DNA of 64,000 nt, taken from positions 6,833 through 70,832 of the IMG/VR virus record IMGVR_UViG_3300005663_000044. One strand, 5' to 3'. Source of the stretch: a virus. The notes below the pieces were generated by a model, which saw only the letters and a list, made by a program, of their open reading frames with translations, was not told where the DNA came from and did no database searches. This document shows, piece by piece, positions 1 to 64,000 of the stretch. The translations under genes and the position numbers were made by a program. Position 1 is the stretch's first letter. Each line of letters opens with the position of its first letter.

Positions 1-319
1 TGTAGCCCTTTGCTCGATACTTCAACACCTCTTTGGCCGTCCACAGAGCAGGGCCCTGGAGCTCAGCCCAGGTGTTGGTCATGAGGATGGTGTTGTTGCT
101 CATTTTACCCCCTCTTTATTCGCCGGAAGAGGATAACGTAGCGGTCTGCGGCCCCTCCTAGAGCCACAAACTCCCAGCCCTGTTCATCTTTCTGATTGCA
201 GACCTTCTCGATGTCCTGCACCTTCTTCGAGTCAAACGTGATGTATTCAAACATAAGTAGTACCTCCTTCCTCCTCTCTCTTGTTGGGGGGCATCCCTGC
301 CCCGTACCTTTGGGTATCC

Positions 320-751
320 CTAATCAATTAACAGCGGGAGACACTCATTGAGCGCGATGCTTTGGCCTACTTGCTCTGCCTCGGCGTCGCTGAGGGCCAC
401 AACCTCATCGACCGTCATCCGCAACATGGTAGCATCCGCTGCACAAGCTGCTACGTCATCGCCCAACCCGCTGTCGAGGAATGCCTCGTAGGCAATACTC
501 CACGTTTCCGCTGTCCAGCCGTTCTGGAACGGACAGGTGCCCGTGAGAAAACAGCCTTCGGCCTCAACCGGCTCCGGCACGGCTGCCGTCTGCCCCTGTT
601 CCTCAAGTGCTTCGAGGTAGGCGATCTCGTCGGCGGTAAACTCCGTCGCCTCCTCTATGGGCGTGCAGGCCACCGCGAACCCTGCGATGAGTAGGCCGAC
701 AACGCCCAGTATGATCTTCGTGTGTGTCTTCATGATGGTTTCTCCTCTCAA
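320..751 (-). CDS. putative lipoprotein (possible superinfection-exclusion or surface protein)
   Basis: Basic N-terminus, hydrophobic stretch and lipobox-like FAVA-C, then an acidic body. The real start may be the second Met (MKTHTK). Confidence 0.6.
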   Translation of the reverse strand: MRGETIMKTHTKIILGVVGLLIAGFAVACTPIEEATEFTADEIAYLEALEEQGQTAAVPEPVEAEGCFLTGTCPFQNGWTAETWSIAYEAFLDSGLGDDVAACAADATMLRMTVDEVVALSDAEAEQVGQSIALNECLPLLID

Positions 752-843
752 TGGGGGCCGTCCCGCCGCTCGCTGGTGTATGCCGTCCTTAGGCTCGGAA
801 GACCCTCCGGTCTACCGTCCCACTCATCTTATGCCTCCTGTTC

Positions 844-1080
844 TCAGCCTGCGTGAAAATCTATTAGAACAATCTCTTCAGTGCCGTCTGATGGTAGTAA
901 GGAGCAAGAACTGGATGTAGGACTAAGCCAGAAGGCCGCTCCTTCGTCCCCACAGTCAGCAGCCGCCATTTTTCGAGCTCGTGCGGCCGTGGCTGCTCGT
1001 ATTACGAATCCGTGGACACAATCATACTCATAATTCGGGCTGTCCCGCTCCGGGATAAGATACCATAATTGATTCTTCAA
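844..1080 (-). CDS. small phage hypothetical protein
   Basis: AGGAGG RBS before a TTG start. The YD...GFVIRA...AR..A and DFHAG pattern resembles small phage proteins. Confidence 0.6.
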   Translation of the reverse strand: MKNQLWYLIPERDSPNYEYDCVHGFVIRAATAARARKMAAADCGDEGAAFWLSPTSSSCSLLPSDGTEEIVLIDFHAG

Positions 1081-1268
1081 ATCTATGCCTCCTGTGTGTA
1101 TGTCAAGAGTCCGTCGATAGACAGTTCTTCAAACGCCGCCCGAATCGCAGTCTTGGATGTACTAAGCACGCGCGTGAGCTCCTCCATCACCAAGTTCTGC
1201 CCCTCGGGTTGCCCCATCAGATATGTATACAACTTGTAAGCGATAGGACTCATTCGTCTCGTCCCTCC

Positions 1269-1454
1269 TTAGGACACTAGGCTACGCATCGCCGCCTGGA
1301 GCACCAGCCCCAGAGCTACCACCGGCAGCACGAGTGCGTAGAACGCAATGACTCTTGCCCACAGACTCCGGTACGTTTGGCAGATTCCCCGGACGATAAG
1401 CTTCACGCAGAGACCCACGAGCAGGAACCATACGACAACGTAGGCGACTATCAT
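1269..1454 (-). CDS. small membrane protein (2 TM)
   Basis: Two hydrophobic helices; GAGGA upstream. Confidence 0.55.
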   Translation of the reverse strand: MIVAYVVVWFLLVGLCVKLIVRGICQTYRSLWARVIAFYALVLPVVALGLVLQAAMRSLVS

Positions 1455-1487
1455 TACGCGGCCACTTCCTCAGGCAGAGCAGACAGG

Positions 1488-1739
1488 TCACATCCCGCTA
1501 TCGCACCGACGTGCGCCGCGCGGGCCCCAGGGAGGGAGAGCGCGTCGTAGCTCATCCTCATCCTCTACTTCGGTTGCAACCCACTGGTCTTCGTCGTCGT
1601 CGGCTGCGGATTCCGTATCTTTGTCGACTACCTCCCCATCACCCGCCTGCACGGCTTCAAAGGCGTCCTCCTCATCTTCGGCCTCGACACGATAGGTGGT
1701 GATTAGTATCTCACGGTGAATGACATCATAAACTTTCAA
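1488..1739 (-). CDS. acidic hypothetical protein
   Basis: GGAGGAGG RBS; VEAEDEEDA motif typical of small early phage proteins. Confidence 0.55.
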   Translation of the reverse strand: MKVYDVIHREILITTYRVEAEDEEDAFEAVQAGDGEVVDKDTESAADDDEDQWVATEVEDEDELRRALPPWGPRGARRCDSGM

Positions 1740-2104
1740 TTGGTGCCTCCTCCTCTAGTATAACGCTTCCCCGTAGTGGTCGTTACTTCCTGATGGTGAT
1801 GACTGCTCGCCGGCGCCAGCATTTCCCGGGCCCCTTGGTGCAGAGCCACAAGCCACGCTTGGGGTAATAGCGACACACACGTTCAGTGAAGCAGCCCTCA
1901 CATCGGTGGAACTCTTCTTCACTGTCGTTCATTTGGTATTGGCCCCCTCCTCCTCAGCACTAGGTACCCATACCCATGCTTGAACGTAGGCCCCGGGATT
2001 GATATCGGGGTGGTCACCGCGAACGACATCGGCGTTGTCGTCAATCTCGACTTCGCCATCCTCTTGCCAGAGCTCTATTGCCTTTGCTTTGTATTCTTCA
2101 TTAG

Positions 2105-2560
2105 TCATTGGATTCCTCCTTCATAGGCCGTACACAATGAGCATGGCTTATTAAATGGGGGCTGATTCAACCCCGACTGGTTGTGGCAGGGGTAGATACT
2201 TGTCCAGGTACAGGCTACTACACCCTGTCTCTGTTTTGCACACCGCTCACAGTATGCCTTCTTCTCCTCCCTGTTCATAAACTCAGCCTCGCCCGGGCAT
2301 TCACGCATCGAGCATCCACCATGCCCTGCCTTCGACTTCGCTACAAAGGCAAGACGGTCGAAGACGACCACCTGTATTACTCGGCGTGGGGGGTCACTAT
2401 GCCCGTGACAGCGGAACAGATGATATGTCGGCGCCGTCTGACAGAAGCCCCCATATCTTACAATTGGGGGCCCATTGTGGTTATGAATGATATCCAGCGG
2501 CCGGTTATTGGTATGAGTCCAACCCCCTCGCTGTCGGGGGTTCTTAGTAGGCCAAGGCAT
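2105..2560 (-). CDS. hypothetical Cys-rich protein
   Basis: ORF with AGAGGA RBS and CxxC pairs in the C-terminal half; same strand as neighbours. Confidence 0.4.
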   Translation of the reverse strand: MPWPTKNPRQRGGWTHTNNRPLDIIHNHNGPPIVRYGGFCQTAPTYHLFRCHGHSDPPRRVIQVVVFDRLAFVAKSKAGHGGCSMRECPGEAEFMNREEKKAYCERCAKQRQGVVACTWTSIYPCHNQSGLNQPPFNKPCSLCTAYEGGIQ

Positions 2561-2623
2561 AGACTATTCCTCTTCCTTCTTTTCAATTTCCAGGACTTGT
2601 TCCCATCTTAGGGGTCTCCTGGG

Positions 2624-2839
2624 TTACGCTGGCAGTTCTAGGCGAGTGATACGTGCTCGTATTGCCTCTCGGTTGTGCCTCGCATCTATAAAGCCGTCTT
2701 CGGCCTGAGCTCGCACCTTGGCTATGTCCTTAGCCAATGCCGATACCTCCTGCTCCATCTTGCGGCGGTCGCGGTCGTGCTCGTAGCGTAGGTTCTCTAT
2801 TTCGGTGTCGATGTGGGTCTGACAATTAGTGCATTGCAT
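2624..2839 (-). CDS. hypothetical protein (CxxC plus coiled coil)
   Basis: AAGGAGG RBS; co-oriented early gene. Confidence 0.55.
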   Translation of the reverse strand: MQCTNCQTHIDTEIENLRYEHDRDRRKMEQEVSALAKDIAKVRAQAEDGFIDARHNREAIRARITRLELPA

Positions 2840-2863
2840 AGTATTTCCTCCTTACCCGCCGGG

Positions 2864-3058
2864 CTAGGCCATAATAATTTTGACCCTCTCCTCTGGTGTT
2901 ATCTTCTCACTACTGCAGACGACATCAGTGATTAGTTGTGTAGCGGTCGTCAGCTTCTCGATGAATGTGTGTTGTCTACCATGTTTGAGTGCTGACGCCG
3001 CGGATTGGAGTGCTTCTGCTGCTCGCTGCATCCGGTCAATGGTTCCTCCGGTCTTCAT
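2864..3058 (-). CDS. hypothetical protein
   Basis: GGAGGGG RBS; tightly packed with neighbours. Confidence 0.55.
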   Translation of the reverse strand: MKTGGTIDRMQRAAEALQSAASALKHGRQHTFIEKLTTATQLITDVVCSSEKITPEERVKIIMA

Positions 3059-3060
3059 GG

Positions 3061-3303
3061 TTACCCCTCCCCTGCGATTTCAATCTGATGAATGAAATCC
3101 TCGATATCAGCGCGAATGGTTTCAAGAGAGCGGATTATTTCGTCGCTTGATGTTGCACTAACCACCACAACCACATCGACACCGGCACCTTCGAGAGCTT
3201 CTGTGATGATAGCCTTGGTCAAGGGGTCAGCCCCAGACCCCGCTGGTAGGGCGGTGGCCCTGACCCAAAGGTTGTCTAGTTCTGCTCGTGTGAAATTCCT
3301 CAT
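3061..3303 (-). CDS. hypothetical protein
   Basis: AAGGAG RBS; tightly packed. Confidence 0.55.
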   Translation of the reverse strand: MRNFTRAELDNLWVRATALPAGSGADPLTKAIITEALEGAGVDVVVVVSATSSDEIIRSLETIRADIEDFIHQIEIAGEG

Positions 3304-3317
3304 GATTCTCGCTCCTT

Positions 3318-3683
3318 CTAGTACGCCCTAATAAAGTACGGTTCTCCGTTGAACGTCACTTCTGTGTAGTCGTGCTTTAGGTCATCGGCCCACCCATCCC
3401 AGTCAATGTAGTCGTCCAGCGGATTGTGACTATCCCGAGTTGTATAGCCCTTCTCGCCAGCGAGCTCCTGGGCGTAGTCTGTGAAACGATACTCGGGAAG
3501 CATTGTTGACTCGTTTTCCGCGTACTCGCTCAGTGTCTCGGTGGGAAGCTGGCCCTGTAGGTCAAGTAGCATTTCCAACCGCGCCGCGTCTTCTTCGCTC
3601 AGCGCGTCGGTATTTTTCATGTCCACCAGGTCGTATAGCTCTTGGGCCAGGTCTCTCAAGTCTAGGTAGTCCATAATTAACAC
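3318..3683 (-). CDS. ArdA-like acidic antirestriction (DNA-mimic) protein
   Basis: Very acidic. The C-terminal 'FTDYAQEL...PLDDYIDWDGWADDL...DY' resembles the ArdA C-terminal domain. Lies in the early region. Confidence 0.6.
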   Translation of the reverse strand: MLIMDYLDLRDLAQELYDLVDMKNTDALSEEDAARLEMLLDLQGQLPTETLSEYAENESTMLPEYRFTDYAQELAGEKGYTTRDSHNPLDDYIDWDGWADDLKHDYTEVTFNGEPYFIRAY

Positions 3684-4052
3684 CTCCTTCTAGTTCACAT
3701 AGTCCAAAATGATATGTCCCGTCAATATGATTAACGTTGCCGCTGTCCAGGCCAGGTCTTTCGGGTGTCGTGCTGTGAGCGCAACCGCGCGTACATCCAT
3801 GATGAGATGAGCAGCGAGGAACACACCGGCCAGCACGACGAGTCCACTAGCCCACGACATTAGTAGATGCCTCCGTCGATTGGCAACATACACAGGTCTG
3901 ACAAGGACAACACGGGCCGGCCAAACGAGACCGACTACCCGGGATATGTCCACAGTAGAAGCAACGCCCCGTCGATGGTGAGACCGAGAGTTGCTGGTAG
4001 CTGTCCGGTGGCTCCATGTGGATGCCTGTCACTTTGTTCTCGACAAAGTGCA

Positions 4053-4253
4053 TCATAGGGGTCTCATTCGCTCAAGAACAGCCGTACCGTTGCCAAAATC
4101 TGAGAGTGTTTCGAGAGCGTTCTCAAACTCCTCATCAGTAAAGTTCTCCACTTCCCTGTAAATCTTGTACACTTCTCGTCCGGAGAAGTCGGCTAATACA
4201 CGGGTGATAAACCGTGCTGCCTCCTCCACCTCTCGTATCTGGTCACTCATCAT
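4053..4253 (-). CDS. hypothetical protein
   Basis: AAAGGTG RBS; acidic helical ORF. Confidence 0.5.
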   Translation of the reverse strand: MMSDQIREVEEAARFITRVLADFSGREVYKIYREVENFTDEEFENALETLSDFGNGTAVLERMRPL

Positions 4254-4266
4254 GGCTTACACCTTT

Positions 4267-4620
4267 CTACTTGACGCCGAAGGCAGTCAGAATGTGCTCT
4301 CGTTCGAGTTCTCTGACGGCCTTATGGTATGTCTCTTTTCCTATCTGGCGGTTTCTGCAGCGGAGGTATAGAACCTTCCACTCCTCATCGAACCGCTCGA
4401 TTGTTCCAGTAACGCTCCCTATAAACCAGTCCAAATCGAGCTTGGCCCGTTGTGCCTTTATCACATTGGCCCGCGTCACTTCGGCCCCATTGGGGAAGAC
4501 CCGAGTGAATTGCTCAACCTCCTCTTCGCAAGCCTTCTTGTTCCTTAGGTATTGAGCAGTGATTTTCTTTGGTAGTCGCATGTGCTTCTCCTTTCTAGGC
4601 TGCACCTCAATGCACCCCAA
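4267..4620 (-). CDS. hypothetical phage protein
   Basis: 'ITAQYLRNKKACEEEVEQFTRVFPNG' resembles a common phage N-terminal motif. The likely start is MRLPKK. Confidence 0.55.
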   Translation of the reverse strand: MGCIEVQPRKEKHMRLPKKITAQYLRNKKACEEEVEQFTRVFPNGAEVTRANVIKAQRAKLDLDWFIGSVTGTIERFDEEWKVLYLRCRNRQIGKETYHKAVRELEREHILTAFGVK

Positions 4621-4640
4621 TGGTACTGTTTTTGTAGTTT

Positions 4641-4961
4641 TTATTCCTCCATTAGAAACGATTCAAGGAAGGCGTCCAAGTGCCATTCCTGTACACAGGC
4701 CCACACTGGCGCCCACGACCCGCCCTTGTAGAGCATCCCTTCTGGTAGGGTGATGGCGTCGTCCCATCCCCACTCTCCTTGAGTCTCAATGATGTGCTTG
4801 GCTATCGGTAATACCTCATTGGGGAGGGGTGGGTAATGGTTGGTCTGCAAGTGGTAGGAGAGAGCGCGGTCTAGTGAGACGCTGCCATCCGCTACCGCTT
4901 CAGCCATGCCTACTGCTTGTGTGTTACCCATTGTCGGATTCCTCCCGTACCTTCCGCGCAT
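4641..4961 (-). CDS. hypothetical phage protein
   Basis: 'ALSYHLQTNHYPP...ITLPEG...HLDAFL' pattern. The likely start is MGNTQAV. Confidence 0.6.
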   Translation of the reverse strand: MRGRYGRNPTMGNTQAVGMAEAVADGSVSLDRALSYHLQTNHYPPLPNEVLPIAKHIIETQGEWGWDDAITLPEGMLYKGGSWAPVWACVQEWHLDAFLESFLMEE

Positions 4962-5074
4962 ACAGATACTCCGCTACACGAGCGGTCTCGTCTGCATCGA
5001 GGAGTGAAGCAAAGTCACTAATCCGCCATGAAATCCGCTCTAGGATGTTCGCGGCGAGCCGCCTTGTTTGTGTG

Positions 5075-5338
5075 TTACCCATCCTTGTATTCCTCCAGTC
5101 CGAGCTCTGCGGGTGTACAGCCGACAAGGAAATGCAGACCTCTATTATCACATTTGGCCCATGTCCCTTTCAATCCAAAGCGGTGGGCTGTCTCTTCGTC
5201 GTCGCCACCCATATCCATTTGGTCGCACCGTTCGACAAACCGCGCCCCTTTCGGTAGTACCAATCCATCGAAACACGACGGCTGTGCTGGGTCGTGAATA
5301 CCCCGACAGGGGTGGTCTGCTGCTTCGTTCTGGTTCAT
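5075..5338 (-). CDS. hypothetical protein
   Basis: AGGAGGAG RBS. Confidence 0.5.
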   Translation of the reverse strand: MNQNEAADHPCRGIHDPAQPSCFDGLVLPKGARFVERCDQMDMGGDDEETAHRFGLKGTWAKCDNRGLHFLVGCTPAELGLEEYKDG

Positions 5339-5348
5339 TTCACTCCTC

Positions 5349-5660
5349 CTAGGGCTCGTAATCTTCGAGCAAGGACTTGGCTATCTCGTACCAGTTCACA
5401 GAGCCGAGTGCGGTCATAAGCAGGTCGCCGGCAAATCCCTCAAGGTCTGGTACAGCCTCTTCGTGCTCATCCTTGAGCGCAGTGGCCAGATTGTGGACGG
5501 CCATACGTTCGCTTGTGGTGTACTGGTCTCCTTTGGCGTCCTTGGCTATCTCCTCCGTGCGTTCTTTCCAGTAGTTGTAAGACGGTTCCTCGTTGTCCAT
5601 CCAGAGCTTCACTGCCCAGGTTTCGTAGTTTGTCCAACCTTCGTATTTTACCTCTGCCAT
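5349..5660 (-). CDS. acidic early phage protein with YxGWxNYETW motif
   Basis: 'YEGWTNYETWAVKLWMDNEE...LGSVNWYEIA' is a widespread phage family signature; strong RBS. Confidence 0.7.
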   Translation of the reverse strand: MAEVKYEGWTNYETWAVKLWMDNEEPSYNYWKERTEEIAKDAKGDQYTTSERMAVHNLATALKDEHEEAVPDLEGFAGDLLMTALGSVNWYEIAKSLLEDYEP

Positions 5661-5671
5661 TGTGTCTCCTC

Positions 5672-5875
5672 CTAGCTGCGACGGTAAGCGTTCAGCCCAA
5701 TCGTCAGCCCGTCAACACCAGGCACTTGCAGGTTGCCCCGTGTGGTTGCTACGATGGTGCTCTTACCGGATGTTGAACGTCCGTGCTCCTCGCTGGTGTC
5801 TATGGTCAGTACCAGCTTCTTGTCCTTGACTGTCACTTCGATGTTTGTTCCAAGTAGCGTTGCCATTTGTCTCAC
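5672..5875 (-). CDS. conserved small beta-rich hypothetical protein
   Basis: 'LTID...GRSTSGKSTIVATTRGN...IGLNAY' conserved motif; GAGGAGGTG RBS. Confidence 0.7.
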   Translation of the reverse strand: MRQMATLLGTNIEVTVKDKKLVLTIDTSEEHGRSTSGKSTIVATTRGNLQVPGVDGLTIGLNAYRRS

Positions 5876-5880
5876 CTCCT

Positions 5881-5920
5881 CTCTACTAGTAGTATCGACC
5901 TATTCCGTAGAATCTGAACC
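5881..5920 (-). promoter_or_regulatory. bipartite repeated promoter-like motif, copy 1
   Basis: Minus strand GGTTC-N15-GGTCGATACTACTAGTAGAG. The last 20 nt and the spacing are identical to copy 2 at 9594-9633; lies directly before an RBS. Confidence 0.6.
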
Positions 5921-5921
5921 T

Positions 5922-6167
5922 CTAGCCCTCGCGTTCCTCGCTGTTGAGTTTGGCCTCTACCTCTAGCTCTTTCTCCTCCCCCGCCCGTTCCGCCCGATGA
6001 CGGACTCGCAGGCGTAGTGTACAATGGCCGTAGTCACACTGTCGGCCGGCCCGCATGTTATGAATGGCGGCACCGTGCCGGTCGCAGAATACCCCCTCTT
6101 TCTCAGAGTAGGTAGCTACATCCGTACATACGGTTTTACCTAGGCTACATTCTCGTTTTGGGGTCAT
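5922..6167 (-). CDS. hypothetical Cys/His protein
   Basis: GGAGG upstream; CDRH motif. Confidence 0.45.
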   Translation of the reverse strand: MTPKRECSLGKTVCTDVATYSEKEGVFCDRHGAAIHNMRAGRQCDYGHCTLRLRVRHRAERAGEEKELEVEAKLNSEEREG

Positions 6168-6170
6168 TCC

Positions 6171-6305
6171 TATTCCTCCTTTGGTCGTAGCACCAGTGAC
6201 ACTGCCCAGAGACTAATGACTGTGAACAGCATGATGCCTGCGGGTGCATCGAGCACTGCAAAGACGATGGCTACGAAAAACACTGCGTGTAACAGAATCG
6301 GCATG
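6171..6305 (-). CDS. 44-aa membrane peptide
   Basis: Read manually: MPILLHAVFFVAIVFAVLDAPAGIMLFTVISLWAVSLVLRPKEE, with GGAGGAG RBS. Confidence 0.5.
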
Positions 6306-6489
6306 GTCTACTCCTCCGTCACTAGCGGGCTGGGCTTAGGGTAAGGGGTCATGGAAACATCTCCTTATCCCCATTAAGTGCAACAAAGCCACATTGATGA
6401 CATTGAATCTTGTCGTGCCGAATACGAATGAAGTCGCTTTTTCTACAGGGATGCTTCACGGCTCTGTTCCTCTAAGCGTTCGTTTTCCA

Positions 6490-6684
6490 TCATTTGGCGT
6501 CCTCCTCAGAGTCTACTGCCCTAAAGAGGTCAATATCCTCCAACTGGCCCGGGCAGATAGGGCCTTGCTCTATCCTGGCGCTATCCGTCCTAGCTACTAA
6601 GAATAGGACGTGCTTGAATTCTGGTTCCCAACAGAGGGCACATATGAGATTTCTGTGAAGAGTGTGACAGACACGTTCGTGCAT
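6490..6684 (-). CDS. hypothetical protein (MHERVCH...)
   Basis: AAAGGAAAGGA RBS before ATG 6684. The longer ORF-track start runs through the tRNA-like element. Confidence 0.5.
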   Translation of the reverse strand: MHERVCHTLHRNLICALCWEPEFKHVLFLVARTDSARIEQGPICPGQLEDIDLFRAVDSEEDAK

Positions 6685-6705
6685 GTTCCTTTCCTTTCTA
6701 GTATG

Positions 6706-6778
6706 TGGTGGAGGCGGTCGGAGTCGAACCGACGTGAGTAGCCCGCTGGATACCACGGCTACCCTGAACGGCGCCCCC
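6706..6778 (-). ncRNA. 73-nt tmRNA tRNA-like-domain mimic (Ala identity, no anticodon, no tag ORF)
   Basis: Acceptor stem GGGGGCG/CGCCTCC with G3:U70, discriminator A and encoded CCA. T-arm GTCGG-TTCGACT-CCGAC. No D-stem; one long helix GGGTAGCC/GGCTACTC replaces the anticodon arm. Confidence 0.8.
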
Positions 6779-6783
6779 ATTCT

Positions 6784-7467
6784 CTACTTTTCTCTTAGAG
6801 CCGTGTGTGGCTCAACATGGCCGCGTTGGGCATCCCATAGGCACCATTGAACGGCGAACGGCGGCGCGTCGAACCCCTTAGCCAACGCTAGCAATTCATT
6901 CTCGCACCGTTCATAGTCTACTCGTTTGATATCCTTCGGTGCAAAGCCCAGCAGCAGCCGTGCCATATGCCGGTCGATGCACAGTACCTCACTCTCCAAC
7001 GGATTAGCGAGACATACAGCGAATGATGCTTTTGTCCTAGCCAATCCGCGGATGGTCATAAGCCTATCCCGCCAGCCAATGGAGCCATCCCCGTTAGGCA
7101 TAAATGGGTAGGCATCACGCTTCCAATCCGTTTGGAAGTCCAACAGAAAGCGGGCCTTTTGGCCGGCGAATTGTACCACACTGCCACCGGCCTTTACCCG
7201 AGCGAGCCAATCGGTCAACGTTCGCCAGCGTACGGGCAAGCGCCCGTTGTTGTGTAGCCGTTGGTAGGCTAACTCATTCGCCTCAAAAGCGGTATGCACA
7301 CTGAGGATAGCGAATACGATGCGCCAGAACACCACATCCTCTGTAATAGGGTTCGCCATATCCTCAACATACCCCCGATACTTAGCAAGTGTTCGGTCGA
7401 GGGCTTCCGGTATTGAATCGCGTCCTTGCAGTTTGACGGCGCCCTCAAATCCTAGTTGTAGGGCCAT
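6784..7467 (-). CDS. HhH-GPD DNA glycosylase, OGG2 (8-oxoguanine glycosylase)-like
   Basis: 'FWRIVFAILS', HhH 'LMTIRGLARTKASF' with the Lys, 'CIDRHMAR' with the Asp, 'YERCE' and a C-terminal 'WCLW' parallel the OGG2 family. Confidence 0.7.
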   Translation of the reverse strand: MALQLGFEGAVKLQGRDSIPEALDRTLAKYRGYVEDMANPITEDVVFWRIVFAILSVHTAFEANELAYQRLHNNGRLPVRWRTLTDWLARVKAGGSVVQFAGQKARFLLDFQTDWKRDAYPFMPNGDGSIGWRDRLMTIRGLARTKASFAVCLANPLESEVLCIDRHMARLLLGFAPKDIKRVDYERCENELLALAKGFDAPPFAVQWCLWDAQRGHVEPHTALREK

Positions 7468-7477
7468 ATGTCACTCC

Positions 7478-7831
7478 TTACTGTATTGGCTGTCCCTCTA
7501 GTTTTGTCACGCTAAGGTATACGGCCCGCTGGCCTAGCCGTCGTGCAACCTCTTGGCGCAATAGGTACGGGTGAAAATCGGCTTTGGTGCTATCTATGGC
7601 TATTGTGTACACCCTCACCGATTCAAACTCTACATGAGTACCGCTATCCCAAGCGCCGCGCCCTTCAGTGACGGTGAAGCCACCGAACGCTTTGACCAAA
7701 TTTACCTCTAGCGCCCGCAGTTGTGCCTGATATTCTTTTTCGGTGATGTACTGAAGTTGGCCCTTCCCTTTGAACGGGCTGTACTGGTCTGGATGTGTGG
7801 GTATGACAAGTCGTGCTTCTACCCATCCCAT
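7478..7831 (-). CDS. PII-like fold protein (DUF3574 / SAM-lyase-like)
   Basis: 'FGGFTVTEGRGAW...EFESVRVY...LGQRAVYL' pattern. Confidence 0.5.
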   Translation of the reverse strand: MGWVEARLVIPTHPDQYSPFKGKGQLQYITEKEYQAQLRALEVNLVKAFGGFTVTEGRGAWDSGTHVEFESVRVYTIAIDSTKADFHPYLLRQEVARRLGQRAVYLSVTKLEGQPIQ

Positions 7832-7854
7832 GTGCTATTCCTCCTTGCAGTATT

Positions 7855-8253
7855 CTAGTCAAACTCTGGTAGTGTGTCCCCGTTGTTACCTACCATACAT
7901 TCGGAGCATACCCAGAGCCCGTCAAATGGACTACCAGAATCGTCTACAAATACCCCATCTGGTAGACAATCCAACGATTTACCGTCATCGTCGTACTCTG
8001 CCACGGTCTGACAACGTGAGCATATTATCGTGTGTGTGTAGTACATTTTGTCAATACTCCTCCCGAGGGCAAAGGGGACTATATCACCGCCTCTTAGTAG
8101 GCGTCCATTTCCTAGTAGGTGGTGGTGTTCATCTGTAAGTGTCGTGTTGATAAACAGCGCCGCACCTTCCGCACTAGCAAAGTGCGTCAACACCCAATAA
8201 CATGAATACCCCTTTGGCTTGCGAAATCTATCGTAAATCCTGCGAAGTTGCAT
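7855..8253 (-). CDS. hypothetical Zn-ribbon protein
   Basis: CSRC and CSEC pairs. Confidence 0.45.
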   Translation of the reverse strand: MQLRRIYDRFRKPKGYSCYWVLTHFASAEGAALFINTTLTDEHHHLLGNGRLLRGGDIVPFALGRSIDKMYYTHTIICSRCQTVAEYDDDGKSLDCLPDGVFVDDSGSPFDGLWVCSECMVGNNGDTLPEFD

Positions 8254-8310
8254 TGTTTGTTACCTTCTCACATTACAGGTTCATCGTTTAGGACGGCTTG
8301 TAGTATCTGT

Positions 8311-8637
8311 TCATCGGTAGCGAACGGTGCCCGTATTGTTACGCCCCCTGTAATCGTCTCGCTCAAATTGTCCAGGACTCAGCACTAGTTCGTCGTCCCA
8401 TACTTCGCACTCATATCCGTTGGCGAAGCGGATGCGATACATAGTAGGCGTCGGCCCGTCATGGTGACCGTGTTGCGTCCTGGCTAGTACCTCTATTGAC
8501 TGGTGTGTGTGGTGCCACAATTCGGCGTCGGCAGAATCTTCACCCTCGTAACAGTGGTACTCAAATAGCCTTCGGCCTCTTGCTAGTCTACCGTCATCTT
8601 TCATGGGTTGCCTCCCCGTTAGGCTCCTAGATTGCAA
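8311..8637 (-). CDS. conserved phage hypothetical protein
   Basis: 'FEYHCYEGEDSADAELWHHTHQ...YRIRFANG...DDEL'. The likely start is MKDDG after GGGGAGG. Confidence 0.65.
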   Translation of the reverse strand: MQSRSLTGRQPMKDDGRLARGRRLFEYHCYEGEDSADAELWHHTHQSIEVLARTQHGHHDGPTPTMYRIRFANGYECEVWDDELVLSPGQFERDDYRGRNNTGTVRYR

Positions 8638-8681
8638 AATGGTGCGTGGGCTACCTCTCGCGTAGGCTAGGCAATTATCTC

Positions 8682-8906
8682 CTATTCGTAGGTACTCCTA
8701 TTCTCGACACGATGTCGGTCAATGATTAGGTCAAAGAGAGGGCTTAGGACGCCCGCCTCAGATAGCAGCGTCTCGACACTCCCTATATTGCCCGTCTCAA
8801 AAGCCCAGCGTAGACCCTTGACGGTATCCGCGCGAAGCTCGGCCAATTCCCGGGCTTCCGCCCGTTCATTCTCGGCCTTTAGTTCCTCTAGTCCTTGCAT
8901 GTTCAA
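8682..8906 (-). CDS. hypothetical protein
   Basis: AAAGGGGG RBS; helical ORF. Confidence 0.5.
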   Translation of the reverse strand: MNMQGLEELKAENERAEARELAELRADTVKGLRWAFETGNIGSVETLLSEAGVLSPLFDLIIDRHRVENRSTYE

Positions 8907-9058
8907 CCCCCTTTAGGATTGCTTCCCTTTCAACTATTTACATGCTACTGTGTGATACTGACAGTGCCCGCAGTCGGGACAACAGTGACAGTATTGTGTT
9001 ACTTCACGTTTTCGTATTAGACAGATGATTTGTTATAGCCTAAGCATATTGTTACCCC

Positions 9059-9269
9059 CTACTTCACACGGGTTATCAGCCCGGTAGTGACGGTCACTGT
9101 AGCGTACCATCGCCGGTCATACGGCTCTGGGCCGACTACAGTATACTCACCGTCGCCCTTGAATTCGGCCCCGAACATCGACGTTTCCTCAAAGTCGGGG
9201 GGGTTCACCTATTGCGCCCTTCAGCGCCTTTTTCGTGGCGAATCGTCGGCTTGCGCTTGCTCCCATCAT
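9059..9269 (-). pseudogene. small conserved phage protein split by a +1 frameshift (pseudogene or programmed frameshift)
   Basis: AAAGGAG RBS, then MMGASASRRFATKKALKGAIGEPPRL* stopping at 9189. The +1 frame continues EETSMFGAEFKGDGEYTVVGPEPYDRRWYATVTVTTGLITRVK. Junction sequence CCC CCC CGA CTT TGA G. Confidence 0.7.
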
Positions 9270-9304
9270 GGTAGATACTCCTTTCGTTGTCTGTCAGATG
9301 ATGA

Positions 9305-9562
9305 TTACGGTAGCAGATGGCCGTTCTTACCGTAGGCGTAGGCAACGAATTTGTAATCGCGCTCGCCTTCCGGTAAGAATTCGATCCCTGTAACGAACCC
9401 TGTTACGGTACGGCCCGACACCTTGACGCTACCAGGCAGCGAGAAGAAGGTATCAGGCTCTTGTGTTATCTTCACGTAGCGCCTACGGCCATCTGAGCAT
9501 AGGGCGTTCTGGCAAGCCGTGGCAATCAGCCACGGGCCGAAGCGAACTATTGTTGCTTGCAT
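9305..9562 (-). CDS. conserved phage hypothetical protein
   Basis: 'DGRRRYVKITQEPDTFFSLPGSVKVSGRTVTGFVT'; strong RBS. Confidence 0.65.
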   Translation of the reverse strand: MQATIVRFGPWLIATACQNALCSDGRRRYVKITQEPDTFFSLPGSVKVSGRTVTGFVTGIEFLPEGERDYKFVAYAYGKNGHLLP

Positions 9563-9593
9563 GAATTTGTGCCCCTTTCCTTTGTTCTCTACC

Positions 9594-9633
9594 CTCTACT
9601 AGTAGTATCGACCCTTTGCCAAAAGTCGGAACC
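9594..9633 (-). promoter_or_regulatory. bipartite repeated promoter-like motif, copy 2
   Basis: GGTTC-N15-GGTCGATACTACTAGTAGAG, same as 5881-5920. Confidence 0.6.
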
Positions 9634-9664
9634 CCCCAACTGCATGTACAGTTGGGGGGTTCCG
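9621..9664 (-). terminator. 16-bp hairpin, probable intrinsic terminator
   Basis: CGGAACCCCCCAACTG-TACATG-CAGTTGGGGGGTTCCG followed by ACTTTT on the minus strand. Confidence 0.6.
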
Positions 9665-9822
9665 CGTGACGGAGCGACTATCGGCCCTCTAGCTATCTTC
9701 AGGTTAGCACACCCTCAACGTCTTATCAAGGGTACGCCGTGCTTAGTACCGAAAACCTGAAGGGGTAGGCGTTAGCTATTCACTTCCCTCTACTGATACT
9801 AACGTTGTGGATGGGCTGGATG

Positions 9823-10311
9823 TTACACGTTCGGTAGAACGCTATCCGGTATCGGCCCTGTTACTAGGGTATTCTCGGGCTCGCCTGCGCCGGTATTCCG
9901 GCGGGCTGGCGCCATAACCCTCATTGGCAGGGTTTCGCCCCCATCGTGGCTGAAGGGGTGCGAGAGATACCGAGAGCCGTTAGGGCGCTTAGTGGTGCCG
10001 CCCCGTAGTACAACTGTTTTCAGGTTCCCGCGTGTACAACGGGCCGTGTACAGCTCACCGTCAACACCCGTGTCTTTAATATCATCGACTAGGCGACGGG
10101 TCTGTACAACTGGCTCGACCCTTACGCGGTGGTGGCGGCGTTGTAGGAGCCTATCGCCCCATGTGTTAGGCTTCCGTGCCGCGCCGCCCGTATCGTTGCC
10201 TACGGGCCGCTGGCCGGTAGTGGGCGGGCAATCGGTGACAACGCGCGGGTGAATTGGTGGTAGCCCATTGATAGAGCCTTGTGTGAGGGTTCGCATCTTA
10301 GCTCCCCTCAT
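9823..10311 (-). CDS. hypothetical basic protein
   Basis: ORF; the likely start is MRTLTQ after GGGGAG. Confidence 0.45.
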   Translation of the reverse strand: MRGAKMRTLTQGSINGLPPIHPRVVTDCPPTTGQRPVGNDTGGAARKPNTWGDRLLQRRHHRVRVEPVVQTRRLVDDIKDTGVDGELYTARCTRGNLKTVVLRGGTTKRPNGSRYLSHPFSHDGGETLPMRVMAPARRNTGAGEPENTLVTGPIPDSVLPNV

Positions 10312-10453
10312 CCTCTAATTCATTGACTTCTAACTCGGCAAAGTCAATGTATGGGCGCATCGGCGTAGCGTCGAGCGCCGTTTGGATAATGAGGAGAATA
10401 TCGGTCTCATCTGTCAACTCTGATTCGACCTCACAAGTGAATGTAAATCTCAT
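10298..10453 (-). CDS. 51-aa acidic protein
   Basis: Read manually: MRFTFTCEVESELTDETDILLIIQTALDATPMRPYIDFAELEVNELEDEGS, with TAAGGG RBS. Confidence 0.55.
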   Translation of the reverse strand: MRFTFTCEVESELTDETDILLIIQTALDATPMRPYIDFAELEVNELEDEGS

Positions 10454-10540
10454 TAGTTAAACCCTTACTACTGGCGTACCAGTAGAGGGGAGTGATTAGC
10501 TAACGTATGGAACGGGGAGAGCGGAGGGTTAGCTGCCCTG

Positions 10541-10702
10541 TTACTTGTTGACTCTCTCACCCTCATGCAATCTGCCGTAGCACCGGCAGTCCATTTTCTC
10601 CTGGTGCCCGCATCGAATGTAACGTCCGTCTTTAACCCATGCCTGACGCTCATAGTCGAATGTGGGGGTGTTGGCACTAGTTATGGCACCTGATATGTTC
10701 AT
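10541..10702 (-). CDS. 53-aa Cys/His phage protein
   Basis: Read manually: MNISG...FDYERQAWVKDGRYIRCGHQEKMDCRCYGRLHEGE, with AGGAG RBS. Confidence 0.65.
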   Translation of the reverse strand: MNISGAITSANTPTFDYERQAWVKDGRYIRCGHQEKMDCRCYGRLHEGERVNK

Positions 10703-10717
10703 AAGGTTAGCTCCTAT

Positions 10718-10906
10718 TTATATCATATCGGTAGGGCGGACTATCTCTGCTTTTATATAGTCCGAATCGTTTGTACAAGCTAGCGAGACGTTGTAGCCCT
10801 CCTTGCCATACTCTTTAGTCCTGCGGATTGCTACATCTAGCCCTAACTTATGAGCTTTTGCTAAGGCAGCCTCGCGGGCCTCATGCCGGGTTTTGTAACG
10901 TTGCAG
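10718..10906 (-). CDS. hypothetical protein, probable CTG start
   Basis: AGGAG-7nt-CTG at 10906 gives (M)QRYKTRHEAREAAL... The upstream in-frame starts lie inside the stem arms without an RBS. Confidence 0.55.
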   Translation of the reverse strand: MQRYKTRHEAREAALAKAHKLGLDVAIRRTKEYGKEGYNVSLACTNDSDYIKAEIVRPTDMI

Positions 10907-10957
10907 ATTCTTGCTCCTATCTGGCGAGTCTAACCCCCGCTCTCCCCGTTCCATGTT

Positions 10958-11365
10958 GGAGTCACACACAGAGCGGAAGGCTAGGCGCTCACCTACTTAA
11001 TTAGCTATCGAGATTGACTCGGACATTGAAACTGCCGATACTACCTTCACCAGTGTAGGCGTCCACCAGCTTGCCCGTCTTCCCATTGTAGGAGAACGGA
11101 AAGCAGGTAGTGCAGAACAGTTCTGCCTGATACATTGTCCCTGGGCGAGAGTTTGGGTGATAGCCACGTTCAAAAGGCCAGTCTTTGGCAGGCTTGCCGC
11201 ACTTGCCACAATCACTGTGCTCAATATCGCTGGTGCCCTGCACTAGTATCGTCTTTGGAAAGTCATCGCTATCGAATGGGGCTTTAATATGACCCTGTAG
11301 TGGTTCAGTCATGGGAGGTTAGCTCCAGTCTGGCGAGTCTAACCCCCCGTTCTGTGTGTGACTCC
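10958..11365 (-). repeat. long-range inverted repeat B (10958-10993 / 11332-11365)
   Basis: 27-nt arms with 23 Watson-Crick, 3 G.U and 1 A.C on the minus strand, plus a 6-bp extension CUCGCC/GGUGAG; encloses one ORF. Confidence 0.9.
11001..11312 (-). CDS. Zn-finger-like hypothetical protein (first early gene)
   Basis: CGKCG and FCTTC motifs; GGAG RBS lies inside a hairpin. Confidence 0.6.
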   Translation of the reverse strand: MTEPLQGHIKAPFDSDDFPKTILVQGTSDIEHSDCGKCGKPAKDWPFERGYHPNSRPGTMYQAELFCTTCFPFSYNGKTGKLVDAYTGEGSIGSFNVRVNLDS

Positions 11366-11532
11366 GTATTCATTTTTCCGATGGCCTCGACTCAAGCTGA
11401 ATGGGGTTCTCGGCCAAGTGACCGGCTGGCCCCTCTGAATCTCCGGCTATTCGACCGGCCAAGATGCCGGTGCTTATTCTCCTCGGCAATTTCACGTCCC
11501 TGTGGCCGTATTGCCTCGCTATCAGTGTCGGT

Positions 11533-11561
11533 ATCATCTCACACATCTGAAGGGCTGTCAA
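11533..11561 (-). promoter_or_regulatory. sigma70-type early promoter
   Basis: CCCTTGACA-N17-GATGAT on the minus strand, pointing into the early block. Confidence 0.65.
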
Positions 11562-11604
11562 GGGGGTAGAGGGCATTTATTCGTCTACCCTAACCTATGC
11601 CCCA

Positions 11605-11797
11605 GAAACCTATAGTGAGGCACAATGGGTTGTGAGTCACAATAGGTTTCCCTGTAAATGGGTTGTGAGGCACAGGGGTTATTCAGACTAATGTATAGTG
11701 AGTCACCTTAGGTTAATCTTTTCATAAGGTGACTCACTATACATATTCGTGGTAATGTGTAGTGAGGCACAACCCATTGTGACTCACAACGGGTTTC
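11605..11797. repeat. array of 7 GTGAG(G/T)CAC pseudo-palindromes with a central perfect 20-bp inverted repeat
   Basis: Copies start at 11615, 11632, 11665, 11698, 11729, 11762 and 11779 (11729 and 11779 in reverse orientation, GTGACTCAC). Inverted repeat 11691-11710 / 11725-11744. Confidence 0.9.
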
Positions 11798-12259
11798 CTG
11801 CTCCCCCTCACGCCCATCACCCGCACCGGCCCGCCGGTCATGCGCCCCAGATGCACGGCCCGAACCTCGACGGCTCTCTGTAATCCCATCACGTATCGTA
11901 GTCTACTAACGTAGCTTAAGCATAGTGGTATCTACGTAGCTACGATGGTAGTAGTTATGTCATCTGCTATCGAGGTGTACGATTGTAGCTAGCATCCTGC
12001 TAGCTTAGTAGATGAGAATGTCTCGGCGTCGTGCCTCGCTAGTCTCGTTGGGGTGCGGGTACAGTATAGGATGGGATAGGATAGGACGGTGACGTTGGAT
12101 TATGGTGGTGTGGATGTGATAGTTAGACGTTACACTCAGTACGGGCAAAAATTAAGAAAATAGAGAGAAAAGCGGCCGTAGACAGACTCTGCGACCGCTT
12201 TAGGTGCCACAGGTGGACACAAGTGCCGCCTAATAAAGGGATTTTACGCTCCGCGGGTC

Positions 12260-12496
12260 TTAATTAAAGGAATTAACCCTCACCTTTTTAGCGGGAAGCC
12301 GCCTTTCAGCGTCTAGGAACTTGAGAAGCTCCTTTACCTGCTTTTGGGACAGGAGAACCACCTCTATACTAGGTTCTGACTCCAGACGGGGTTCGGTGTG
12401 GGACTGCTCAAGGCGTAAATAGCCACCATTAAGCTCAAATCTGACGGGCCAGTGGTAGTTTCCCTCGGTTCCCTGGATATATTCACTCTGTTTCAT
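12260..12496 (-). CDS. hypothetical protein
   Basis: GGAGGAG RBS; overlaps the upstream stop (ATGA). Confidence 0.6.
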   Translation of the reverse strand: MKQSEYIQGTEGNYHWPVRFELNGGYLRLEQSHTEPRLESEPSIEVVLLSQKQVKELLKFLDAERRLPAKKVRVNSFN

Positions 12497-12936
12497 TGTT
12501 CTACTCCTCCTAAGGTCTCTAAATAGTCTGTAAAGGACGGGTTAAAAAGCGCGGTTGAGCCGCGGCAGACCCGAACGTGCGAAATTGCTTGGGTACCCGT
12601 CATACCTGTAATTTCCATCACCACAAGGGCTGTGACAAGCCCAGACCGGTTGAGGCCGGCGTCACAGTGGATGAGGACGCGCCGGCCCTCTCTGATCTTC
12701 TGTGTGGCCCAGTACACTACCAACCCGAGCTCGTCTAGGTTGGGAAGGGGCCCATCGTCTATAGGCCAGTGAAGATAGTCTTTGGCATACTCTATTGTCT
12801 CATCAGGGTCATCGTAATGGGAAAGGTTGACAATAGCATGAATCCGTCCCTCTAGGATAAGTCTCGGACTCGATTCCAATTCCCCCGACATCCAGAGTCG
12901 ATTTAAGAGGATGTTCGAAAATGTGGTGTGATTCAT
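12493..12936 (-). CDS. dual-specificity protein phosphatase
   Basis: P-loop HCDAGLNRS (HCx5R) and 'WPIDDGP' acid loop. Confidence 0.9.
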   Translation of the reverse strand: MNHTTFSNILLNRLWMSGELESSPRLILEGRIHAIVNLSHYDDPDETIEYAKDYLHWPIDDGPLPNLDELGLVVYWATQKIREGRRVLIHCDAGLNRSGLVTALVVMEITGMTGTQAISHVRVCRGSTALFNPSFTDYLETLGGVEQ

Positions 12937-12944
12937 AGTATCTC

Positions 12945-13130
12945 CTATCTGGTGTGTGAGCTCTTGCCGGCGCCGGTGCCGCCTTCAACGTGGATATACG
13001 CGGGTAGGGAAGGAACCCAATCCACCTTCTTATGACAGATAGGACAAGGGTGAGTTTTAGGGACGTTTGTTAAAGGAAACGTCCTTTCGAACTTGCCATG
13101 TTTGGGGCATTTATAGACTTGAATGGGCAT
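12945..13130 (-). CDS. FmdB-like zinc-ribbon protein
   Basis: MPIQVYKCPKHGKFE...CPIC pattern; AGGAGG RBS. Confidence 0.7.
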   Translation of the reverse strand: MPIQVYKCPKHGKFERTFPLTNVPKTHPCPICHKKVDWVPSLPAYIHVEGGTGAGKSSHTR

Positions 13131-13150
13131 GATGCACCTCCTGACACCTT

Positions 13151-13179
13151 ATAATACCAGGATGTTCAATCTTTGTCAA
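13151..13179 (-). promoter_or_regulatory. sigma70 promoter, leftward
   Basis: TTGACA-N17-TATTAT with an extended TG. Confidence 0.8.
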
Positions 13180-13185
13180 ATGCCC

Positions 13186-13215
13186 TTGACAACCGGTTCT
13201 TACTAGTGGTATAGT
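13186..13215 (+). promoter_or_regulatory. sigma70 promoter, rightward (divergent pair)
   Basis: CCCTTGACA-N18-TATAGT with an extended TG. Confidence 0.8.
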
Positions 13216-13221
13216 GCAGGA

Positions 13222-13391
13222 GCGTTGGGATGGTCTGTCGAGTTGGTGAGGTGCCCGGGTTACAGCCACGAACCCCGGGCAGAGAGTGGTGGGTACGTGG
13301 AGAGTAAGCAGACCCACCAACGCCACAAGCCCCCCCGCCGTGGCTTACGCGACGGTGGGTGAACAGGAGCCTACGGGCTCTTGTTCTTTTT
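13222..13391 (+). ncRNA. putative ~170-nt structured small RNA
   Basis: Has its own promoter and terminator, no convincing plus-strand ORF, and several stems (GCGTTGG..GGTCTG / CAGACC..CCAACGC; GCCCGGG / CCCGGGC). Confidence 0.65.
13361..13391 (+). terminator. intrinsic terminator
   Basis: GAACAGGAGCC-TACG-GGCTCTTGTTC followed by TTTTT; cUACGg tetraloop. Confidence 0.85.
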
Positions 13392-13410
13392 CTAGTCATT
13401 TCGACTTGAC

Positions 13411-13440
13411 TTGCGTCCGCGGCCGGGCGGGAGGTATAGT
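13411..13440 (+). promoter_or_regulatory. sigma70-like promoter
   Basis: TTGCGT-N18-TATAGT before the AGGAGG RBS of 13462. Confidence 0.55.
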
Positions 13441-13461
13441 GTAGGTAGGAGGATTTGACTA

Positions 13462-13788
13462 ATGACTATCAAACCAAGACCAGTATTCACGTTTCCCTTT
13501 GCGGACACAGCCACGCCTTTTGATGTGACGCTGACAACGCCGGCTACGGCTGAAGACCTTGTGCTTGTGCCCAGCACCAAGAAGGGGCGGGTACTCTCAC
13601 TGGTCAATGAGGGGCCGGGGGCTGTAGCCCTCGCCTTCGACGCGACGGCGGTTGTTACCGACCTTTTACTGGAGGAAGGCGATGCTTACGATGAACAGAA
13701 CTTGGAAATCAGTACCAATGTCTCGTTTATCAATGTGACGGCCAGCCAAAGCCCACGTATCCGCGGTATACTGTGGAGCGGTGATTAA
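13462..13788 (+). CDS. small beta-sandwich protein, possibly virion-associated
   Basis: AGGAGG RBS; beta-rich sequence. Confidence 0.6.
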   Translation: MTIKPRPVFTFPFADTATPFDVTLTTPATAEDLVLVPSTKKGRVLSLVNEGPGAVALAFDATAVVTDLLLEEGDAYDEQNLEISTNVSFINVTASQSPRIRGILWSGD

Positions 13789-13941
13789 GATGCCGATTGT
13801 TCCTGCTCTGAAGCCTTCTCGGAAAGTTCTAGCGGCGCTTCTTCTGCCGTCTTATTTGCAGATGCAGACGAGTCCCACTGGAAGTCTTGACTCTCTGAGG
13901 GCTAGTATGGAGGAGCTGGAGAGAATGTTGGAGAAATAGAG

Positions 13942-14166
13942 ATGGACTTTTGGGATATGCACCAAACACTAGATGCTACTTGTGACTGTCCTCCGGTACA
14001 GTGTGACGCTTGCGTTATTGACCCGGTAATCTGTGATGAGTGCGGCCGGGGCTTCATACATACTCACTTCGACGAAGACCTTGAGGCCTTAGAGGGGCGT
14101 TGTGATTACTGTTCCTGTCTGGGCGTACCAATAGATGAGGACGAGATAGAATTGGGAGTGACCTAA
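13942..14166 (+). CDS. acidic Cys-rich protein
   Basis: Several CxxC motifs; GGAG RBS. Confidence 0.5.
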   Translation: MDFWDMHQTLDATCDCPPVQCDACVIDPVICDECGRGFIHTHFDEDLEALEGRCDYCSCLGVPIDEDEIELGVT

Positions 14167-14864
14167 TGGCTTTTATCCACGGATTCCGATCATTCTCATT
14201 TGCCCGCTGTTTTAGAACCGGGTTACCAGTTCTGGCCGGCGCTGCGGGACAACACCTCCACCAAACGCTTCAAGTTGAAGCTGTGTGTCGTGGTATCTCT
14301 GCGGCTAGGTGGATGACTGAAACCGCTAAGGAGAGTCTACAGGCAGTGGCTAAGGGAGGCCCCTCTGTCCCACATGACGGGCCGGCGCCAGATTGGGACT
14401 GTACGTGTGGGGCCTACTTCTACAGGACTTGGGAAGATGTTTGGATGGGTGGGGCTAGTGCTTATGCTCATGTCACTTGTTTAGGGCGTACAATGTTACA
14501 TAGTAGTGGAGGTCGCGCGACTACGTATTCTGTTGACTACCTCGTAGCACCGAAACGGCCGGATGATAAGGTCTATCTTCCTGTGGAGAACGCGGATGAA
14601 GCTCGGGCCCAGGGCCTGAAGATTGTTCACTACCCTTACAATCCCTACGACTTTCTCTTAATTGCTAGTCGGTGGACGTTTGCTGAGGAATGTGTACAGT
14701 CTGAACTACTAGACAGACTTGCTTTGAGTCTTGGAGTACCTGTACTAGAAAAGACTGACCTAAAAGGTTGCCCAAGCTGCCTTATTGCTAACAAATGGAG
14801 AGAACCTAGGGAAGTAACACCGCGGATGTACAAAGATTGGTTTGGGGAGTCCTACCATGTATAG
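14166..14864 (+). CDS. conserved hypothetical protein (HxxPxPxxxCxCGxY motif)
   Basis: 'HDGPAPDWDCTCGAYFY...GRTMLHSSGGRA' motif; coupled to the upstream stop. Confidence 0.65.
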   Translation: MAFIHGFRSFSFARCFRTGLPVLAGAAGQHLHQTLQVEAVCRGISAARWMTETAKESLQAVAKGGPSVPHDGPAPDWDCTCGAYFYRTWEDVWMGGASAYAHVTCLGRTMLHSSGGRATTYSVDYLVAPKRPDDKVYLPVENADEARAQGLKIVHYPYNPYDFLLIASRWTFAEECVQSELLDRLALSLGVPVLEKTDLKGCPSCLIANKWREPREVTPRMYKDWFGESYHV

Positions 14865-15054
14865 CCCACGTCTCGGAGAGAAAATTGGTCGGCCACTCAC
14901 TGAGGAGGTAGGCCAACCGCGCATTCTACCCGCGGTCAAACGTATTCCTTTACCAGAGGTACAACCAATACCTGTAAAAACTCCTGTGCCTGAAGAAGTT
15001 ACTGTACCTGCTTCATACGGTGCCCTTGACAGGCGGTGTGTACAAGCCCTATAA
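14842..15054 (+). CDS. small Pro-rich protein
   Basis: 'IGRP...P...PIPVKTPVPEEVTVPA'; the likely start is MYSPR. Confidence 0.5.
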   Translation: MGSPTMYSPRLGEKIGRPLTEEVGQPRILPAVKRIPLPEVQPIPVKTPVPEEVTVPASYGALDRRCVQAL

Positions 15055-15055
15055 T
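15026..15055 (+). promoter_or_regulatory. consensus sigma70 promoter
   Basis: CCCTTGACA-N18-TATAAT, followed by a GGATGGCG/CGCCATCC hairpin. Confidence 0.85.
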
Positions 15056-15110
15056 GAACCTAGTGGATGGCGCCGCCATCCAGAAAACTCTTTCAAGGAG
15101 AAAATAACCT

Positions 15111-15812
15111 ATGCCTTACGAACGTGATGTAAATGTATTCGCCGAATCCCAGCATGGTGATGCTATTAAACCCGATGGCACTAAGCAGCCGGTGAAGGCC
15201 ACAAGAGACGGTGCAATCTTTACCGCAGATTGGTACCTCAAGCAGCTCTTACGTGGCCGTATTCACCAAGTCGCTGGTGGAGCCACTAATCAGGGAATTA
15301 CCGACCCGGGTACATTTGGTGCCGGTGCGTTGGACACTACTGAGTTCGACTTACTAGTCGAGGTGCCCACAGGTACAGTCATCATCCCTCTTGGGTGGAC
15401 AGTAGTTCTGGAGAAATTCGGTGCTACTGGTCTCCTTGAGATACTACTGGCGTGGGGTACTGGTGCCGTTAGTGGAGGTACCGATCTGACATTGGTTCCA
15501 GTGAACCAAAATCTCAGTTCAAGCAAGAAGAGTGCTCTGACGAACAACATTGTTGCACTCGCTGCTGCCAGTGGTACTGCTCTTACGCAGGAGGGTGAAA
15601 TCTGGCGTGATGGCCTTCAGCTTGTTGAAGACATTGCTGCCAATGACAACGCTGCATGGCCGAGCCGCTTCCAGTTCAAGGCTCAAGCCCCTGATGAACT
15701 GTTCGTTATCGAAGGCCCCCGGTTCATTGCCGGTTGGGTTTCGTCTGTGGGAGCCACGGGCTTCCAGAAGTTCACTTGGGCAGAGTTCGAGACGGGCGAA
15801 GACATTGGTTAA
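15111..15812 (+). CDS. putative virion structural protein
   Basis: Beta- and Gly/Ala-rich, strong promoter and RBS, late block. Confidence 0.55.
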   Translation: MPYERDVNVFAESQHGDAIKPDGTKQPVKATRDGAIFTADWYLKQLLRGRIHQVAGGATNQGITDPGTFGAGALDTTEFDLLVEVPTGTVIIPLGWTVVLEKFGATGLLEILLAWGTGAVSGGTDLTLVPVNQNLSSSKKSALTNNIVALAAASGTALTQEGEIWRDGLQLVEDIAANDNAAWPSRFQFKAQAPDELFVIEGPRFIAGWVSSVGATGFQKFTWAEFETGEDIG

Positions 15813-15839
15813 TCGCTCTCATCCTAAAGGAGGTTAACC

Positions 15840-16289
15840 ATGCCTTGTAGTTACAATCACCAGGGAGCAGCGATTGTTACCCCGGCTCAGGACTTGAATG
15901 TTCAGACGCCGGCCGCGCAGTCGACAGGGACGGCGAATCCGCCTATTCCTGCTGATCATGAGCAACAGACCCCCGAGTTCCTACAGAAGCTGATTCAAGA
16001 GTTGCACCAGCTCCGCCAGGAGCAGAGTGAGCTCTTCGCTAAAATGTACCCTCCGCACAGTCCTGTGACACACGAAGCACCGCATGTACTACCGGCTTAT
16101 GAGGAGCAGGAGGAGTACAGACGACAGGACTTAGAGTACGACCGAAAGATTGCGGCTCTGAAAATGCAACTCCAGGAGCTCAAGGTACTAATTGCGCGGA
16201 AAGCGCAGCCGGAACTGGAGACTGAGAAAGTTATGGGCCCTGCCTCACCACCGTCTCCCGAGCCACCTGCAGCTCCTATGATTGGTTAG
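15840..16289 (+). CDS. coiled-coil hypothetical protein
   Basis: AAGGAGG RBS. Confidence 0.6.
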   Translation: MPCSYNHQGAAIVTPAQDLNVQTPAAQSTGTANPPIPADHEQQTPEFLQKLIQELHQLRQEQSELFAKMYPPHSPVTHEAPHVLPAYEEQEEYRRQDLEYDRKIAALKMQLQELKVLIARKAQPELETEKVMGPASPPSPEPPAAPMIG

Positions 16290-16512
16290 TACCTTGCCAG
16301 GTACAACCGATACCCTTGGTAGCTCGTCCTCAATACCGGATGGTAGAAAGAAGCGATCTGTGGCTGGACACAAAGAGCAACGACGTAAACTCCATAAATC
16401 TAAGATGACTGTCGGCGATAAGATTAGTCTTTTGCGGAAAGAAGGGCGCCCACAGAAACAGGCTGTTGCTATTGCTATGAGTATGAAGCGCCGGGGGGAA
16501 CTAGGGAAGTAA
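16282..16512 (+). CDS. small basic protein with GRPQKQAVAIA motif
   Basis: Motif is common in phage head-associated small proteins. Confidence 0.55.
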   Translation: MVSTLPGTTDTLGSSSSIPDGRKKRSVAGHKEQRRKLHKSKMTVGDKISLLRKEGRPQKQAVAIAMSMKRRGELGK

Positions 16513-16515
16513 CTT

Positions 16516-16899
16516 ATGCCTTCTCATACTGCAATTGAACGCCAAAAGCTGAATCAACGCCGGCGTGGGTTGAAACTACCCTCTGAAGTCAGTCGGTTGC
16601 AAGGTCTTTTTGGTAAGATTGATCCTACGACTGGTAAGAATGTAAACATTGGCACGATTGCTAAGACTGTTTTGAGTTTAGGGCAACCGCGGACTATTCC
16701 TTCCCCCGGTGAGTTAAGAGGCCAGCCAATTGGTGCTCCTGTCCCTAGACGGTCAATACTGCCCCAACCTGTTTTGTCTCTACCAGTACAGAGGCCCGGG
16801 CCGGTAGTTCCCCCGGAACGGCGGTCTATTTTAGGAACTCCGGGGAGGGGGGCTAGTCGAAATAGATTGAACGCTGTCGTGCGTAGTGGGAACTTCTAA
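16516..16899 (+). CDS. basic Pro/Arg-rich hypothetical protein
   Basis: ORF in the packed operon. Confidence 0.55.
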   Translation: MPSHTAIERQKLNQRRRGLKLPSEVSRLQGLFGKIDPTTGKNVNIGTIAKTVLSLGQPRTIPSPGELRGQPIGAPVPRRSILPQPVLSLPVQRPGPVVPPERRSILGTPGRGASRNRLNAVVRSGNF

Positions 16900-16921
16900 A
16901 TGTTAATTAAGGAGAAGTCTG

Positions 16922-17068
16922 ATGGGCCCGTGCCAGAACCCAAAGCATCTAGATGGATGGTCGCCTCGTTGGGTTATACTAAATACTTTGGCGACGGTGG
17001 CCGGGGCCTTTTCTGGAGTGGTGGCTCTCATCGTTGCGGTAATAGCTCTTCTTAGGTCGGGGGTCTAA
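16922..17068 (+). CDS. 48-aa membrane peptide
   Basis: Read manually after AAGGAG: MGPCQNPKHLDGWSPRWVILNTLATVAGAFSGVVALIVAVIALLRSGV. Confidence 0.5.
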   Translation: MGPCQNPKHLDGWSPRWVILNTLATVAGAFSGVVALIVAVIALLRSGV

Positions 17069-17069
17069 C

Positions 17070-18863
17070 ATGAGTACCCCCTCAACTACTAGACGCCTGG
17101 AAACTAATGAGTTCGAAGACCCTGAGGTGAGCCGGCTCTTTTTTGGTACAGAACCCCAGGATACTATTGACTGGATGGAGACTCTCCTAACGATTGATTC
17201 TGAGGCGGGGAAAGTCGTTGATTTCAAACTCTATCCTCAGCAGATCGCAATGTCTCAGAGTCAAACTGGTCGTGATTTAACAATTAAAGGGCGCCAGACA
17301 CGCGCATCTTCCTTTATTCTTGCACGAAACCTTAGGCGAATGATAACGAACTGGGGCCTCAATGCCTTGGTAATGACCCAGGATGACCAGACTACTTCCA
17401 CCTTTCGTGCTCGTATCAAGCATCATCTCAAAGACTTAGCACAGAAGGGTTTTGAGATTGAGCTTGGTCTTGACAACGACAGCGTACTCGAAATTAAAGA
17501 GACAGGAAGCCGCTACATCTTTGGTTCTGGTCAGGAAAGCACCGCCGGTCGCGCATACAGTGCCCATATTACTCACCTTAGTGAATTCGCTCACTGGCCT
17601 ATAGACAAGGCGCGGACATTGATTGGAGGAATTCAGCCGTCTGTCCCGGGCCCGCCCGCGGGTCAGATTGACATTGAATCAACTCCTAACGGGGCTGAGG
17701 GTCAATTCTTTGATATGGTGGAGGATTCAAAGACGTATAATCCTATGTCCCGTTGGTCTACCCACTTCTATCCTTGGTGGATGGAGCCTCGGTATCGTGC
17801 TGGTACTACTCCAGGTTGTGATGTGCCCTACTCTGAGCAGGAGTGGGAAAGTTTACTTCAGACCTTCCACCCGACTGAGGAAGAAGAAAAACTTGCCGAG
17901 GAGTATGGATTGGATATAGGTCAAATTATCTGGCGCCGAATTCGAAAGTCGGAACAGGATAAGACTGATGCCCCTTTCCTACAAGAATATGTAGAGACTC
18001 TGACTGGTTGTTTCTTAACCTCGGGTGGAAACTATTTTGCTACTCTTGAAGGGGTCAGCCATTTGGAGCAATATCGCCATACTACCAAGCCCCCAAAGGA
18101 AATTGTTGAGAACGTTCCGGGTAGTTCCGTTGGCTTCTCGGGTGGGGGTCTGCATATCTGGCAGCGCCCGCAACTTGGGCGCCCTTACGCTGTGTGGGTT
18201 GACTGTGCTGGAGGGGGTCTTGATGAGAAGGCAGATTATTCTGTTGTTTGTGTGTTAGACTGTATAGATATGTTCATTGCCGCACGGTTAGCTGCAAAGG
18301 TTGCCCCACAGGAGATTGCTCCTATGGCTGTTGCTATCTCTAAGTATTACAACAACGCCTTACTGGGGGGAGAACGCGACGCCTTCGGTTCGGTGTGTAT
18401 TGCTAAGATTCAGGACATTGGCTACCGAAACTTGTGGTTTTTCCTTGAACCCGGGGAAGCTATGAGCATTAAGAAAGTCATTCAGAAACCGTGGGGCCAT
18501 CCAACACAAATACGCCAACATATTCTAGGTGCCTTGAGGGAAAGGGTATTCTCTGGTCTCTTCCACACCTCAGATGAGTGGATGGTACGGCAGATGGGTG
18601 CGTTTACCTGGCAGAAAGTTGCTCAGAAGCGTCATGGTCTGAAGGAAGCAGGTAAAGGGCAGAAAGATGATTTGGTAATGGCCGCGGCCGGCCTGTGTTA
18701 CATTGCACCGCAGGCTGCGGCTCGATCTCAGAGTCGAATGTCCCAGGTAGCCTCATTGCCTGGTCAGCCCTTGAAAGAACATGAGGTAGTCATTGTAGGG
18801 AAACACGGGCTTGTTCTTGACCGTCATTCGGAGATGAACCGGCCAAAGCCGTGGTTAAAATAA
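17070..18863 (+). CDS. terL: terminase large subunit
   Basis: Walker A-like 'IKGRQTRASS', Walker B 'HLSEFAHW', motif III 'ESTPNG', and an RNase H-like nuclease 'WVDCAGG...DYSV...KDDLVMA'. Confidence 0.92.
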   Translation: MSTPSTTRRLETNEFEDPEVSRLFFGTEPQDTIDWMETLLTIDSEAGKVVDFKLYPQQIAMSQSQTGRDLTIKGRQTRASSFILARNLRRMITNWGLNALVMTQDDQTTSTFRARIKHHLKDLAQKGFEIELGLDNDSVLEIKETGSRYIFGSGQESTAGRAYSAHITHLSEFAHWPIDKARTLIGGIQPSVPGPPAGQIDIESTPNGAEGQFFDMVEDSKTYNPMSRWSTHFYPWWMEPRYRAGTTPGCDVPYSEQEWESLLQTFHPTEEEEKLAEEYGLDIGQIIWRRIRKSEQDKTDAPFLQEYVETLTGCFLTSGGNYFATLEGVSHLEQYRHTTKPPKEIVENVPGSSVGFSGGGLHIWQRPQLGRPYAVWVDCAGGGLDEKADYSVVCVLDCIDMFIAARLAAKVAPQEIAPMAVAISKYYNNALLGGERDAFGSVCIAKIQDIGYRNLWFFLEPGEAMSIKKVIQKPWGHPTQIRQHILGALRERVFSGLFHTSDEWMVRQMGAFTWQKVAQKRHGLKEAGKGQKDDLVMAAAGLCYIAPQAAARSQSRMSQVASLPGQPLKEHEVVIVGKHGLVLDRHSEMNRPKPWLK

Positions 18864-18864
18864 T

Positions 18865-20850
18865 ATGGCTATACCTATAACTGCAGTTATTAGTGACAGT
18901 CGCCAACTCGACCAGATGAAGGATGACCTTCTCACGAGGCAGAGGCAACTCAAGAATTTCTGGCGCCCCCTTTCACTTAGACAGGATTACTGGTTGTCCA
19001 TGTACCGTCTACTTGATGTCCTTCAGCAGTCTAAACCACTGGGCGTTGCGAGAAGGTTCATTTCTAATGAGCCACGGACTGGTGTGGACGCTGCGAAGGC
19101 TATCCTCACTCGTAATCCTACTATCTGGCGTATTCCTCTTAAGGGTGCAGAAGATGAGAATCAGGAAACCCGGCGCCGCGCCGGGCGTATTGAGCGTACA
19201 TTAGAAGGCTTAGTCTACGATATGGATGAGTTGTTCAGTATGCGCCTTCAGGCACCCTTCTGGAAGCAGATTGCAGACCAAGCTCTACTCCGCGGTATGA
19301 TCTGGGGTAAGTTTCATATTACTACTGAGGCTCTCAAATACAGACGGTCTCCTGTTGTTGCGGAGATTTATGACTCTCGATTGGTCTTCCCCCATGTTGA
19401 TTCCTGGGGCTTGAATCATGTCATGATTGAGAAGCCTACTAATTTTGGTGACCTTATGGCAAGCTACCCTGAAGCCTATCGAGAGTTTGAGAATAAGAAA
19501 GGTGTCGATCCGCACACGCCGGCCGTGAAGTTAGAGTTTTGGAGTAATGACCGCGGTGAACGCAAAGGGATTTCTGCAGTTCTAGGTATGGTTGGTTCTG
19601 CTGTGTCGACAGGGAACGTTACCGGTCTGGCTGTTGGCTCAACAAACACTGATGCTAGATGGCTCGTTCCTCCCTACTTTCATGGTTACACGTATGATGA
19701 GCTTCCTGTGATGGGTGTACCGGTAAATGGAGTTCATGTCACCCATATGGCCCCGCTATCCTCGCCGCTTGAGCAATCCCTTACAGAGCGGGCTGATCTA
19801 TTAGCGATGAATTCCCTTGCCTGGTCTGGTGCAGATGCCTGGGTAGCAGAAATTGGACGCTCTATTCTGAGTGCTGTCGAGGAGCAGGTTCCTCAATACA
19901 ATGAACTGGTTGCTACCATCTTCCAACACTTGAGTATCGGTACTTATGGTACCTGGGTTTTCAAAACTCCTACGGGGGAACTGCCAAATTGGAAGCCGGG
20001 AATTGAATCAATTATTCCGTTGACTCCTCAAGAATCGGTAGAACGTCTGACAATGGAGCCGATGACACCGGACGCTTACCGACTGATGCAAGTCCTCCAG
20101 GAGGAGAGACAGAAGGGTATTCTTTCCAATGTTCTGCAGGCGGTTACCCCCAACCTAGCTAGTGGTGTGCTCCTGCAACAGATCACAAATGCCGCTCTAA
20201 GCTCCCTAGAGCCTTATATGACAGGGATGCAGCAGTTTGGGGTACGGATGGGTACCTCTATACTAGCACAGCTCCAGAAGGCAGCTCCTGTGATTGGTGC
20301 CTTCGAGCTCCAGGCTGCGACGCCTAAGAAGACCTTCTTCAATATCGAGTTCGACCCATCGGCTGAGTTGGATGCTGGGCGGCACTATCGGCCAGTACCG
20401 GTGATGAAGCCGGCCCTGCCTGATGACCTGACGGTGCGGATGACGGCTGCGCGAATGGCGCTCGACCCGAGACGGCCTATGCTATCACTGATGACTGTCC
20501 TTGAGGATATTATCATGATCGACGACCCGGCCGCGGAAAGTGACCGAATCTGGGAGGACTTAGCACAGCAAGACCCTGTTATTATCTTAGAGAATATGGC
20601 ATTGGCACTAGAACGCCATGGTGAACAAGAGATGGCAGCGCGTATTCGCCAAACAGAGTTTGCTACGAAGTTTGTAGAAGAAGCAAAGATTCGACAGATC
20701 ACAGGTAGCGTACCTGGACAGGGGGGCTTTGTAGTACCCGGGCCAGAATCAGGCCCCTTATCCCTTAACACAGCAAGAACCGGAACGGAACAGAACCTGC
20801 CTCCGGGTGCCGAAGCTGCTGGGGTTGCGGGACAGCGTGTGACAGTGTAA
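18865..20850 (+). CDS. portal protein
   Basis: 661-aa helical protein directly after the terminase. Confidence 0.8.
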   Translation: MAIPITAVISDSRQLDQMKDDLLTRQRQLKNFWRPLSLRQDYWLSMYRLLDVLQQSKPLGVARRFISNEPRTGVDAAKAILTRNPTIWRIPLKGAEDENQETRRRAGRIERTLEGLVYDMDELFSMRLQAPFWKQIADQALLRGMIWGKFHITTEALKYRRSPVVAEIYDSRLVFPHVDSWGLNHVMIEKPTNFGDLMASYPEAYREFENKKGVDPHTPAVKLEFWSNDRGERKGISAVLGMVGSAVSTGNVTGLAVGSTNTDARWLVPPYFHGYTYDELPVMGVPVNGVHVTHMAPLSSPLEQSLTERADLLAMNSLAWSGADAWVAEIGRSILSAVEEQVPQYNELVATIFQHLSIGTYGTWVFKTPTGELPNWKPGIESIIPLTPQESVERLTMEPMTPDAYRLMQVLQEERQKGILSNVLQAVTPNLASGVLLQQITNAALSSLEPYMTGMQQFGVRMGTSILAQLQKAAPVIGAFELQAATPKKTFFNIEFDPSAELDAGRHYRPVPVMKPALPDDLTVRMTAARMALDPRRPMLSLMTVLEDIIMIDDPAAESDRIWEDLAQQDPVIILENMALALERHGEQEMAARIRQTEFATKFVEEAKIRQITGSVPGQGGFVVPGPESGPLSLNTARTGTEQNLPPGAEAAGVAGQRVTV

Positions 20851-21174
20851 TATGAAGGAGGTACTTCTTTGTTGAGATTACTACACTTTTTGTTCGGTTG
20901 CGGCGATCTTCCTGTTTTCACCGCACGAGATATGACCACAGGTAACTACATACTGTGCGGGAACTGCCCGTGTGGAATAAAAGAATGGCAGGAGTGTCTT
21001 GACTGTTCCGAGTAAACTAGCTGACCAGTTAGTGGAGAGATTATTTAAGCTTCCACAGACTGATCAGGAAGAATCTGGGGAAGAGAAAACAGGCGTATTC
21101 AAGCGTGGTATCGGTACACGCCTGGCCACGCTGCGTAGGCAAGCCAGAGCCGATCTAAAGAGGTACTTACCTTA

Positions 21175-22056
21175 ATGGCTTTTCGTGTTGGTAACCGCTG
21201 CTATAATCGTATCCGGGGAGAATTTGTGGAAGTACCTTGCCCGGACGCGCCTACAAGGGGCGATGACCCCTTGGATTTGCTCAACCCCCCGGATGATGAT
21301 ACTGGGGGCCCCTCCCCAGATACTGGGGGCCCCTCCCCAGATACTGGGGGCCCCTCCTCAGCTACTGGTGAATCAAGAGTTAGTCTAACTGGTTCATTTG
21401 AGACTACCCGAGATGAGGTTGTTGATAGGGTAGTTAGCCGCTACATCAACTTGCCTACACCTGAGGAAGTATTAGACGATTTTGAGATCAGTTTGAATGC
21501 CTATATTGGCGATCTGGTAGCGGCAGGTACTTTAGGGTCGAGAGATGCGAGTCTCGCCATAGGTCAGATGATGCCCGTATTTTTGAACGACTACCTTGCT
21601 GAAATAGGGCAACGTGCTGCCCGCGGTGAAGATATTTTCCGAGTGGTAGGTTTGGAAGGCGAGCCTGAGTTCCTAGGTACCCGGCCCGGAGAGCAAGTAA
21701 CTAGCAAGACCTCCACTGAAGAGCGGCGACGTGGAGGTACGACCGAACAGGCCGTCCGTACTAGGGCAGAAACTGAAGCAGGAGAGCGCGTAACAGCACA
21801 AGAAACGACTACTACACGCCAGGACACAAACGTGACAGAACGGGAAAAAACTACCCAGCGCCTCTCTGAGGAAGAACAAATCTTTGGGCGCCCCAACTTA
21901 GCTGCTATTCGGGCTTTCTCACCAACAGACTTCCTGAAGCAACGGTATGGTACCCCTGGTCAGCTCGCTACGGCGATTAGAAGTCGCAAGGGAGAACGGG
22001 CACGACAGCAACAGACAGCTACAGGCGGGCCTGTGGCTCAACCCAGAAGAACTTAG
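21175..22056 (+). CDS. putative internal virion (ejection) protein
   Basis: Lies between portal and the giant protein; disordered with DTGGPSP repeats. Confidence 0.5.
   Translation: MAFRVGNRCYNRIRGEFVEVPCPDAPTRGDDPLDLLNPPDDDTGGPSPDTGGPSPDTGGPSSATGESRVSLTGSFETTRDEVVDRVVSRYINLPTPEEVLDDFEISLNAYIGDLVAAGTLGSRDASLAIGQMMPVFLNDYLAEIGQRAARGEDIFRVVGLEGEPEFLGTRPGEQVTSKTSTEERRRGGTTEQAVRTRAETEAGERVTAQETTTTRQDTNVTEREKTTQRLSEEEQIFGRPNLAAIRAFSPTDFLKQRYGTPGQLATAIRSRKGERARQQQTATGGPVAQPRRT
21298..21357 (+). repeat. 21-bp tandem repeat x3 (DTGGPSP)
   Basis: GATACTGGGGGCCCCTCCCCA repeated in frame; the third copy diverges at its end. Confidence 0.95.
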
Positions 22057-22071
22057 TAAAGGAGTCAAGAC

Positions 22072-22479
22072 TTGCCTCAGGTCGGTAGTTCCAGCTTTCT
22101 ATCTAATATGGCTACTCGTCGTGCTCAGTTGAATAAGACGAGAGCAGCCTTATTAGATCAGCCGGGCATCCAGCGTACAGGGGGCCCACCGCCGCCTGTC
22201 GTGCCGGCTCAGAGGCCAAACCCACAACAGCAGGCTATCGAGCCGGTTTCAGGGGGAGAACAAGAGACGCCTGAGAGTAATGGCCCAGAGCTAAATACGA
22301 GGGAGGCTCGTTTAGACGCTGTGGGTCAGAGACTAGATGCTGTTAGGGCTATGAAAATTGCTCAGGCAAAGACAGAGCGCCGACTCGTTCCAAGTACAGA
22401 GACGAAGGAAGGGCGCCTATTTCAACTCAAGGGTTTCTTACACTTACTAATACCTGCTGCAAAAGTGAGGCACCCTTAG
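22072..22479 (+). CDS. hypothetical protein (possible internal virion protein)
   Basis: AAAGGAG RBS and TTG start; its TAG abuts the in-frame ATG of the next gene. Confidence 0.55.
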   Translation: MPQVGSSSFLSNMATRRAQLNKTRAALLDQPGIQRTGGPPPPVVPAQRPNPQQQAIEPVSGGEQETPESNGPELNTREARLDAVGQRLDAVRAMKIAQAKTERRLVPSTETKEGRLFQLKGFLHLLIPAAKVRHP

Positions 22480-25400
22480 ATGCCTTTTCGTAGGGGTGGT
22501 GAAACAGAGGGAGAAGCACGGGAGCGAGCCCGCGTCCGTCGTGGTCGGCGTCCGCCTCCTCTACCTCCCTCACGACAACAGGAGGAACCTCCTGCTACGC
22601 AGCCACGAACATCGGGAGGAGAGCCGCCTGTTCCTACCCCTAGTCCTACCCCTAGTCCCACACCTACCCCCAGTCCAACACCTGGGGCTACTCCGACACC
22701 ACCTCAGGAGACTCCCACTCCTACTGCCACACCAACGCCACCTCAGGAGACGCCCACTCCAGAGCCCGTCCCTGAGGAACCCGCTCAGGCGGAGGCCCGG
22801 CGCAAACGTGTAGAGTTTGAAGCAGTATCAAATGCTATACCAAAGCTAGTAGGTACGGCTTTGGATTTTGTTCGGTCTGCTAGCGATACAGTGAAAACGA
22901 GGAAGAGGGAGGCTTGGGCACGAGCTACGAATGACGTATTTGATGAGTTAAACGTCATGCTCACCCCACCCATGCGGGCTAACGCGCAATCTCAGGGTTG
23001 GGATATAGTCAATCCCGAGTTCGACCTTGAAACGACAGACGCCCCATACTTTCTGGATGAGCAGGGGCAACTTCGATTTAAGTTTGGAGTGAATACTACC
23101 ACCCTACAGGGCATGGGAATTGAAGACGAGCATCCGCTTGTGGGAGCTGTTTTTAGTGGGTTCCGCAAACAGTCTGTAAACGGGGTTATTGATCCTTTTT
23201 TGTTTGTTCTCGACATGAAGCGTTCCTTAGGGTTTTACGATTACAAAATGACGGAGCCTGTGCCTGCGCGAACAGCAACCGCAGACCAAAAAGGTCAGAT
23301 CGCAATTCCCGCAAAAGTAGCTACTAACGAGTTTGGATATCCCATTCCCGATCCTGACACTTTTAACCAGAATCTTAATATCGAAGACATGCCTTGGGGG
23401 GAGTGGACTGACTACCAGTTGAGGGGGCAAGGTTTGAGAGGATTATTGTCCCCAATAGATGAGCATCCTCTCGCCGGTGGCGTCTTGACGGCTCTTACCC
23501 TTTGGAATCCTACGGTATTTGGCCCGATCATAGCCGCCGAACAAATCACTGCTTCGGCTGCGGGGGTACCAAGTTCCACTAAGACTGCTCTAGGGGCTAT
23601 GCGTGAAGCAGAGCACCGGTATATTGGTGACCCTATTATGAACAAGGCCGAACAATTTGATGTTCCTGTAATAGATGTGCCTGATATTGTCAAAGGTGCT
23701 GCTGAAGCTATGCTAATGCCCTCTAACATCGCCACAGCCTATCGATTAACGATGCTCACCCCAGGTACAGCTATGACGGCAGGTAGCCTATTCCGGGCTG
23801 CTGGTGCTGGGCCTGCGACAAGTCGCATAGGAGGCCAAGCCCTGCGGTTTGGTCTTGAGGGGGCTATCCTAGGCCCAACTGATGTGACACTTGAAGCCTG
23901 GGCTAGGGGGGAAGACCCAAACGCCAAAGACCTCCTACTGGCCTCGGGGATAGGTCTTGCGGGTGGAGCCACCTTTGGCGCCGGCGGTGCCATCACTGGT
24001 ATGGCCTTGCCTTACCTTGCCAGAGCTCTTGGTGCTACTCTCTTACGTTTGCCTGGTAAGCACTATTTGCTTAAGGTGAATGCCAAACAGCTTCACGACG
24101 CAACTCCTATGTCCCGGGAAGCTGCTCACAGATATAACCAATTTACTCGTAGTGGGGCTAAGCATGCTGCCACGGTGGGGTTAGACGACCTACCCTTCGC
24201 TGGAGACGATTTACTCTCGTTGGGACGGGATTATGAACTGCTGGCCCATGTTACACCTAACGAAAATGTTCTTCCCATTATTGAAGGTGGGCCTAAGATT
24301 AGCGCGGCTAAGCCGGGACAGGAGAGTGATCTTCTTCAAGTGTTTCATACCTTCGATGTCAAAAGTAGCTTGGATGTGGGAATGGATGCTTATCAGAAGG
24401 TCGCAAGAATTGGCTCAACTGAAGGCGGTGGTGTAACAACTATTCTATTTGCTGCCAAAAAGGGTCTACGAGCACTTGACGCCAACGACCCTAAATATAT
24501 TGAAATACTGAAACAATTCCGCGATCCTAAAACAGGAACAATCGACCATGCAGGTTTTCGACAGGCACTCCTACCGGATTATGATGTGATCACTTTCGAT
24601 GCTGTCGGGCCTGGTGGGGTTCAATTCAAAACTAGGGGCTTTCTAAATCCTGAAGACCTGACATATGTGGGACAGGTGGTTGACGACCTGGGCCGTCTTG
24701 CTAGTGGGGAGGAGCCTTCCCAAATACTAGGCCGTAAAGTTGTGACTACACAACACATTAGGAACGACATGCCTTTTGATGAGCTCCTGGCCGAATTTGA
24801 GACTGCTAGAGGGGACTGGGCACCCCAATCCTTACGGGATGCGTTAGGAGATAGCGCAAAGAGCCGGCTGGGTATTAAGACCGATCCTCGGGTCACTTTT
24901 GAAGGGCCTGGGGGACAAGGCGGTCTTACGCGTGTTCGTAATACAATGGATGAACTACTGACCGATCCTCGGATAGCTCGCATAGTGTCGGGGATTAGAG
25001 ATAAGGTAGATCAGGAAAACTTTCTGTGGGCTTTAGCTAGTGATGACCTAATGGCTCCTCTGCCCGGAGTCTCCCTTTCTTCCCGGGCTTCTCGTGCCTT
25101 AAAATGGGGACAGAGTGTTGTTGCCCGCGCTCCAGGTGTACGTCGTATTACCAACACTATCGAGGTGGGAGTAGGGCGCTTCTGGGACGCAGGTAATGTA
25201 TCGGCTAACCGTAAGGGGCACCTTTACATGGCACTACTCCGTAGGACATTCCCAGAGGAGAACCTTCGGAATCCTAAACTCCTCGTGGAGGGAGTTACCT
25301 ATGTGGGCCCCAAACGAAACGCAATTCAAAATGAGGTAACTGGTACCATTGCCGACATTCTTGATAATCCAAAGAATTACAAAGGACTGACTACCGAAAT

Positions 25401-28335
25401 GCAGAAGTTCGCTGACCGCTCAACTAGAGTATATGATGCGGATGCAAACTGGATGGGTACAATGGGAGTTACCCAGGACTTGATTGACGGTTACTACTTA
25501 CCCCACCGTCTTGTGGATGGGCAACGCTCCAATGTTCGGGCCACACAATCGGCTTTATTCCAACATAAGGGGCTCCCCACAGCTCGTCGTCGCTATCGCT
25601 CCCTAGCTGAGTACAACGAGATATTAAAACAGCATGGTTTAGAACCGGAGCTTGATGCGTTATCTCTGTTTGTTGGCCGTATGGCTCGTAGCAATCAGGC
25701 CCGATCCCAGGCCCTCTATGTGAACCAACTCGCTGAGCAGCCCTACAGCCGTGTCTTGAAGCCGGGGGAGCGAGCCCGTTTTGGTGAGCGGATACTTCCT
25801 GAGGAACTTGTCCAAGGGCAGCGGCGGATCGCTGTCCCTCAAGAGATTGCTGATGAGGTGGCGGAAGCTGGTATCTCTAGTATCATTACTCCTGATGTGC
25901 AGGCTCTAGAGAAAACAATTGACTTCTTCCGTGGGTTACTACTGTCTGCTGACCTTTCTTTCTTCGGCATCCAGGGTTTTGCGTTGGCTTCAGTCGATCC
26001 AGCCGCGTACTTACAGAACTTTGGTACTATGACGGCTGCTGTTACCAGTCGTGAGGGTTTTATGCTTTGGTCTACTACCCACGCGAGGGAGATGGCTATG
26101 TGGTCTCGGGCCGGCCTCAAATTCTACAATTCTGTGCTTGATCTGCCAACACGCCCGAACGCGGTGACCCGGTTGAAGAACCGAGAGTTTGGTCAAATCG
26201 TTCGTGATGTACTGGATAGTCCCGTGCAGCACCTTCCTGTTGCAGGTCAACTCAATGAGATTTTTTATAATCGAGCTTTGCCTGTTGGTAAGCTATATTC
26301 GGCTCGAAGTGCCTATGAGATACTACGGAACATTCGTGAGGAGGGTGTTTTAGGGCGCCTCTCTCAGGTACCCTTGGCTGGAAAGCCCTTACGGGGCATT
26401 CGCTCATTAGGAAAGGGACAAGGGCCCATTGAGAAAATGTTCCGTGACCTGCCAGTTATTGACGCGGCCTTCAGAAAACTAGGCGGCGTGACTGGAAAGT
26501 CAGACTTTGAACTCATGCAGGCAGCCTCAGATGTGGTCAACAACCTGGGTGGGGGTATTGACTGGTTTGCCGTGGGCTCCCGGCCGAAGGCTTTGGAAAA
26601 ACTTCTTATCTTGACCCCCGGTTGGCTCCGAGCAAATCTGGGACGGGTTATTCTCACCGGTAAAGTATTTGATCCCCGCGGCGTCTTAGCGCGACGGGCC
26701 CTTTTCCAGCAACTAGCTTTTGTTTCAACAATGTCCACGGCTATTTCATTGGCCTCTTCTGGAAAAATGCCTTCGTATGACCCCCGTGCTACCGATTGGC
26801 TGGATATAAAGACTGAACAAGGCTCTATTGCCTGGATGCCCGGTAAGACCTACTTACGGACGTTATCCCGGATAGCTGGGGGAGTGCCTTGGCGTGAGGA
26901 GAAGCCTTGGGAGTTGACTCCAGACCAGATTCGGGCCCGTTTGGAGACCGCTAGGCGCTTTGGGGAAGGCCGCGTCGGGCAGATTCCGCGGCTTATAGAT
27001 GATTTATACACAGGGCGAGACTTCTTGGGGCGTAAGATTGATAGCCGCCTTACCTATATAGCACAATCTGTGGCCCCCATTGTCTTAGGAGAGTTTATGG
27101 AGGGGTATCAGGAGGGAGCCCGGGGATTGGAGCTGGCAAATCGTCTATGGCCCGAAATGCTTGGTCTCAATGTGATACCTATACGACCATCAGACAGGCG
27201 GAATAAATTCGTAGCAGAAGCTAATAAGTGGCGAACGAGTGGTGAAGCCTTTACTAGCCGCGATATTGATACTGGAGAAGTGCTCTACCTGACTGAGTAC
27301 AACCAACTCAGCCGGGCGCAAAAGGACGAGTTCAATAAATGGGACGCCAGCACTAAGGGCCCTCATGTAAACGACCAGATAGACGAAGAGCTCAATCGTC
27401 GCGCTAGTCCTTTTGTCGTACCGGACGAAATCCGCACCCGAGAGTCGGCCGATATCATCCGATTAGGGGAGCAGTACCTCCAAAACTATCCTACCCCCGG
27501 CTCCGGGCGTCTCTATAGAGATGGGTATGCGGAGCTCCGTGCCGCAAGTCGCGCCCAGATTGAATTCTTCTTTCAACAGCAAGGGGATTCAACCGCAGAA
27601 CCAAAAACTCAGCGCCAGAAGACCTACTTTGGTTATTTTGAGGAAGTCATTGACCGTGCGGTCGACCCTGTGAACCGACAGATGGATACCTTAACGTTTG
27701 AATCCTTGGAGAATGCTTATTTCCAGTTTGTGAAGGACGAGTATGGGGAGGACGCTCTAACGGCTCTACAGGCCGATCTCAACATCCACCCCACGGATGA
27801 TCGAGTCGCAACGCAGTGGCGTAAAGATCGAAAGGTGCTAGAGGAGGGTGTTTGGCGCCTGATGGATTCTACTTTCAAACCTGATTTATTGGCAGAGTTC
27901 GGTGGTTTTACGGAGACCCAGGCAGCTAGTATTGTCCGTGATGCTAACTCTTGGGAAGAGTTTACTCGAAATTGGACTTCTATTCTGCTCGACTCGTTGA
28001 TTGGAGAACCTCTTCCATCCTCCCTCGGGGAGCTAACGTCCAGAGTGGACATAGGGGATGGTAAAGGTACTACCGAGCATACTTGGTATGAGATTTTTCA
28101 GGTAGCTCCCGACGAGCCCCTTACCCCCGCCGTAGCGAACGAAGTCGCACAAGACGCAGCCACCAAGGTCTTTAAGGACTTCACAGCCTTTCGTTCTGAA
28201 GTCCGTACAGGGTACTTAGAAGAGAACCCAGGACAAATTTGTCTATTAGGTTTTTGGGAGTATTGGGAGAGTTTTAATGCCCGTCTCTCACAATACCTTC
28301 AAACTTGTCCGACAGGGCCTTTACCAAGAAACTAG
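22480..28335 (+). CDS. 1951-aa large polyvalent internal virion/ejection protein
   Basis: Pro/Thr linker, Gly/Ala-rich hydrophobic region, an ART-like segment and an LPD-like 'DLYTGRDFLGRKI' region. Confidence 0.7.
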   Translation: MPFRRGGETEGEARERARVRRGRRPPPLPPSRQQEEPPATQPRTSGGEPPVPTPSPTPSPTPTPSPTPGATPTPPQETPTPTATPTPPQETPTPEPVPEEPAQAEARRKRVEFEAVSNAIPKLVGTALDFVRSASDTVKTRKREAWARATNDVFDELNVMLTPPMRANAQSQGWDIVNPEFDLETTDAPYFLDEQGQLRFKFGVNTTTLQGMGIEDEHPLVGAVFSGFRKQSVNGVIDPFLFVLDMKRSLGFYDYKMTEPVPARTATADQKGQIAIPAKVATNEFGYPIPDPDTFNQNLNIEDMPWGEWTDYQLRGQGLRGLLSPIDEHPLAGGVLTALTLWNPTVFGPIIAAEQITASAAGVPSSTKTALGAMREAEHRYIGDPIMNKAEQFDVPVIDVPDIVKGAAEAMLMPSNIATAYRLTMLTPGTAMTAGSLFRAAGAGPATSRIGGQALRFGLEGAILGPTDVTLEAWARGEDPNAKDLLLASGIGLAGGATFGAGGAITGMALPYLARALGATLLRLPGKHYLLKVNAKQLHDATPMSREAAHRYNQFTRSGAKHAATVGLDDLPFAGDDLLSLGRDYELLAHVTPNENVLPIIEGGPKISAAKPGQESDLLQVFHTFDVKSSLDVGMDAYQKVARIGSTEGGGVTTILFAAKKGLRALDANDPKYIEILKQFRDPKTGTIDHAGFRQALLPDYDVITFDAVGPGGVQFKTRGFLNPEDLTYVGQVVDDLGRLASGEEPSQILGRKVVTTQHIRNDMPFDELLAEFETARGDWAPQSLRDALGDSAKSRLGIKTDPRVTFEGPGGQGGLTRVRNTMDELLTDPRIARIVSGIRDKVDQENFLWALASDDLMAPLPGVSLSSRASRALKWGQSVVARAPGVRRITNTIEVGVGRFWDAGNVSANRKGHLYMALLRRTFPEENLRNPKLLVEGVTYVGPKRNAIQNEVTGTIADILDNPKNYKGLTTEMQKFADRSTRVYDADANWMGTMGVTQDLIDGYYLPHRLVDGQRSNVRATQSALFQHKGLPTARRRYRSLAEYNEILKQHGLEPELDALSLFVGRMARSNQARSQALYVNQLAEQPYSRVLKPGERARFGERILPEELVQGQRRIAVPQEIADEVAEAGISSIITPDVQALEKTIDFFRGLLLSADLSFFGIQGFALASVDPAAYLQNFGTMTAAVTSREGFMLWSTTHAREMAMWSRAGLKFYNSVLDLPTRPNAVTRLKNREFGQIVRDVLDSPVQHLPVAGQLNEIFYNRALPVGKLYSARSAYEILRNIREEGVLGRLSQVPLAGKPLRGIRSLGKGQGPIEKMFRDLPVIDAAFRKLGGVTGKSDFELMQAASDVVNNLGGGIDWFAVGSRPKALEKLLILTPGWLRANLGRVILTGKVFDPRGVLARRALFQQLAFVSTMSTAISLASSGKMPSYDPRATDWLDIKTEQGSIAWMPGKTYLRTLSRIAGGVPWREEKPWELTPDQIRARLETARRFGEGRVGQIPRLIDDLYTGRDFLGRKIDSRLTYIAQSVAPIVLGEFMEGYQEGARGLELANRLWPEMLGLNVIPIRPSDRRNKFVAEANKWRTSGEAFTSRDIDTGEVLYLTEYNQLSRAQKDEFNKWDASTKGPHVNDQIDEELNRRASPFVVPDEIRTRESADIIRLGEQYLQNYPTPGSGRLYRDGYAELRAASRAQIEFFFQQQGDSTAEPKTQRQKTYFGYFEEVIDRAVDPVNRQMDTLTFESLENAYFQFVKDEYGEDALTALQADLNIHPTDDRVATQWRKDRKVLEEGVWRLMDSTFKPDLLAEFGGFTETQAASIVRDANSWEEFTRNWTSILLDSLIGEPLPSSLGELTSRVDIGDGKGTTEHTWYEIFQVAPDEPLTPAVANEVAQDAATKVFKDFTAFRSEVRTGYLEENPGQICLLGFWEYWESFNARLSQYLQTCPTGPLPRN

Positions 28336-28358
28336 TATAGCAGTATCAATATACCCCC

Positions 28359-28388
28359 TTGACAAGTTAGTCACTAATGCCCTATACT
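28359..28388 (+). promoter_or_regulatory. sigma70 promoter for head genes
   Basis: CCCTTGACA-N18-TATACT, then a TAAGGAGGT RBS. Confidence 0.85.
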
Positions 28389-28420
28389 ACATTTAGAGGT
28401 ATATATAAGGAGGTAACTAA

Positions 28421-29500
28421 ATGGAAGGTCAATCAAGTGCTTCACCTGCAATGGTGAACGATCTAAACAAGCTCGAAGAGTTTGAGATGACAACTGAGGG
28501 AGTACGTCCTTTGAGTCTGCAGAATCAAGCCGATCCTTCGCAGCCTGCTTCTTCCCCTGAAGGAGCACCTGCTCAGCCGGCCGGTTCGCAGCCAGAGACA
28601 CCGCCTCAGACGCCTGCTCAGCCTCAGACAGCTCAGGCAGGACAGCCCCAGGCGCCGGTACTTAACCCGTCGCCACAGCCTGTTGTAGAGGTAGTAGCTC
28701 CACAACCGGCCCCAGCCCCAGCAGCCACGGAACCCGAGCCGGTCGTAGCTGCACCGGAGGCACCGTCTGAGGAAGAGACGGCTGCTCTTGAGAGGTTAAA
28801 TACTTTCATCACGCAGACTAGTGAAACGGTTACTGAAACGGCTCGAAGAGAGGCACAGTCACAGTACGACAAACAGGCTGTGCAGATCAACCGTCAGCTC
28901 GCAGAATCAAAAACCCAGTCTGAGGAATTGACCAAACAGATTAGGGATTTGCAGTCTCGTGACCTGACAGACGAAGATCGTGCCAAGGTAAATGAAAATT
29001 GGGCACAGCAAGACGAACGAGCCGAGCTCGACAAGTACCGGGGGGAGTTGCAGGGGTTCCAAAAGACTATCTTCATTGATAGTCTGCTCCTAGACTACAA
29101 CCCGTATGGTGTAGAGCGAACGGCGCTAGAACAGATAGAGACGACCGAAGAAATGGAGCTCTACTGTGAACAACAGAAGTCAGGTTCATTAGAGAAACGC
29201 CTAGCTGAAGGACAGAATTCAGCCACAGTTCCTTCTGAGGCGGTAGTAACAGTACCGGAAGCAACCCCTGCCCAGGCCCAACAGCCTGGCGCACCGGCCG
29301 CTACTCCGTCTGTGCCGGTTACCGCGCCGGTACCGAACGCGCCGGGAGTCCCGGCGGGGGCTCAGGCCCCGAGTGATGTTGGTACTGGTGGTACCGCTCC
29401 TCAGGAGGGTACTAAGTTCTCTGAGGAACAGAACCCTGACGCTTTTAGGGAAAACCTAAACAACATGGACTGGTCTAGAGTCCGTGTGCGACAGGCGTAA
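28421..29500 (+). CDS. capsid scaffolding protein
   Basis: Acidic, P/A/Q-rich termini and central coiled coil; immediately upstream of the major capsid gene. Confidence 0.75.
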   Translation: MEGQSSASPAMVNDLNKLEEFEMTTEGVRPLSLQNQADPSQPASSPEGAPAQPAGSQPETPPQTPAQPQTAQAGQPQAPVLNPSPQPVVEVVAPQPAPAPAATEPEPVVAAPEAPSEEETAALERLNTFITQTSETVTETARREAQSQYDKQAVQINRQLAESKTQSEELTKQIRDLQSRDLTDEDRAKVNENWAQQDERAELDKYRGELQGFQKTIFIDSLLLDYNPYGVERTALEQIETTEEMELYCEQQKSGSLEKRLAEGQNSATVPSEAVVTVPEATPAQAQQPGAPAATPSVPVTAPVPNAPGVPAGAQAPSDVGTGGTAPQEGTKFSEEQNPDAFRENLNNMDWSRVRVRQA

Positions 29501-29525
29501 AATTTAAGATAGGAGAAAATAGGAA

Positions 29526-30746
29526 ATGCCAGGAACAATTGAAACTTTAGGCTTTGCTGGTATGCCCGACAGTGGTTATCCTGCAGAATTCTTGCTTGAC
29601 GGTAGTACGTCACTGCGAGTCCGCTGGGTTGCACCATTGCTCACAAATATGTCAGAACGCTCAACCGACCTGCTTAAGTACACTGGTGGTGTAGAGCAGT
29701 TCCAGTACACTCACTCCCGAATTGAGTGGGTAGAGGATGACCCCTGGAACCGGCGCCCGACAATTGGTTCGCTAAGTGCAGCCAGTGTTGCTAATGAAGT
29801 CCAGAGTCTAACCGTTACTGGAGCGGCTCATCGCTTCCCGGTAGGAACTGTTATGTTCAACCGGAACAACGACGAGTTTGTGCGGGTAACGGGGCACGTA
29901 GATGTTAATACTCTCTCTATTATGAGAGATATTACCGCGCGTGTGGATGAGACCTCTGTCACATGGGCAGCTACGGACGAAGTGTTCGTTGCCGGGTTCT
30001 CCATGCACGAGAATGATAACTGGGTGTTCAGGCCCACCAGCCTGACCAGTATGCCCTTCAACTACTCACAGGTACACTCAGTTGGTGTACAAGCTACCTT
30101 CCGCTCTATGGAGACGCAACAGTATGGTCTCCAGGGGAATAGCTTGGACAAACATGCTGCCGACACAGTAGCGGAGCAGTTTGTTACTATGGAGCAGGAA
30201 TTCGTTCACGGTGACCGGTTCGCCGGCACCTCGGCAATTCCGGCCCTGCAGGGGGGTATCTTCGACTTCATTACGGCCGCGAACGGTGCTCAGGTCACTG
30301 ACCTATCGAGTGCTGCTCTTGTCCGTTCTGACATTGATGACATCCTTCAGAGCCTCTTCTATGAGGTAGGTGGGGACAAGATGGCTCAGACCCTTGTCGT
30401 CTCTGCCTGGGCGAAGCGGAAGATTTCCAGCTTCTTCAGTGGCGCCGAGCGATTGGGCCCGGGTACCGGTCAACAGGCTGGTGTCGTGGTCGACCGCTTG
30501 AACACTGACTTTGGTGTACTCGACATTCTACTGCACACCGCTGTGCGTCAGGATGAACTGTACTTCCTAAGGCAGGAGAACCACAAGATGGGTCACCACG
30601 GAACGCTAGGCCGACCTCAGCTTCGGCAGCTTCCTCCGTCTTCGGCTGGCCCTCGTGTCCAACAGGCTTTCTATGCAGACGTGAGCTCTATTCACATGGG
30701 CCCGCGGGCTGAAGCCCGTATTTTAGGTATGAGTACCACCACCTAG
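29526..30746 (+). CDS. major capsid protein (SU10/DUF5309-like, HK97 fold)
   Basis: 'IEWVED', 'FNYSQV', 'MEQEFVHGDR', 'GGIFDFI' and 'VVDRLNTDFG' motifs. Confidence 0.85.
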   Translation: MPGTIETLGFAGMPDSGYPAEFLLDGSTSLRVRWVAPLLTNMSERSTDLLKYTGGVEQFQYTHSRIEWVEDDPWNRRPTIGSLSAASVANEVQSLTVTGAAHRFPVGTVMFNRNNDEFVRVTGHVDVNTLSIMRDITARVDETSVTWAATDEVFVAGFSMHENDNWVFRPTSLTSMPFNYSQVHSVGVQATFRSMETQQYGLQGNSLDKHAADTVAEQFVTMEQEFVHGDRFAGTSAIPALQGGIFDFITAANGAQVTDLSSAALVRSDIDDILQSLFYEVGGDKMAQTLVVSAWAKRKISSFFSGAERLGPGTGQQAGVVVDRLNTDFGVLDILLHTAVRQDELYFLRQENHKMGHHGTLGRPQLRQLPPSSAGPRVQQAFYADVSSIHMGPRAEARILGMSTTT

Positions 30747-30761
30747 AAGTAGGAGTAAGCA

Positions 30762-31253
30762 GTGAGTCAGTCTTCAATAAGGGGAGTGGAGGAGTCTCAA
30801 GCAGCGGCAAATCCTGCAAATGACTGGATAATTGGTCGAGTCAAAGTCGCCAAGTACACCATCAACGCAGGAAAGTTAGTGAATGGGAACAATCTGTTCC
30901 TTGCTGACACGACCGTCACTCTTGATGGGCCCCCACTCCGTCCCGGTGATCTGATTATGCAGGTCATCACGGACTGCCTGGAGGTGTTTGGTGACGCCGA
31001 TAGTGGCGACAACACCACCCTCCAGATTAGGTTCAATGATGGATCGACCCAAACGAATATCCAGGGAGCGACTTCGATTGGGGGTGCTCCATTTAGTACG
31101 GTGAGTCGAGTCCTGATGGTACAGGATTGGGCCACCGCCGGCGACTGGCTTAAATTAACATTGAACACTCGGATAGAAGTCCTAGTGTCCAACGACCAAA
31201 ACATCGACGACGGTTTGATGGACATCTACGTTTTCTACGTGAGTGGGGACTAG
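30762..31253 (+). CDS. putative capsid decoration protein
   Basis: Jelly-roll-like beta protein right after the major capsid gene. Confidence 0.55.
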   Translation: MSQSSIRGVEESQAAANPANDWIIGRVKVAKYTINAGKLVNGNNLFLADTTVTLDGPPLRPGDLIMQVITDCLEVFGDADSGDNTTLQIRFNDGSTQTNIQGATSIGGAPFSTVSRVLMVQDWATAGDWLKLTLNTRIEVLVSNDQNIDDGLMDIYVFYVSGD

Positions 31254-33054
31254 GAGAAAATTTATGACCGCAGAACTAATCGCTAGGTTACGGGAACACG
31301 ACATTCTACACCGTCTCCTGCAGAAGAACGCACCGAGTCAGCCGTCTATTGGGCCTGTCTTCGGGGACAGTGTAAACCTACCTGACTTCTACTACGTGGA
31401 TTCTGGTAATGGGAACGATGGTAATGATGGTCGTGATCCTGCATTCCCGTTGGCAACTATTGATGCTGCCATCAACAAGTGTACGGCTAGCCAGGGGGAC
31501 ATTATCCTGGTACAGCCTGGGCACTCCGAGACCCTAACAGCGGCTATTGAGCTAGATGTTATTGGCGTACAGGTTATCGGTGTCGGTGAGGGTAATCTCC
31601 GACCGCAGATCACCCTGGCCGCGGACGATAACGGTATCGAGATTTCGGCAGCTAACTGCCGTGTCGAGAACATCTACTTCAATGAGCGCACGACCACCCC
31701 AACCGGCAACAACGGTTACATTGACGTGAGCGCGGCCAATGCTAAGATTCTCAACTGCCACTTTGATTGTGGCGCCGAAGACCTTGATTCGATTACCCTA
31801 GCCTTAAACGCCGACTCTTGTGAGATCGGGGGCAATCGTTGGGTAACTACGGCCGATGGCCCTGACTCTGCGATTCGCATCGAAGCAATCATTGACCTAC
31901 TGCATGTCCACCACAATATCATTGATGGTGGTACAGCGGCTAATGGCTTCGACGAAGGTAGTATTGTCTCGGGTTCGGTTCACACGAACTGCATCGTTGA
32001 GTACAATACCTTCCATGCCCTTGTCTCTGGCTTTGGACTCACGTTCACTGCTGCAGCGACTGGTGTGATTCAGTACAACGTGTTTGCACTTGGTACTCTC
32101 GGTTCGATGCTCGACCCGGGCTCGTGCATGTGTATCCAGAACTTTGAGCAGGATGCAGTTGACGAGAGCGGTATCCTTGTCCCGTCCGTAAACCCTGCTG
32201 GTACAGTCGGTGGGGGCGCCCACGGCGCTATCAACGACATCACAACCGATGGGATGCACGGGAAGCTCGGTACCGATACCGAGATGTCCGACCGGTCTAT
32301 CTGGGATATGTTGGAGGGCGATGGATTCAACTCCTGGCCGGCAGGTGCCGCCTATGCGAATGACGTGTCCATTGCGGAAGTCCTAGCCTACATACAGGAC
32401 GGTGTTCGCCGGGGTACTGGTACTGTCAACCCAGCAGACGTTTCGCTGTATGACCTTATTGGCGGAACAAAGGGACATCCAGCTTGGCCCACAGCGGCCG
32501 CATATACCAACGATGTATCGTTGATGGAGGTTGTGGGGTACATTCAAGACCAGATACGTCCCCCTGCTGGTGACCACATCCCTGGTTACGGCATTCGGGT
32601 GTCTAAGACCGATGTCAATGTGCAGGCGACTACGGACGACATCTTCACGATTACCGGTCTGGTGATGGTTACCTTGATGATTGGGGAAGTGACCGCGGCC
32701 TTCGACGGCACCATTGGAAACTTCTCGTTGCGTATCAAGACTTCCAACGAGCCCCTCTGTGCTGCCACGTCAGTGACTAGTGACCTTGTAGACACTCTCT
32801 ACATGCTGACGGGTCAGCCGAATGCGCCCCTTAATGGGGGTATCGCCCCCACACCGCATGTGGCGGGCCCCTCGGCAGAACACGATTCTACCGTCGACCG
32901 CAGCCCTGCACAGTCTCCCATGCTTCTCGGGAATGCAAGTGGGTCAGAAATTGTCGAGATGCTGCTGTCCGCAGCCGATGCTGCGACCGGTGCTTTGACC
33001 CTTACCTGCTACTACATCCCACTAGAAGCAAGTGCTAGTGTGGTGGCTGCTTAA
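31243..33054 (+). CDS. virion protein with pectin-lyase-like beta-helix and C-terminal beta domain
   Basis: 'YYVDSGNGNDGNDG...PLATIDAAI...GDIILVQPGHSE' start and parallel beta-helix repeats. Confidence 0.7.
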   Translation: MGTRRKFMTAELIARLREHDILHRLLQKNAPSQPSIGPVFGDSVNLPDFYYVDSGNGNDGNDGRDPAFPLATIDAAINKCTASQGDIILVQPGHSETLTAAIELDVIGVQVIGVGEGNLRPQITLAADDNGIEISAANCRVENIYFNERTTTPTGNNGYIDVSAANAKILNCHFDCGAEDLDSITLALNADSCEIGGNRWVTTADGPDSAIRIEAIIDLLHVHHNIIDGGTAANGFDEGSIVSGSVHTNCIVEYNTFHALVSGFGLTFTAAATGVIQYNVFALGTLGSMLDPGSCMCIQNFEQDAVDESGILVPSVNPAGTVGGGAHGAINDITTDGMHGKLGTDTEMSDRSIWDMLEGDGFNSWPAGAAYANDVSIAEVLAYIQDGVRRGTGTVNPADVSLYDLIGGTKGHPAWPTAAAYTNDVSLMEVVGYIQDQIRPPAGDHIPGYGIRVSKTDVNVQATTDDIFTITGLVMVTLMIGEVTAAFDGTIGNFSLRIKTSNEPLCAATSVTSDLVDTLYMLTGQPNAPLNGGIAPTPHVAGPSAEHDSTVDRSPAQSPMLLGNASGSEIVEMLLSAADAATGALTLTCYYIPLEASASVVAA

Positions 33055-33121
33055 GAGAAAGTGATTAGGCGCCCCGGGGGGTGGCGCAGGAAGTACCCCC
33101 AGTAGTAAAAGGAGAAAAATC

Positions 33122-33550
33122 ATGCCTGGATTCGAACCACAGACTGACATAGGTATCGTAGTCGTCCCCTTAGATGCTGCATTGGAAACGACTCCTACCG
33201 TTGTTGAGGTTGCTCTGCTTGGTTGCCCTGTTGGGGCAAATATGCAGATAGAACTTTTGAGTGTAGGATTCCGTACCAACACCTTACCTGTTGATAGTGC
33301 TGGTACTGGTACTATCCTTGTCGACATCGAGTTCATTGATAGTTCGGGCTCGCCTGATGTCTCTAACCTGTTGGCGAATTATGACGTAGAGGCTGCGACT
33401 GTTCTAATCTACAACTCGGTTTGGCGGGGGAGTCAGATTATGGAGGCGGGGGATGTTATCAATGCAGAGGTCGCTTCTGATGGTACGCACAATACCGCCT
33501 CAGAGGGTGCAGCTCTCATAGTCGAATACAGAGTGCTCAGGCACTCATAG
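33122..33550 (+). CDS. virion beta-sandwich protein, paralog 1
   Basis: Closely similar along its whole length to 33562-33981. Confidence 0.65.
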   Translation: MPGFEPQTDIGIVVVPLDAALETTPTVVEVALLGCPVGANMQIELLSVGFRTNTLPVDSAGTGTILVDIEFIDSSGSPDVSNLLANYDVEAATVLIYNSVWRGSQIMEAGDVINAEVASDGTHNTASEGAALIVEYRVLRHS

Positions 33551-33561
33551 GAGGGGCTTTT

Positions 33562-33981
33562 ATGTCTTTTGAACCACAGACAGCAGTCCGACTCAGTGTG
33601 ATTCCTGTCGACGCGGCCTTTGAACAGAGCCCTACCATTGTAGAAGTCGGTCTGCTTGCTTGTCCAGACGATGTAAACATGCAGATCGAGCTGTTAAGTG
33701 TTGGCTACCGTGCTAACACACTACCGGTTGATGCAGGTGACAACATCCAGGGTGACCTTCAGTTCATCGACGACACGGACGATAGCGTCACTACTCTGGT
33801 ATCAAACTACACGTTTGATGATAACCGGACAGCTCTTATTGTAAATTCGGTTTGGCGCGGGAGCCAAATACTTGACGCGGGGGATGTTATCAACTTCAAG
33901 ATTGATGACGTATCCACCCCGGACACGGCCTCTGAGGGCGCCGCATTCATAGTTGAGTATCGCGTTCTACGAAGGTCATAA
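33562..33981 (+). CDS. virion beta-sandwich protein, paralog 2
   Basis: Shares FEPQT, NMQIELLSVG, NSVWRGSQI and TASEGAA.IVEYRVLR with paralog 1. Confidence 0.65.
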   Translation: MSFEPQTAVRLSVIPVDAAFEQSPTIVEVGLLACPDDVNMQIELLSVGYRANTLPVDAGDNIQGDLQFIDDTDDSVTTLVSNYTFDDNRTALIVNSVWRGSQILDAGDVINFKIDDVSTPDTASEGAAFIVEYRVLRRS

Positions 33982-33995
33982 TTAAGATGCGCCTA

Positions 33996-34046
33996 ACGAG
34001 TGGTGGAGGGTCACCTCAGGATGCACCTCCGCTCTCCACCACTTGT
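33996..34046 (+). other. intergenic 13-bp stem-loop
   Basis: ACGAGTGGTGGAG / CTCCACCACTTGT with no U-tract; possible processing or stabilising hairpin. Confidence 0.55.
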
Positions 34047-34077
34047 AGGTGAAGGTGTAAGGAGGAGGAAAAGAGTA

Positions 34078-34701
34078 ATGAACGACTACGACCAATACGG
34101 AAACAGTGGCGCCCCTACTGGTGGGGAAGTCTCAAGTGAGCAGCGTCAGGAGGCGACAAAAGACGCCCCTGGAGCAAAAGCTGCCCATCAGCAGTTCGAA
34201 CAAGAAGAAGTGGTAGCTCCTACTGAAGAAAGTCTTGTAGCCTATGTTGCGGCAGGCGAACACGCCAATAGTAAGTTCCTTGTCAAGGCAGGTGTGGTTA
34301 TTAAGGCTCCGATGACTGCAAATACTCCTCTAGGCATGACTCCCCTCTCTAGTCGTGAGGGAGATGTCTGGGCTAAGTTCGTGAACGGTGTTATGGTTAC
34401 AGATGACCCCTTGGTGATTAAATGGTGTTCCGAGAGGCCGGCCATTTGCCGGCGTTCCGACGATCCTCTCACTAAGAGCTGGGCTACGATTAAAGATTTG
34501 CAGACTAAGAAAGCAAACCGTGAGCTCCTTATTGACCCTAGTGCAATGGATGCTGACGAGGATTTCCCGGCCGGCACCTTTGACCACTCGCGCGGGCAAG
34601 GTGCAAAAGAGGACAGTCCTGGTGGAAAGGCAGTCGCTGCCGCAGAGCTCAGCCGGCTAAGTGCGGAGCAGGAGCGGGCGAAGAGCTCTAGCGTAGCGTA
34701 G
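34078..34701 (+). CDS. hypothetical virion-module protein
   Basis: TAAGGAGGAGG RBS before ATG 34078 (MNDYDQ). Confidence 0.6.
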   Translation: MNDYDQYGNSGAPTGGEVSSEQRQEATKDAPGAKAAHQQFEQEEVVAPTEESLVAYVAAGEHANSKFLVKAGVVIKAPMTANTPLGMTPLSSREGDVWAKFVNGVMVTDDPLVIKWCSERPAICRRSDDPLTKSWATIKDLQTKKANRELLIDPSAMDADEDFPAGTFDHSRGQGAKEDSPGGKAVAAAELSRLSAEQERAKSSSVA

Positions 34702-34712
34702 GAGGTGGGCAA

Positions 34713-35099
34713 ATGCCTATTAGAATCAACCACCTCATAGACGTTACTCTTGACGACGTGCCTACGTCCCAAGCAGCCACACACGACTTTCAGGGAGTCA
34801 CCCCCCGTCGGGTGACTCTCTACTTGCAAATCGTCAAGACTAACGCGCCCACTAATGTTATCCTCACAGTTGAGTTCTCTCCTGATGACGGTCAAACTCT
34901 TATAGACTACGATAAGCTCTTAACTGAAGCAGGAACGGATGGCCCCGTAGCTAGTGTTACTTATACGGTTACTGGCGATGATGTGGTCTCGATGGCTCCT
35001 GAGGACGTTTTAGACTATATTAAGGTCACCATGACTGGTACAGGTACGACTCCTTCAGCAACCTTTGCAGTAGATGTTTGGCTTTTGTACTCCTACTAA
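34713..35099 (+). CDS. virion beta-sandwich protein
   Basis: 'VEFSPDDGQT' motif; AGGAGG RBS. Confidence 0.6.
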   Translation: MPIRINHLIDVTLDDVPTSQAATHDFQGVTPRRVTLYLQIVKTNAPTNVILTVEFSPDDGQTLIDYDKLLTEAGTDGPVASVTYTVTGDDVVSMAPEDVLDYIKVTMTGTGTTPSATFAVDVWLLYSY

Positions 35100-35115
35100 A
35101 GCAGGATGATGTACT

Positions 35116-35736
35116 ATGCCACTTACCGTAGACGAACTCCGCAACGAGATTGCACACCATCTTCAAGACCCGGCCAAGCGACTGGTAAACCAAGCCCAAC
35201 TTCTTGAGTTCATTGACTCTGCAGCCTGGGATGCAGCCGCGGAAGGATGGCTCCTTAGCACTCAAGACGAGAGCCTGTCCTTAGGCTCTAGCGACTTTGA
35301 GTATGACGTACCCTCTGGTCTAGCCTATATCCACGAAATCTGGCAGGAAACCACGGCCGCGACTGGTATCTACGATGACTTCATTCCCTGGCATCAGTGG
35401 GAGATTGTTCTCGATGCTTCGGGTACACCGGCGATACACTTCAGTCGAGAGACCTTCACCGTCGTCAGTGGCGTTGACCTGAGGCTCAAGGGTCAGACCC
35501 GTCCCACGTCGGAATACAGTTCTGGGAGTTCGAGTATCGACGCAGGTATGGAGAGCTTCATTCGGGAACGGGCTATCGCTTACGCTGCCAGAAATCTGTC
35601 CCGGCATGGCGGCGCCCATGCTCAACAGTATGCTCAGCTCGCTCAGGAGGCTCAAACAATCAGCGAATCCCTTCTACAGCAACAGGCTGAGTTTTTTAGG
35701 CCCAAGAGGTACTCGCGCGCGGTTCCAGGGCGCTAA
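35116..35736 (+). CDS. head-tail adaptor / tail tubular protein A-like, paralog 1
   Basis: 'TVDELRNEI...LLEFIDSA...EYDVPS' pattern. Confidence 0.65.
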   Translation: MPLTVDELRNEIAHHLQDPAKRLVNQAQLLEFIDSAAWDAAAEGWLLSTQDESLSLGSSDFEYDVPSGLAYIHEIWQETTAATGIYDDFIPWHQWEIVLDASGTPAIHFSRETFTVVSGVDLRLKGQTRPTSEYSSGSSSIDAGMESFIRERAIAYAARNLSRHGGAHAQQYAQLAQEAQTISESLLQQQAEFFRPKRYSRAVPGR

Positions 35737-35760
35737 CGCGCTGAGTGTGCTCTCAGCGCG
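35737..35760. other. GC-rich hairpin
   Basis: CGCGCTGAG-TGTGCT-CTCAGCGCG between the two adaptor genes. Confidence 0.5.
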
Positions 35761-35785
35761 GGAGATAAGGATATAGAGGTATAAA

Positions 35786-36670
35786 GTGTCCACAGTCAAT
35801 GAACTTTTGTTGGATATCGCGCTAAACGTTGGCGACCCCATGTTGGAGCGTATTAAAGAGTCGCACGTCCTAGGCTTTATCAACCGCGCGGCCCGTGACC
35901 TAATTAACGCTGGTTGGCTACTTCCTCAGGCACATGCTGAAAACATCGAGCTCCGATCTGATGAGTGGGAGTACGACGTGCCGGCTCTGTTTGCTTATAT
36001 TGAGGAGATAAGGCTTGGAGACAAGACGGTAGGCACTGCGGCGACAATAGCTACAGGGGTACTCCTTGATGGGGCGATAGCTGACACCACTACCACGCTC
36101 GCTACTGTAGACGATTCCTCTATCTTTGCCGTCAACGACCTTATTCAGATTGATACTGAAATCATGTTGGTGACGGCCGTCCCTACTGCTACAACTCTGA
36201 CGATTACACGCGGTTACTATAGCACCACAGCTGCCTCACATTTGGACGATGCTAGTGTGTTGCGCCCTCACGCGGACACCATCTTTGACTACGTGATCCC
36301 CCGTCCCTACTGGCGCATCAAGACCCAAACCGGTGGGGCGAATACAACTACGGCAGCACTGGCTTCACGACCTCAGTTCGTATTCCACTCCAGGTTCTTT
36401 AGCTTTACTGCTGGTACTCCCCTCCAGATTGTAGGTCAGCGCCGGCCGAACACCTATACATCCGGGTTGACTACTATTGACGCTCATATGGAGAGTTTCA
36501 TTGTGGAGAGGGCTACGGCCTATGCAGCTAGGTTCCTCTTCGCGGCTGGAGATCATCAGCACCTGGATATTGTATACCGGGAATCAATGGCTACAAGTGA
36601 TGCATTCTTTGGGTACCACCCGGCAGAATTCCGTGTAAAGCCCAGTAGTACAAGAGTCCCAGGCCGATAG
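35786..36670 (+). CDS. head-tail adaptor paralog 2 with inserted beta domain
   Basis: Shares EYDVP, MESFI.ERA.AYAAR and VPGR with 35116, plus an insert of about 75 aa. Confidence 0.65.
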   Translation: MSTVNELLLDIALNVGDPMLERIKESHVLGFINRAARDLINAGWLLPQAHAENIELRSDEWEYDVPALFAYIEEIRLGDKTVGTAATIATGVLLDGAIADTTTTLATVDDSSIFAVNDLIQIDTEIMLVTAVPTATTLTITRGYYSTTAASHLDDASVLRPHADTIFDYVIPRPYWRIKTQTGGANTTTAALASRPQFVFHSRFFSFTAGTPLQIVGQRRPNTYTSGLTTIDAHMESFIVERATAYAARFLFAAGDHQHLDIVYRESMATSDAFFGYHPAEFRVKPSSTRVPGR

Positions 36671-36689
36671 TTGGTATACTAGGATAGCA

Positions 36690-37187
36690 ATGGTAGCACC
36701 ACGAAGATTCTGTATTCATGGACATGACACATGGGAAACAGGACGCTATCGCCCTGGTGGTCAATGTCGTGTGTGTGCTCTTCAACGTAGCCGGGAAGCA
36801 AGGCTCCGAGACCCGGTTCGTCAGAACGAGTTAAAACGCCGCTGGCGAAAACTAAACCCTGATAAACAAAAGGCGGCTGAGGCAAAATGGCGGCGCGACA
36901 ATCGTCTCTATGACTCTCTGCGAGGAGCCCGACGACGAAGCATTCAAGGTAATACCCGCATTAGTCAGGTCTTGGCCCAGACAATAGCGGATTATTACGG
37001 GCCTTGGTGTGTTTATTGTGGCGCCCCTTTTTCAGGATTTGACCATCTTCAGCCTCTTAGTCGTGGGGGGTTGCATGTAGCTGAAAATCTCGCACCCTGT
37101 TGTCAGTCCTGCAACAGTGTGAAGGGAGACCGTCCTATTTGGGTAATGCTTGGGCAGGAGGAGGTGATGAAGCGTGTCACCACATAG
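36690..37187 (+). CDS. HNH homing endonuclease
   Basis: CVYCG...DHLQPLSRGGLH...NL...CQSCNSVKG; N-terminal CIHGH. Confidence 0.9.
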   Translation: MVAPRRFCIHGHDTWETGRYRPGGQCRVCALQRSREARLRDPVRQNELKRRWRKLNPDKQKAAEAKWRRDNRLYDSLRGARRRSIQGNTRISQVLAQTIADYYGPWCVYCGAPFSGFDHLQPLSRGGLHVAENLAPCCQSCNSVKGDRPIWVMLGQEEVMKRVTT

Positions 37188-39186
37188 TAGTGACGCTGTT
37201 GTAGACAACGGTGAATACCAGGACGATACTATCAAACTGAACGGCGTCGAACTAGCCGTTGATAGTCCCATTCGTGGGGGAATGGTGAGTGAGTTCTCGA
37301 CTGGTCTAAAGGTGGGGAAGGCCACCTATGACGAGAGGGAACATGCCTTTTGGATGGTCTTCGATGACTTTTCTGCCGGCTTTGGCTTCCGCCAGGCCGA
37401 AGTAAGAGAGGCCGGGGGAACACACTGGGACAACGTAGGTGGAGTAGACCTGCGGCGCCCACGGCATATTACTTTACCTCCCCTGCGAACGACTGTTGAC
37501 CCAAGTGTTGATCCCGGGACAACTGGGCTATTTAAGTCTCCTTCTTACTCAGTCTTCCACACCGATTTGGGCCCCGATGCTGCTGGTAATATTTATGTCG
37601 CTATCCTTGATTCCGTTTATACACTAGATAGTACCCGTGCCACCTTAACCCGCAGACATCAGCAGGCCGGCATTCGTTACGAGTCTGTGATGGAAGGTGT
37701 CACATCAGCAGGGATACGATTTCTCCTTGCAATTGGTCGTATCGGCACCGGTGCCTTGGAATACTCACGTTCGACTGATGGGGTGACCTGGATAGATTCC
37801 TCAAACCTACCCGCCACACCTAATGCTTCGGTACAATTGTCTGCTGCTATTTGGTGGGATGGGTTAGTAATTGCTCATGGTGAAGGAGACGCCATTATTG
37901 GTTCCTCCGATGGAATTGCTTGGAACGTGGATTCTGCAGGAGCACTCGACCCTCATTGGCATACTGGTGATGTATCCGTCGTATTCCTGGGTACAGCAAT
38001 GGCGCCTTGGGGAGCCAGTGCTGTCTACTTCCTTAGCCAAGGTAAACTCTGGATTCTTGACTGGTATGTGTACAATGCCGTTGAGGTAAAAGATGTTGGG
38101 GACGGCAACGGACTCACAACCGGTACGGTATGGAATGGATCGGTATTCGTTACAGATGGAGTGAATGTTTGGGAATACAACCCGGGTAATGCTCAAACAG
38201 TACGTCGTGTAGGTCTGTTTGGAAAAGACGGGTCTCCCCCAAGCGCCCATGAGAACTCCAATAGTTACCATATCCAGTTCTTTATCCCGGGTTCATCAGA
38301 CTTGTTAGCGGTCTGTCGTAGTCTAACTTCTCCTCGTAGTTGGCGCCTTGTAGTTTACAACGGGGTCGGCTGGAGTTGGCTAGGGCCAGAGGTAGCAAGT
38401 TCCCAGCCCTACGGGGGACTTGTAGATTTTTTCCCTACTAGCGTCTCTCTCACTGCTGTATCCCATGCTATAGACATTGCAGCTCTAGATGATCAAAGTG
38501 GGACTGATTTTACTCTACATACCTTTGAACTACCCACATTAGGGGATATTCCAATCTATGGGGCAGGTCAAGCATTTGAGAATGGCCCCTTATCCTTCGA
38601 AACCGGGTGGTTTGGTGGAGGCTTCATCGAATTAGAAGGTATTCTTATTAGAATGTCTATTGATGGTTACCGCCTCAGTGCAGATGAAACAGTTCGTGTA
38701 GAATACCGCCTCAATAACAATGAGGAGGCAAGCTACGAGGACTTAGGAACCTACACACAAAACCAGCAGGAAATTTGGTTTAACCCAGACCACCGCGGCC
38801 TTGCCTTTCGTTCAGTACAATTTCGTATATCTCTTGACCGTGGATCGACTACTGATCGAACACCAATACTTCATGCGCTTGTTCTTCTCTTTGACAAGGT
38901 GCCACATATTAGGACATCCTGGACAGTACGTATTGACTTGAGTCGGACAGTGGAGCGGGCCTTCGTTCTAGAACATGAGGAGCCGGCCACAGTTGAGGGT
39001 ATTTGGCAGTTTCTGAAATCCTTAGTGAACACCCCCCGCCTCATCAAAATGGAGATACCTTCGTTAGAGAGTGGAGGAGTAAATGTTCGAATTACTGACC
39101 TCCCAGCTACTATCAGCGAGTTTAGAAGTGCTGCGGGTGGGCGTGGATTTATTGAATTGCAGCTCATCGAAACGGCAGGCCCATAG
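37174..39186 (+). CDS. tail nozzle / tail tubular protein B-like
   Basis: 670-aa beta-propeller-like protein; C-terminal 'FETGWFGGG...FRSVQFRI'. Confidence 0.65.
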   Translation: MSPHSSDAVVDNGEYQDDTIKLNGVELAVDSPIRGGMVSEFSTGLKVGKATYDEREHAFWMVFDDFSAGFGFRQAEVREAGGTHWDNVGGVDLRRPRHITLPPLRTTVDPSVDPGTTGLFKSPSYSVFHTDLGPDAAGNIYVAILDSVYTLDSTRATLTRRHQQAGIRYESVMEGVTSAGIRFLLAIGRIGTGALEYSRSTDGVTWIDSSNLPATPNASVQLSAAIWWDGLVIAHGEGDAIIGSSDGIAWNVDSAGALDPHWHTGDVSVVFLGTAMAPWGASAVYFLSQGKLWILDWYVYNAVEVKDVGDGNGLTTGTVWNGSVFVTDGVNVWEYNPGNAQTVRRVGLFGKDGSPPSAHENSNSYHIQFFIPGSSDLLAVCRSLTSPRSWRLVVYNGVGWSWLGPEVASSQPYGGLVDFFPTSVSLTAVSHAIDIAALDDQSGTDFTLHTFELPTLGDIPIYGAGQAFENGPLSFETGWFGGGFIELEGILIRMSIDGYRLSADETVRVEYRLNNNEEASYEDLGTYTQNQQEIWFNPDHRGLAFRSVQFRISLDRGSTTDRTPILHALVLLFDKVPHIRTSWTVRIDLSRTVERAFVLEHEEPATVEGIWQFLKSLVNTPRLIKMEIPSLESGGVNVRITDLPATISEFRSAAGGRGFIELQLIETAGP

Positions 39187-39195
39187 GAGAATAAC

Positions 39196-39549
39196 GTGGC
39201 TTTTGCAGACCCAGAAAAGTATCGTAGTTACCACCGAGAGTACCAGCGGAAATGGAGAGCTGCCCATCCTGAACAGTCACGAGCTTTATTAAGGAAATCT
39301 CGACGACGCCTTCGGCAGCAAACTCTTGAACAATATGGGGGCTCTTGTGCTTGTTGTGGAGAAGACAAAGAGCCTTTTCTCGCACTAGATCATATTAATG
39401 GGATCAAGCCAAAGGGAGCTCCTCGCAGTAGTCCCGGTCTCTATAGATGGTTGCGGGAGAATAATTGGCCTGGAGGATTCCAGGTTCTATGCCATAATTG
39501 TAATATGGCGACAAGTCGGGGCAATATCTGCCCCCACCAGGAGGTGTAG
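39196..39549 (+). CDS. HNH-family endonuclease
   Basis: YGGSCACCGE...LDHING...FQVLCHNCN...CPH. Confidence 0.85.
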   Translation: MAFADPEKYRSYHREYQRKWRAAHPEQSRALLRKSRRRLRQQTLEQYGGSCACCGEDKEPFLALDHINGIKPKGAPRSSPGLYRWLRENNWPGGFQVLCHNCNMATSRGNICPHQEV

Positions 39550-39551
39550 TC

Positions 39552-40118
39552 ATGGCTCGCCGGCCTGGAGAATTAAGTGTCCGTCCTCTACTTGTAAGTC
39601 CCCGGCGCCCCCGTACACCCGGCCAAGCAGAAGCCGCTGAGCGTGAAGGACGCGAGCTCAGACCTCTGTCCGGCTCGGGGTTCCCTATTCCTCCCGAGCA
39701 GGAGGAAGCCCTCTTACAGAGATTTGAGGTATGGAAGGCGAAGTGGAATGGTTCACTTCCTGAATTCATTGTTTGGGAATTCCTAACTATAGATAAGAAA
39801 CAGATACCAGATGTGGACTTCCTTTTTCAGCATGGTATCTTTGGAGGGCGCACTCGTTTTGGTGGCTACATCCTCGACTATTTTCTGGAACGTAGGCTTG
39901 AGGGTTGGAGGGTTATGGGGGAACGGTTCCACCTTGAACAGCCAGAGGATCGTGCCCGGGACTTTATTATGAAGACCCAACTTATGAGCCAAGGAATCAA
40001 GGTTATTGATCTGTGGGAGACAGACCTCCTAACGAGGAGAGACTTCGTGCTCTCGCTTGCTTGGGAGCGAAGTGCCAGCGTGAAGTCTAGGGCGCCATTC
40101 GGGAGTACAGGAGGTTAG
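39552..40118 (+). CDS. DUF559/Vsr-like PD-(D/E)XK nuclease-fold protein
   Basis: 'SLPEFIVW...FQ...LDY...GERFH...RD...GIKVIDLWE' pattern. Confidence 0.6.
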   Translation: MARRPGELSVRPLLVSPRRPRTPGQAEAAEREGRELRPLSGSGFPIPPEQEEALLQRFEVWKAKWNGSLPEFIVWEFLTIDKKQIPDVDFLFQHGIFGGRTRFGGYILDYFLERRLEGWRVMGERFHLEQPEDRARDFIMKTQLMSQGIKVIDLWETDLLTRRDFVLSLAWERSASVKSRAPFGSTGG

Positions 40119-40120
40119 CA

Positions 40121-42943
40121 ATGGCATGGTTCAGAGTAGTTGCGGTTAATGAGGATGCGAGGCCGCTCGCAGGGGTCGACGTAGAGGCTATTGACCTAAC
40201 AGATCGCACGACAAGTTCAGTAGAAACTACAAACCGTGCCGGCGAGGTTCTCTTTACCGATCTTACAGGCCCTCACTTTTTCCGGGCTAGGGCCCGGCGT
40301 ACCTCAGGACAGGTAGGTGGACGCTCGTTTACTGGACGAGTGGAAATACAAGTTGTTGGTTTTGACACCAACTGTATGGACTTCACTGTTGACTCAGATG
40401 GTGGTGGTACCCACACCACACTAGCTGCGGCGGTTGCGGATGCGATCACCGCGGCTGGAGCCTCGGGTGCTCGAACTATCTGGCTCTGTGGTAGTGTAAC
40501 AGAAGGAAGTATTGACATTGGAGGCATGGGGGCTAGTGCCACGATTATCATCACTTCCCCCGACCGCTTACGTGTCACAATTACCGCACCGACCAGTGAG
40601 GATATCTTTATTCAAGGTTCTACTGGAGGAAACACAAATGGTGTCCTCCTCTTTAGGAACATAGGACTGGCCCCAGACTCTGCTAATGCTCTAGCTATCT
40701 ATGATGTGAATACAGGCAATGAAGTAAGAAATATTAGTTTTGAGAACTGTAACTTTGCAACGGCTGGATATATTCTCCGACAGGACGGTAGTGACTCTCT
40801 CGGTAATGTTGACTTAAGAGTAGAGAATTGTACTGGTACCCTTGCCGGCTTTTTCTTAGTGGCAGGCACTAGTGCAACTTTCGCCCCCGATACACTAGTA
40901 GCTCTGAATAATGTTCTTACTATTACACGGTGGTGGCACTTTACCGGAGGGACGGCCCCGTCCCCTGACCGGTTACGAGTTATTAGTGGGGTGTACACTG
41001 TTGCAAACGGATTAGCTCTTGCTAATGGGAGCAACGAATACCATTGGAAGAACCTTGTTATCTTCTACACTGGATCAGGTGTAGCCTTCAGTACCGCGGC
41101 CGGTTCTGCTAGCATAGACGATATCACATTCGATAACATTGTCATCCGTTTTGACAATAGCGCCGGTACGTTCGGAGACTTCGGTAGTGCCGCCATCAAC
41201 AATAATGACGGTCTTTACATTAAAAACATCTATGGCTACCCGCTGACCTCAATGGATGGCGGTACAACGTTCATTACAGTAGATACGGACTATCTAAATG
41301 TGCATGTAGGCAACTCCTTTGGTAACGGATTTGCCACCCAATATTCAGGACTAACCGGTGTCGGTGATGACCACGGTCTGCTGACGGGACTAAGCGATGA
41401 TGACCATACTCAGTATGTACTGTTGGCCGGCCGTTCGGGGGGACAGACTATTCGAGGGGGTACTGCCGCCCGGGAGCGTCTTCTACTTCGGAGTACGGCG
41501 TCGGGAGTAGAAGTCGGACGTATCGAATTTGAAGACCCTACCTTCCACGCCGGGTTTGGCGGGCATTACTACTTCCGTATCATTGACGATACTCCTGGAG
41601 GCTTCTGGCGTCTTGGTGACGCATCGGGTGATCTGGCCGACAGCAGTGGAAATGGTAATACTGGCTCACCAAATGGCGGGATTACCTATGGTGTTACAGG
41701 TACCATCACGGGTGATAGTGACGATGCTATTACACTGAATGGTACTACAGGGTACATCTCAGCTACGGACAAGGCTAGTCTCGACTTAGGTGATGGCCCA
41801 TTCACCCTAGAGGCATGGATTAAGAAGGCCGCTGATGGCTCTTTCATGACCATTATTGCAAAGGGTTCCGGCGCCTACCAGCTTAGAATGTCTGATGCGA
41901 ACACACTCCAACTCCTACGTGAGAACACTTCTATACTGGTGAGTTCCACCTCTACTACCACGGGTACGGGTTGGCATCATGTAGTGGCTACGAAGACTGG
42001 GGCCACTGTTCTTCTATACATTGATGGGGTGGATGTGACAGGTGCGGTTACTAATGATACGATGGTCGACACGAATGACGACTTCCATATTGGACGAAGA
42101 GTAGCAGCCTCTGATGAATTCTTTAATGGGTCTCTAGATGAGGTGGCTGTCTACCCAACCGTACTCACGGCCACTCAGGTCTTAGAGCACTATAACGCCG
42201 GTGTAGGCGACCCTCTGGGGATTGTTTCCCGGGTTAACTTTGATACTGGCGACTTCCTCGATTACAGCCGGACAAACAACTTCTTCTCCTGGGCCATTGG
42301 GCAGACAGAGCAGGCCCGCCTCGATAGCAGTGGTCAGCTCCAGCTCCCAATCACTGGATCGGGCGCCGGAATTGTTATTGGAGGGGATGCTCAGTGGTAC
42401 CGATCAGCCGCAGATACCCTCCGTACACCAGATGCTGTCGTAATTGATGGTGCGCTTACGGGGGTGTCAGCAGACCTCAGTGGTAATATCAACCTCGTAG
42501 GTGACCTGACGTTTGATGGCGAGGGAGGCGTAGGGGCCCCTGCCTCACTGACTACTGAGATCAAGCAGAGCATTACAGGCACCACTCCCAATCGAGCCGT
42601 AACTGTTTACTTTGATGCTACAAGTGAAGGAGGAACAGACAACATAATATTTCGCTTCGGACGGCTATCAGCAGCAGGTGCTAGTGTCCTCACACAGTTC
42701 CTTGATGGAGCGGCAGAAGCTGTGCGGATAGACCATACCGCTAAGAAGTTGACTGTGTTCGGTGAAGTGGAGATTGACGGGGCATTGAATCATGATGGCT
42801 CTACTGTAGGATTCTACGGCACTGCCCCCATAGCCAAGCCTGCTGTGACCGGAGCGAGGGATAATCCTGAAGGCGCTCTGGCTGATCTACTGACCGAACT
42901 AGCAAATTTGGGACTCATCACAGATAGCAGCACCGCTAGCTAA
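40121..42943 (+). CDS. tail fibre/spike with beta-helix and LamG (ConA-like) domain
   Basis: 'DDHGLLTGLSDDDHTQY' linker; LamG 'FTLEAWIK...WHHVVAT...LYIDG...LDEVAVY'. Confidence 0.85.
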   Translation: MAWFRVVAVNEDARPLAGVDVEAIDLTDRTTSSVETTNRAGEVLFTDLTGPHFFRARARRTSGQVGGRSFTGRVEIQVVGFDTNCMDFTVDSDGGGTHTTLAAAVADAITAAGASGARTIWLCGSVTEGSIDIGGMGASATIIITSPDRLRVTITAPTSEDIFIQGSTGGNTNGVLLFRNIGLAPDSANALAIYDVNTGNEVRNISFENCNFATAGYILRQDGSDSLGNVDLRVENCTGTLAGFFLVAGTSATFAPDTLVALNNVLTITRWWHFTGGTAPSPDRLRVISGVYTVANGLALANGSNEYHWKNLVIFYTGSGVAFSTAAGSASIDDITFDNIVIRFDNSAGTFGDFGSAAINNNDGLYIKNIYGYPLTSMDGGTTFITVDTDYLNVHVGNSFGNGFATQYSGLTGVGDDHGLLTGLSDDDHTQYVLLAGRSGGQTIRGGTAARERLLLRSTASGVEVGRIEFEDPTFHAGFGGHYYFRIIDDTPGGFWRLGDASGDLADSSGNGNTGSPNGGITYGVTGTITGDSDDAITLNGTTGYISATDKASLDLGDGPFTLEAWIKKAADGSFMTIIAKGSGAYQLRMSDANTLQLLRENTSILVSSTSTTTGTGWHHVVATKTGATVLLYIDGVDVTGAVTNDTMVDTNDDFHIGRRVAASDEFFNGSLDEVAVYPTVLTATQVLEHYNAGVGDPLGIVSRVNFDTGDFLDYSRTNNFFSWAIGQTEQARLDSSGQLQLPITGSGAGIVIGGDAQWYRSAADTLRTPDAVVIDGALTGVSADLSGNINLVGDLTFDGEGGVGAPASLTTEIKQSITGTTPNRAVTVYFDATSEGGTDNIIFRFGRLSAAGASVLTQFLDGAAEAVRIDHTAKKLTVFGEVEIDGALNHDGSTVGFYGTAPIAKPAVTGARDNPEGALADLLTELANLGLITDSSTAS

Positions 42944-42964
42944 ATATGGTAGAATGGAATTGAT

Positions 42965-43171
42965 ATGAAAGAAGCAGTTATCCGCGGTTCATTTTCCGCT
43001 CTGGCCGGCCTAGTGTTTGCAGCTACCTCATCAGAGTGGACGCTATGGGCTATTGAACAGCGTCGGTACTGGAAACTTATTCCGGCCGTGTTCCTGGCCT
43101 GCCTCACGGTGTTCGAGAGTGCTCAGGTTTGGAAGCGGGTCGACCATCTTATAGAGGAGGCCACTTCATGA
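42965..43171 (+). CDS. small membrane protein (holin-like candidate)
   Basis: Two hydrophobic segments; follows the tail fibre. Confidence 0.5.
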   Translation: MKEAVIRGSFSALAGLVFAATSSEWTLWAIEQRRYWKLIPAVFLACLTVFESAQVWKRVDHLIEEATS

Positions 43172-43422
43172 CGGCCGATGTCGACCACCAACTAGAGGAT
43201 ATTGCAGCGGATGTGCGGGAGCTCAAAGAGTGGACTGTTCGGCATGAGAAGCTCCACACGTCAGATCAAGACCTGTTGGCTGCAATTATCAATACCCTAG
43301 CAGAGCACCAAACTAATCACCACGGCAGGCTAACCTTCATCAAGCAGAGTGGGGTCATCACCGCTCTTCTCGCCACCATTGGGGGAATTGCCGAGCTCCT
43401 CCGTCGGCTGTTCCTCTCCTGA
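43168..43422 (+). CDS. coiled-coil protein with C-terminal TM (lysis-associated candidate)
   Basis: GAGGAGG RBS and ATGA overlap; C-terminal hydrophobic helix. Confidence 0.55.
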   Translation: MTADVDHQLEDIAADVRELKEWTVRHEKLHTSDQDLLAAIINTLAEHQTNHHGRLTFIKQSGVITALLATIGGIAELLRRLFLS

Positions 43423-43581
43423 GACTTCCTTGGGTTCTATCCCCTTTAGGGACATAACATTCAAGGCGGACTGCAACGTCTCTACCTTCCTAAACAATAA
43501 GTTCCGCTCAAAGGTCACCCGGCCCACACCTCGTCTATATGGATAGGGACGCTTGAGGATAGGGCCTTCCTGTTAGCTACA

Positions 43582-43914
43582 TTACTCATCGGTCGTCTTC
43601 TCCTTCGCAATAGTTATAAGTTCCCATCGTGTTTCTTCATATAAGATGAGGCTGATGATAGCATAGACAGCAAGATCACGGAAGCTGTCCTCTACTGCCT
43701 CGTTTGCAAGTTTACCTACCCGGGCAAACTTCTGAAGCCGGTGCATCTTATCTGTGGCGCGTAGGAGGCCCCCAATCCAGGGCTGTATACCCCAGTCAAG
43801 GCTCCCACGCACATTAGCAAACGGGTCAGAGTCGGTACCATAATCCTGCTGTTTTTTGTCGTGCATTTCCCCTAGTTCCCTAAGAATAGTATGAAATCTC
43901 TCGCTCCCACTCAT
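43582..43914 (-). CDS. nucleotide modification-associated domain protein (DUF1599/Nmad1-like, MazG-like fold)
   Basis: 'MHDKKQQDYG...DPFAN...DKMHRL...EAVEDSFRDLAVYAII'. Confidence 0.8.
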   Translation of the reverse strand: MSGSERFHTILRELGEMHDKKQQDYGTDSDPFANVRGSLDWGIQPWIGGLLRATDKMHRLQKFARVGKLANEAVEDSFRDLAVYAIISLILYEETRWELITIAKEKTTDE

Positions 43915-44120
43915 GTGGTATTCTCCTGCTCATCAATACGGGACTGACGATAGACGTTGAATCCACCTAGGCCGGCCATGGCAATCACGGCCGTTAGTAT
44001 AATATACTCGGTCAGAGGTAGAGGGTAGAGAACAGCAAGGCCAAGAAGAAGGCCAACTATCCCTCCTATAGCCCCCAACACCGCAGCTAGCTTCCTACTC
44101 GAAAGTCTCTGCAAGCTCAT
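43911..44120 (-). CDS. holin
   Basis: 'LSSRKL' start and two TM helices; directly downstream of the amidase. Confidence 0.65.
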   Translation of the reverse strand: MSLQRLSSRKLAAVLGAIGGIVGLLLGLAVLYPLPLTEYIILTAVIAMAGLGGFNVYRQSRIDEQENTT

Positions 44121-44991
44121 CTATGTCATCTCCCATCTGTCCCAATAAAGCAGCGAGTTTTGCTACGAACTCCCCTGTACTCCGATCAATAACACCCCCC
44201 GAGCTGTTGTGTACCGCGAGGTGTTCTGCAATGGCATCATTAGCTGCTTGTAGTCCGTCCCGGTTCGTCACTGCAATCTTCGCCACTTGTAAAATTTGCT
44301 TATATGTAGCGAACCCCTGGTGCTCAGTAGGCGAGCCATGATAAGCGTAGTGTAGGAGCTGGCTGAGCGTCACGGGCCCTGTTGCTCCCCAGATAGGAAC
44401 GTTTAGGGTTAGCATCTGCTTCAGCATTTCCTGGGGTGTCATATCGTCCTCCTCTAGGTCTACTACTCCTTGTTGAATTTTCTGGTGGGGGATACGGTGG
44501 GATGGGCAGGCAGTGGGTATAATCTCATTATGCTCCCACCGTCCCCGGTTGTCACCCGTGCGCCGCAGGTTAGGTAAGTGGCCCTGCTCAAGGAGCCACG
44601 CAGTCAGTTTGATAGCCGCCGCGACTTGCGCCTCGGTTAGTGGTTCCGACTCGTTACCTATAGGCCCACCCTCGAACTCTATACCGTCCAGATCACGGTT
44701 GTTACTTATCTCTCCTGCGGGGTCATCACGGTCGCCACAGTGCCAGGCCCAGGCTGTAACCTCGTAATGCTGTAGGGTTTCTCCACTCTTTAGGATACTG
44801 AACTGCCACGAACTTTCCTCAGAACCATTCAGCACAGCGACTGCGGAGGCCCATGATCCCACCATTGAGTGGTAAACGGTACCCTTCTTAGGGTGGGGCT
44901 GTCCTGACACCTTCCATGCAGGCCCGGGGTCGCGCCTAGCCCCTGGGAACCAGAGTTCATTCATAGAGAGTCCTCCTTCATGTCCTTCCAA
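44095..44991 (-). CDS. endolysin, N-acetylmuramoyl-L-alanine amidase (Amidase_2)
   Basis: YHS, AWHCG, GIEFEG, EHNE and TACP zinc-amidase motifs. The likely start is MNELWFPG. Confidence 0.85.
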   Translation of the reverse strand: MEGHEGGLSMNELWFPGARRDPGPAWKVSGQPHPKKGTVYHSMVGSWASAVAVLNGSEESSWQFSILKSGETLQHYEVTAWAWHCGDRDDPAGEISNNRDLDGIEFEGGPIGNESEPLTEAQVAAAIKLTAWLLEQGHLPNLRRTGDNRGRWEHNEIIPTACPSHRIPHQKIQQGVVDLEEDDMTPQEMLKQMLTLNVPIWGATGPVTLSQLLHYAYHGSPTEHQGFATYKQILQVAKIAVTNRDGLQAANDAIAEHLAVHNSSGGVIDRSTGEFVAKLAALLGQMGDDIDELAETFE

Positions 44992-45359
44992 AACGAAACT
45001 AGCAGGTCGAATTCCAGGTACTCAAAGTAAGGGATTGGTAATAATCGCGCCTGTTTCAATTCTAATACAGCCCCCTTTGAGTTCTCCCACCCGGGAATGA
45101 GAAGTAGCGCGGACGCCTGTTTAAGGAAGAGCATATCCATGTCATACCAGAACTCAGGTGGTGTGCTGGGGGATAGAACCTCCATATGGGCAGAGTTCAT
45201 ATGGGGACAGAAGAAGGGGATACCTTCTGTTACCAGTCGGGTGGCCCAGAGACGGGCCTCATTGATATGCTTGTCTATTTCGTAAAATGAGCGCCAATCG
45301 TGACCACCCCCCGCGGCCATGTAAGACCCGGCAATGTAAATGTAAGTCTTGTTTTTCAG
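44961..45359 (-). CDS. DUF4406 / nucleoside 2-deoxyribosyltransferase-like protein, probable CTG start
   Basis: 'TYIYIAGSY...CPHMN...IPGWENSKGAVLE'. AGGAG-7nt-CTG at 45359, with no ATG/GTG/TTG before the in-frame stop. Confidence 0.75.
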   Translation of the reverse strand: MKNKTYIYIAGSYMAAGGGHDWRSFYEIDKHINEARLWATRLVTEGIPFFCPHMNSAHMEVLSPSTPPEFWYDMDMLFLKQASALLLIPGWENSKGAVLELKQARLLPIPYFEYLEFDLLVSFWKDMKEDSL

Positions 45360-45500
45360 GGCTAGGCTCCTGTCGCCAATTTGTAAATGAAAATCGCAAT
45401 AGAGGCCCCAAAGGAGCCTATTACTCCAAGAATGACCGTCTCTCGAAGTAAGTCTAACACTAAATGCACCTTCTTATTCAAGCTAGTCTACTACAACAAA

Positions 45501-45812
45501 TCAACAACGCTTACCACCATGCCTGTAAGGTCGGGTTTTATTGTAGTTCATCTTCCAACGAATGAGGCTATCAGCATCGAGGGAATAAGCAGCACAAAGG
45601 TCGAGAATGCGAATAATGCAGTCCATCAATTCAATCCCCCATCCCTCTGGCTTCTTAGTGCTCGCGGCCGGCGTCCCTACACGCCAGGCTTCTAACGCCT
45701 CAGAGAGTTCCGAATGGGCGAGGGCAATACTCTCCCCAAAATTACGTTCTTTCTCCCACCAACCCTTATCCCGGGCAGTCTGGTGTATTTCCCGTGCTAA
45801 GTCATTCAGCAT
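45501..45812 (-). CDS. MazG-like nucleotide pyrophosphohydrolase
   Basis: 'KGWW...IALAHSELSEALEA...ELMDCIIRILD...KMNYNKTRPYRHGGK'. Confidence 0.85.
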   Translation of the reverse strand: MLNDLAREIHQTARDKGWWEKERNFGESIALAHSELSEALEAWRVGTPAASTKKPEGWGIELMDCIIRILDLCAAYSLDADSLIRWKMNYNKTRPYRHGGKRC

Positions 45813-46236
45813 GAAAGACCCCCTTCAGCTCTGTGAGTAAGTCGTCTAGGTGCAAGAAAACCTTGGACGCAAAACGATACATTACATCAAATCTCTCAGG
45901 TTCGCCCTCGAAGAGGACGTAACATGGTATTCCACGTCCAATAAGGTATCCCATTTCAATATGTCCAGACTTCCCCGCTGGTAGTACCAACACACCGAGG
46001 TCGGAGGTGTTGAGGTGGTGTAGGTCGAACTCAAAAATATGTTTGGCATAGCGGTCACCTAGAGCCTCCGCGTAGGAGCGCCCTTTTGTCTGCTCGTATT
46101 TCTGCCACCAGTCATCCGCCTCATAACCCCCGGCCCACCAATCGTCGAACACGTCGAACCCAAGGTCACGGATATGATTACCTATAACGGGTAGCTGTGG
46201 GTTTCTCAACGAGCCAATGAGATAAACTTTCTTCAT
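45802..46236 (-). CDS. nucleoside 2-deoxyribosyltransferase-like protein
   Basis: 'VYLIGS...FEFDLHHL...VLVLPAGKSGHIEMGY'. Confidence 0.8.
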   Translation of the reverse strand: MKKVYLIGSLRNPQLPVIGNHIRDLGFDVFDDWWAGGYEADDWWQKYEQTKGRSYAEALGDRYAKHIFEFDLHHLNTSDLGVLVLPAGKSGHIEMGYLIGRGIPCYVLFEGEPERFDVMYRFASKVFLHLDDLLTELKGVFHAE

Positions 46237-46418
46237 CCGGTCTTCACCAAAGGCCCATGGACTTCCAGGGTGATATCCCCAACACGGAGACGAAATGACT
46301 TATGGTAGAAGCCTTCTACAGAAGTATGGGCTGTTTCTAATTTCTGGTATTGTAGGAGTTGTTCTTCGAAGATTTTGTACTCTTCGTGAGTCAACCGAGC
46401 GTATAAATCTGTAGCCAT
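46233..46418 (-). CDS. hypothetical protein
   Basis: AGGAGG RBS. Confidence 0.55.
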   Translation of the reverse strand: MATDLYARLTHEEYKIFEEQLLQYQKLETAHTSVEGFYHKSFRLRVGDITLEVHGPLVKTG

Positions 46419-46446
46419 GTTGCACCTCCTGCTTAAGTGTAACGTA

Positions 46447-47724
46447 TTACTGTCGGGATTGTTTCACGTCCCACACCTCTCCCGGTGTGGGAAGATTTAT
46501 ATCCGCGTAGAGGGGACGGAAGGCAGTGGCGCCGTGCTTCCGATGGAACTCTACGAGCCACTGCTGTGGCCGGCGGAGTGTCTTATACCTGGACTGGACA
46601 AAGCGACTGGTCGCTGGTAGGGAACCATTGCCAATCACATGACCTCGCTGCCCGAGAGGGAGGTGATAGGGGGTATGCTGGTGGCCGAACCACACAATAT
46701 CTACACCACCCAGCATAGACTCGTACTGTCTCGCTGCGTTGATGATGGGATAGAAGGGAATACCCCCATAACTCCCACCACTTGTTCGGATGCTGGCACC
46801 ATGTTCAAAGACGTGGCGCAGTCCACCAAACTCGCGCGTACCAAACCAAGTCTCCCAGTTGGTAACCTGAACCCGAGGCTCGTCTTCGAACGACCGCTGC
46901 AACATAGCTCCAATAAGCCAGGCGAATGTATCACAAAAGTCGCTCTCGCCCAGGCCAGCATTACCCGGCTTCTGGGTAGTGCGGTCATGGTTACCCCCCA
47001 CTACATCAACCACAAGCTCTTCTAAGCCCGGGAGCTGCAGCAGAGAGCGCAGGAAGTAGGCCAGTAAGTCAAACCCCTCAACTGTCTGCTTCACCACCGG
47101 TATCTGGATTTCCCTAAGCTGGGCCGGCCGCATGGAATCTCCCTCTACAATGTCTCCCAGGATGGGCACCCAGAGGCGTTTCACATGCTTACCCTTGGAC
47201 TCATAGAAGATACCAGACAATGCTTCAAGTAGCTTGTCTACCTGGGCCCGGGTGACTTCGAGGTTCTGTTCGTATATTCCACCGGTATGCTCCAGGTCTG
47301 TCTTCTGCCCTATGTGCCAGTCACTAAGCTGAACAGCCCAGTCGACAGTGGTTTGAGCATCGTGCTCCGGGAAGGGACGAACGATACTTGGTTCGAAGGG
47401 ACGCAACACTGATTGGATAGCTGCCACATACTCCTGACGCTTTGCGGCGCCGCGGGTGAGCTCCTGTAGAGTACGAGTCATCTCATTCTGGTGGAGACGC
47501 TCCTTCTCTTTCTCAATGCGCTGGTCAAGAGTACGAGGCTCCTGGTCTCGCCCGTTACTTTCGCCCTTCTTGTAGCGACTACGCGCGACCCGGTTTTTAC
47601 ACACAGGGCTGCAGTATTTAGCACCATTCTTCCGTCGCTCGGCCGGAACAAATAAGTCACAGCCGTGTCGGGCACATAATACATGAACCATATCTGAAGG
47701 TGGGGTCATATCAGTTCCTTTCAT
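46447..47724 (-). CDS. calcineurin-like metallophosphoesterase with N-terminal Zn finger
   Basis: SDWHIG, LGDIVEG, GNHDR, EHG and GHQH motifs; N-terminal C...C...YCSPVC. Confidence 0.85.
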   Translation of the reverse strand: MKGTDMTPPSDMVHVLCARHGCDLFVPAERRKNGAKYCSPVCKNRVARSRYKKGESNGRDQEPRTLDQRIEKEKERLHQNEMTRTLQELTRGAAKRQEYVAAIQSVLRPFEPSIVRPFPEHDAQTTVDWAVQLSDWHIGQKTDLEHTGGIYEQNLEVTRAQVDKLLEALSGIFYESKGKHVKRLWVPILGDIVEGDSMRPAQLREIQIPVVKQTVEGFDLLAYFLRSLLQLPGLEELVVDVVGGNHDRTTQKPGNAGLGESDFCDTFAWLIGAMLQRSFEDEPRVQVTNWETWFGTREFGGLRHVFEHGASIRTSGGSYGGIPFYPIINAARQYESMLGGVDIVWFGHQHTPYHLPLGQRGHVIGNGSLPATSRFVQSRYKTLRRPQQWLVEFHRKHGATAFRPLYADINLPTPGEVWDVKQSRQ

Positions 47725-48151
47725 TGTATCGGGGATCGTTGGGTAAAAGCAAGGGAGATTTTTCTCCCTTATTTGGAACGACTAGGCCGCTCTCTGTCTT
47801 TTGATCGCCTACTAAGGCTTCGTATCGAGGTACCAAATGTATCTCAATAGCTTGAGGGTCGTCGGGCGCCGGCCGTATGTCCAAACCGAGACCCTGTGCA
47901 ATAGCGGCAATGAGAGTTCGGCGTATATTAGAAGGGAGAGCGTTAAGAGCATCCGCCCAATACCCCACCATCAAACGTTGGTTACTATGTGTTAATGCCA
48001 CCAGCATATCCCGCATAGTGTACGCCCACGCTTCGAATTCTGTCTTACCTTTGACTTGAAAGGTCTTATCTGTATGGGGGTGCCAGGAAGTGGCGGGAAC
48101 GTGCATACTTACCCGGAAGGTCGGTTGGCGCTGTTCACACTTTTTAGTCAT
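47711..48151 (-). CDS. hypothetical protein
   Basis: GGAGGT RBS; 'KTESGLVVP' motif. Confidence 0.55.
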   Translation of the reverse strand: MTKKCEQRQPTFRVSMHVPATSWHPHTDKTFQVKGKTEFEAWAYTMRDMLVALTHSNQRLMVGYWADALNALPSNIRRTLIAAIAQGLGLDIRPAPDDPQAIEIHLVPRYEALVGDQKTESGLVVPNKGEKSPLLLPNDPRYNERN

Positions 48152-48321
48152 CTAATACCTCCACTTCATCTGGGTAAAGTGTCCAGAGAGTGCCATCCTT
48201 AAACCGTACCTTCAGTACCTCATGCGGAAGACTTAGAAACTTACGTCCTACCACTTCCCCAATAATACCAGGCTTAACCGCGTTGTAAGGAGACCCTTTG
48301 ACTCGAACTTTCACGAGCATA

Positions 48322-48609
48322 TCAATTCATGTATAAGATGTCCTGGAAGAGGGCTTGATTTGTTCCAGGTATTCCCCATAGAAGTCCATAGATATTTGCT
48401 GGTGTATCGTCTAGACCTTCTTCGCGGCCAGGGTGAATTGTCCCTTCGACCACGCCGCGTAATTCACAAGGTAGGAACCTCATCTCCACAGACCCTTCCT
48501 CTCGGGTATATGTTGTCCGTATTGTAGGGATGCGACTGTGTTCCAATTTACATGTCGGACAAGGGTGATTATATTGTTCCTGATACCAAGATTTAAGTTC
48601 ATCCGCCAT
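48322..48609 (-). CDS. hypothetical protein
   Basis: Packed ORF with CPTC. Confidence 0.5.
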   Translation of the reverse strand: MADELKSWYQEQYNHPCPTCKLEHSRIPTIRTTYTREEGSVEMRFLPCELRGVVEGTIHPGREEGLDDTPANIYGLLWGIPGTNQALFQDILYMN

Positions 48610-49150
48610 GACCTAACCCCCTAGGAAGGAATTCTTCCAACCACTGTGATTTCGCTTTGCACTGAGGGCAACACAGAATAACCACCTTCATCTCCTGCAG
48701 CTCCTTCTTCCGAGCTTCGGTCATGCTTTCTAAATTAACCACTTCCACTCCGGGTTGGGTGTACACTTCCCACATGGTTTTCTCTCCGCAAATGGTAGTC
48801 ATCGTCCCACACTGTTCGCAAGGTAAACCAGAAGGGGGGCCACCATGTAGCTGGTCACGCTGGTCAGGTTCTGCATCATACTCCAACTCTATACGCACAT
48901 AGCGCCAGCCGCTGTCGGGTTCGGCGAAGTCGGGCTCATGGCCTGGCTTGAATCGGTGTTGCCGGCGGATGGCTCGGGAGTCAACTCGGTCTTCCCTCTT
49001 GAAGTCCCGCCAGTTCTTCTCAATCTCCTCCTCGGTCTTACCCGGGAGGGGGCCAGATTCGAAGTGGGTCGGGTGACACGACATGACTGTTACCCCCACT
49101 CCTCTACCCAAGAGATAAGACATGGAGCACACACATAGAAGCGTCCCCAT
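48599..49150 (-). CDS. hypothetical Zn-ribbon protein
   Basis: CEQC and CPQC; the likely start is MSCHP. Confidence 0.5.
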   Translation of the reverse strand: MGTLLCVCSMSYLLGRGVGVTVMSCHPTHFESGPLPGKTEEEIEKNWRDFKREDRVDSRAIRRQHRFKPGHEPDFAEPDSGWRYVRIELEYDAEPDQRDQLHGGPPSGLPCEQCGTMTTICGEKTMWEVYTQPGVEVVNLESMTEARKKELQEMKVVILCCPQCKAKSQWLEEFLPRGLGHGG

Positions 49151-49335
49151 TTATTGTCGAGGATGGCCTCTTCAACTCGTGCTCGATGCCCTATGGGAAT
49201 GTTATGGGGCTTGCTGAATCTGCACGTCTGAGGCTTCCGTGTCGTAACCATTCTGGACGACCTCATTCTAACACCAGCATCGTCCTTGTCCTCACCAAAC
49301 AAGTCAATGTCTAACAACGTGGCTTCGCTTATCAT
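49090..49335 (-). CDS. conserved phage hypothetical protein
   Basis: 'MVTTRKPQTC...HNIPIG...FYVCAPC' pattern. Confidence 0.6.
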   Translation of the reverse strand: MISEATLLDIDLFGEDKDDAGVRMRSSRMVTTRKPQTCRFSKPHNIPIGHRARVEEAILDNKWGRFYVCAPCLISWVEEWG

Positions 49336-49474
49336 TCAGATTCCTCTGGGTAATCATGAGTGTCTACATCGTGTGCACCCCAACACTCGACAGTACAGAA
49401 AGAAAGGCCACAGCTACATCTAATAGGTGATTTCAATATTATGAGTTTACATCTGCCACAGTAGTCTTTTAAAT

Positions 49475-51199
49475 TCATTCGACAGCTACTTTCGGTTCCA
49501 GTGAAATATCTCCTAAAGGATTGTTCAATCCGCCTATTTGCTCCAATTGCTGTTGCCATTTCATAGGCTCTTCTTTAGTGTAACCCATCACTGTAGCACG
49601 TAGCCAGTGGTTATAACGTGTGTTCTTCTCTGGTACTAACCAGTGTTGTTCAGAACCCATGTTGATAATTGAAGCCACAGCTACATCTAATAGGTCATTG
49701 ACCGAACCCATAATTGAGAAGTGGAGGAGCTCTGCAGGCCGCAAGCCCCAAGGGGACTGGCGCCCGTACAATGTTGTCGTCTTTCGTGTTGAAACAGATT
49801 GATCAGTCAAACGGAGGAGACCGAGGCGGAAGTTAGGAAGAGTCTTGTCTACCCGGGAGGCTTTTATTAGTTGGGGAGTCTCAGGCATGTTAGCAGCCCA
49901 GTCCGGGTAGTACCGGCTGACTAGCTCCTCCTCCTCGCCACAGACCATCCATAAGAGGAAGGTTACTGCTTCCTTAGAGTCCAATTCAACTGCCTGACTG
50001 AACATCTCTAACGGATTTTGTCCATCCTGGAACCATCGCTTGAAGGTAGGATCGTGAGTGTAGTAAGCGAGCACCCGGAATAGGAGCCAGTCGTAGGTCA
50101 ATGTCCAGCGAGACAGGCCCTCTGAGGGAGGCCCCTCTTCTAGATCAAACCTAAGTCGTTTGGCGTTGTGTTGTATTAAAGGTAGACCCACCTGCTGATA
50201 AAAACGAGGTGCTTCGAGAGCCATCGCCGGCCCGACAACAGCACAGTCGAGAGCATCCTTGAGGGGGGTGATATCACGGGCGATGGGACGACCGGTTGTG
50301 TACTCTAAGGCCAACATATCGTGTTTGACACTGGAGAGGAGTGCATCCCTGTCGTAGGTGCCCAGCCATTGTTGTAGGATCATCACCAAAGCTCCTGTAT
50401 CCCGGGTGACTAAGGCCGGCGCTCCCCGTTCAGTAGTGAGTAGCTTCTTCATTACATCACGAGCGTAGCTAAACGGTGTATTGACTCCACTATGATTGAT
50501 ACGGAGTAACCACCCCTGAGAATTCGTGGCAAAAGCCAGCTCCTCACTATTCGCAGCTATCCCAACAGGAGTCTTCTCTTCCTCGGCGCCTAGCTTTTGA
50601 AGCCATTCAGCCAGCGCAATGAGATCGTCTGGAGTCTGGACTAGTCGGTAGGGCCAGTCCCCTAATCTCTGCTCCGCCGGCTCCGAAAAAACCTCTGTAG
50701 AGGACTTCTGTTGCTTCAGGGAGTGTTTCCGATTCGCGTCCCGGCCACAGGTTCTACAGTGCCTCTTCCCATCGGGGCGTATATACGTATTACCTTTATC
50801 AAAGAGATGACCGTGAATGCAGGATTCCTGTCGTGCTTGTTGCGCTGGAGGAGCCTCCCCACGGAGCACATTCTCTTGGTGAGTAACCGCTTCCATGTGA
50901 GTCACCTCCACGCATAACCTATTGCGACAGAGGTGGTCGAGTTCCAGTCCTTCTGGAACAGGGCCTTTTCCTTGTTCGTAGGCCCAGCGGTGGGCCTCAA
51001 TTGTCTTCCCTTGGTGCCCCCCTAGACTGATACTACCGTAACCTTGTGTAGTTTTCGCTCCTGTCCAAATTAGACAGCCATCCTCATTGGCAGCAGCCAC
51101 CTTCGGCCAGAAACGTTCTTCAATTGGACGGCGACGAGGGCCTCGTTTACTCATTGTTTCGCGGTCTCCCTGCCTGCTGCGTCGGCCTAAAAGTCTCAT
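49475..51199 (-). CDS. HNH endonuclease fused to a degenerate family-A DNA polymerase-like domain
   Basis: N-terminus: ERFWPKV, AHRWAY, LDHLCRNRLCV, CIHGH. The C-terminus follows PolA motif order with catalytic residues lost. Confidence 0.7.
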   Translation of the reverse strand: MRLLGRRSRQGDRETMSKRGPRRRPIEERFWPKVAAANEDGCLIWTGAKTTQGYGSISLGGHQGKTIEAHRWAYEQGKGPVPEGLELDHLCRNRLCVEVTHMEAVTHQENVLRGEAPPAQQARQESCIHGHLFDKGNTYIRPDGKRHCRTCGRDANRKHSLKQQKSSTEVFSEPAEQRLGDWPYRLVQTPDDLIALAEWLQKLGAEEEKTPVGIAANSEELAFATNSQGWLLRINHSGVNTPFSYARDVMKKLLTTERGAPALVTRDTGALVMILQQWLGTYDRDALLSSVKHDMLALEYTTGRPIARDITPLKDALDCAVVGPAMALEAPRFYQQVGLPLIQHNAKRLRFDLEEGPPSEGLSRWTLTYDWLLFRVLAYYTHDPTFKRWFQDGQNPLEMFSQAVELDSKEAVTFLLWMVCGEEEELVSRYYPDWAANMPETPQLIKASRVDKTLPNFRLGLLRLTDQSVSTRKTTTLYGRQSPWGLRPAELLHFSIMGSVNDLLDVAVASIINMGSEQHWLVPEKNTRYNHWLRATVMGYTKEEPMKWQQQLEQIGGLNNPLGDISLEPKVAVE

Positions 51200-51420
51200 A
51201 CATTTCGATCCACTGTTTCCTCTGTTTGGGGGACACTAGAGCCTCCCCGCCCTCCTCCTCCAGTTGGTCGTTCAGAGCTATCATGTTCATTAACAGGATC
51301 AGGAACCGCTGCAGTTTCCACTGGAGGCTGTGATTCTGATAATTGTTTCGGGCCCAGTTTAGGCGTGTGCTTGCGGTGGGCCACTTTCTTGGAGGATTGT
51401 CGCTTTCTTCGTTTTCCCAT
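51196..51420 (-). CDS. disordered hypothetical protein
   Basis: GGGGGAG upstream; an overlapping alternative frame 51147-51428 exists. Confidence 0.35.
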   Translation of the reverse strand: MGKRRKRQSSKKVAHRKHTPKLGPKQLSESQPPVETAAVPDPVNEHDSSERPTGGGGRGGSSVPQTEETVDRNV

Positions 51421-51441
51421 GATTCCATATCTCCCCCTTGG

Positions 51442-51675
51442 CTAGGCAGAGGCTTGGTCGGCCGTAATACGTCTGTAGTTGAATCCCCCCTTCTTCACCA
51501 GAGTATTGAAGGTTGAACCAATCGACTCTGAGAAGATTACTGTGGCCGCAACATCGGCCGGTACATTATCGTACTCATAAAACTGGTCACCAAACTGTGC
51601 AATCAGCTTGAGCGTCTCCGGGTTCCACCCTAGAGCCACCACCATACTAGAAACTACAGGTACTATTTTAGGCAT
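51442..51675 (-). CDS. KTSC domain protein
   Basis: 'VVSSMVVALGWN...YEYDNVP...SESIGSTFN'. Confidence 0.85.
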   Translation of the reverse strand: MPKIVPVVSSMVVALGWNPETLKLIAQFGDQFYEYDNVPADVAATVIFSESIGSTFNTLVKKGGFNYRRITADQASA

Positions 51676-51676
51676 T

Positions 51677-51880
51677 TTACACCTTTCCTACTAACTCGAA
51701 TCCGTTATGGGTAGGGCGCAAGCGGCGCCGACTAATCGTGGCGTGTCTCCCTGATATTAGGCTATGGACGCGGACATAATGGGGGTCAACGTAATCAATG
51801 ACAACTTTACGTCCAACCATCCTCTTGTCCAGGTCTGCCCATATCTGACCCACCTCGGGTCTATCCGTATTCGTCACCAT
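51677..51880 (-). CDS. small SH3-like phage protein
   Basis: 'VGQIWADLDKRMVGR...RRLRPTHNGF'. Confidence 0.65.
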   Translation of the reverse strand: MVTNTDRPEVGQIWADLDKRMVGRKVVIDYVDPHYVRVHSLISGRHATISRRRLRPTHNGFELVGKV

Positions 51881-51890
51881 AGTACACCTC

Positions 51891-52091
51891 CTATTTTAGT
51901 CCTTGTAATAGCGCAGTGAAGGCCAGAAAAGCCAGGACAAGACCTATGCTCCAAACAAGAATTCGACCGTACCAAGCCTCTCTCGACCACGTATCATTAA
52001 GACTGGTGCCCCACCACCCCTCATGCAGGAAGGCCCCCGAGCCTGCACCCAAGAAAGCAGCAAACGTAAACAGAAGGGCGTCAAGTAACAT
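51891..52091 (-). CDS. small membrane protein
   Basis: Two TM helices; GAGGAGGT RBS. Confidence 0.6.
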   Translation of the reverse strand: MLLDALLFTFAAFLGAGSGAFLHEGWWGTSLNDTWSREAWYGRILVWSIGLVLAFLAFTALLQGLK

Positions 52092-52144
52092 TATGTACCT
52101 CCTCTATCCATAACGCAGGGAAACCTATTGTATTGCACAACCTA

Positions 52145-52726
52145 TTAAATAGTCTCGTCAATGAGGCCCATCCCTATCAGCTCTATCCGAGACTGGGCTG
52201 AAATATCCTTCCCATCTTTCCAGAGGGCTAGAGCGATGCGCTGCCCCATCGTCATCTCAATCACCCCCACCTCCCCCTCGATACGACGCACATCTTTGAG
52301 ATGTCCTTGAGACTTCATTAGCATCTCTACCATCTTAGCCCGCACCCCGGGATGGTCAACCGTGATGGTGAAGGTGTGTGTTTTATCAAAAGGACAGGTA
52401 ATCTTCATGGGCTTCGTAGCGGCCATGAGTGCTCGGATGGCTTCTGGTACCTCTTCCTCGATGGCCTTAAGACGGAGGCGGACGAGCTCGTGGGTACCAG
52501 TGACGACTTCCTCGTAGGCTCTCTGGAAGGCTTCATCTTCTCGAAGCCAACGTGTTACTCTGCGGTTCTGAAGATTCAGCTCCTTACGTGCCTCTTTCTC
52601 TGAACCTAGCTCTGCGTACTTCTGTATGTACTCACGCTGAGCGGGCATCAACCCATCTGGGCCCCGGACGATAAGTTCTTTACCCTTTGTCATGACCGTT
52701 CCTATGTGGGGTGATCCAACTTGCAA
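52145..52726 (-). CDS. HTH protein, terminase small subunit-like
   Basis: 'LMPAQREYIQKY...VTRWLREDEAFQRAY' HTH followed by helices. Confidence 0.5.
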   Translation of the reverse strand: MQVGSPHIGTVMTKGKELIVRGPDGLMPAQREYIQKYAELGSEKEARKELNLQNRRVTRWLREDEAFQRAYEEVVTGTHELVRLRLKAIEEEVPEAIRALMAATKPMKITCPFDKTHTFTITVDHPGVRAKMVEMLMKSQGHLKDVRRIEGEVGVIEMTMGQRIALALWKDGKDISAQSRIELIGMGLIDETI

Positions 52727-52910
52727 GGGTGGAGAGCTTAGACCAAATCCTCTTGCGAATACTATCGTGTGGGAAAGGGTTCTTGTCCACCCAACTCCAC
52801 GATTCCAACGAGTTCCCCTGACGCAGCCATTTTCTCAGGGAGCGATAGACTTCAGACATCTCCTCTTCATCTGAAAGGATGTCTCGACGAGTCTCTTCTT
52901 GTTTAGTCAT
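52680..52910 (-). CDS. hypothetical protein
   Basis: GAGGAG RBS. Confidence 0.45.
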   Translation of the reverse strand: MTKQEETRRDILSDEEEMSEVYRSLRKWLRQGNSLESWSWVDKNPFPHDSIRKRIWSKLSTLASWITPHRNGHDKG

Positions 52911-52925
52911 AACAGGCTCCTCATT

Positions 52926-55586
52926 TTATTCTGCACCTTCCTGGAGTGTCAAGTCCCCAAATGAGCGACCCATCTGCACATCAACAGGGATATCCCAGTC
53001 AAGTCGCTTGCCTGAGGGAAGGATCGTATCATGTGCCACCCGCACCCAGAGCTCTTTAACTGCGGCGCCGGCCTCTTCTAAGCGGTCGAGAGGCGCTTCC
53101 ATCAAGAGGGAGTCGTGCATCTCCAAGACTGGGAAGACAAAGGAGGACAACTCGCGCTCTGTAGCAATATGAGCTAGAGAATGGAGGTCATGAGCGCCCC
53201 CCTGTACAGGAAGGTTGTACCCCTGACGGATGGCGCTCTCTAAGTCCCCCTTATAGCGTAGAGCGGCTAGGGCAGGTATCTCTGCGAAGTGCCGGCCCCG
53301 GCCGAAGATATCACGGACGACCCCGTACTTAAACAGCTCTTCTCGTATGCGTATAAAGTAGGCGCCCATCGAAGGGAAGATATACTGCGTATAGTGCGAC
53401 AGTAGTGGGGCTGCTTCTTCCTTACTACAGCCAAGACGTTGCCCTGCCCCCTCTTCGGTCAACCCATAGTTCATCCCAAAGACGAAGACCTTACCCCTAC
53501 TACGGATAGAAGGATACTTCTCGTTCCAGTCAGCAAGTGACAGCTCTTCATCAACGCTATCCTTAGGAAAGCGGGAGGAGATACCTAACTTACAGAGCTC
53601 CCGGGCAACATAGGCGTGAATGTCCTGACCCGAGCGCAACAATCCGAGTAGTTGCTCGTCCCCCGTCTCATAAGCCATGACCCAGACCTCGGCCTGACTC
53701 CAGTCAGCGTTAAGCACACCATAACCAGGGGGGGCAATGAACATCGAGCGGATCGCATCCTCAGAGTGAATATTGTATTCATCCGAGTCAATCTTTACTT
53801 CCTTCGGCGGGTTCATTAGGTTGGGATTCTCACAGGAGAAACGGCCTGTGGAGGCCCGGGCTGCATTCCAGCGAGCATGGATACGCCCATCGGTACGGAT
53901 ATGCGAACGGAATCCACCACCGGCACCTCCTTCTAAGTAGGTACCATAAAACTTCTCGATGTGGCGGATGTCAATGAGAAGAGGGAGAACAGGATGGTCT
54001 ACTCGCTCATTCAATTCACTCAGCGCGTCGGCAGATGTCGACGCATGATTAGGGGAACAGGGTGTATCTCTCTTACAGTTTTTACATTCTTTCAAGGCCC
54101 CCTTTGTAACCCAGTTGGTCAATGGTAGATCGAGTTCTTTGAAGACCAGATTCTGCACGTTCTGGTAGTAGGTAGGACTCTCTATGCGGCGTCCCATTGT
54201 CTCATCTAGTGTCTCCTTCGACACTTGAAGACGATTTTTATAATATCGACAGAGGTTATCAAAGTATTCCTGGTCAATGTAGACGCCACGCTCTTCTAAC
54301 TTCGTAGCGCAGCGAATGAGGGGAATGCTAATGTTTTTGTATAGCCAATCCGAACCTTCCTCCTGTACCTTAGGGTAGAGGGTAGGAACTAGAGTCTTCA
54401 CAACGTCCACGTCGGCGCCGCCGTACTCCCATAATTTCTCGTCTTCGACTTCCCACATCCGGGACTTCATGTGAGCAAGTTCAGCCTCATAATATGGTAT
54501 ATCCGTCCAGTAAGCAGTCAGTACAGTCAGGTTGGCCGGGCTAACTTCCGATAGTAGGGACGAGAGCAAGCGCGTGTCGTGGGCGACATTGTTGACCTGG
54601 AAACCAAAAGCAGTCTGAGCTGTTACAGCCTCTTCATCCGGCCGGCGCTCCAACATCCTCAAATCAAATCCTATATTCTGCCCTGACTTTGGCTTGTCAG
54701 AACGGAGTATTTCATCAAGGATGCTGATAGCTTCGGGCATCTCGGTGTCTAAATCCCAGTAGGGGACTGGGTACCACTCCTGCTCAGGAACGTCCTTGCG
54801 GGTCTTCCCCCGTCCCTTCATCTTCGTAACAGTATGCTCGCCACGATGGAGGATAGGTACACTAAAGCCAGTTCCTTCTTCACCTGAGAAGCTGACACAA
54901 AGTAGTTCGTCGTCAAGCCAGGAGAGACCACAAGTTTCCGTGTCGACCGAAATTTCATCTACAGTCGGGCCCAGCAGATAGTCTCGGAGTGCCCGAAGAT
55001 CGGCCAAAGTCGTAATCCCTACATAGGAACCTAGCTTCTCCTCAATGCCCCCAGCGTCAGCTATTCGTTTAGCCTTGCGGAAGTGTGCGAGGACAAGAGC
55101 CACTTCATCCCAGTGCTTTCTCATTATGTAGCTAGGGTGGTAGGTAGGGATAATAGGTATGCCTGGGAGTTCTTCATTGTAGAGCGTGAACCCCATGACA
55201 GAGCCCACCGTCACCCCACGACGATAGAGCGAGCGGATAGCAGCGCCCCCCAGTGCGACAATTACTGTTGGATTCAGCTCCTTCAACTCTTCGATGAGGT
55301 AGTCATGACAATTGTCTACCTCAGCCCCAGTAGGGTTACGTCCCCCAAAACAACGGGTGGCATTAGTATGAAAGACTTTGTACTGGTCGATCCCTGCCAA
55401 CCATTCAATCACCTTTAGTACCCGGCCGGCTTTCCCTACGAAGGGGCGCCGCTTTTTGTCCTCCCACTGGCCTGGCCCCTCGCCCACGAAAGCGATTTTC
55501 GCGTTGTTAATGCCAGCACCGTTGACGACGCAGTTGCGCCCTTTTACCAGGGCGGGGCAGCGAGTACAGTCTTTGTTAGATAGCAA
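52926..55586 (-). CDS. polA: family A DNA polymerase with N-terminal family-4 uracil-DNA glycosylase domain
   Basis: UDG: CTRC, VGEGPG, PFVGKAG, YHPS. Exo: DTET, GQNIGFD, YGGADVD. Pol: TGRFS, DWSQAE, RxxxKVFVFGMNYG, MHDS. Confidence 0.95.
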   Translation of the reverse strand: MLSNKDCTRCPALVKGRNCVVNGAGINNAKIAFVGEGPGQWEDKKRRPFVGKAGRVLKVIEWLAGIDQYKVFHTNATRCFGGRNPTGAEVDNCHDYLIEELKELNPTVIVALGGAAIRSLYRRGVTVGSVMGFTLYNEELPGIPIIPTYHPSYIMRKHWDEVALVLAHFRKAKRIADAGGIEEKLGSYVGITTLADLRALRDYLLGPTVDEISVDTETCGLSWLDDELLCVSFSGEEGTGFSVPILHRGEHTVTKMKGRGKTRKDVPEQEWYPVPYWDLDTEMPEAISILDEILRSDKPKSGQNIGFDLRMLERRPDEEAVTAQTAFGFQVNNVAHDTRLLSSLLSEVSPANLTVLTAYWTDIPYYEAELAHMKSRMWEVEDEKLWEYGGADVDVVKTLVPTLYPKVQEEGSDWLYKNISIPLIRCATKLEERGVYIDQEYFDNLCRYYKNRLQVSKETLDETMGRRIESPTYYQNVQNLVFKELDLPLTNWVTKGALKECKNCKRDTPCSPNHASTSADALSELNERVDHPVLPLLIDIRHIEKFYGTYLEGGAGGGFRSHIRTDGRIHARWNAARASTGRFSCENPNLMNPPKEVKIDSDEYNIHSEDAIRSMFIAPPGYGVLNADWSQAEVWVMAYETGDEQLLGLLRSGQDIHAYVARELCKLGISSRFPKDSVDEELSLADWNEKYPSIRSRGKVFVFGMNYGLTEEGAGQRLGCSKEEAAPLLSHYTQYIFPSMGAYFIRIREELFKYGVVRDIFGRGRHFAEIPALAALRYKGDLESAIRQGYNLPVQGGAHDLHSLAHIATERELSSFVFPVLEMHDSLLMEAPLDRLEEAGAAVKELWVRVAHDTILPSGKRLDWDIPVDVQMGRSFGDLTLQEGAE

Positions 55587-55790
55587 TTACCACCTCATAC
55601 TGCCATCAAGGAATTCACGGGGCCAGAGGCAGGTGGATGCAAGGGCGCCAGCCTTAAACTCCGAACGAGTGAACTTCCGTTCATATAGGTGACGGTCTTT
55701 ACGGTCAAAACCATCTGGGTCTAATATCTTAATACCGATTAGCTGCTCCCATTCTTCAATAGATCGTTTTCGTCTAAAAGGATTCTGCAT
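55587..55790 (-). CDS. conserved small phage protein
   Basis: 'ILDPDGFDRKD...FTRSEF...ST' motif. Confidence 0.65.
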   Translation of the reverse strand: MQNPFRRKRSIEEWEQLIGIKILDPDGFDRKDRHLYERKFTRSEFKAGALASTCLWPREFLDGSMRW

Positions 55791-56263
55791 CAGTCTTCTC
55801 CTCTCCTCCGCCGGCCGAGCCCGAACTCGGCAATACAGGCGGCGTCGTATACGTCCTGGGGTTGACCGGGCTCTAGCTCCAGTACCTGTTGGGCATAGGC
55901 TGTGATCTCCTCCTTAGAGGCGTGACCATTACCCAAAATCGCCTTCTTCCAGGTACCATTATTCACGAGTGAGTGAGGCATGTCATGATACCAGAGCCAG
56001 TACCGAATCATCCCAATGACCTGGGCCTGATAGCTGAGAGCCTTTGCATTCACCCCCATGACAGGGGACTCTATGTATACCCAATCAAGATGTTCCCGGG
56101 GTGAACACTGAAACAGTTCCTTGTAGAGGCCCTCAATTCGGTCTTCTGCCAGGCGCCCCTTAGCTTCTAAACGAGTAATGATCGGGCTAATAGATTTGCT
56201 GTCACCGTCAAGGATGACACTCGTGATTGCCTTTGTGTCTGGGTCAATTCCCATTACTCTCAT
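55790..56263 (-). CDS. ruvC: RuvC-like Holliday junction resolvase
   Basis: MGIDP, VYIE, WKKAILGNGHASKEE and DVYDA. Confidence 0.88.
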   Translation of the reverse strand: MRVMGIDPDTKAITSVILDGDSKSISPIITRLEAKGRLAEDRIEGLYKELFQCSPREHLDWVYIESPVMGVNAKALSYQAQVIGMIRYWLWYHDMPHSLVNNGTWKKAILGNGHASKEEITAYAQQVLELEPGQPQDVYDAACIAEFGLGRRRRGED

Positions 56264-56913
56264 GCTCGTTCCTCCTGACTTGACTTCAGTCGCTCCACTA
56301 CACCGCCCGGTCGGACGAGGTAGGCTACATCTGCGGCGTCCAACAATTCGTCTTCATGCGATGAGAACAGTAGTTGGAAGTCGAGACGTTGTGTAATCTC
56401 CTGTACCATCGAGCAGAGGGCCGGCCGTTGTTCCGCGGCGACCATACTAAAAGGCTCGTCCAGGGCCTCAAGGCGCCTCAGGGCAGGATGGTGCGAAGTA
56501 GTCATTAGGTGACGCAAGAGATACGAGAGCACCTGTACCACAGAGCCACCCGAACCTCCTTTGATACGAACACGCTCTCCATTCTTGACCAGTATGATGT
56601 CTAGATTGGAGACTCCCCGACGCATGGTAGATTCTAGCAGGAGCTCGTACTCATCTTCGATGAACACAGCATTCAAACCCTGACTACCTATAGCCGCTAA
56701 AGCCGTTTCATAACGGCCGCGCCAGGTCTCTTCCAGTAACTGGAGCACCTGCTGGGCCTGTGTCAACAGGTCTACCTGTGCTTGTGCTGTACCCTGTTGC
56801 TCTAGTAGCTTGGTCTGCTGGGTCTGTAGGAGCTCTGCCTGTCCGCGCCATTCGGCGCAGCGTTGCTTCATTTGATTCACAGACTGTTGAAGGGATTGTG
56901 CTGTCAATTGCAT
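56260..56913 (-). CDS. SbcC/Rad50 C-terminal ATPase half
   Basis: Coiled coil, signature-like GSGGS, Walker B/D-loop LDEPFS and H-loop SSH. Confidence 0.8.
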   Translation of the reverse strand: MQLTAQSLQQSVNQMKQRCAEWRGQAELLQTQQTKLLEQQGTAQAQVDLLTQAQQVLQLLEETWRGRYETALAAIGSQGLNAVFIEDEYELLLESTMRRGVSNLDIILVKNGERVRIKGGSGGSVVQVLSYLLRHLMTTSHHPALRRLEALDEPFSMVAAEQRPALCSMVQEITQRLDFQLLFSSHEDELLDAADVAYLVRPGGVVERLKSSQEERA

Positions 56914-57090
56914 AGCTCATGAATCCTAACGCGCCGGCAGCGTGGGGTCTTACAGAGTGTCGAGGGTTGCATACGAAGTATCCACACCCACCGCCTCTTG
57001 ACGATGAGGAAATGTAGGTGATGATCGCCAGACAGGTCAGGCTCCCTCGCTCCCTGATATTCTCCGATGAATGTAGTAGCAGCACCCAAT

Positions 57091-57339
57091 TCAGTCTCTT
57101 CCATCGACGGTCTCCTGTAGGGTGCCAACACTCTCCATCACGCCAGCCAGAGCTTCCTCAACATCCTTCATGATACGGGTAGCTTCGGCCTGTAACTGGT
57201 CGGGTTTGATACCCAACTCGTTGGCCTCTGCCTCCAACTTGGCTAGCTCCCCCTGGGCACTCTTCTGCTGACCCTCAATCCGGGCCAGGTCAGTGCGAGA
57301 GGATTCGATGTCTTTCCTCAGTTGTTCAATTGTGTTCAT
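57091..57339 (-). CDS. coiled-coil protein (possible SbcC middle piece)
   Basis: Pure heptad coil located between the SbcC halves. Confidence 0.55.
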   Translation of the reverse strand: MNTIEQLRKDIESSRTDLARIEGQQKSAQGELAKLEAEANELGIKPDQLQAEATRIMKDVEEALAGVMESVGTLQETVDGRD

Positions 57340-57581
57340 GTCGTAGCCTCCTCTAATTGTCGAACCATCTTCGCGATAATAGGCAGGGTGTCGTGGGTAC
57401 TAAAAAGTAATTCAACAGGACGCCCTTCAGGGTCTACTCCTTTGAATTTAATCCAACCGTATTCACCATTAGAACACATGGAAACGGTCAGTCCTTCTTG
57501 TAAAGCCATTGTTTGTTTCTTGAGTATTTTCATGTTATTACCTCTCCTCGCATTTGTGCTTCTTACGGGGGCGACAATCAA
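57336..57581 (-). CDS. hypothetical protein
   Basis: The likely start is MKILKK after GAGAGGT. Confidence 0.5.
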   Translation of the reverse strand: MIVAPVRSTNARRGNNMKILKKQTMALQEGLTVSMCSNGEYGWIKFKGVDPEGRPVELLFSTHDTLPIIAKMVRQLEEATT

Positions 57582-57662
57582 AGCAAAGGTCTTTCACACA
57601 GTAATCACAAGGGTAGAGAGGCCCCACATCTTCTTTTGCTTCACCACATTCTTCGCACCAAG

Positions 57663-57926
57663 TCATACTGTAGCCTCCTCTGACGGAGGCATCCAGATGA
57701 GCACTCCGTTAATGTCGTAAATAGGGGCATTATGGGAACGTAGAACCGATCCGATAAGCTGCATTAGATGGACTGCACTGTCCAAGGGTAGGTCAAGCAC
57801 CCAAAGCCCATTGGCTGTTTCTCTCGTCTTCTTCGGCGTCACGGTTAATTCGACCTGGTGGTTGTTTATCCAGTCGTCATTGCGGTCGACGGATAAACCC
57901 ACCCCAAGTATTGCTCCTCCCGCCAT
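57663..57926 (-). CDS. hypothetical protein
   Basis: AAGGAG RBS. Confidence 0.55.
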   Translation of the reverse strand: MAGGAILGVGLSVDRNDDWINNHQVELTVTPKKTRETANGLWVLDLPLDSAVHLMQLIGSVLRSHNAPIYDINGVLIWMPPSEEATV

Positions 57927-57927
57927 T

Positions 57928-58935
57928 TTAGCTTACTCCTTCTAGTAGACGCTGGACTTCTGCCTTTACTTCTAGTAGAACATCATCAAGTTCAGCCAGG
58001 AGCTCGGGTATGGATAGTTCGTCAGCTCTTAATCCCTCTCCTAGCATGTCAACAAACTTGGTAATTTCGTCAGTCGGACGTGCCGGGTCATCAATTGCTT
58101 CTCGGTTACCAAATACCTCCAGAGCCGGCGCCACACCCGGAAGGGGCACCTCGTCTACTGTCAGTCCCTTCGAGTCGACGTTTACTATCAGTACCTCGAC
58201 CCGTCGAGCATAGCTTGCCATGTCCCTGCGGGTACGCGCGATGCTACCAGGGTTGGCGAAGAGGGTCTTACCCACAGGCACCACACCGAGACACTCGTGC
58301 AAATGACCCGATACAAACAGGTCATACTTGTCAATGCCCGATATCTGGTCGACGTTGACGTAGGGGTACTGCCGACTGTCTCCCGGAGCTAGTAGAGAGC
58401 CATGAGCGAGGCCAATAACAGGAGCCGGTTGCTGACTGATATCACTATGTTCCTGCGCTCCTAAAGAGTAATAGTTTGGGTCGGTCTGTCCATCGTAGAC
58501 CCCCTCTGCCTGGGCACTGTACGGACGAGGAACAAGCCAGAATTTGGGATTGCCTTTCTGTAGCCCAAATCCTTTCATCCCCAACATAACCTCAATTGCG
58601 CCAGCCTTCTCAAGAACTCCCAGAGGTTGACGGGACAGACTCTCAATACCATCAGGCCCGAGGTCATGGTTGCCAGGGACAACGTAGACCGGACAGGGAA
58701 ACTGTTTGAACACCCGGATAAGCCGCTGTATAAGGTTGTGGCTCACCCGGTTCGGCTGCTTGATATGAAATATATCACCGGTAAAGAAGGCGTGCTCAAC
58801 CTTGTGCTCTCGGCACAGATCAGCGATAGCTCCCAACTTCTTGAGAATGGATTGCATGTAATCATCCACCCGTCCAGAAGGAGCCTTATCTGCAATGTGT
58901 AGGTCGCCGGCGAAGAGAAGGTTCATCCTAAACAC
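57928..58935 (-). CDS. sbcD: SbcD/Mre11 nuclease
   Basis: GDLH, TGDIF, PGNHD, AHG, SGHLH and NPGS. Confidence 0.9.
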   Translation of the reverse strand: MFRMNLLFAGDLHIADKAPSGRVDDYMQSILKKLGAIADLCREHKVEHAFFTGDIFHIKQPNRVSHNLIQRLIRVFKQFPCPVYVVPGNHDLGPDGIESLSRQPLGVLEKAGAIEVMLGMKGFGLQKGNPKFWLVPRPYSAQAEGVYDGQTDPNYYSLGAQEHSDISQQPAPVIGLAHGSLLAPGDSRQYPYVNVDQISGIDKYDLFVSGHLHECLGVVPVGKTLFANPGSIARTRRDMASYARRVEVLIVNVDSKGLTVDEVPLPGVAPALEVFGNREAIDDPARPTDEITKFVDMLGEGLRADELSIPELLAELDDVLLEVKAEVQRLLEGVS

Positions 58936-59059
58936 CTCTTGCGTACGGAGGGATTCCCCAATCGCGTGAGATGGCGTTCTCGATGCTTGTGACAGACAGG
59001 ACGACCGCAGGCTCGGCAGGTGGTTTGCGTATTAGTAGGACAGTGATATAGAAAACACT

Positions 59060-59278
59060 TCATGACAGTGATATCTCCTCCCCTTCCAGGTACAAACGAA
59101 TCTTACCTGTCTTTGTAACATATACTGTCAGGTCTCTCTTTGGAGTTAGAACCTGAAGCACGACCCAACCCTTCTTCTCGTCACTAGCAAGGCGGTGGAC
59201 ACAGGCTGCTCCATACTCAAATCCATATGTAATTTCTTTGTAGTGCATAATTACCCCAACAATCGAGTCAGTAACCAA
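59060..59278 (-). CDS. conserved small phage protein
   Basis: 'TYGFEYGAA...SDEKKGWVVL...YVTKTGKIR'; the likely start is MHYKE. Confidence 0.65.
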   Translation of the reverse strand: MVTDSIVGVIMHYKEITYGFEYGAACVHRLASDEKKGWVVLQVLTPKRDLTVYVTKTGKIRLYLEGEEISLS

Positions 59279-59389
59279 AAACTTAGACCGGCAAAGGTAC
59301 CAGAAATGAAGCCAGCCAGGATACGTTCAGTGATATCCTTCCAATTCAGGGCGCCGCGCCAATGGGAAGGCCCAATGTACCGCTCGTTC

Positions 59390-60361
59390 TCATCCACGCC
59401 CTTCACACTCCTCATGGGTGAGTAGACCACCACACACAAGGCAGGCCCCAGCCTCGGTACAGGCATCCTTGTATTGTTCCTGGAAGCTCTCATAAGACAC
59501 ACGATGGTCATCAGCCCGCTTCCCGAGCTCGGTGATAGACCGCTGCAGCTCTGGTATTCGAGACGAGAGGGCCTTTATCTGTTCAGCCGTCTCTAAAGCA
59601 CCTGAGGCGCCCCATAAGCGTTCTTGGAGGGGGGTAATGTCAACAGCCGTGGCTCGGGAGCGCACTTCCGCTATCTGAGCAGCCAACTCCTGAGCCCGCT
59701 CTGCCTTCTTGATGCTATCAGTAATTGTAGTGAGGTCATCCTCTACATTCACCAACTCGTGGTCAATAGATTGGTAGTCAGGTAAGGCATCAAGCCTTGC
59801 TTCAACATCGACCCGGGTTGTTGTGGCTTCCTCTGCCTCCCGCCGGCCGCGGTCAATCTCCTTCTTACACTGCATTTGAGCGGAGACAACTGTATCCAAT
59901 CTAGTTGCCTTGCCTAGGATACGAGCCCGCTTACTGCCAGTCTCCCATAGTACAAAAGGCGAGTCGTGTTGGTCACTCAGTTGGGGGGTCAGCTCGCTAG
60001 TGGAGTCAATCTCTATCTGTCCAATCCCTAAGTAGTCAGCGATAGCTTCAGGTACGGCGCCACCTGTCTTACTGTAGTCTTGTCCAAAGGCTCGGTACTC
60101 ACCTCCTTTACTTTTCGTTTTGCTCCATTCAATGACTGTCCCGTCCTCAAAGGTGAGTGTTACTTGAGTCCTCTTCTCGCCATGTCGTATGTCTTCATCG
60201 TTACCATCATTTAGACAGGCGGCACGGAAAGCACGAAGGATAGCACTCTTTCCGGCATCGCCCGGCCCAACCAAAACGACAAGCCTTCCCATTTCAATAG
60301 TAGCGTCCTTGATGGACTGAAACGACTGGATATGGATTGTCTTCAGGGGAGAATAAGTCAT
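59390..60361 (-). CDS. sbcC: SbcC/Rad50 N-terminal ATPase half ending at the zinc hook
   Basis: FQSI, Walker A GPGDAGKS, Q-loop (DQHD), coiled coil and terminal CLVCG. Confidence 0.85.
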   Translation of the reverse strand: MTYSPLKTIHIQSFQSIKDATIEMGRLVVLVGPGDAGKSAILRAFRAACLNDGNDEDIRHGEKRTQVTLTFEDGTVIEWSKTKSKGGEYRAFGQDYSKTGGAVPEAIADYLGIGQIEIDSTSELTPQLSDQHDSPFVLWETGSKRARILGKATRLDTVVSAQMQCKKEIDRGRREAEEATTTRVDVEARLDALPDYQSIDHELVNVEDDLTTITDSIKKAERAQELAAQIAEVRSRATAVDITPLQERLWGASGALETAEQIKALSSRIPELQRSITELGKRADDHRVSYESFQEQYKDACTEAGACLVCGGLLTHEECEGRG

Positions 60362-60496
60362 AAGACCTCTCTTTGAATCTGCCGCCAGTTCAATATATAA
60401 TCCCGATCAACCTGACGTTTGTGATGATGTTCGCAGAGGTCAATTGAACCACGCTCCAGACTCATATAAGTTACAAAGTATGGGCGTAGACAGATT

Positions 60497-60745
60497 TCAT
60501 GGAACCTCCAGGCCCGCAACTTCGGCTTGAGCAAGGAGGGCCAAGTCTAAGTCTCGGTCTTCGATGACAACCGGGTACTCATACGGTTGCTCAATTTCTT
60601 GCAGAGCCTTAAGAATGCAGGCCCGGCACATCTGTACATATACAACCTCCAGGAATCTTGTCTTCAGGCGAAGAGTAGGGAATGTACCTGTACAGAATGA
60701 ACAACTCTCAATTCCTATTTTATCCGTCCTCATGATGTCCTCCAT
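60497..60745 (-). CDS. small Zn-finger protein
   Basis: CSFC and CRAC. Confidence 0.5.
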   Translation of the reverse strand: MEDIMRTDKIGIESCSFCTGTFPTLRLKTRFLEVVYVQMCRACILKALQEIEQPYEYPVVIEDRDLDLALLAQAEVAGLEVP

Positions 60746-61757
60746 TTAGGATGTCCCGTAGTGTGTCAAGTAATTCAGGATACTCGGTTATCTTCTGTTC
60801 AAAGTCCGAGCGGCGAAACGGTTTGTACTCTTTGAACTTATACCAGCCGCCTTTGTAGCCAACGGCCTTCTTCTCCTGTAATACATCCAAGGCCGAACTG
60901 AAAAAGTCGGGGCCGGTTGCATCATAGAAGTCGAAGGTGCGACGGAAGTCTTTCCGTCGACACTCTTTACACGTAGGTTCGGTGCAACCAGCAATCCGCG
61001 TATCAATAAGGGTAGCCATAATGTGATGACCAATGGGGCTAGCGGCATCCTCACCAAACTGTTTCTGTTCCTCTAGGAGGATGGTCGTCATTGCAGCGTG
61101 ACCGATGGCATCTTCGCCTAACCAATGTGTGCCCGGCTTACCCCAGGCTCCCAGATTGATACGCTGACGTGGCTGTGACGTGATGACCAACGCAATCCGC
61201 TGGCGGTTTACTAGGTTACTCAGCACCCGGAGCTCACGGCGGATGAGAATTGACTGGGCACCCAAAGCCATCTTCTCTGCTTTTGTCTCCTTCTCCATTG
61301 GGGCGCCGGCAACAGAGTCGATAGCAATAACGATATGATCGTCCGCATCTAACACTTCTCGGGCTGCATTGATAACCTCTTTCACCCCAGCAAAGGTATC
61401 TTCCAGAGTATCGGGTTGGGCGACAATGAGATTATCAAGGTCAACACCTAACTTCTGAGCTCGGTCGAAATTGAGTCGCCCCTCGGTATCGAAGATGACG
61501 GCCTGACCTCCTGATGCCTGCGCTTCCGCTAGGATATTGAGGATGAGGGTGCTTTTCCCACTACCATATGCACCCACAAATAAGGAGATGCCACCCAGTG
61601 GAACCCCCGGCCGGCCAATGAGATAGTCAATAGTGGGACAGCGGGTACTGATATAGCCAGTAGGCTCACCGATAATTGCACCCTCCCGTCCCACCTGTAC
61701 GGGAAGGTCAGAGTCTGCTTGCTGCAGCCTTTTGATGACCTCTTTCGGATCGGCCAT
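60720..61757 (-). CDS. recA: RecA/UvsX-like recombinase
   Basis: Walker A GAYGSGKST, FDTE, AQKLGVDLDNL, IDSVA and GGWY. Confidence 0.92.
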   Translation of the reverse strand: MADPKEVIKRLQQADSDLPVQVGREGAIIGEPTGYISTRCPTIDYLIGRPGVPLGGISLFVGAYGSGKSTLILNILAEAQASGGQAVIFDTEGRLNFDRAQKLGVDLDNLIVAQPDTLEDTFAGVKEVINAAREVLDADDHIVIAIDSVAGAPMEKETKAEKMALGAQSILIRRELRVLSNLVNRQRIALVITSQPRQRINLGAWGKPGTHWLGEDAIGHAAMTTILLEEQKQFGEDAASPIGHHIMATLIDTRIAGCTEPTCKECRRKDFRRTFDFYDATGPDFFSSALDVLQEKKAVGYKGGWYKFKEYKPFRRSDFEQKITEYPELLDTLRDILNGGHHEDG

Positions 61758-61769
61758 GTAAACCTACTC

Positions 61770-62762
61770 CTACTGACTGCGTAGCCGCTTAATCGCCTCG
61801 GCAGGGTCTGTCTTAGGAGGAGCCTTAGCAGCCCGGGGATTCTCCTCCTCTTTCTCCTCTGAAGGAGTGGACTCCTCTTCTGATGCCGCTGCTGGTTCCT
61901 CTGCTACCGCTTCCTCTTCTTCGTCACCACCAAATCTACTCTTTGAAGGGGCTGCGGAAGGCGCCGCGGCTGCTTCCTCCGGTGCTACGAATGCCGACGG
62001 TGCGGTCGTTCCGGCTGGTAACATCAAGGCTCCAGGTGCCCTACCTTCAATAATGGACAGCATCTCCTTTGGCTCTGAGATGGCGACCACCTCAGGCAAG
62101 TTGATAAGTCCCTCTTCAAGTAGCTCCCCAGTGCCCGGGAATGGACTTGGGGGCGCCGCAGAGAATTTCATGACGATTACATCATAGTCGCCCTGCTTAT
62201 CCTGTTTTGCCTTAATAGATAGGTCACGACCAGTCTCAACATGGGATAGGTCACCATACTTCTCAAAGAAGTAGAACAGAGGCAGCTCAGATTCTTCCTC
62301 CAGGTCGTACTCAGTAGCCCTCTTTCCCAGGAACTGGAGCTGGTTCAAGCCCATTAGGTAGACCTTCTCATCGGCCAGGGTACCATCCTGGTTTATTTTC
62401 ACCACGTTCAGGAATGTACGAATGGCCGGCCGCAGTCCGCGGGCGCCCTGCTCATCGCCACCATTCTGGAGCTCCCAGCGTAGCTGACATGCAGGACATT
62501 CCCCTAGACCGGTCTCTTTGAGACAGACCACCATACGGCTATTCGGGCCGAGATAGTGGACAGGCACAATCTGATAAGGGTTTTCCCACTCGGGACGTTT
62601 GGGACAGATGCGCCGGTAGTTTGTGACATATTTCTTTGGACTGCTCTCTAACTTATCCCAAGGCTTGCCCTCGGTCTGGAGCTCCTCAATGAGAGCTTTT
62701 GTCGCATCAGTATTGATGTCTGATGCCCAACCACTTAGGTCACTCGCTGTTTTCTTCGCCAT
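61770..62762 (-). CDS. single-stranded DNA-binding protein (gp32-like)
   Basis: 'VHY...VCLK...CPAC', 'GDLSHVETGRDL' and an acidic tail. Confidence 0.75.
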   Translation of the reverse strand: MAKKTASDLSGWASDINTDATKALIEELQTEGKPWDKLESSPKKYVTNYRRICPKRPEWENPYQIVPVHYLGPNSRMVVCLKETGLGECPACQLRWELQNGGDEQGARGLRPAIRTFLNVVKINQDGTLADEKVYLMGLNQLQFLGKRATEYDLEEESELPLFYFFEKYGDLSHVETGRDLSIKAKQDKQGDYDVIVMKFSAAPPSPFPGTGELLEEGLINLPEVVAISEPKEMLSIIEGRAPGALMLPAGTTAPSAFVAPEEAAAAPSAAPSKSRFGGDEEEEAVAEEPAAASEEESTPSEEKEEENPRAAKAPPKTDPAEAIKRLRSQ

Positions 62763-63132
62763 TTTCTACCTCCTCTTCGATAGGTTTGGTGATCTCTCGA
62801 ACACCACCCGGGCCGTGAACGGTCACGCGCACATTGTCCTTGGTTGCCCCGACTTGCTCAATAGCAACACGCATGGCTGCTTCCAGACCTAGTATATCAA
62901 TCATGTCTTTCTCCTCCTCTTCAAATGCTTGTTTGACCGCATTGGTAAGTTCTTCCCAACCGTCTCGGGTAAACGGGATTAACCCAGGAACCGGTATATT
63001 CAGTGTGAGGCTATCCCGAGCAGAGTTAATTTCAATACGGGCAACACTAAAGAAATGCCCCTTCTTTCCGTTGTCGTCTTCACCGTGTTCATTGTAGAGA
63101 AATTCAATTGGGAGAGGGTTCGATGTGTACAT
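62740..63132 (-). CDS. hypothetical protein
   Basis: Packed ORF. Confidence 0.5.
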   Translation of the reverse strand: MYTSNPLPIEFLYNEHGEDDNGKKGHFFSVARIEINSARDSLTLNIPVPGLIPFTRDGWEELTNAVKQAFEEEEKDMIDILGLEAAMRVAIEQVGATKDNVRVTVHGPGGVREITKPIEEEVENGEENSE

Positions 63133-63133
63133 T

Positions 63134-63427
63134 CTACTGATACACCTCCTGGTCAGGGTACTGAATCGACAGCATGGGCTTAGTTTGGGGGCTCTCTATC
63201 ACCGGGACTTGTCCTCGAAGTACTGAGATACAGAGCTGAAGGCGGGGCCAAAATCTGCAGGGAACCTGTGTCCCCGACTGAAACACACAGTTCTGTAGGA
63301 GAAACAGCGGGGCTACTACTGGTCGCCCCAGTAGCACACGTATCCGGTTGCGTAGTCCCTGAATGGGGACTCCCGACACGTTAATGGTAAGCGGTGCCGT
63401 AATTGTCTTCCCGATCAGCTTGGTCAT
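63134..63427 (-). CDS. hypothetical protein
   Basis: GAGGT RBS. Confidence 0.45.
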   Translation of the reverse strand: MTKLIGKTITAPLTINVSGVPIQGLRNRIRVLLGRPVVAPLFLLQNCVFQSGTQVPCRFWPRLQLCISVLRGQVPVIESPQTKPMLSIQYPDQEVYQ

Positions 63428-63461
63428 TGATGTACCTCTTTCTGACTCTCAATTCCGAAGT

Positions 63462-63545
63462 CTAGCTCTTTAACCCTCGATGGCAGTTTGCACAAAGTAT
63501 AACGCACTTTTCAATTTCTTGTAACACCCGTTCCCAGAATCTCAC
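63462..63545 (-). pseudogene. C-terminal relic of an HNH endonuclease
   Basis: Reads MRFWERVLQEIEKCVILCANCHRGLKS*, the typical HNH tail, with no N-terminal part in frame. Confidence 0.65.
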
Positions 63546-64000
63546 GGGCTGTCAAGTGTAGATTTCACCGACTCTGCACCGTAATCCAGAGCGATTTCAG
63601 TGGCGTTGTCAAGAGCCTCCCGTACCTCGTCTCGGGTGGCCGAGTCGGGGTCTTTCCCTTCAGGTAGTTGAGCAATCTCTACGTTTATCATAGCGTAAGC
63701 TAGTTCACGGGCCTCCTTAATAGCTCCCTCTCGACCCGCATCGTCTCCATCCCTCAGTAGTATAACGCTCTCAGGCCGCAGACGTTTCACCAGGTTACGC
63801 TGGAGCTCTGTGGTATGAACCCCCAGAGTAGCCACCGTTTCCCGGTAACCATGTTCCCACATACGGATGGTATCGAAGACACCTTCAACTAAGATGAGTT
63901 TCTTCCAGTAGGCTCGGTCGGTCACAAGCTGGTCGTAACCGAACAGTGCCCGAGACGCTTGACTACCAGGAGGCATCAGCACCTTTTTCTTCTCCTCGGG
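63542..64000 (-). CDS. dnaG: DNA primase (TOPRIM domain), 5'-truncated by the window edge
   Basis: LFG, LVEGVFD, VATLG, DGDDAG and LPEGKDP. Confidence 0.9.
   Translation of the reverse strand, partial: PEEKKKVLMPPGSQASRALFGYDQLVTDRAYWKKLILVEGVFDTIRMWEHGYRETVATLGVHTTELQRNLVKRLRPESVILLRDGDDAGREGAIKEARELAYAMINVEIAQLPEGKDPDSATRDEVREALDNATEIALDYGAESVKSTLDSP

What the first reader, a model, noticed from the sequence alone, without database searches (positions are those of the whole stretch)
6706..6778. Minimal tmRNA mimic: tRNA-like domain only, with Ala identity but no anticodon or tag frame
Seen (minus strand): GGGGGCG-CCGTTCA-GGGTAGCC-GTGGTATCCAGCG-GGCTACTC-AC-GTCGG-TTCGACT-CCGAC-CGCCTCC-ACCA. 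Established: G3:U70 with A73 is the AlaRS determinant, and a stemless D-loop, long helix and canonical T-arm is the layout of the tmRNA tRNA-like domain. Both ends resemble ssrA ends. The mRNA-like domain and pseudoknots are replaced by a capped hairpin, and the D-loop is only about 7 nt. The element sits 5 nt after the glycosylase stop in the early operon, so RNase P could release it. Inference: a decoy for SmpB, EF-Tu or AlaRS that blocks trans-translation, a tag-free ribosome-rescue RNA, or a decoy for tRNA-targeting defence toxins.
Basis: partly seen in the sequence, partly recalled or inferred. Interest (0 to 1): 0.85.

Follow-up and report, generated by a model that had tools for sequence, protein, structure and literature searches.

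The report
Tag-less mini-tmRNA gene in phage
This uncultured sediment phage carries a 73-base gene for only the alanine-accepting, tRNA-shaped end of the bacterial ribosome-rescue RNA (tmRNA), with ends identical to those of Geobacter-type bacteria; such cut-down tmRNAs are a known but little-studied phage device that probably interferes with how the host rescues and tags stalled ribosomes.

Summary
Window 6706-6778 (minus strand) is a 73-nt RNA with a 7-bp acceptor stem carrying G3:U, discriminator A, encoded CCA, a canonical T arm, a 7-nt stemless D-loop analogue and an 8-bp capped helix. ARAGORN and the Rfam tRNA model call nothing. The Rfam tmRNA model matches it end to end, skipping 306 positions, but stays below the gathering score.

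New here: its last 25 nt occur exactly in only 7 loci of the 185,579-species genome-contig collection. Six are the 3' ends of full tmRNA genes, mostly Geobacteraceae, and the seventh is cut by its contig end. Printed out, the six share the 5' 7 nt and the last 30 nt with the element; the middle is unrelated.

The kind is in print: 'TLD only' ssrA of mycobacteriophage DS6A (PMC4131195). This scan has also found such RNAs before on other phage DNA. This copy is a divergent variant, with a shortened D loop lacking the GG and GAC/GGAC motifs, and none of 29 related loci has it.

The most likely role is a competitor in host trans-translation. That is inferred, not shown. No RNA data exist.

The parts
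6706..6778 (-). whole 73-nt tag-less tmRNA-like (TLD-only) RNA gene
6772..6778 (-). acceptor stem 5' strand GGGGGCG (G3 at 6776), identical to the 5' end of six Geobacteraceae-type tmRNAs
6765..6771 (-). 7-nt stemless D-loop analogue CCGTTCA; lacks the GG and the GAC of the host-type D loop TAAAGGTTTCGAC
6736..6764 (-). 8-bp helix (6757-6764 with 6736-6743) capped by a 13-nt loop (6744-6756), standing where tmRNA helix 2 leads to the message part
6734..6735 (-). junction AC just 5' of the T stem (the AC of tmRNA GGAC); typical of TLD-like elements, rare in tRNA-Ala genes
   Evidence: AC in 31 of 49 non-tRNA elements, 2 of 113 tRNA-Ala genes
6717..6733 (-). T arm: stem GTCGG/CCGAC, loop TTCGACT
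6706..6716 (-). acceptor 3' strand CGCCTCC (U pairing with G3 at 6712), discriminator A and encoded CCA
6784..7467 (-). upstream gene, 227 aa, Ogg/HhH-like glycosylase family (weak Pfam match below cut-off); stop codon 5 nt before the RNA
6490..6684 (-). downstream orphan ORF, 64 aa from the inner ATG with an AAGGAAAGGA ribosome-binding site, 21 nt after the RNA; the 96-aa reading from ATG 6780 runs through the RNA

Best explanation
[quoted passage not shown] It sits inside a leftward block of small genes and has no promoter or terminator of its own.

The likely sequence of events is inferred. RNase P cuts at G1, and 3' trimming stops at the encoded CCA. Host AlaRS charges it through G3:U and discriminator A. 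The Ala-RNA is bound by EF-Tu and possibly SmpB. It then competes with host tmRNA for these factors and for stalled ribosomes. Tagging of unfinished proteins for proteolysis would be reduced, or replaced by tag-free peptidyl transfer, during infection.

Shown: the sequence and structure, the identity of its ends to tmRNA genes, and the absence of a tag frame, anticodon and cloverleaf. Inferred: processing, charging, factor binding, and the effect on trans-translation.
For: (1) Anatomy as described, and the MFE fold equals it.

(2) The tmRNA model RF00023 matches end to end at E 1.1e-16 in the genome. The tRNA model RF00005 and the mt-tmRNA model RF02544 give nothing at E <= 10.

(3) The 25-nt 3' end occurs exactly in 7 loci of the genome-contig collection (one genome for each of 185,579 species). 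ARAGORN calls a full tmRNA gene (359-395 nt, with a tag peptide) at 6 of the 7. The seventh is cut by the contig end and none is a tRNA-Ala. Five are Geobacteraceae, Geobacter or Trichlorobacter, one is a Deltaproteobacteria MAG and one is Tissierellales. Printed side by side, the six share GGGGGCG at the 5' end and the last 30 nt with the element.

(4) A model of 33 other phage TLD-only RNAs, whose structure has 11 of 17 pairs with compensatory changes, finds it at 50.1 bits and E 3e-8.

(5) Junction nucleotides follow the TLD pattern. AC precedes the T stem in 31 of 49 TLD-like elements but only 2 of 113 tRNA-Ala genes. Position 8 is not U here, whereas it is U in 91 of 113 tRNA-Ala genes.

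(6) The complete genome (direct terminal repeats) has no tRNA, no full tmRNA, no SmpB and no integrase. The RNA must therefore work with host factors, and it is not an attP.

(7) Literature, passages read. [quoted passage not shown] SmpB with a TLD fragment supports template-free polyalanine synthesis, and a 63-nt TLD construct binds SmpB in crystals (PMC3929946). tmRNA is matured by RNase P and by 3' trimming with RNase T/PH (PMC3968760).

(8) The source gene caller started the downstream gene at the inner ATG, which leaves the element intergenic.
Against: The D-loop analogue is only 7 nt. It lacks the GG and the GAC/GGAC motif present in the matching host-type tmRNAs and in 19 of 47 phage TLD-like elements by a strict pattern. 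D-loop/T-loop interactions are stated to be required for SmpB binding (PMC3968760, passage citing Barends 2002), so SmpB binding is doubtful.

Its score with the phage TLD model (50.1 bits) is far below that of 12 training members (68-81 bits) and DS6A (62.3 bits). It is only just above the best non-training matches, mostly tRNA-Ala genes (up to 48.5 bits).

No close homologue of its middle part was found, so its 8-bp helix has no covariation support.

The element is absent from all 29 loci that encode relatives of the neighbouring glycosylase. That includes the closest relatives with downstream DNA (72%, 62% and 58% protein identity), which run straight into the next gene.

The folding energy is not exceptional (z -1.87). 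There is no evidence of expression or processing.
Confidence: 0.5

Rival explanations
1. It is a tRNA-like processing signal. The element exists to be recognised by RNase P and 3' trimming enzymes. This would cut the polycistronic transcript between the glycosylase gene and the next gene (punctuation, or differential mRNA stability). The released RNA would have no function of its own.
For: It lies 5 nt after a stop codon and 21 nt before the next start, with no promoter-like or terminator-like site between it and its neighbours on the minus strand. The acceptor and T arm, the parts that RNase P reads, are intact, while the SmpB-related D loop is degenerate. Of 47 TLD-like elements in other phage contigs, 34 also stand alone with no tRNA gene within 1 kb.
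Against: A processing signal needs neither G3:U, nor discriminator A plus encoded CCA, nor letter-for-letter identity to host tmRNA rather than to any tRNA. Relatives manage the same gene junction without it.
Confidence: 0.15
2. It is a remnant. The piece of host ssrA was captured by recombination, or is left from an ssrA-integrating ancestor (attP-like), and is now decaying without function.
For: There is a 30-nt block identical to the 3' end of host-type ssrA, the kind of identity block that ssrA-integrating elements carry. The D loop is truncated. The element is absent from all related loci. No close homologue turned up in six scans of viral contigs or in cultured phages.
Against: An attP fragment carries only the 3' part. 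Here the 5' acceptor strand sits in register, and the middle forms a perfect 8-bp helix that is not similar to the interior of those tmRNAs (alignment scores 10-17 against a shuffle mean of about 13.6). It is therefore not a simple deletion product. The complete genome has no tyrosine or serine recombinase. Dozens of comparable short forms exist in other phages, with compensatory changes.
Confidence: 0.15
3. It is a decoy or sponge for something other than the rescue system. It might be a bait for host anti-phage nucleases that cut tRNA or tmRNA, or a sink for AlaRS, EF-Tu or tRNA-modifying enzymes.
For: The acceptor and T arm are an exact copy of the host tmRNA's. The gene lies among small genes of unknown function, presumed to be early. 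A staphylococcal phage anti-CRISPR protein is reported to associate with tRNA and tmRNA fragments, which shows that such RNAs figure in phage-defence conflicts (PMC11662646, passages read).
Against: No defence or counter-defence gene was recognised next to it. Known tRNA-cutting defences mostly cut anticodon loops (recalled), and this RNA has none.
Confidence: 0.1
4. It is not an RNA gene at all. The stretch would be the N-terminal coding part of a 96-aa protein starting at ATG 6778-6780, or a chance look-alike.
For: An ATG lies 2 nt before G1, and the frame stays open through the element into the downstream ORF.
Against: The only database protein matching the 96-aa reading is this phage's own gene called at 64 aa from the inner ATG, which has a strong ribosome-binding site. 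Covariance-model E-values are 1e-16 and 3e-8. Thirty nucleotides are identical to tmRNA genes.
Confidence: 0.03

Closest known systems
'TLD only' ssrA of Mycobacterium phage DS6A (tmRNA Website tmID 11587; Hudson, Lau and Williams 2014, PMC4131195; JN698994 about 28478-28560)
   Same: Both are phage-encoded, about 70-85 nt, with an acceptor stem carrying G3:U, a T arm, a capped helix 2, and no tag frame or pseudoknots. DS6A scores 62.3 bits with my phage model built without it.
   Different: DS6A keeps the long D loop with GG...TCGAC and the inner AAAACC-hairpin motif of the main family, and it ends ACUA (alignment). The window's RNA has a 7-nt D loop without these motifs, a different cap, an encoded ACCA, and ends identical to a Geobacter-type tmRNA.
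Full-length tmRNA (Rfam RF00023) of Geobacteraceae, Trichlorobacter and related MAGs
   Same: The 5' GGGGGCG and the last 30 nt (AC, T arm, acceptor 3' strand, ACCA) are identical.
   Different: Those genes are 359-395 nt with a tag reading frame, and they have a 13-nt D loop TAAAGGTTTCGAC closed by GGAC. The pseudoknot ring of full tmRNAs is known from PMC3968760; I did not map it in these genes. The phage RNA replaces all of this with an unrelated 29-nt hairpin.
CDS-less organellar tmRNAs (mitochondrial tmRNA, Rfam RF02544; about 65-bp plastid forms of Mallomonadaceae, PMC11915505)
   Same: These are natural tmRNA derivatives that appear to lack a tag reading frame (passage read).
   Different: They are organellar, not viral. 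RF02544 gives no match to the phage genome at E <= 10.
Engineered TLD fragments used with SmpB in crystals and in vitro (T. thermophilus 5' 25 nt + UUCG + 3' 34 nt, PDB 2CZJ; Shimizu and Ueda 2006, as reviewed in PMC3929946)
   Same: The design is the same: two tmRNA ends joined by a hairpin cap. Such fragments bind SmpB and support peptidyl transfer without a template.
   Different: The constructs keep the full D loop, and the window's RNA does not. Nothing has been measured for the window's RNA.
tRNA-Ala and alanine minihelices
   Same: They share G3:U70, A73 and CCA. That minihelices with G3:U70 are charged by AlaRS is recalled knowledge (Francklyn and Schimmel 1989), not checked in a call.
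   Different: There is no D stem, no 7-nt anticodon loop, no U8, and a 2-nt AC junction instead of a variable loop. ARAGORN and RF00005 both reject it.

Membership tests
tmRNA (Rfam RF00023), full form | acceptor stem with G3:U70, discriminator A, CCA, and T arm | tested here: met
   identical to six tmRNA genes
tmRNA (Rfam RF00023), full form | mRNA-like domain with resume codon and tag reading frame; pseudoknots | tested here: not met
   only 29 nt lie between the D-loop analogue and the AC junction; ARAGORN finds no tmRNA; no tag-like peptide next to a structured RNA anywhere in the genome
tmRNA (Rfam RF00023), full form | score at or above Rfam's gathering score (47 bits) | tested here: not met
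   32.8 bits and 41.4 bits
phage TLD-only ssrA (DS6A type) | tmRNA ends joined by a capped helix 2, total about 60-90 nt, no tag frame | tested here: met
   same layout in the 33 aligned members
phage TLD-only ssrA (DS6A type) | stemless D loop of about 10-13 nt with GG and (U)CGAC, closed against GGAC before the T stem | tested here: not met
   the window has CCGTTCA and only AC; host-type tmRNAs and DS6A have the motifs
phage TLD-only ssrA (DS6A type) | scores like members with a covariance model of the family built without it | tested here: inconclusive
   50.1 bits, against 68-81 for 12 training members, 52.3 for one atypical training member, 62.3 for DS6A, 49.6-59.9 for other short-D-loop forms, and up to 48.5 for non-members, mostly tRNA-Ala
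phage TLD-only ssrA (DS6A type) | AC immediately 5' of the T stem and no U8 | tested here: met
   AC in 31 of 49 TLD-like elements against 2 of 113 tRNA-Ala genes; the window has AC and C8
phage TLD-only ssrA (DS6A type) | binds SmpB and inhibits trans-translation | not testable with these tools
   known only for a DS6A-like molecule, as cited in PMC4131195; Mao et al. 2009 itself is not held
tRNA (RF00005 / ARAGORN cloverleaf) | cloverleaf with D arm and 7-nt anticodon loop | tested here: not met
   at a very loose ARAGORN threshold it appears only as 'tRNA-???' with a 2-nt anticodon among 46 junk calls
mt-tmRNA (RF02544) | match to the family model | tested here: not met
   no match at E <= 10
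attP of an ssrA-integrating phage | identity block with the 3' end of host ssrA | tested here: met
   30 nt identical
attP of an ssrA-integrating phage | an integrase in the genome; only the 3' part of the gene present | tested here: not met
   no Phage_integrase or Resolvase match in the complete genome; the 5' acceptor strand is present in register

The most novel reading that the evidence does not exclude
The shortened D loop may mean that this RNA no longer binds SmpB. It would then be a functional type distinct from the DS6A-like 'SmpB sponge': a host-matched alanyl top-half RNA processed out of an early mRNA. Such an RNA would act through AlaRS, EF-Tu or the ribosome alone, for example by delivering Ala to stalled ribosomes or soaking up a tmRNA-directed host factor. 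Together with the other short-D-loop forms seen here (L016, the L258/L264 group, L019, L014), it would make a second, undescribed branch of phage tmRNA mimics whose ends are tuned to the host's own tmRNA.
Probability: 0.2. Interest if true: 0.7.

Novelty: new variant of a known kind. Interest (0 to 1): 0.45.

Why it matters
Trans-translation is the main ribosome-rescue system of bacteria and a drug target, and phages depend on or fight with it in ways that are poorly understood. A tag-less tmRNA head encoded by phages would be a natural inhibitor, or re-router, of that system. One example (DS6A) is in print with a one-sentence interpretation.

This window adds a case whose ends are a letter-for-letter copy of a particular host lineage's tmRNA. 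That gives a host prediction (Geobacteraceae-type bacteria, which fits the marine-sediment origin recorded) and a clean test system. Its truncated D loop also offers a natural experiment on whether SmpB binding is needed for whatever these RNAs do.

The finding is not new in kind, and this scan has reported such RNAs on other phage DNA several times.

Tried and rejected
Expression: the look-up of sequencing runs listed 3 DNA runs of one marine-sediment study and no RNA holder, so expression and ends could not be examined. Laying the three runs' contigs gave one contig per run covering 6200-7500 with 0 differences. These may be the source of this DNA. There was no joint lacking the element. The only other matches were short ones (31-37 nt, 1-5 differences) to the T-arm and acceptor end from other contigs of the community, one of which reads on into a tRNA-Ala-like anticodon loop. 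I draw nothing from these.

The single-protein scan of viral contigs found no relative. With an alignment of 21 glycosylase homologues, I got 26 metagenome loci and 3 viral loci. Five of the 26 end at or within a few bases of the gene, and the rest have 100 nt or more downstream. None has a TLD-like element by pattern or by model R1. The six R1 hits of about 30 bits there are ordinary tRNA-Met and tRNA-Tyr genes on the other strand.

Close homologues of the element: five pattern scans were run (in viral contigs; in genomes). None gave an RNA sharing the window's middle part. The nearest in layout are L016 and the L258/L264 group. Cultured phages gave only 25-30-nt matches to T arms. The two unannotated ones I opened are a tRNA-Ala-like gene in a Vibrio phage and a weak tRNA-like stretch in Aeromonas phage Aeh1, not TLD-only RNAs.

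The candidate small RNA at 13222-13391 has no Rfam match better than E 3.4.

Second R1 hit at 14154-14263 (+): E 1.2, no T arm, overlaps a coding start, and folds no better than shuffles. I rejected it as chance.

Simple-deletion origin: the 38-nt middle aligns to the interior of four of the matching tmRNAs no better than shuffled versions do.

My strict motif count of 'canonical' D loops (19 of 47) is crude. Several obvious members fail it on spacing alone, so it is only a rough measure.

Literature: six searches found no description of a phage family of TLD-only tmRNAs beyond DS6A. One search failed on a too-long term. Mao et al. 2009 is not held, so I cite it only through PMC4131195 and PMC11915505. 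Supplementary files were not opened. The tmRNA Website and the 2025 database paper's supplements may list further phage TLD-only sequences that I could not see. Complex prediction, structure prediction and fold search were not used, because they take proteins, not RNA.

Full report
WHAT IS THERE. The window is bases 6833-70832 of a 70,832-bp IMG/VR virus record with direct terminal repeats, rated complete. It has about 52% G+C. The phage encodes a family-A DNA polymerase, a UvsX-like recombinase, an exonuclease and a major head protein.

- a 7-bp acceptor stem, with the third pair G:U;
- 7 unpaired nt;
- an 8-bp helix capped by 13 nt;
- the dinucleotide AC;
- a 5-bp T stem with loop TTCGACT;
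- the acceptor 3' strand;
- ACCA.

It begins 5 nt after the stop codon of a 227-aa glycosylase-like gene (6784-7467). That gene has a weak Pfam Ogg-HhH match below the cut-off, and 22 homologues in the protein database beside itself. The element ends 21 nt before the ribosome-binding site and ATG of a 64-aa orphan ORF. No promoter-like or terminator-like site lies between these genes on the minus strand.

IS IT MORE THAN CHANCE, AND IS IT A tRNA? ARAGORN calls no tRNA or tmRNA in the window or the whole genome. At a very loose threshold the element appears only as an undetermined tRNA with a 2-nt anticodon, among 46 junk calls.

Rfam at gathering thresholds reports nothing in the window. In E-value mode the tmRNA model RF00023 aligns from its first to its last position, skipping 306 positions: 32.8 bits and E 8.3e-12, and 41.4 bits and E 1.1e-16 over the genome. 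Both are below the 47-bit gathering score. The tRNA model RF00005 and the mitochondrial tmRNA model RF02544 give nothing at E <= 10.

The thermodynamic fold equals the proposed structure, but its energy is unremarkable (z -1.87).

THE FAMILY. Exact-pattern scans of IMG/VR with the tmRNA-type ends returned 20, 118 and 120 stretches.

Among 167 distinct candidates with a 7-bp acceptor stem, ARAGORN as tRNA-Ala, 5 as other or odd tRNAs, and 49 as nothing. The 49 collapse to 47 elements of 59-91 nt, and 34 of these have no tRNA gene within 1 kb. Most are plainly tmRNA heads: GG...TCGAC after the acceptor stem, a helix with a small cap, then GGAC before the T arm.

An alignment of 33 of them, without the window, gives a consensus structure of 17 pairs, 11 of which show compensatory changes. 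The covariance model built from it (R1) scores the published DS6A element at 62.3 bits, so DS6A is an ordinary member of this larger set.

WHERE THE WINDOW'S RNA STANDS. R1 finds it as the only significant hit in the window, at 50.1 bits and E 3.1e-08. As a control, I searched 100 loci from the pattern scans. Twelve training members scored 68-81 bits and one atypical training member scored 52.3. Everything else, mostly tRNA-Ala genes that share the fixed ends, scored up to 48.5 bits.

The window's RNA therefore sits in a middle zone, together with other short-D-loop forms: L016 at 59.9, L258 at 53.5, L019 at 53.3, L264 at 53.0 and L014 at 49.6. The cause is visible in the alignments. Its D-loop analogue is 7 nt, with no GG and no GAC, and only the AC of GGAC remains.

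Two junction features still put it on the tmRNA side. AC precedes the T stem in 31 of 49 non-tRNA elements but in only 2 of 113 tRNA-Ala genes. Position 8 is U in 91 of 113 tRNA-Ala genes but C here.

THE MAIN NEW RESULT. The last 25 nt up to the discriminator, used as an exact pattern against one genome for each of 185,579 species, matched 7 loci. ARAGORN calls a full tmRNA gene of 359-395 nt with a tag peptide at 6 of them. The seventh match lies 106 nt from the start of its locus, and the bases before it read like the 3' part of the same tmRNA. None is a tRNA-Ala.

Five are labelled Geobacteraceae, Geobacter or Trichlorobacter, one is a Deltaproteobacteria MAG, and one is Tissierellales. 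All six printed genes begin GGGGGCG and share the final 30 nt with the phage RNA.

Their D loop (TAAAGGTTTCGAC) and helix 2 differ from the phage RNA's. The phage RNA's 38-nt middle aligns to their interiors no better than shuffled sequence does.

So both ends are a letter-for-letter copy of a tmRNA of this lineage, and the middle is a different, perfectly paired hairpin. This argues for derivation from, or tuning to, the tmRNA of a Geobacteraceae-type host. That fits the marine-sediment origin of the runs that hold the phage. It also argues against origin from a tRNA-Ala gene.

RIVALS.
- attP or captured fragment. The 30-nt identity block is what an ssrA-integrating element would carry. But the genome has no tyrosine or serine recombinase, the 5' acceptor strand is present in register, and the middle is not a deletion product.
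- Coding sequence. An ATG 2 nt upstream opens a 96-aa frame through the element. The only database match is this phage's own gene, called at 64 aa from the inner ATG.
- Lack of conservation. This is real and counts against a long-standing function in this phage lineage. None of 29 loci encoding relatives of the glycosylase (72% to 37% identity) has such an element, and the closest relatives with downstream DNA go straight into the next gene.
- Processing signal. I cannot exclude that the element serves mainly as an RNase P site in the operon transcript.

HOW IT MOST LIKELY WORKS (inferred). tmRNA is matured by RNase P at the 5' end and by trimming to CCA at the 3' end. It is charged by AlaRS, and its TLD binds SmpB and EF-Tu (PMC3968760, PMC3929946; passages read). 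TLD fragments with SmpB enter ribosomes and support peptidyl transfer without a template (PMC3929946). A DS6A-like TLD molecule is reported to inhibit tmRNA strongly, perhaps by titrating SmpB (PMC4131195; PMC11915505).

The phage has no SmpB of its own. An RNA with the host tmRNA's own acceptor stem and T arm would therefore be processed and charged like it, and would compete with it. Whether SmpB still binds is the open point, because D-loop/T-loop contacts are said to be needed for SmpB binding (PMC3968760) and the D loop is cut down here.

I put 0.85 on this being a real tmRNA-derived RNA gene, and 0.5 on it acting on the trans-translation system.

NOVELTY. The kind is known: the DS6A 'TLD only' entry, and CDS-less organellar forms. 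Six literature searches found no description of the wider phage family. Supplements and the tmRNA Website were not visible to me.

This copy is a divergent variant, with a short D loop and host-identical ends. I rate it a new variant of a known kind, of moderate interest.

Noticed in passing
L258:5049-5128 (+), L264:5947-6026 (-) and at least 7 further IMG/VR loci (L259, L261, L267, L270-L273): An 80-nt TLD-like RNA with the D loop ATCTGGTCA and a short helix, ending ACAA instead of ACCA. It recurs in 9 viral contigs in two versions, which differ by a compensatory change in the T stem (GTGGG/CCCAC versus GTAGG/CCTAC). ARAGORN calls nothing; R1 gives 53 bits.
   Followed up: partly
alignment A3 (e.g. 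L060:4155-4236, L136:3678-3758, L012:2898-2977) and DS6A L282:279-361: Most canonical phage TLD-only RNAs share an inner motif inside the helix-2 cap: roughly TAA/CAA + RRCC, a 3-4-bp hairpin, then RA. DS6A has it too (CGAAAACCGCACGCGGTACC). The window's RNA lacks it. Its meaning is unknown.
   Followed up: no
L176:2614-2672 (-) and L208:5909-5967 (-), nested in 76-nt forms (L176:2614-2689, L195:8948-9023): Alanine-type tRNA-like genes in tRNA arrays with a normal-looking CTTGCAA anticodon loop but an aberrant D region (CATGTTCCAAGGGGGCGA...). ARAGORN does not call them.
   Followed up: no
L283:353-428 (MG592456.1, about 199351-199426, Vibrio phage 1.081.O): An unannotated tRNA-Ala-like gene (anticodon-loop-like CCTTGCACG, odd D region) sits beside annotated tRNA-Thr and tRNA-Arg genes in a cultured phage.
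   Followed up: partly
window 13222-13391 (+): A stretch of about 170 nt without a convincing ORF, between a TTGACA/TATAGT promoter-like site and a hairpin followed by a T run, at the point where gene direction switches. It has no Rfam match better than E 3.4 and no tmRNA tag frame.
   Followed up: partly
window 6784-7467 (-) and loci L022-L047: The 227-aa glycosylase-like protein has 22 database homologues (72-39% identity), with 37 invariant positions among the 21 sequences I aligned. Pfam Ogg-HhH matches the window's copy only weakly (E 0.001, below cut-off). The gene downstream of it differs among relatives.
   Followed up: partly
window 14154-14263 (+): A weak R1 hit (12.2 bits, E 1.2) with GGGAGTG...CACCTCCACCA ends but no T arm, overlapping a coding start. 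I judged it chance.
   Followed up: yes

Follow-up and report, generated by a model that had tools for sequence, protein, structure and literature searches.

Predicted gene-enclosing RNA helices in the first operon of an uncultured phage from marine sediment

Three inverted-repeat pairs in the early unit

IMGVR_UViG_3300005663_000044 is an uncultured marine-sediment phage with a genome of 70.8 kb, of which we analysed a stretch of 64,000 nt (positions 6,833-70,832), hereafter the window. A repeat search of the window found three inverted-repeat pairs, B, A and C, that tile a minus-strand unit of ~1.9 kb from its promoter to its terminator hairpin. All features described below lie on the minus strand.

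The unit is predicted to be the first operon of the phage, an early message made by host polymerase from a sigma70-like promoter at 11561-11533. This site combines TTGACA, a 17-nt spacer and GATGAT, with a TG before the -10 element; at 10 of 12 matches, it is the best promoter-like site within 9300-12300. All promoter-like sites found on the sense (minus) strand by a promoter scan lie outside the arm intervals. The box CCCTTGAC(A/G)GCCCTTCAG of the promoter also precedes the early units of two related phages, G002 and L142. An untranslated leader of ~165 nt follows (11366-11532), rich in GGCC/CCGG hairpins and with no ORF that has a ribosome-binding site. At the other end of the unit, a perfect 16-bp hairpin and a short T-rich stretch (9627-9664) form its likely intrinsic terminator, which our terminator scan missed because its T run consists of only four T. 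An array of GTGAGNCAC sites was considered as T7-like promoters and set aside; the phage RNA polymerase family is absent from the ten largest ORFs scanned, and the palindromic, operator-like character of the sites counts against that reading as well.

Helix B pairs a 5' arm at 11339-11365 with a 3' arm at 10958-10984, which continues to ~10993 (repeat search and fold). It measures 27 nt, is 85% complementary and has its arms 354 nt apart; past an internal loop the pairing reaches ~11332, with six extra pairs in the fold of cassette B (z = -4.83). The outer half of its 5' arm, GGAGTCACACACAGA, is specific to the cassette, and the inner half is a shared core, CGGGGGGTTAG. After a gap of 3 nt comes helix A, with arms at 10930-10954 and 10507-10532. 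Its core (10934-10954/10507-10527) spans 21 nt at 95% complementarity, with arms 406 nt apart, and is lengthened to 10930/10532 by TTAG/CTAA across one bulged C. The linker behind this arm, ACTCGCCAGA, is common to B. One nucleotide further on, the 5' arm of helix C (10476-10505) pairs with a 3' arm at 9770-9799, over 30 nt, at 90% complementarity and with arms 676 nt apart. The original prediction had placed three pairs at these positions with these gaps, which the repeat search confirms; its longer B and A arms are matched by the fold of B and the bulge-tolerant form of A. The sequence that it saw in both the A and B 5' arms is a real direct repeat (10913-10938 and 11322-11347, 26 nt, 92%).

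Chance is a poor explanation of these repeats. A strict ungapped count gives six long-range inverted repeats of 17 or more matched bases in the genome, whereas 20 dinucleotide shuffles average 0.75 and never exceed 2; B, A and C are three of the six. The predicted minimum-energy fold contains all three, and that of the whole unit recovers 26/27 pairs of B, 18/21 of A and 28/30 of C. With strand-symmetric stem definitions, the non-Watson-Crick positions are three G.U and one A.C in B, one G.U in A, and one G.U, one A.C and one other in C, which is roughly the G.U lean first claimed for B and C.

Each loop is a complete translation unit, with a ribosome-binding site, one or two small ORFs (as had been proposed, and as the ORF list bears out) and a stop codon. 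Cassette B carries a 103-aa ORF with CxxC pairs (11001-11312), whose start codon lies 27 nt past the arm, behind GGAG; among 5.8 billion proteins, the search found only the ORF itself at near lengths. The first ORF of cassette A (10718-10954) has 78 aa if read from an ATG within the arm. A candidate start at CTG 10906, which stands 7 nt past AGGAG and is placed like the starts of the other cassettes, would give 62 aa. A second ORF of 53 aa (10541-10702) follows behind GGAGCTAACC. Cassette C (9823-10453) holds ORFs of 51 aa (10453-10298) and 157 aa (10296-9823). We noted by eye, from the translations, a segment VDGELYT.RCTRGNL common to the 157-aa ORF and an unbracketed ORF of the related phage G001. 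The cassette ORFs matched no Pfam or PHROG family, and the ORF list contains no convincing antisense ORFs in the cassettes. Rfam and tRNA scans of the window found nothing, and its DNA matched none of 50,697 phage records.

The same layout with other arms and cargo

Relatives were found through the terminase, in 9 viral contigs and 23 metagenome loci; searches with the 103-aa ORF and the phosphatase gave none in viral contigs. The layout recurs, with other arm sequences, in five related phages. In G002, six helices stand back to back and an outer one spans 1,860 nt, all seven being present in its minimum-energy fold. The three helices of G003 adjoin with gaps of 0 nt; G001 carries a single helix, and so does L142, behind the same promoter as in the window. 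In G006, a targeted scan found one bulged helix, whose energy of -56 kcal/mol compares with -34 for the runner-up partner. The original prediction had suggested looking in relatives for covarying arms with different genes between them, and such arms occur there. In G004 and G007, the same arms stand close together as a local hairpin, whose 76-nt loop contains no ORF. Two-segment chaining recovers this hairpin and misses the bulged helix of G006, which rests on the targeted scan. No gene-enclosing chains were found in G004, G005, G007 or the fragments G008 and G009, so some members of the clade do without the layout.

The geometry of the cassettes is constant. The start codon lies 18-32 nt past the 5' arm in 13/13 cassettes, counting A from its CTG, and the stop codon falls between -23 and +7 nt from the 3' arm in 12/13. 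The next 5' arm begins 0-9 nt after the preceding 3' arm. Upstream of the first 5' arm, alignment revealed a box, CACCTTCACAA / ACCTTGTAAACAA, behind a GGCC hairpin in G001, G003 and L142 and in weaker form in G004; no such box is evident there in the window or in G002. We take it to resemble the boxA of E. coli only loosely.

What the frame encloses is exchanged. Between G001 and G003, the 5' arm, linker and ribosome-binding site are nearly identical and the 3' arm is kept, while the ORFs between them are unrelated. The 3' arm differs at three positions, and each change turns a Watson-Crick pair into a wobble pair or the reverse. Depending on the phage, the orthologous first helix closes over 76, 228, 234, 264, 354 or 1,860 nt. 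In DNA run X4, a relative known from one short contig parts from the window precisely where A's 3' arm has its inner edge.

Wider searches added little. A look for RNA runs that contain the region listed none. A search with the 5' module returned only G001 and G003. The promoter box had 12 matches, of which only that in G002 is accompanied by helices, and we took the rest as chance because helices are absent. A 14-nt core search hit 73 loci, all apparently by chance, and these were reused as a background control: across 686,554 bases of these unrelated viral loci, read on both strands, we counted 47 helices of comparable score, 23 of them in two AT-rich loci and none back-to-back by eye. A seeded duplex scan gave hundreds of loose matches at -38 kcal/mol; it does not discriminate and was dropped.

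Evidence for pairing in RNA and competing explanations

The arms form one family. A shared inner core, GAGCGGG.GGTTAG, pairs with CTAACC.CCGCTC, and the outer half is specific to each cassette. These outer halves vary between orthologous and paralogous arms alike, as in GGAGTCACACACAGA, ATGGAACGGGGAGA, TGAGGCACGTGGGGA and GTGACACTGGGGGA, and each has its matching partner. For 14 of the 15 5' arms the cognate 3' arm is the best partner, the sole exception preferring that of its own orthologue; since the stems were found by complementarity, this result mainly shows a lack of cross-pairing between arms. Two helices of G002 are perfect (26 and 29 bp); they could be young and uninformative on selection.

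Mismatches point to the strand on which pairing would occur. Over all stems, in their strand-symmetric definitions, the non-Watson-Crick positions of the sense strand comprise 31 G.U and 12 A.C. Leaving out one orthologue and four positions shared by paralogues, the counts are 24 and 11 (one-sided p = 0.02), a modest excess once shared ancestry is removed. Duplex energies favour the sense over the antisense strand in 10 of 15 stems, with three against and two ties; we prefer the counts, because for the energies the arms were delimited by a G.U-tolerant score of the sense strand. The helices are 21-31 bp long with duplex energies of -43 to -59 kcal/mol, which fits a double-strand-specific nuclease. 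We give an even chance to the reading that selection maintains the three pairs as RNA helices and that RNase III of the host probably cuts them, which would leave each cassette as a message with paired ends.

The arms could also act on translation. It had been proposed that each 5' arm has a second partner over a ribosome-binding site. This stands for B and C, whose arms pair with their initiation regions more than do 99 and 98 of 100 arm shuffles, respectively; in C, the CTACTGG segment of the arm can pair locally with CCAGTAG and would cover the ribosome-binding site of gene 10453. In A, pairing with the cassette's own first start does not rise above arm shuffles; the 8-bp match GGGGUUAG/CUAACCUU before gene 10702 is present as a plain sequence match. 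When the arm is blocked, the predicted pairing of the initiation region drops from 0.82 to 0.51 in B and from 0.73 to 0.44 in C, and it is also lowered in the cassettes G002_2, G002_4 and G002_5. Of the 13 cassettes, seven, B and C included, show pairing between the 5' arm and its own initiation region above shuffles (shuffle fraction at most 0.09); the other six, A included, do not. The further claim that a gene is translated only once its 3' arm has been made is therefore consistent with the former group and not with the latter, and such a switch is not a general rule of the design.

It is possible, if doubtful, that the helices form in RNA and are never cut, serving as clamps or switches that hold the ends of a unit together, insulate units from each other and free some ribosome-binding sites once the 3' arm is made. 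A closed loop of this kind would place the stop codon beside the unit's own ribosome-binding site and favour re-initiation. The covariation and the G.U evidence apply to uncut helices equally, start and stop codons sit close to the helix base in 12-13 of 13 cassettes, and the arm-blocking results in five cassettes, with 7/13 arms pairing beyond shuffles, are what a switch would produce. However, the six cassettes without arm-to-RBS pairing limit the generality of a switch, and helices of 21-31 bp with few imperfections would be hard to keep uncut where RNase III is present.

An unlikely explanation makes the long-range pairing a functionless by-product of events in DNA: an ancestral local hairpin, once a processing site or terminator, would have taken genes into its loop or swapped them by recombination within its conserved halves, so that one half came to lie on each side of the cargo. 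The ORF-free hairpins of G004 and G007 would then be the ancestral form, and the range of enclosed lengths (76 to 1,860 nt), the unrelated cargo between conserved flanks in G001 and G003, the breakpoint of the X4 relative in its single short contig and a recent origin of the two perfect G002 helices all fit. Neutral remnants should nevertheless decay, losing their complementarity and their constant spacing to start and stop codons. Instead, diverged arms stay complementary in their cassette-specific outer halves, close relatives differ in ways that keep pairing through wobble pairs, and mismatches lean to G.U on the sense strand. Such a history is, moreover, compatible with a present function in RNA.

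Finally, the form of the pairs, inverted repeats of 21-31 bp around 200-700 bp, recalls recombination sites of invertible DNA (inverton or shufflon) or terminal inverted repeats of small mobile elements. Either is most improbable: each pair has its own outer sequence rather than one common site, inversion would point the genes away from their promoter, PF00239 and PF00589 (resolvase/invertase and tyrosine recombinase) are unmatched in the 70.8-kb genome and matched in control genomes, and no target-site duplications were seen by inspection around elements that, at 0-3 nt from each other, would have no room for them. Inversion of cassettes at the DNA level, which the original prediction had named as the observation that would speak against it, left no strand-changing joint in the contigs of DNA runs X1-X3, collinear over 9300-11781, although contigs can hide rare forms. 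Together with the covariation, the G.U lean and the missing recombinases, this collinearity supports its view of the pairs as minus-strand RNA helices rather than invertible DNA.

A proposed mechanism and its known counterparts

We now propose a pathway in which selected RNA helices serve as processing sites. The early message of ~1.9 kb, from the 11561-11533 promoter to the 9664-9627 hairpin, would fold in the cell into three helices of 21-30 bp, longer with bulges, each closing a loop that holds a complete translation unit. The cassette-specific outer half would make each arm pair best with its own partner. Their most likely role is to offer host RNase III a double-stranded RNA substrate; neither an RNase III nor a dsRNA-binding domain is encoded by the phage itself. 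Cuts in both strands of each helix would turn every cassette into its own message with base-paired, protected ends, by analogy with the release of 16S and 23S rRNA. Where the arm can cover a ribosome-binding site, as in about half of the cassettes, closing of the long helix would also free that site. At the DNA level, the arm-linker-RBS and 3'-arm modules would form a fixed frame for the exchange of cargo between phages. T7 grows without RNase III processing, so cutting, if any, may matter little here.

The predicted folds leave room for another topology. In G003 and G001, the minimum-energy fold prefers to join the first cassette's 5' arm to the second cassette's 3' arm, together with a local hairpin of the neighbouring arms, at a difference of 2-8 kcal/mol from the cognate arrangement. 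Neighbouring arms have a common core that is able to fold locally. Because of this, and because the same arms are local in G004 and G007, the gene-bracketing and local hairpin forms appear from their sequences to be two states of one element. We tentatively extend this to a landing pad, an idea that we hold as a serious possibility but would not yet bet on: a hairpin at a processing point takes in or exchanges genes in its loop, its halves become a long-range helix, and the result is a general, undescribed organisation of early genes. Were this true, every acquired gene would automatically be excised from the early transcript as an end-protected message, with its stop codon held beside its own ribosome-binding site and its conserved flanks acting as a recombination frame. 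RNA processing, control of translation and horizontal gene flow would then be linked in one element.

Early genes are where the fastest-evolving host-takeover and anti-defence genes of phages reside, and how orphans are acquired and expressed there is poorly understood. A gene-enclosing helix would explain how separately stable, separately translated messages arise from one host-made transcript, and how a foreign gene drops into a ready-made expression frame. The same arms are seen empty, with one gene, with different genes or with nested cassettes, which makes the idea directly testable. If confirmed, the arms would also be natural, mutually orthogonal insulator parts for synthetic operons. 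An abstract-level literature search found no published description of such gene-bracketing helices; supplementary transcript maps may bear on the matter.

Several known systems share part of the design. Pairing between the 5'UTR and 3'UTR occurs in single bacterial messages, icaR of Staphylococcus aureus and hbs of Bacillus subtilis, where, as proposed here, long-range pairing of message ends affects ribosome binding, RNase III cutting or stability. Those are short pairings in single cellular genes, whereas the phage has helices of 21-31 bp tiled across an operon.

The early transcript of T7 carries five RNase III sites. Like these, of which R1.1 is an example, the phage arms would be dsRNA elements among the early genes of a host-polymerase transcript; cutting of a stem in a T7 pre-mRNA by RNase III is established and yields separate, protected messages, as outlined in PMC8708148. 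The original prediction contrasted its gene-bracketing stems with the local intergenic hairpins of T7. In the window, where the halves stand 354, 406 and 676 nt apart and enclose genes, the contrast is borne out; as a strict one it does not hold, since G004 and G007, and only they, carry the local form.

Closer in gene content are the promoter-early stem-loops (PeSL) of T4-type phages, which, in the accounts outlined in PMC2839356 and PMC4122927, mediate modular shuffling of small early ORFs. In both cases short conserved modules flank small, mostly orphan early genes, and the content is exchanged among close relatives. PeSL are direct repeats with a promoter and a terminator hairpin, whereas the flanks described here are mutually complementary, promoterless and different from cassette to cassette.

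The nearest structural counterpart is the processing of ribosomal RNA, in which RNase III is established to cut the large stems flanking rRNAs (PMC6582327). As outlined there for the leader-trailer helices of rrn 16S and 23S, complementary segments of one polycistronic transcript, hundreds to thousands of nucleotides apart, enclose a unit, and the helices stand in succession. Three features of such rRNA stems recur in the sequence and predicted folds of the phage: a helix of about two turns or more, an enclosed unit, and pairing kept by compensating changes in relatives. Unlike in rrn, cutting is only predicted here, the enclosed units code for proteins and bring their own ribosome-binding sites, the arms are a diversifying family and the cargo is exchanged. 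If confirmed, the arrangement would mean that messenger RNAs, too, can be processed by the logic known from rRNA.

The early unit and its long-range inverted repeats

The virus record, assembled from marine-sediment metagenomes, comprises 70,832 bp with direct terminal repeats; the window covers its bases 6833-70832. A DNA similarity search of the window against 50,697 phage records returned no match. Genes occupy the minus strand from window position 1 to ~13,130; structural genes follow on the plus strand from ~14,166. One recognisable product joins a family-A DNA polymerase to a uracil-DNA glycosylase domain; others are a RecA-like protein and a terminase. No phage RNA polymerase family was matched by the ten largest ORFs scanned, so early transcription presumably needs the host enzyme.

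The best promoter-like site of the region (TTGACA and GATGAT 17 nt apart, with a TG) lies on the minus strand at 11561-11533, and both the repeat search and the predicted fold place a perfect hairpin of 16 bp at 9664-9627, with a short T-rich run behind it. By these positions three long-range inverted-repeat pairs, each around a cassette of one or two small ORFs, tile a single unit of ~1.9 kb. The repeat search recovered all three where the original prediction had placed them, with gaps of 3 and 1 nt between neighbouring arms. On the minus strand, helix B joins 11365-11339 to 10984-10958 (27 nt, 85% complementary), helix A joins 10954-10934 to 10527-10507 (21 nt, 95%) and helix C joins 10505-10476 to 9799-9770 (30 nt, 90%).

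Counted strictly, without gaps, the whole genome contains 6 inverted repeats at long range that match in 17 bases or more; 20 dinucleotide shuffles averaged 0.75 and peaked at 2. Pairs A, B and C are among the 6; two others fall in the operator-like array at 11605-11797. The minimum-energy fold of the whole unit holds 26 of 27 (B), 18 of 21 (A) and 28 of 30 (C) proposed pairs. When 9600-11000 is folded, helices A and C appear in the minimum-energy and centroid structures alike, as does helix B when its cassette is folded alone (z = -4.83).

A diverged second copy of C's 3' arm stands at 9604-9586, between the hairpin taken as the terminator and the gene that follows; as a direct repeat, 9585-9610 and 9779-9804 are 77% alike, and the inverted match with 10477-10495 is 84%. 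In read-through transcripts C's 5' arm could pair with this copy instead. A 2019 sediment run from another study (X4) contains short contigs of a relative, ~90-95% alike over window 10129-10532. In a single contig at depth 2, this relative has G to A at 10485, which makes a G.U pair in the sense-RNA form of helix C; its sequence parts from that of the window precisely at the inner edge of A's 3' arm (10532) and continues with letters like those adjoining B's 3' arm.

Near-palindromic GTGAGNCAC arrays at window 11605-11797 and at genome bases 4520-4650 (outside the window), ~14 kb apart, flank the early region of the minus strand. Three related contigs (G001, G003 and G004) show this two-cluster layout as well, with a spacing of ~10-14 kb in each genome. 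One contig of run X2 carries an extra 17-nt unit in the operator-like array, so the number of GTGAGNCAC sites varies. Just upstream of the array, at 12493-12936 on the minus strand, a dual-specificity protein phosphatase gene (PF00782, E = 1e-11) sits among genes transcribed towards the early unit. A fourth long-range minus-strand pairing, 3184-3154 with 2833-2803, contains the GGTGGTTAG motif; its 31 positions hold 25 Watson-Crick and 4 G.U pairs and no A.C (-43 kcal/mol in the sense strand vs -37 in the other). Both of its arms are coding, the 5' arm within an 80-aa ORF and the 3' arm as codons 3-12 of a 71-aa ORF starting at 2839. It may regulate that start and does not belong to the cassette type.

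Layout and arm design in related phages

The cassette ORFs are orphans in Pfam, PHROG, viral-contig and protein searches, and relatives were therefore sought through the terminase, which yielded nine viral contigs (G001-G009, 63-76% identity) and 23 metagenome loci. Early DNA is not alignable between the window and these relatives, except at the GTGAGNCAC sites; the layout is shared nonetheless. In G002, six helices of 26-31 bp follow each other back to back (loops 232-506 nt, gaps 1-9 nt), and an outer 23-bp helix spanning 1,860 nt surrounds four of these; the 2.9-kb early unit of G002 has all seven in its minimum-energy fold. G003 has three, with gaps of 0 nt, and G001 one. In metagenome locus L142 the window's promoter box precedes a 29-bp helix whose loop is 228 nt, and G006 has a bulged helix of ~29 bp with a 364-nt loop (-56 kcal/mol vs -34 for the best alternative partner within 3 kb). 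Locus L125, the same phage as G002, was left out of the counts.

Helix chains were found neither in the fetched parts of G004, G005 and G007 nor in the fragments G008 and G009, and the non-early DNA of G001-G003 (44.5 kb) gave none, with two weak matches. A control set of 73 viral loci unrelated to these phages (686,554 bases) yielded 47 helices of comparable score, 23 of them in two AT-rich loci; judged by eye, none of the 47 are back-to-back.

In all 13 cassettes the start codon lies 18-32 nt past the 5' arm, behind a GGAG-type site; cassette A is counted with CTG at 10906 and also has an in-frame ATG inside its 5' arm. In 12 cassettes the last stop codon ends -23 to +7 nt from the 3' arm; in the remaining one it ends at -76. 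An inner core is common to many arms: it reads GAGCGGG.GGTTAG in 5' arms, where ACTCGCCAGA-type linkers come next, and CTAACC.CCGCTC in 3' arms. Outer halves differ cassette by cassette. Cognate duplexes (-43 to -59 kcal/mol) outscore non-cognate ones within each genome, and 14 of 15 5' arms pair best with their cognate 3' arm; the remaining one, from the first cassette of G003, prefers the 3' arm of its G001 orthologue. Complementarity was the criterion by which the stems were found, so the result mainly means that arms do not cross-pair. Since neighbouring arms share the core, a 3' arm and the next cassette's 5' arm can form a local hairpin. In G003 the minimum-energy fold contains this hairpin, and the first cassette's 5' arm pairs with the second cassette's 3' arm; keeping the cognate topology would cost another 2-5 kcal/mol there, and another 8 kcal/mol for the G001 helix, differences within prediction error.

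A repeated element, CCCCTTCAG, then after ~17-20 nt (G/T)CGATACTGAAGCTAGGAAGG, precedes several early genes of G004 (L024 2690-3880) and occurs in the leaders of G001 (L021 15400-15330), G003 (L023 1300-1350) and L142 (800-740). Its CCGATA resembles a sigma28-type -10, and its CTTCAG and CTGAAG are mutually complementary. In an alignment of leaders and first 5' arms, a small GGCC...GGCC hairpin and, after it, CACCTTCACAA (ACCTTGTAAACAA in L142) stand 13-25 nt ahead of the first 5' arm (L021 ~15150-15120; L023 ~1365-1390; L142 ~745-720), an order that loosely resembles boxB-boxA of rrn leaders. The same alignment has the loosely boxA-like box in G001, G003, L142 and perhaps G004, with none evident in the window. 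Further down the early strand of G001 and G003, hairpins with arms of 30-32 nt and loops of 43-45 nt look like local processing sites: L021 12750-12647 and 11576-11470, and L023 5362-5468, all far more stable in the sense RNA (sense vs antisense -54 vs -35, -52 vs -37 and -45 vs -28 kcal/mol).

Probable pairing in RNA and its possible function

Four lines of evidence point to pairing in the sense RNA, and the preference of the original prediction for RNA folding over DNA recombination sites holds: kept complementarity, wobble changes, a G.U lean and poor DNA alternatives. Complementarity persists with changed sequence among paralogous arms, and likewise among the orthologous first helices. Two double changes separate G002 cassettes 1 and 3 and leave pairing intact, and the orthologous outer halves GGAGTCACACACAGA, TGAGGCACGTGGGGA, GTGACACTGGGGGA and GGGACACAGAGA each have a matching partner. 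The close relatives G001 and G003 share an identical 5' arm, and each of their three 3'-arm differences turns a Watson-Crick pair into a wobble pair or the reverse. In stems delimited by a strand-symmetric score, sense-strand non-Watson-Crick positions comprise 31 G.U vs 12 A.C, or 24 to 11 (one-sided p = 0.02) without one orthologue and four positions common to two paralogues; this excess is suggestive of sense-RNA pairing, not decisive. Recombination sites and mobile elements are unlikely, as the phage genome has no resolvase or integrase, contigs of three runs are collinear over 9300-11781 without strand-changing joints (contigs can hide rare forms, and the runs are possibly the record's source), every pair has its own sequence and no direct repeats flank the arms.

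The helices here have two to three turns and few defects, enclose the unit to be freed and come in series along a message with several genes; RNase III cuts such helices around 16S and 23S rRNA, as described in PMC6582327, and its processing of T7 pre-mRNA matures and protects messages, as described in PMC8708148. From this likeness we take cutting by the host RNase III as the most likely function, at about an even chance; it would free cassette messages with both ends still paired. Neither an RNase III nor a dsRNA-binding domain is encoded by the phage.

The main rival is that the helices form in RNA but stay uncut, as a clamp, closed loop or switch. The switch had been proposed in a specific form, with each gene translated only after its 3' arm is transcribed. 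We folded each 5' module alone and scored pairing at -15 to +3 of the start, with the arm blocked, or its letters shuffled 100 times, as controls. Coverage of the initiation region by the arm exceeds that of shuffled arms in B (fraction 0.01), C (0.02), the third and second cassettes of G003 (0.05 and 0.08), and cassettes 2 and 5 (both 0.06) and 4 (0.09) of G002. No such excess was found in A, G001_1, G002_1, G002_3, G002_6 or G003_1 (0.48-0.86). Blocking the arm lowers predicted initiation-site pairing from 0.82 to 0.51 in B and from 0.73 to 0.44 in C. On these predicted folds the switch is a real option for B and C; as a family rule it falls, with 6 of 13 cassettes, A included, failing.

Cargo exchange and known systems

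G001 and G003 align at ~95% across leader, 5' arm, linker and ribosome-binding site. Similarity ends at the start codon, returns ~10 nt ahead of the stop codon and runs through the 3' arm; the ORFs between these flanks are unrelated. A homologue of the first ORF in G003 cassette 2 (common ELFGTDT.PTPY) is unbracketed in G001. Arms and cargo thus assort independently.

G004 and G007 have the same core and leader; there the orthologous arms form a local hairpin of 23-25 bp whose structured 76-nt loop contains no ORF (z = -4.6 and -4.9). The orthologous first helix encloses 76, 228, 234, 264, 354 or 1,860 nt across phages, a series that we read, from sequence comparison, as one element whose loop gains, loses and swaps genes. 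The empty form is either ancestral or a deletion. A second rival to RNase III cutting is that the long-range pairing is a by-product of gene insertion into hairpins.

A full-text literature search, judged by titles and abstract openings, returned no description of gene-enclosing helices in phage messages. This window contributes the orthologous series from empty hairpin to nested cassette array, an arm design that joins a shared core to a specific outer half and can fold locally instead, and the exact breakpoints of cargo exchange. The nearest known concepts are T7 RNase III sites, the PeSL cassettes of T4-type phages (PMC2839356) and the rRNA processing helices.
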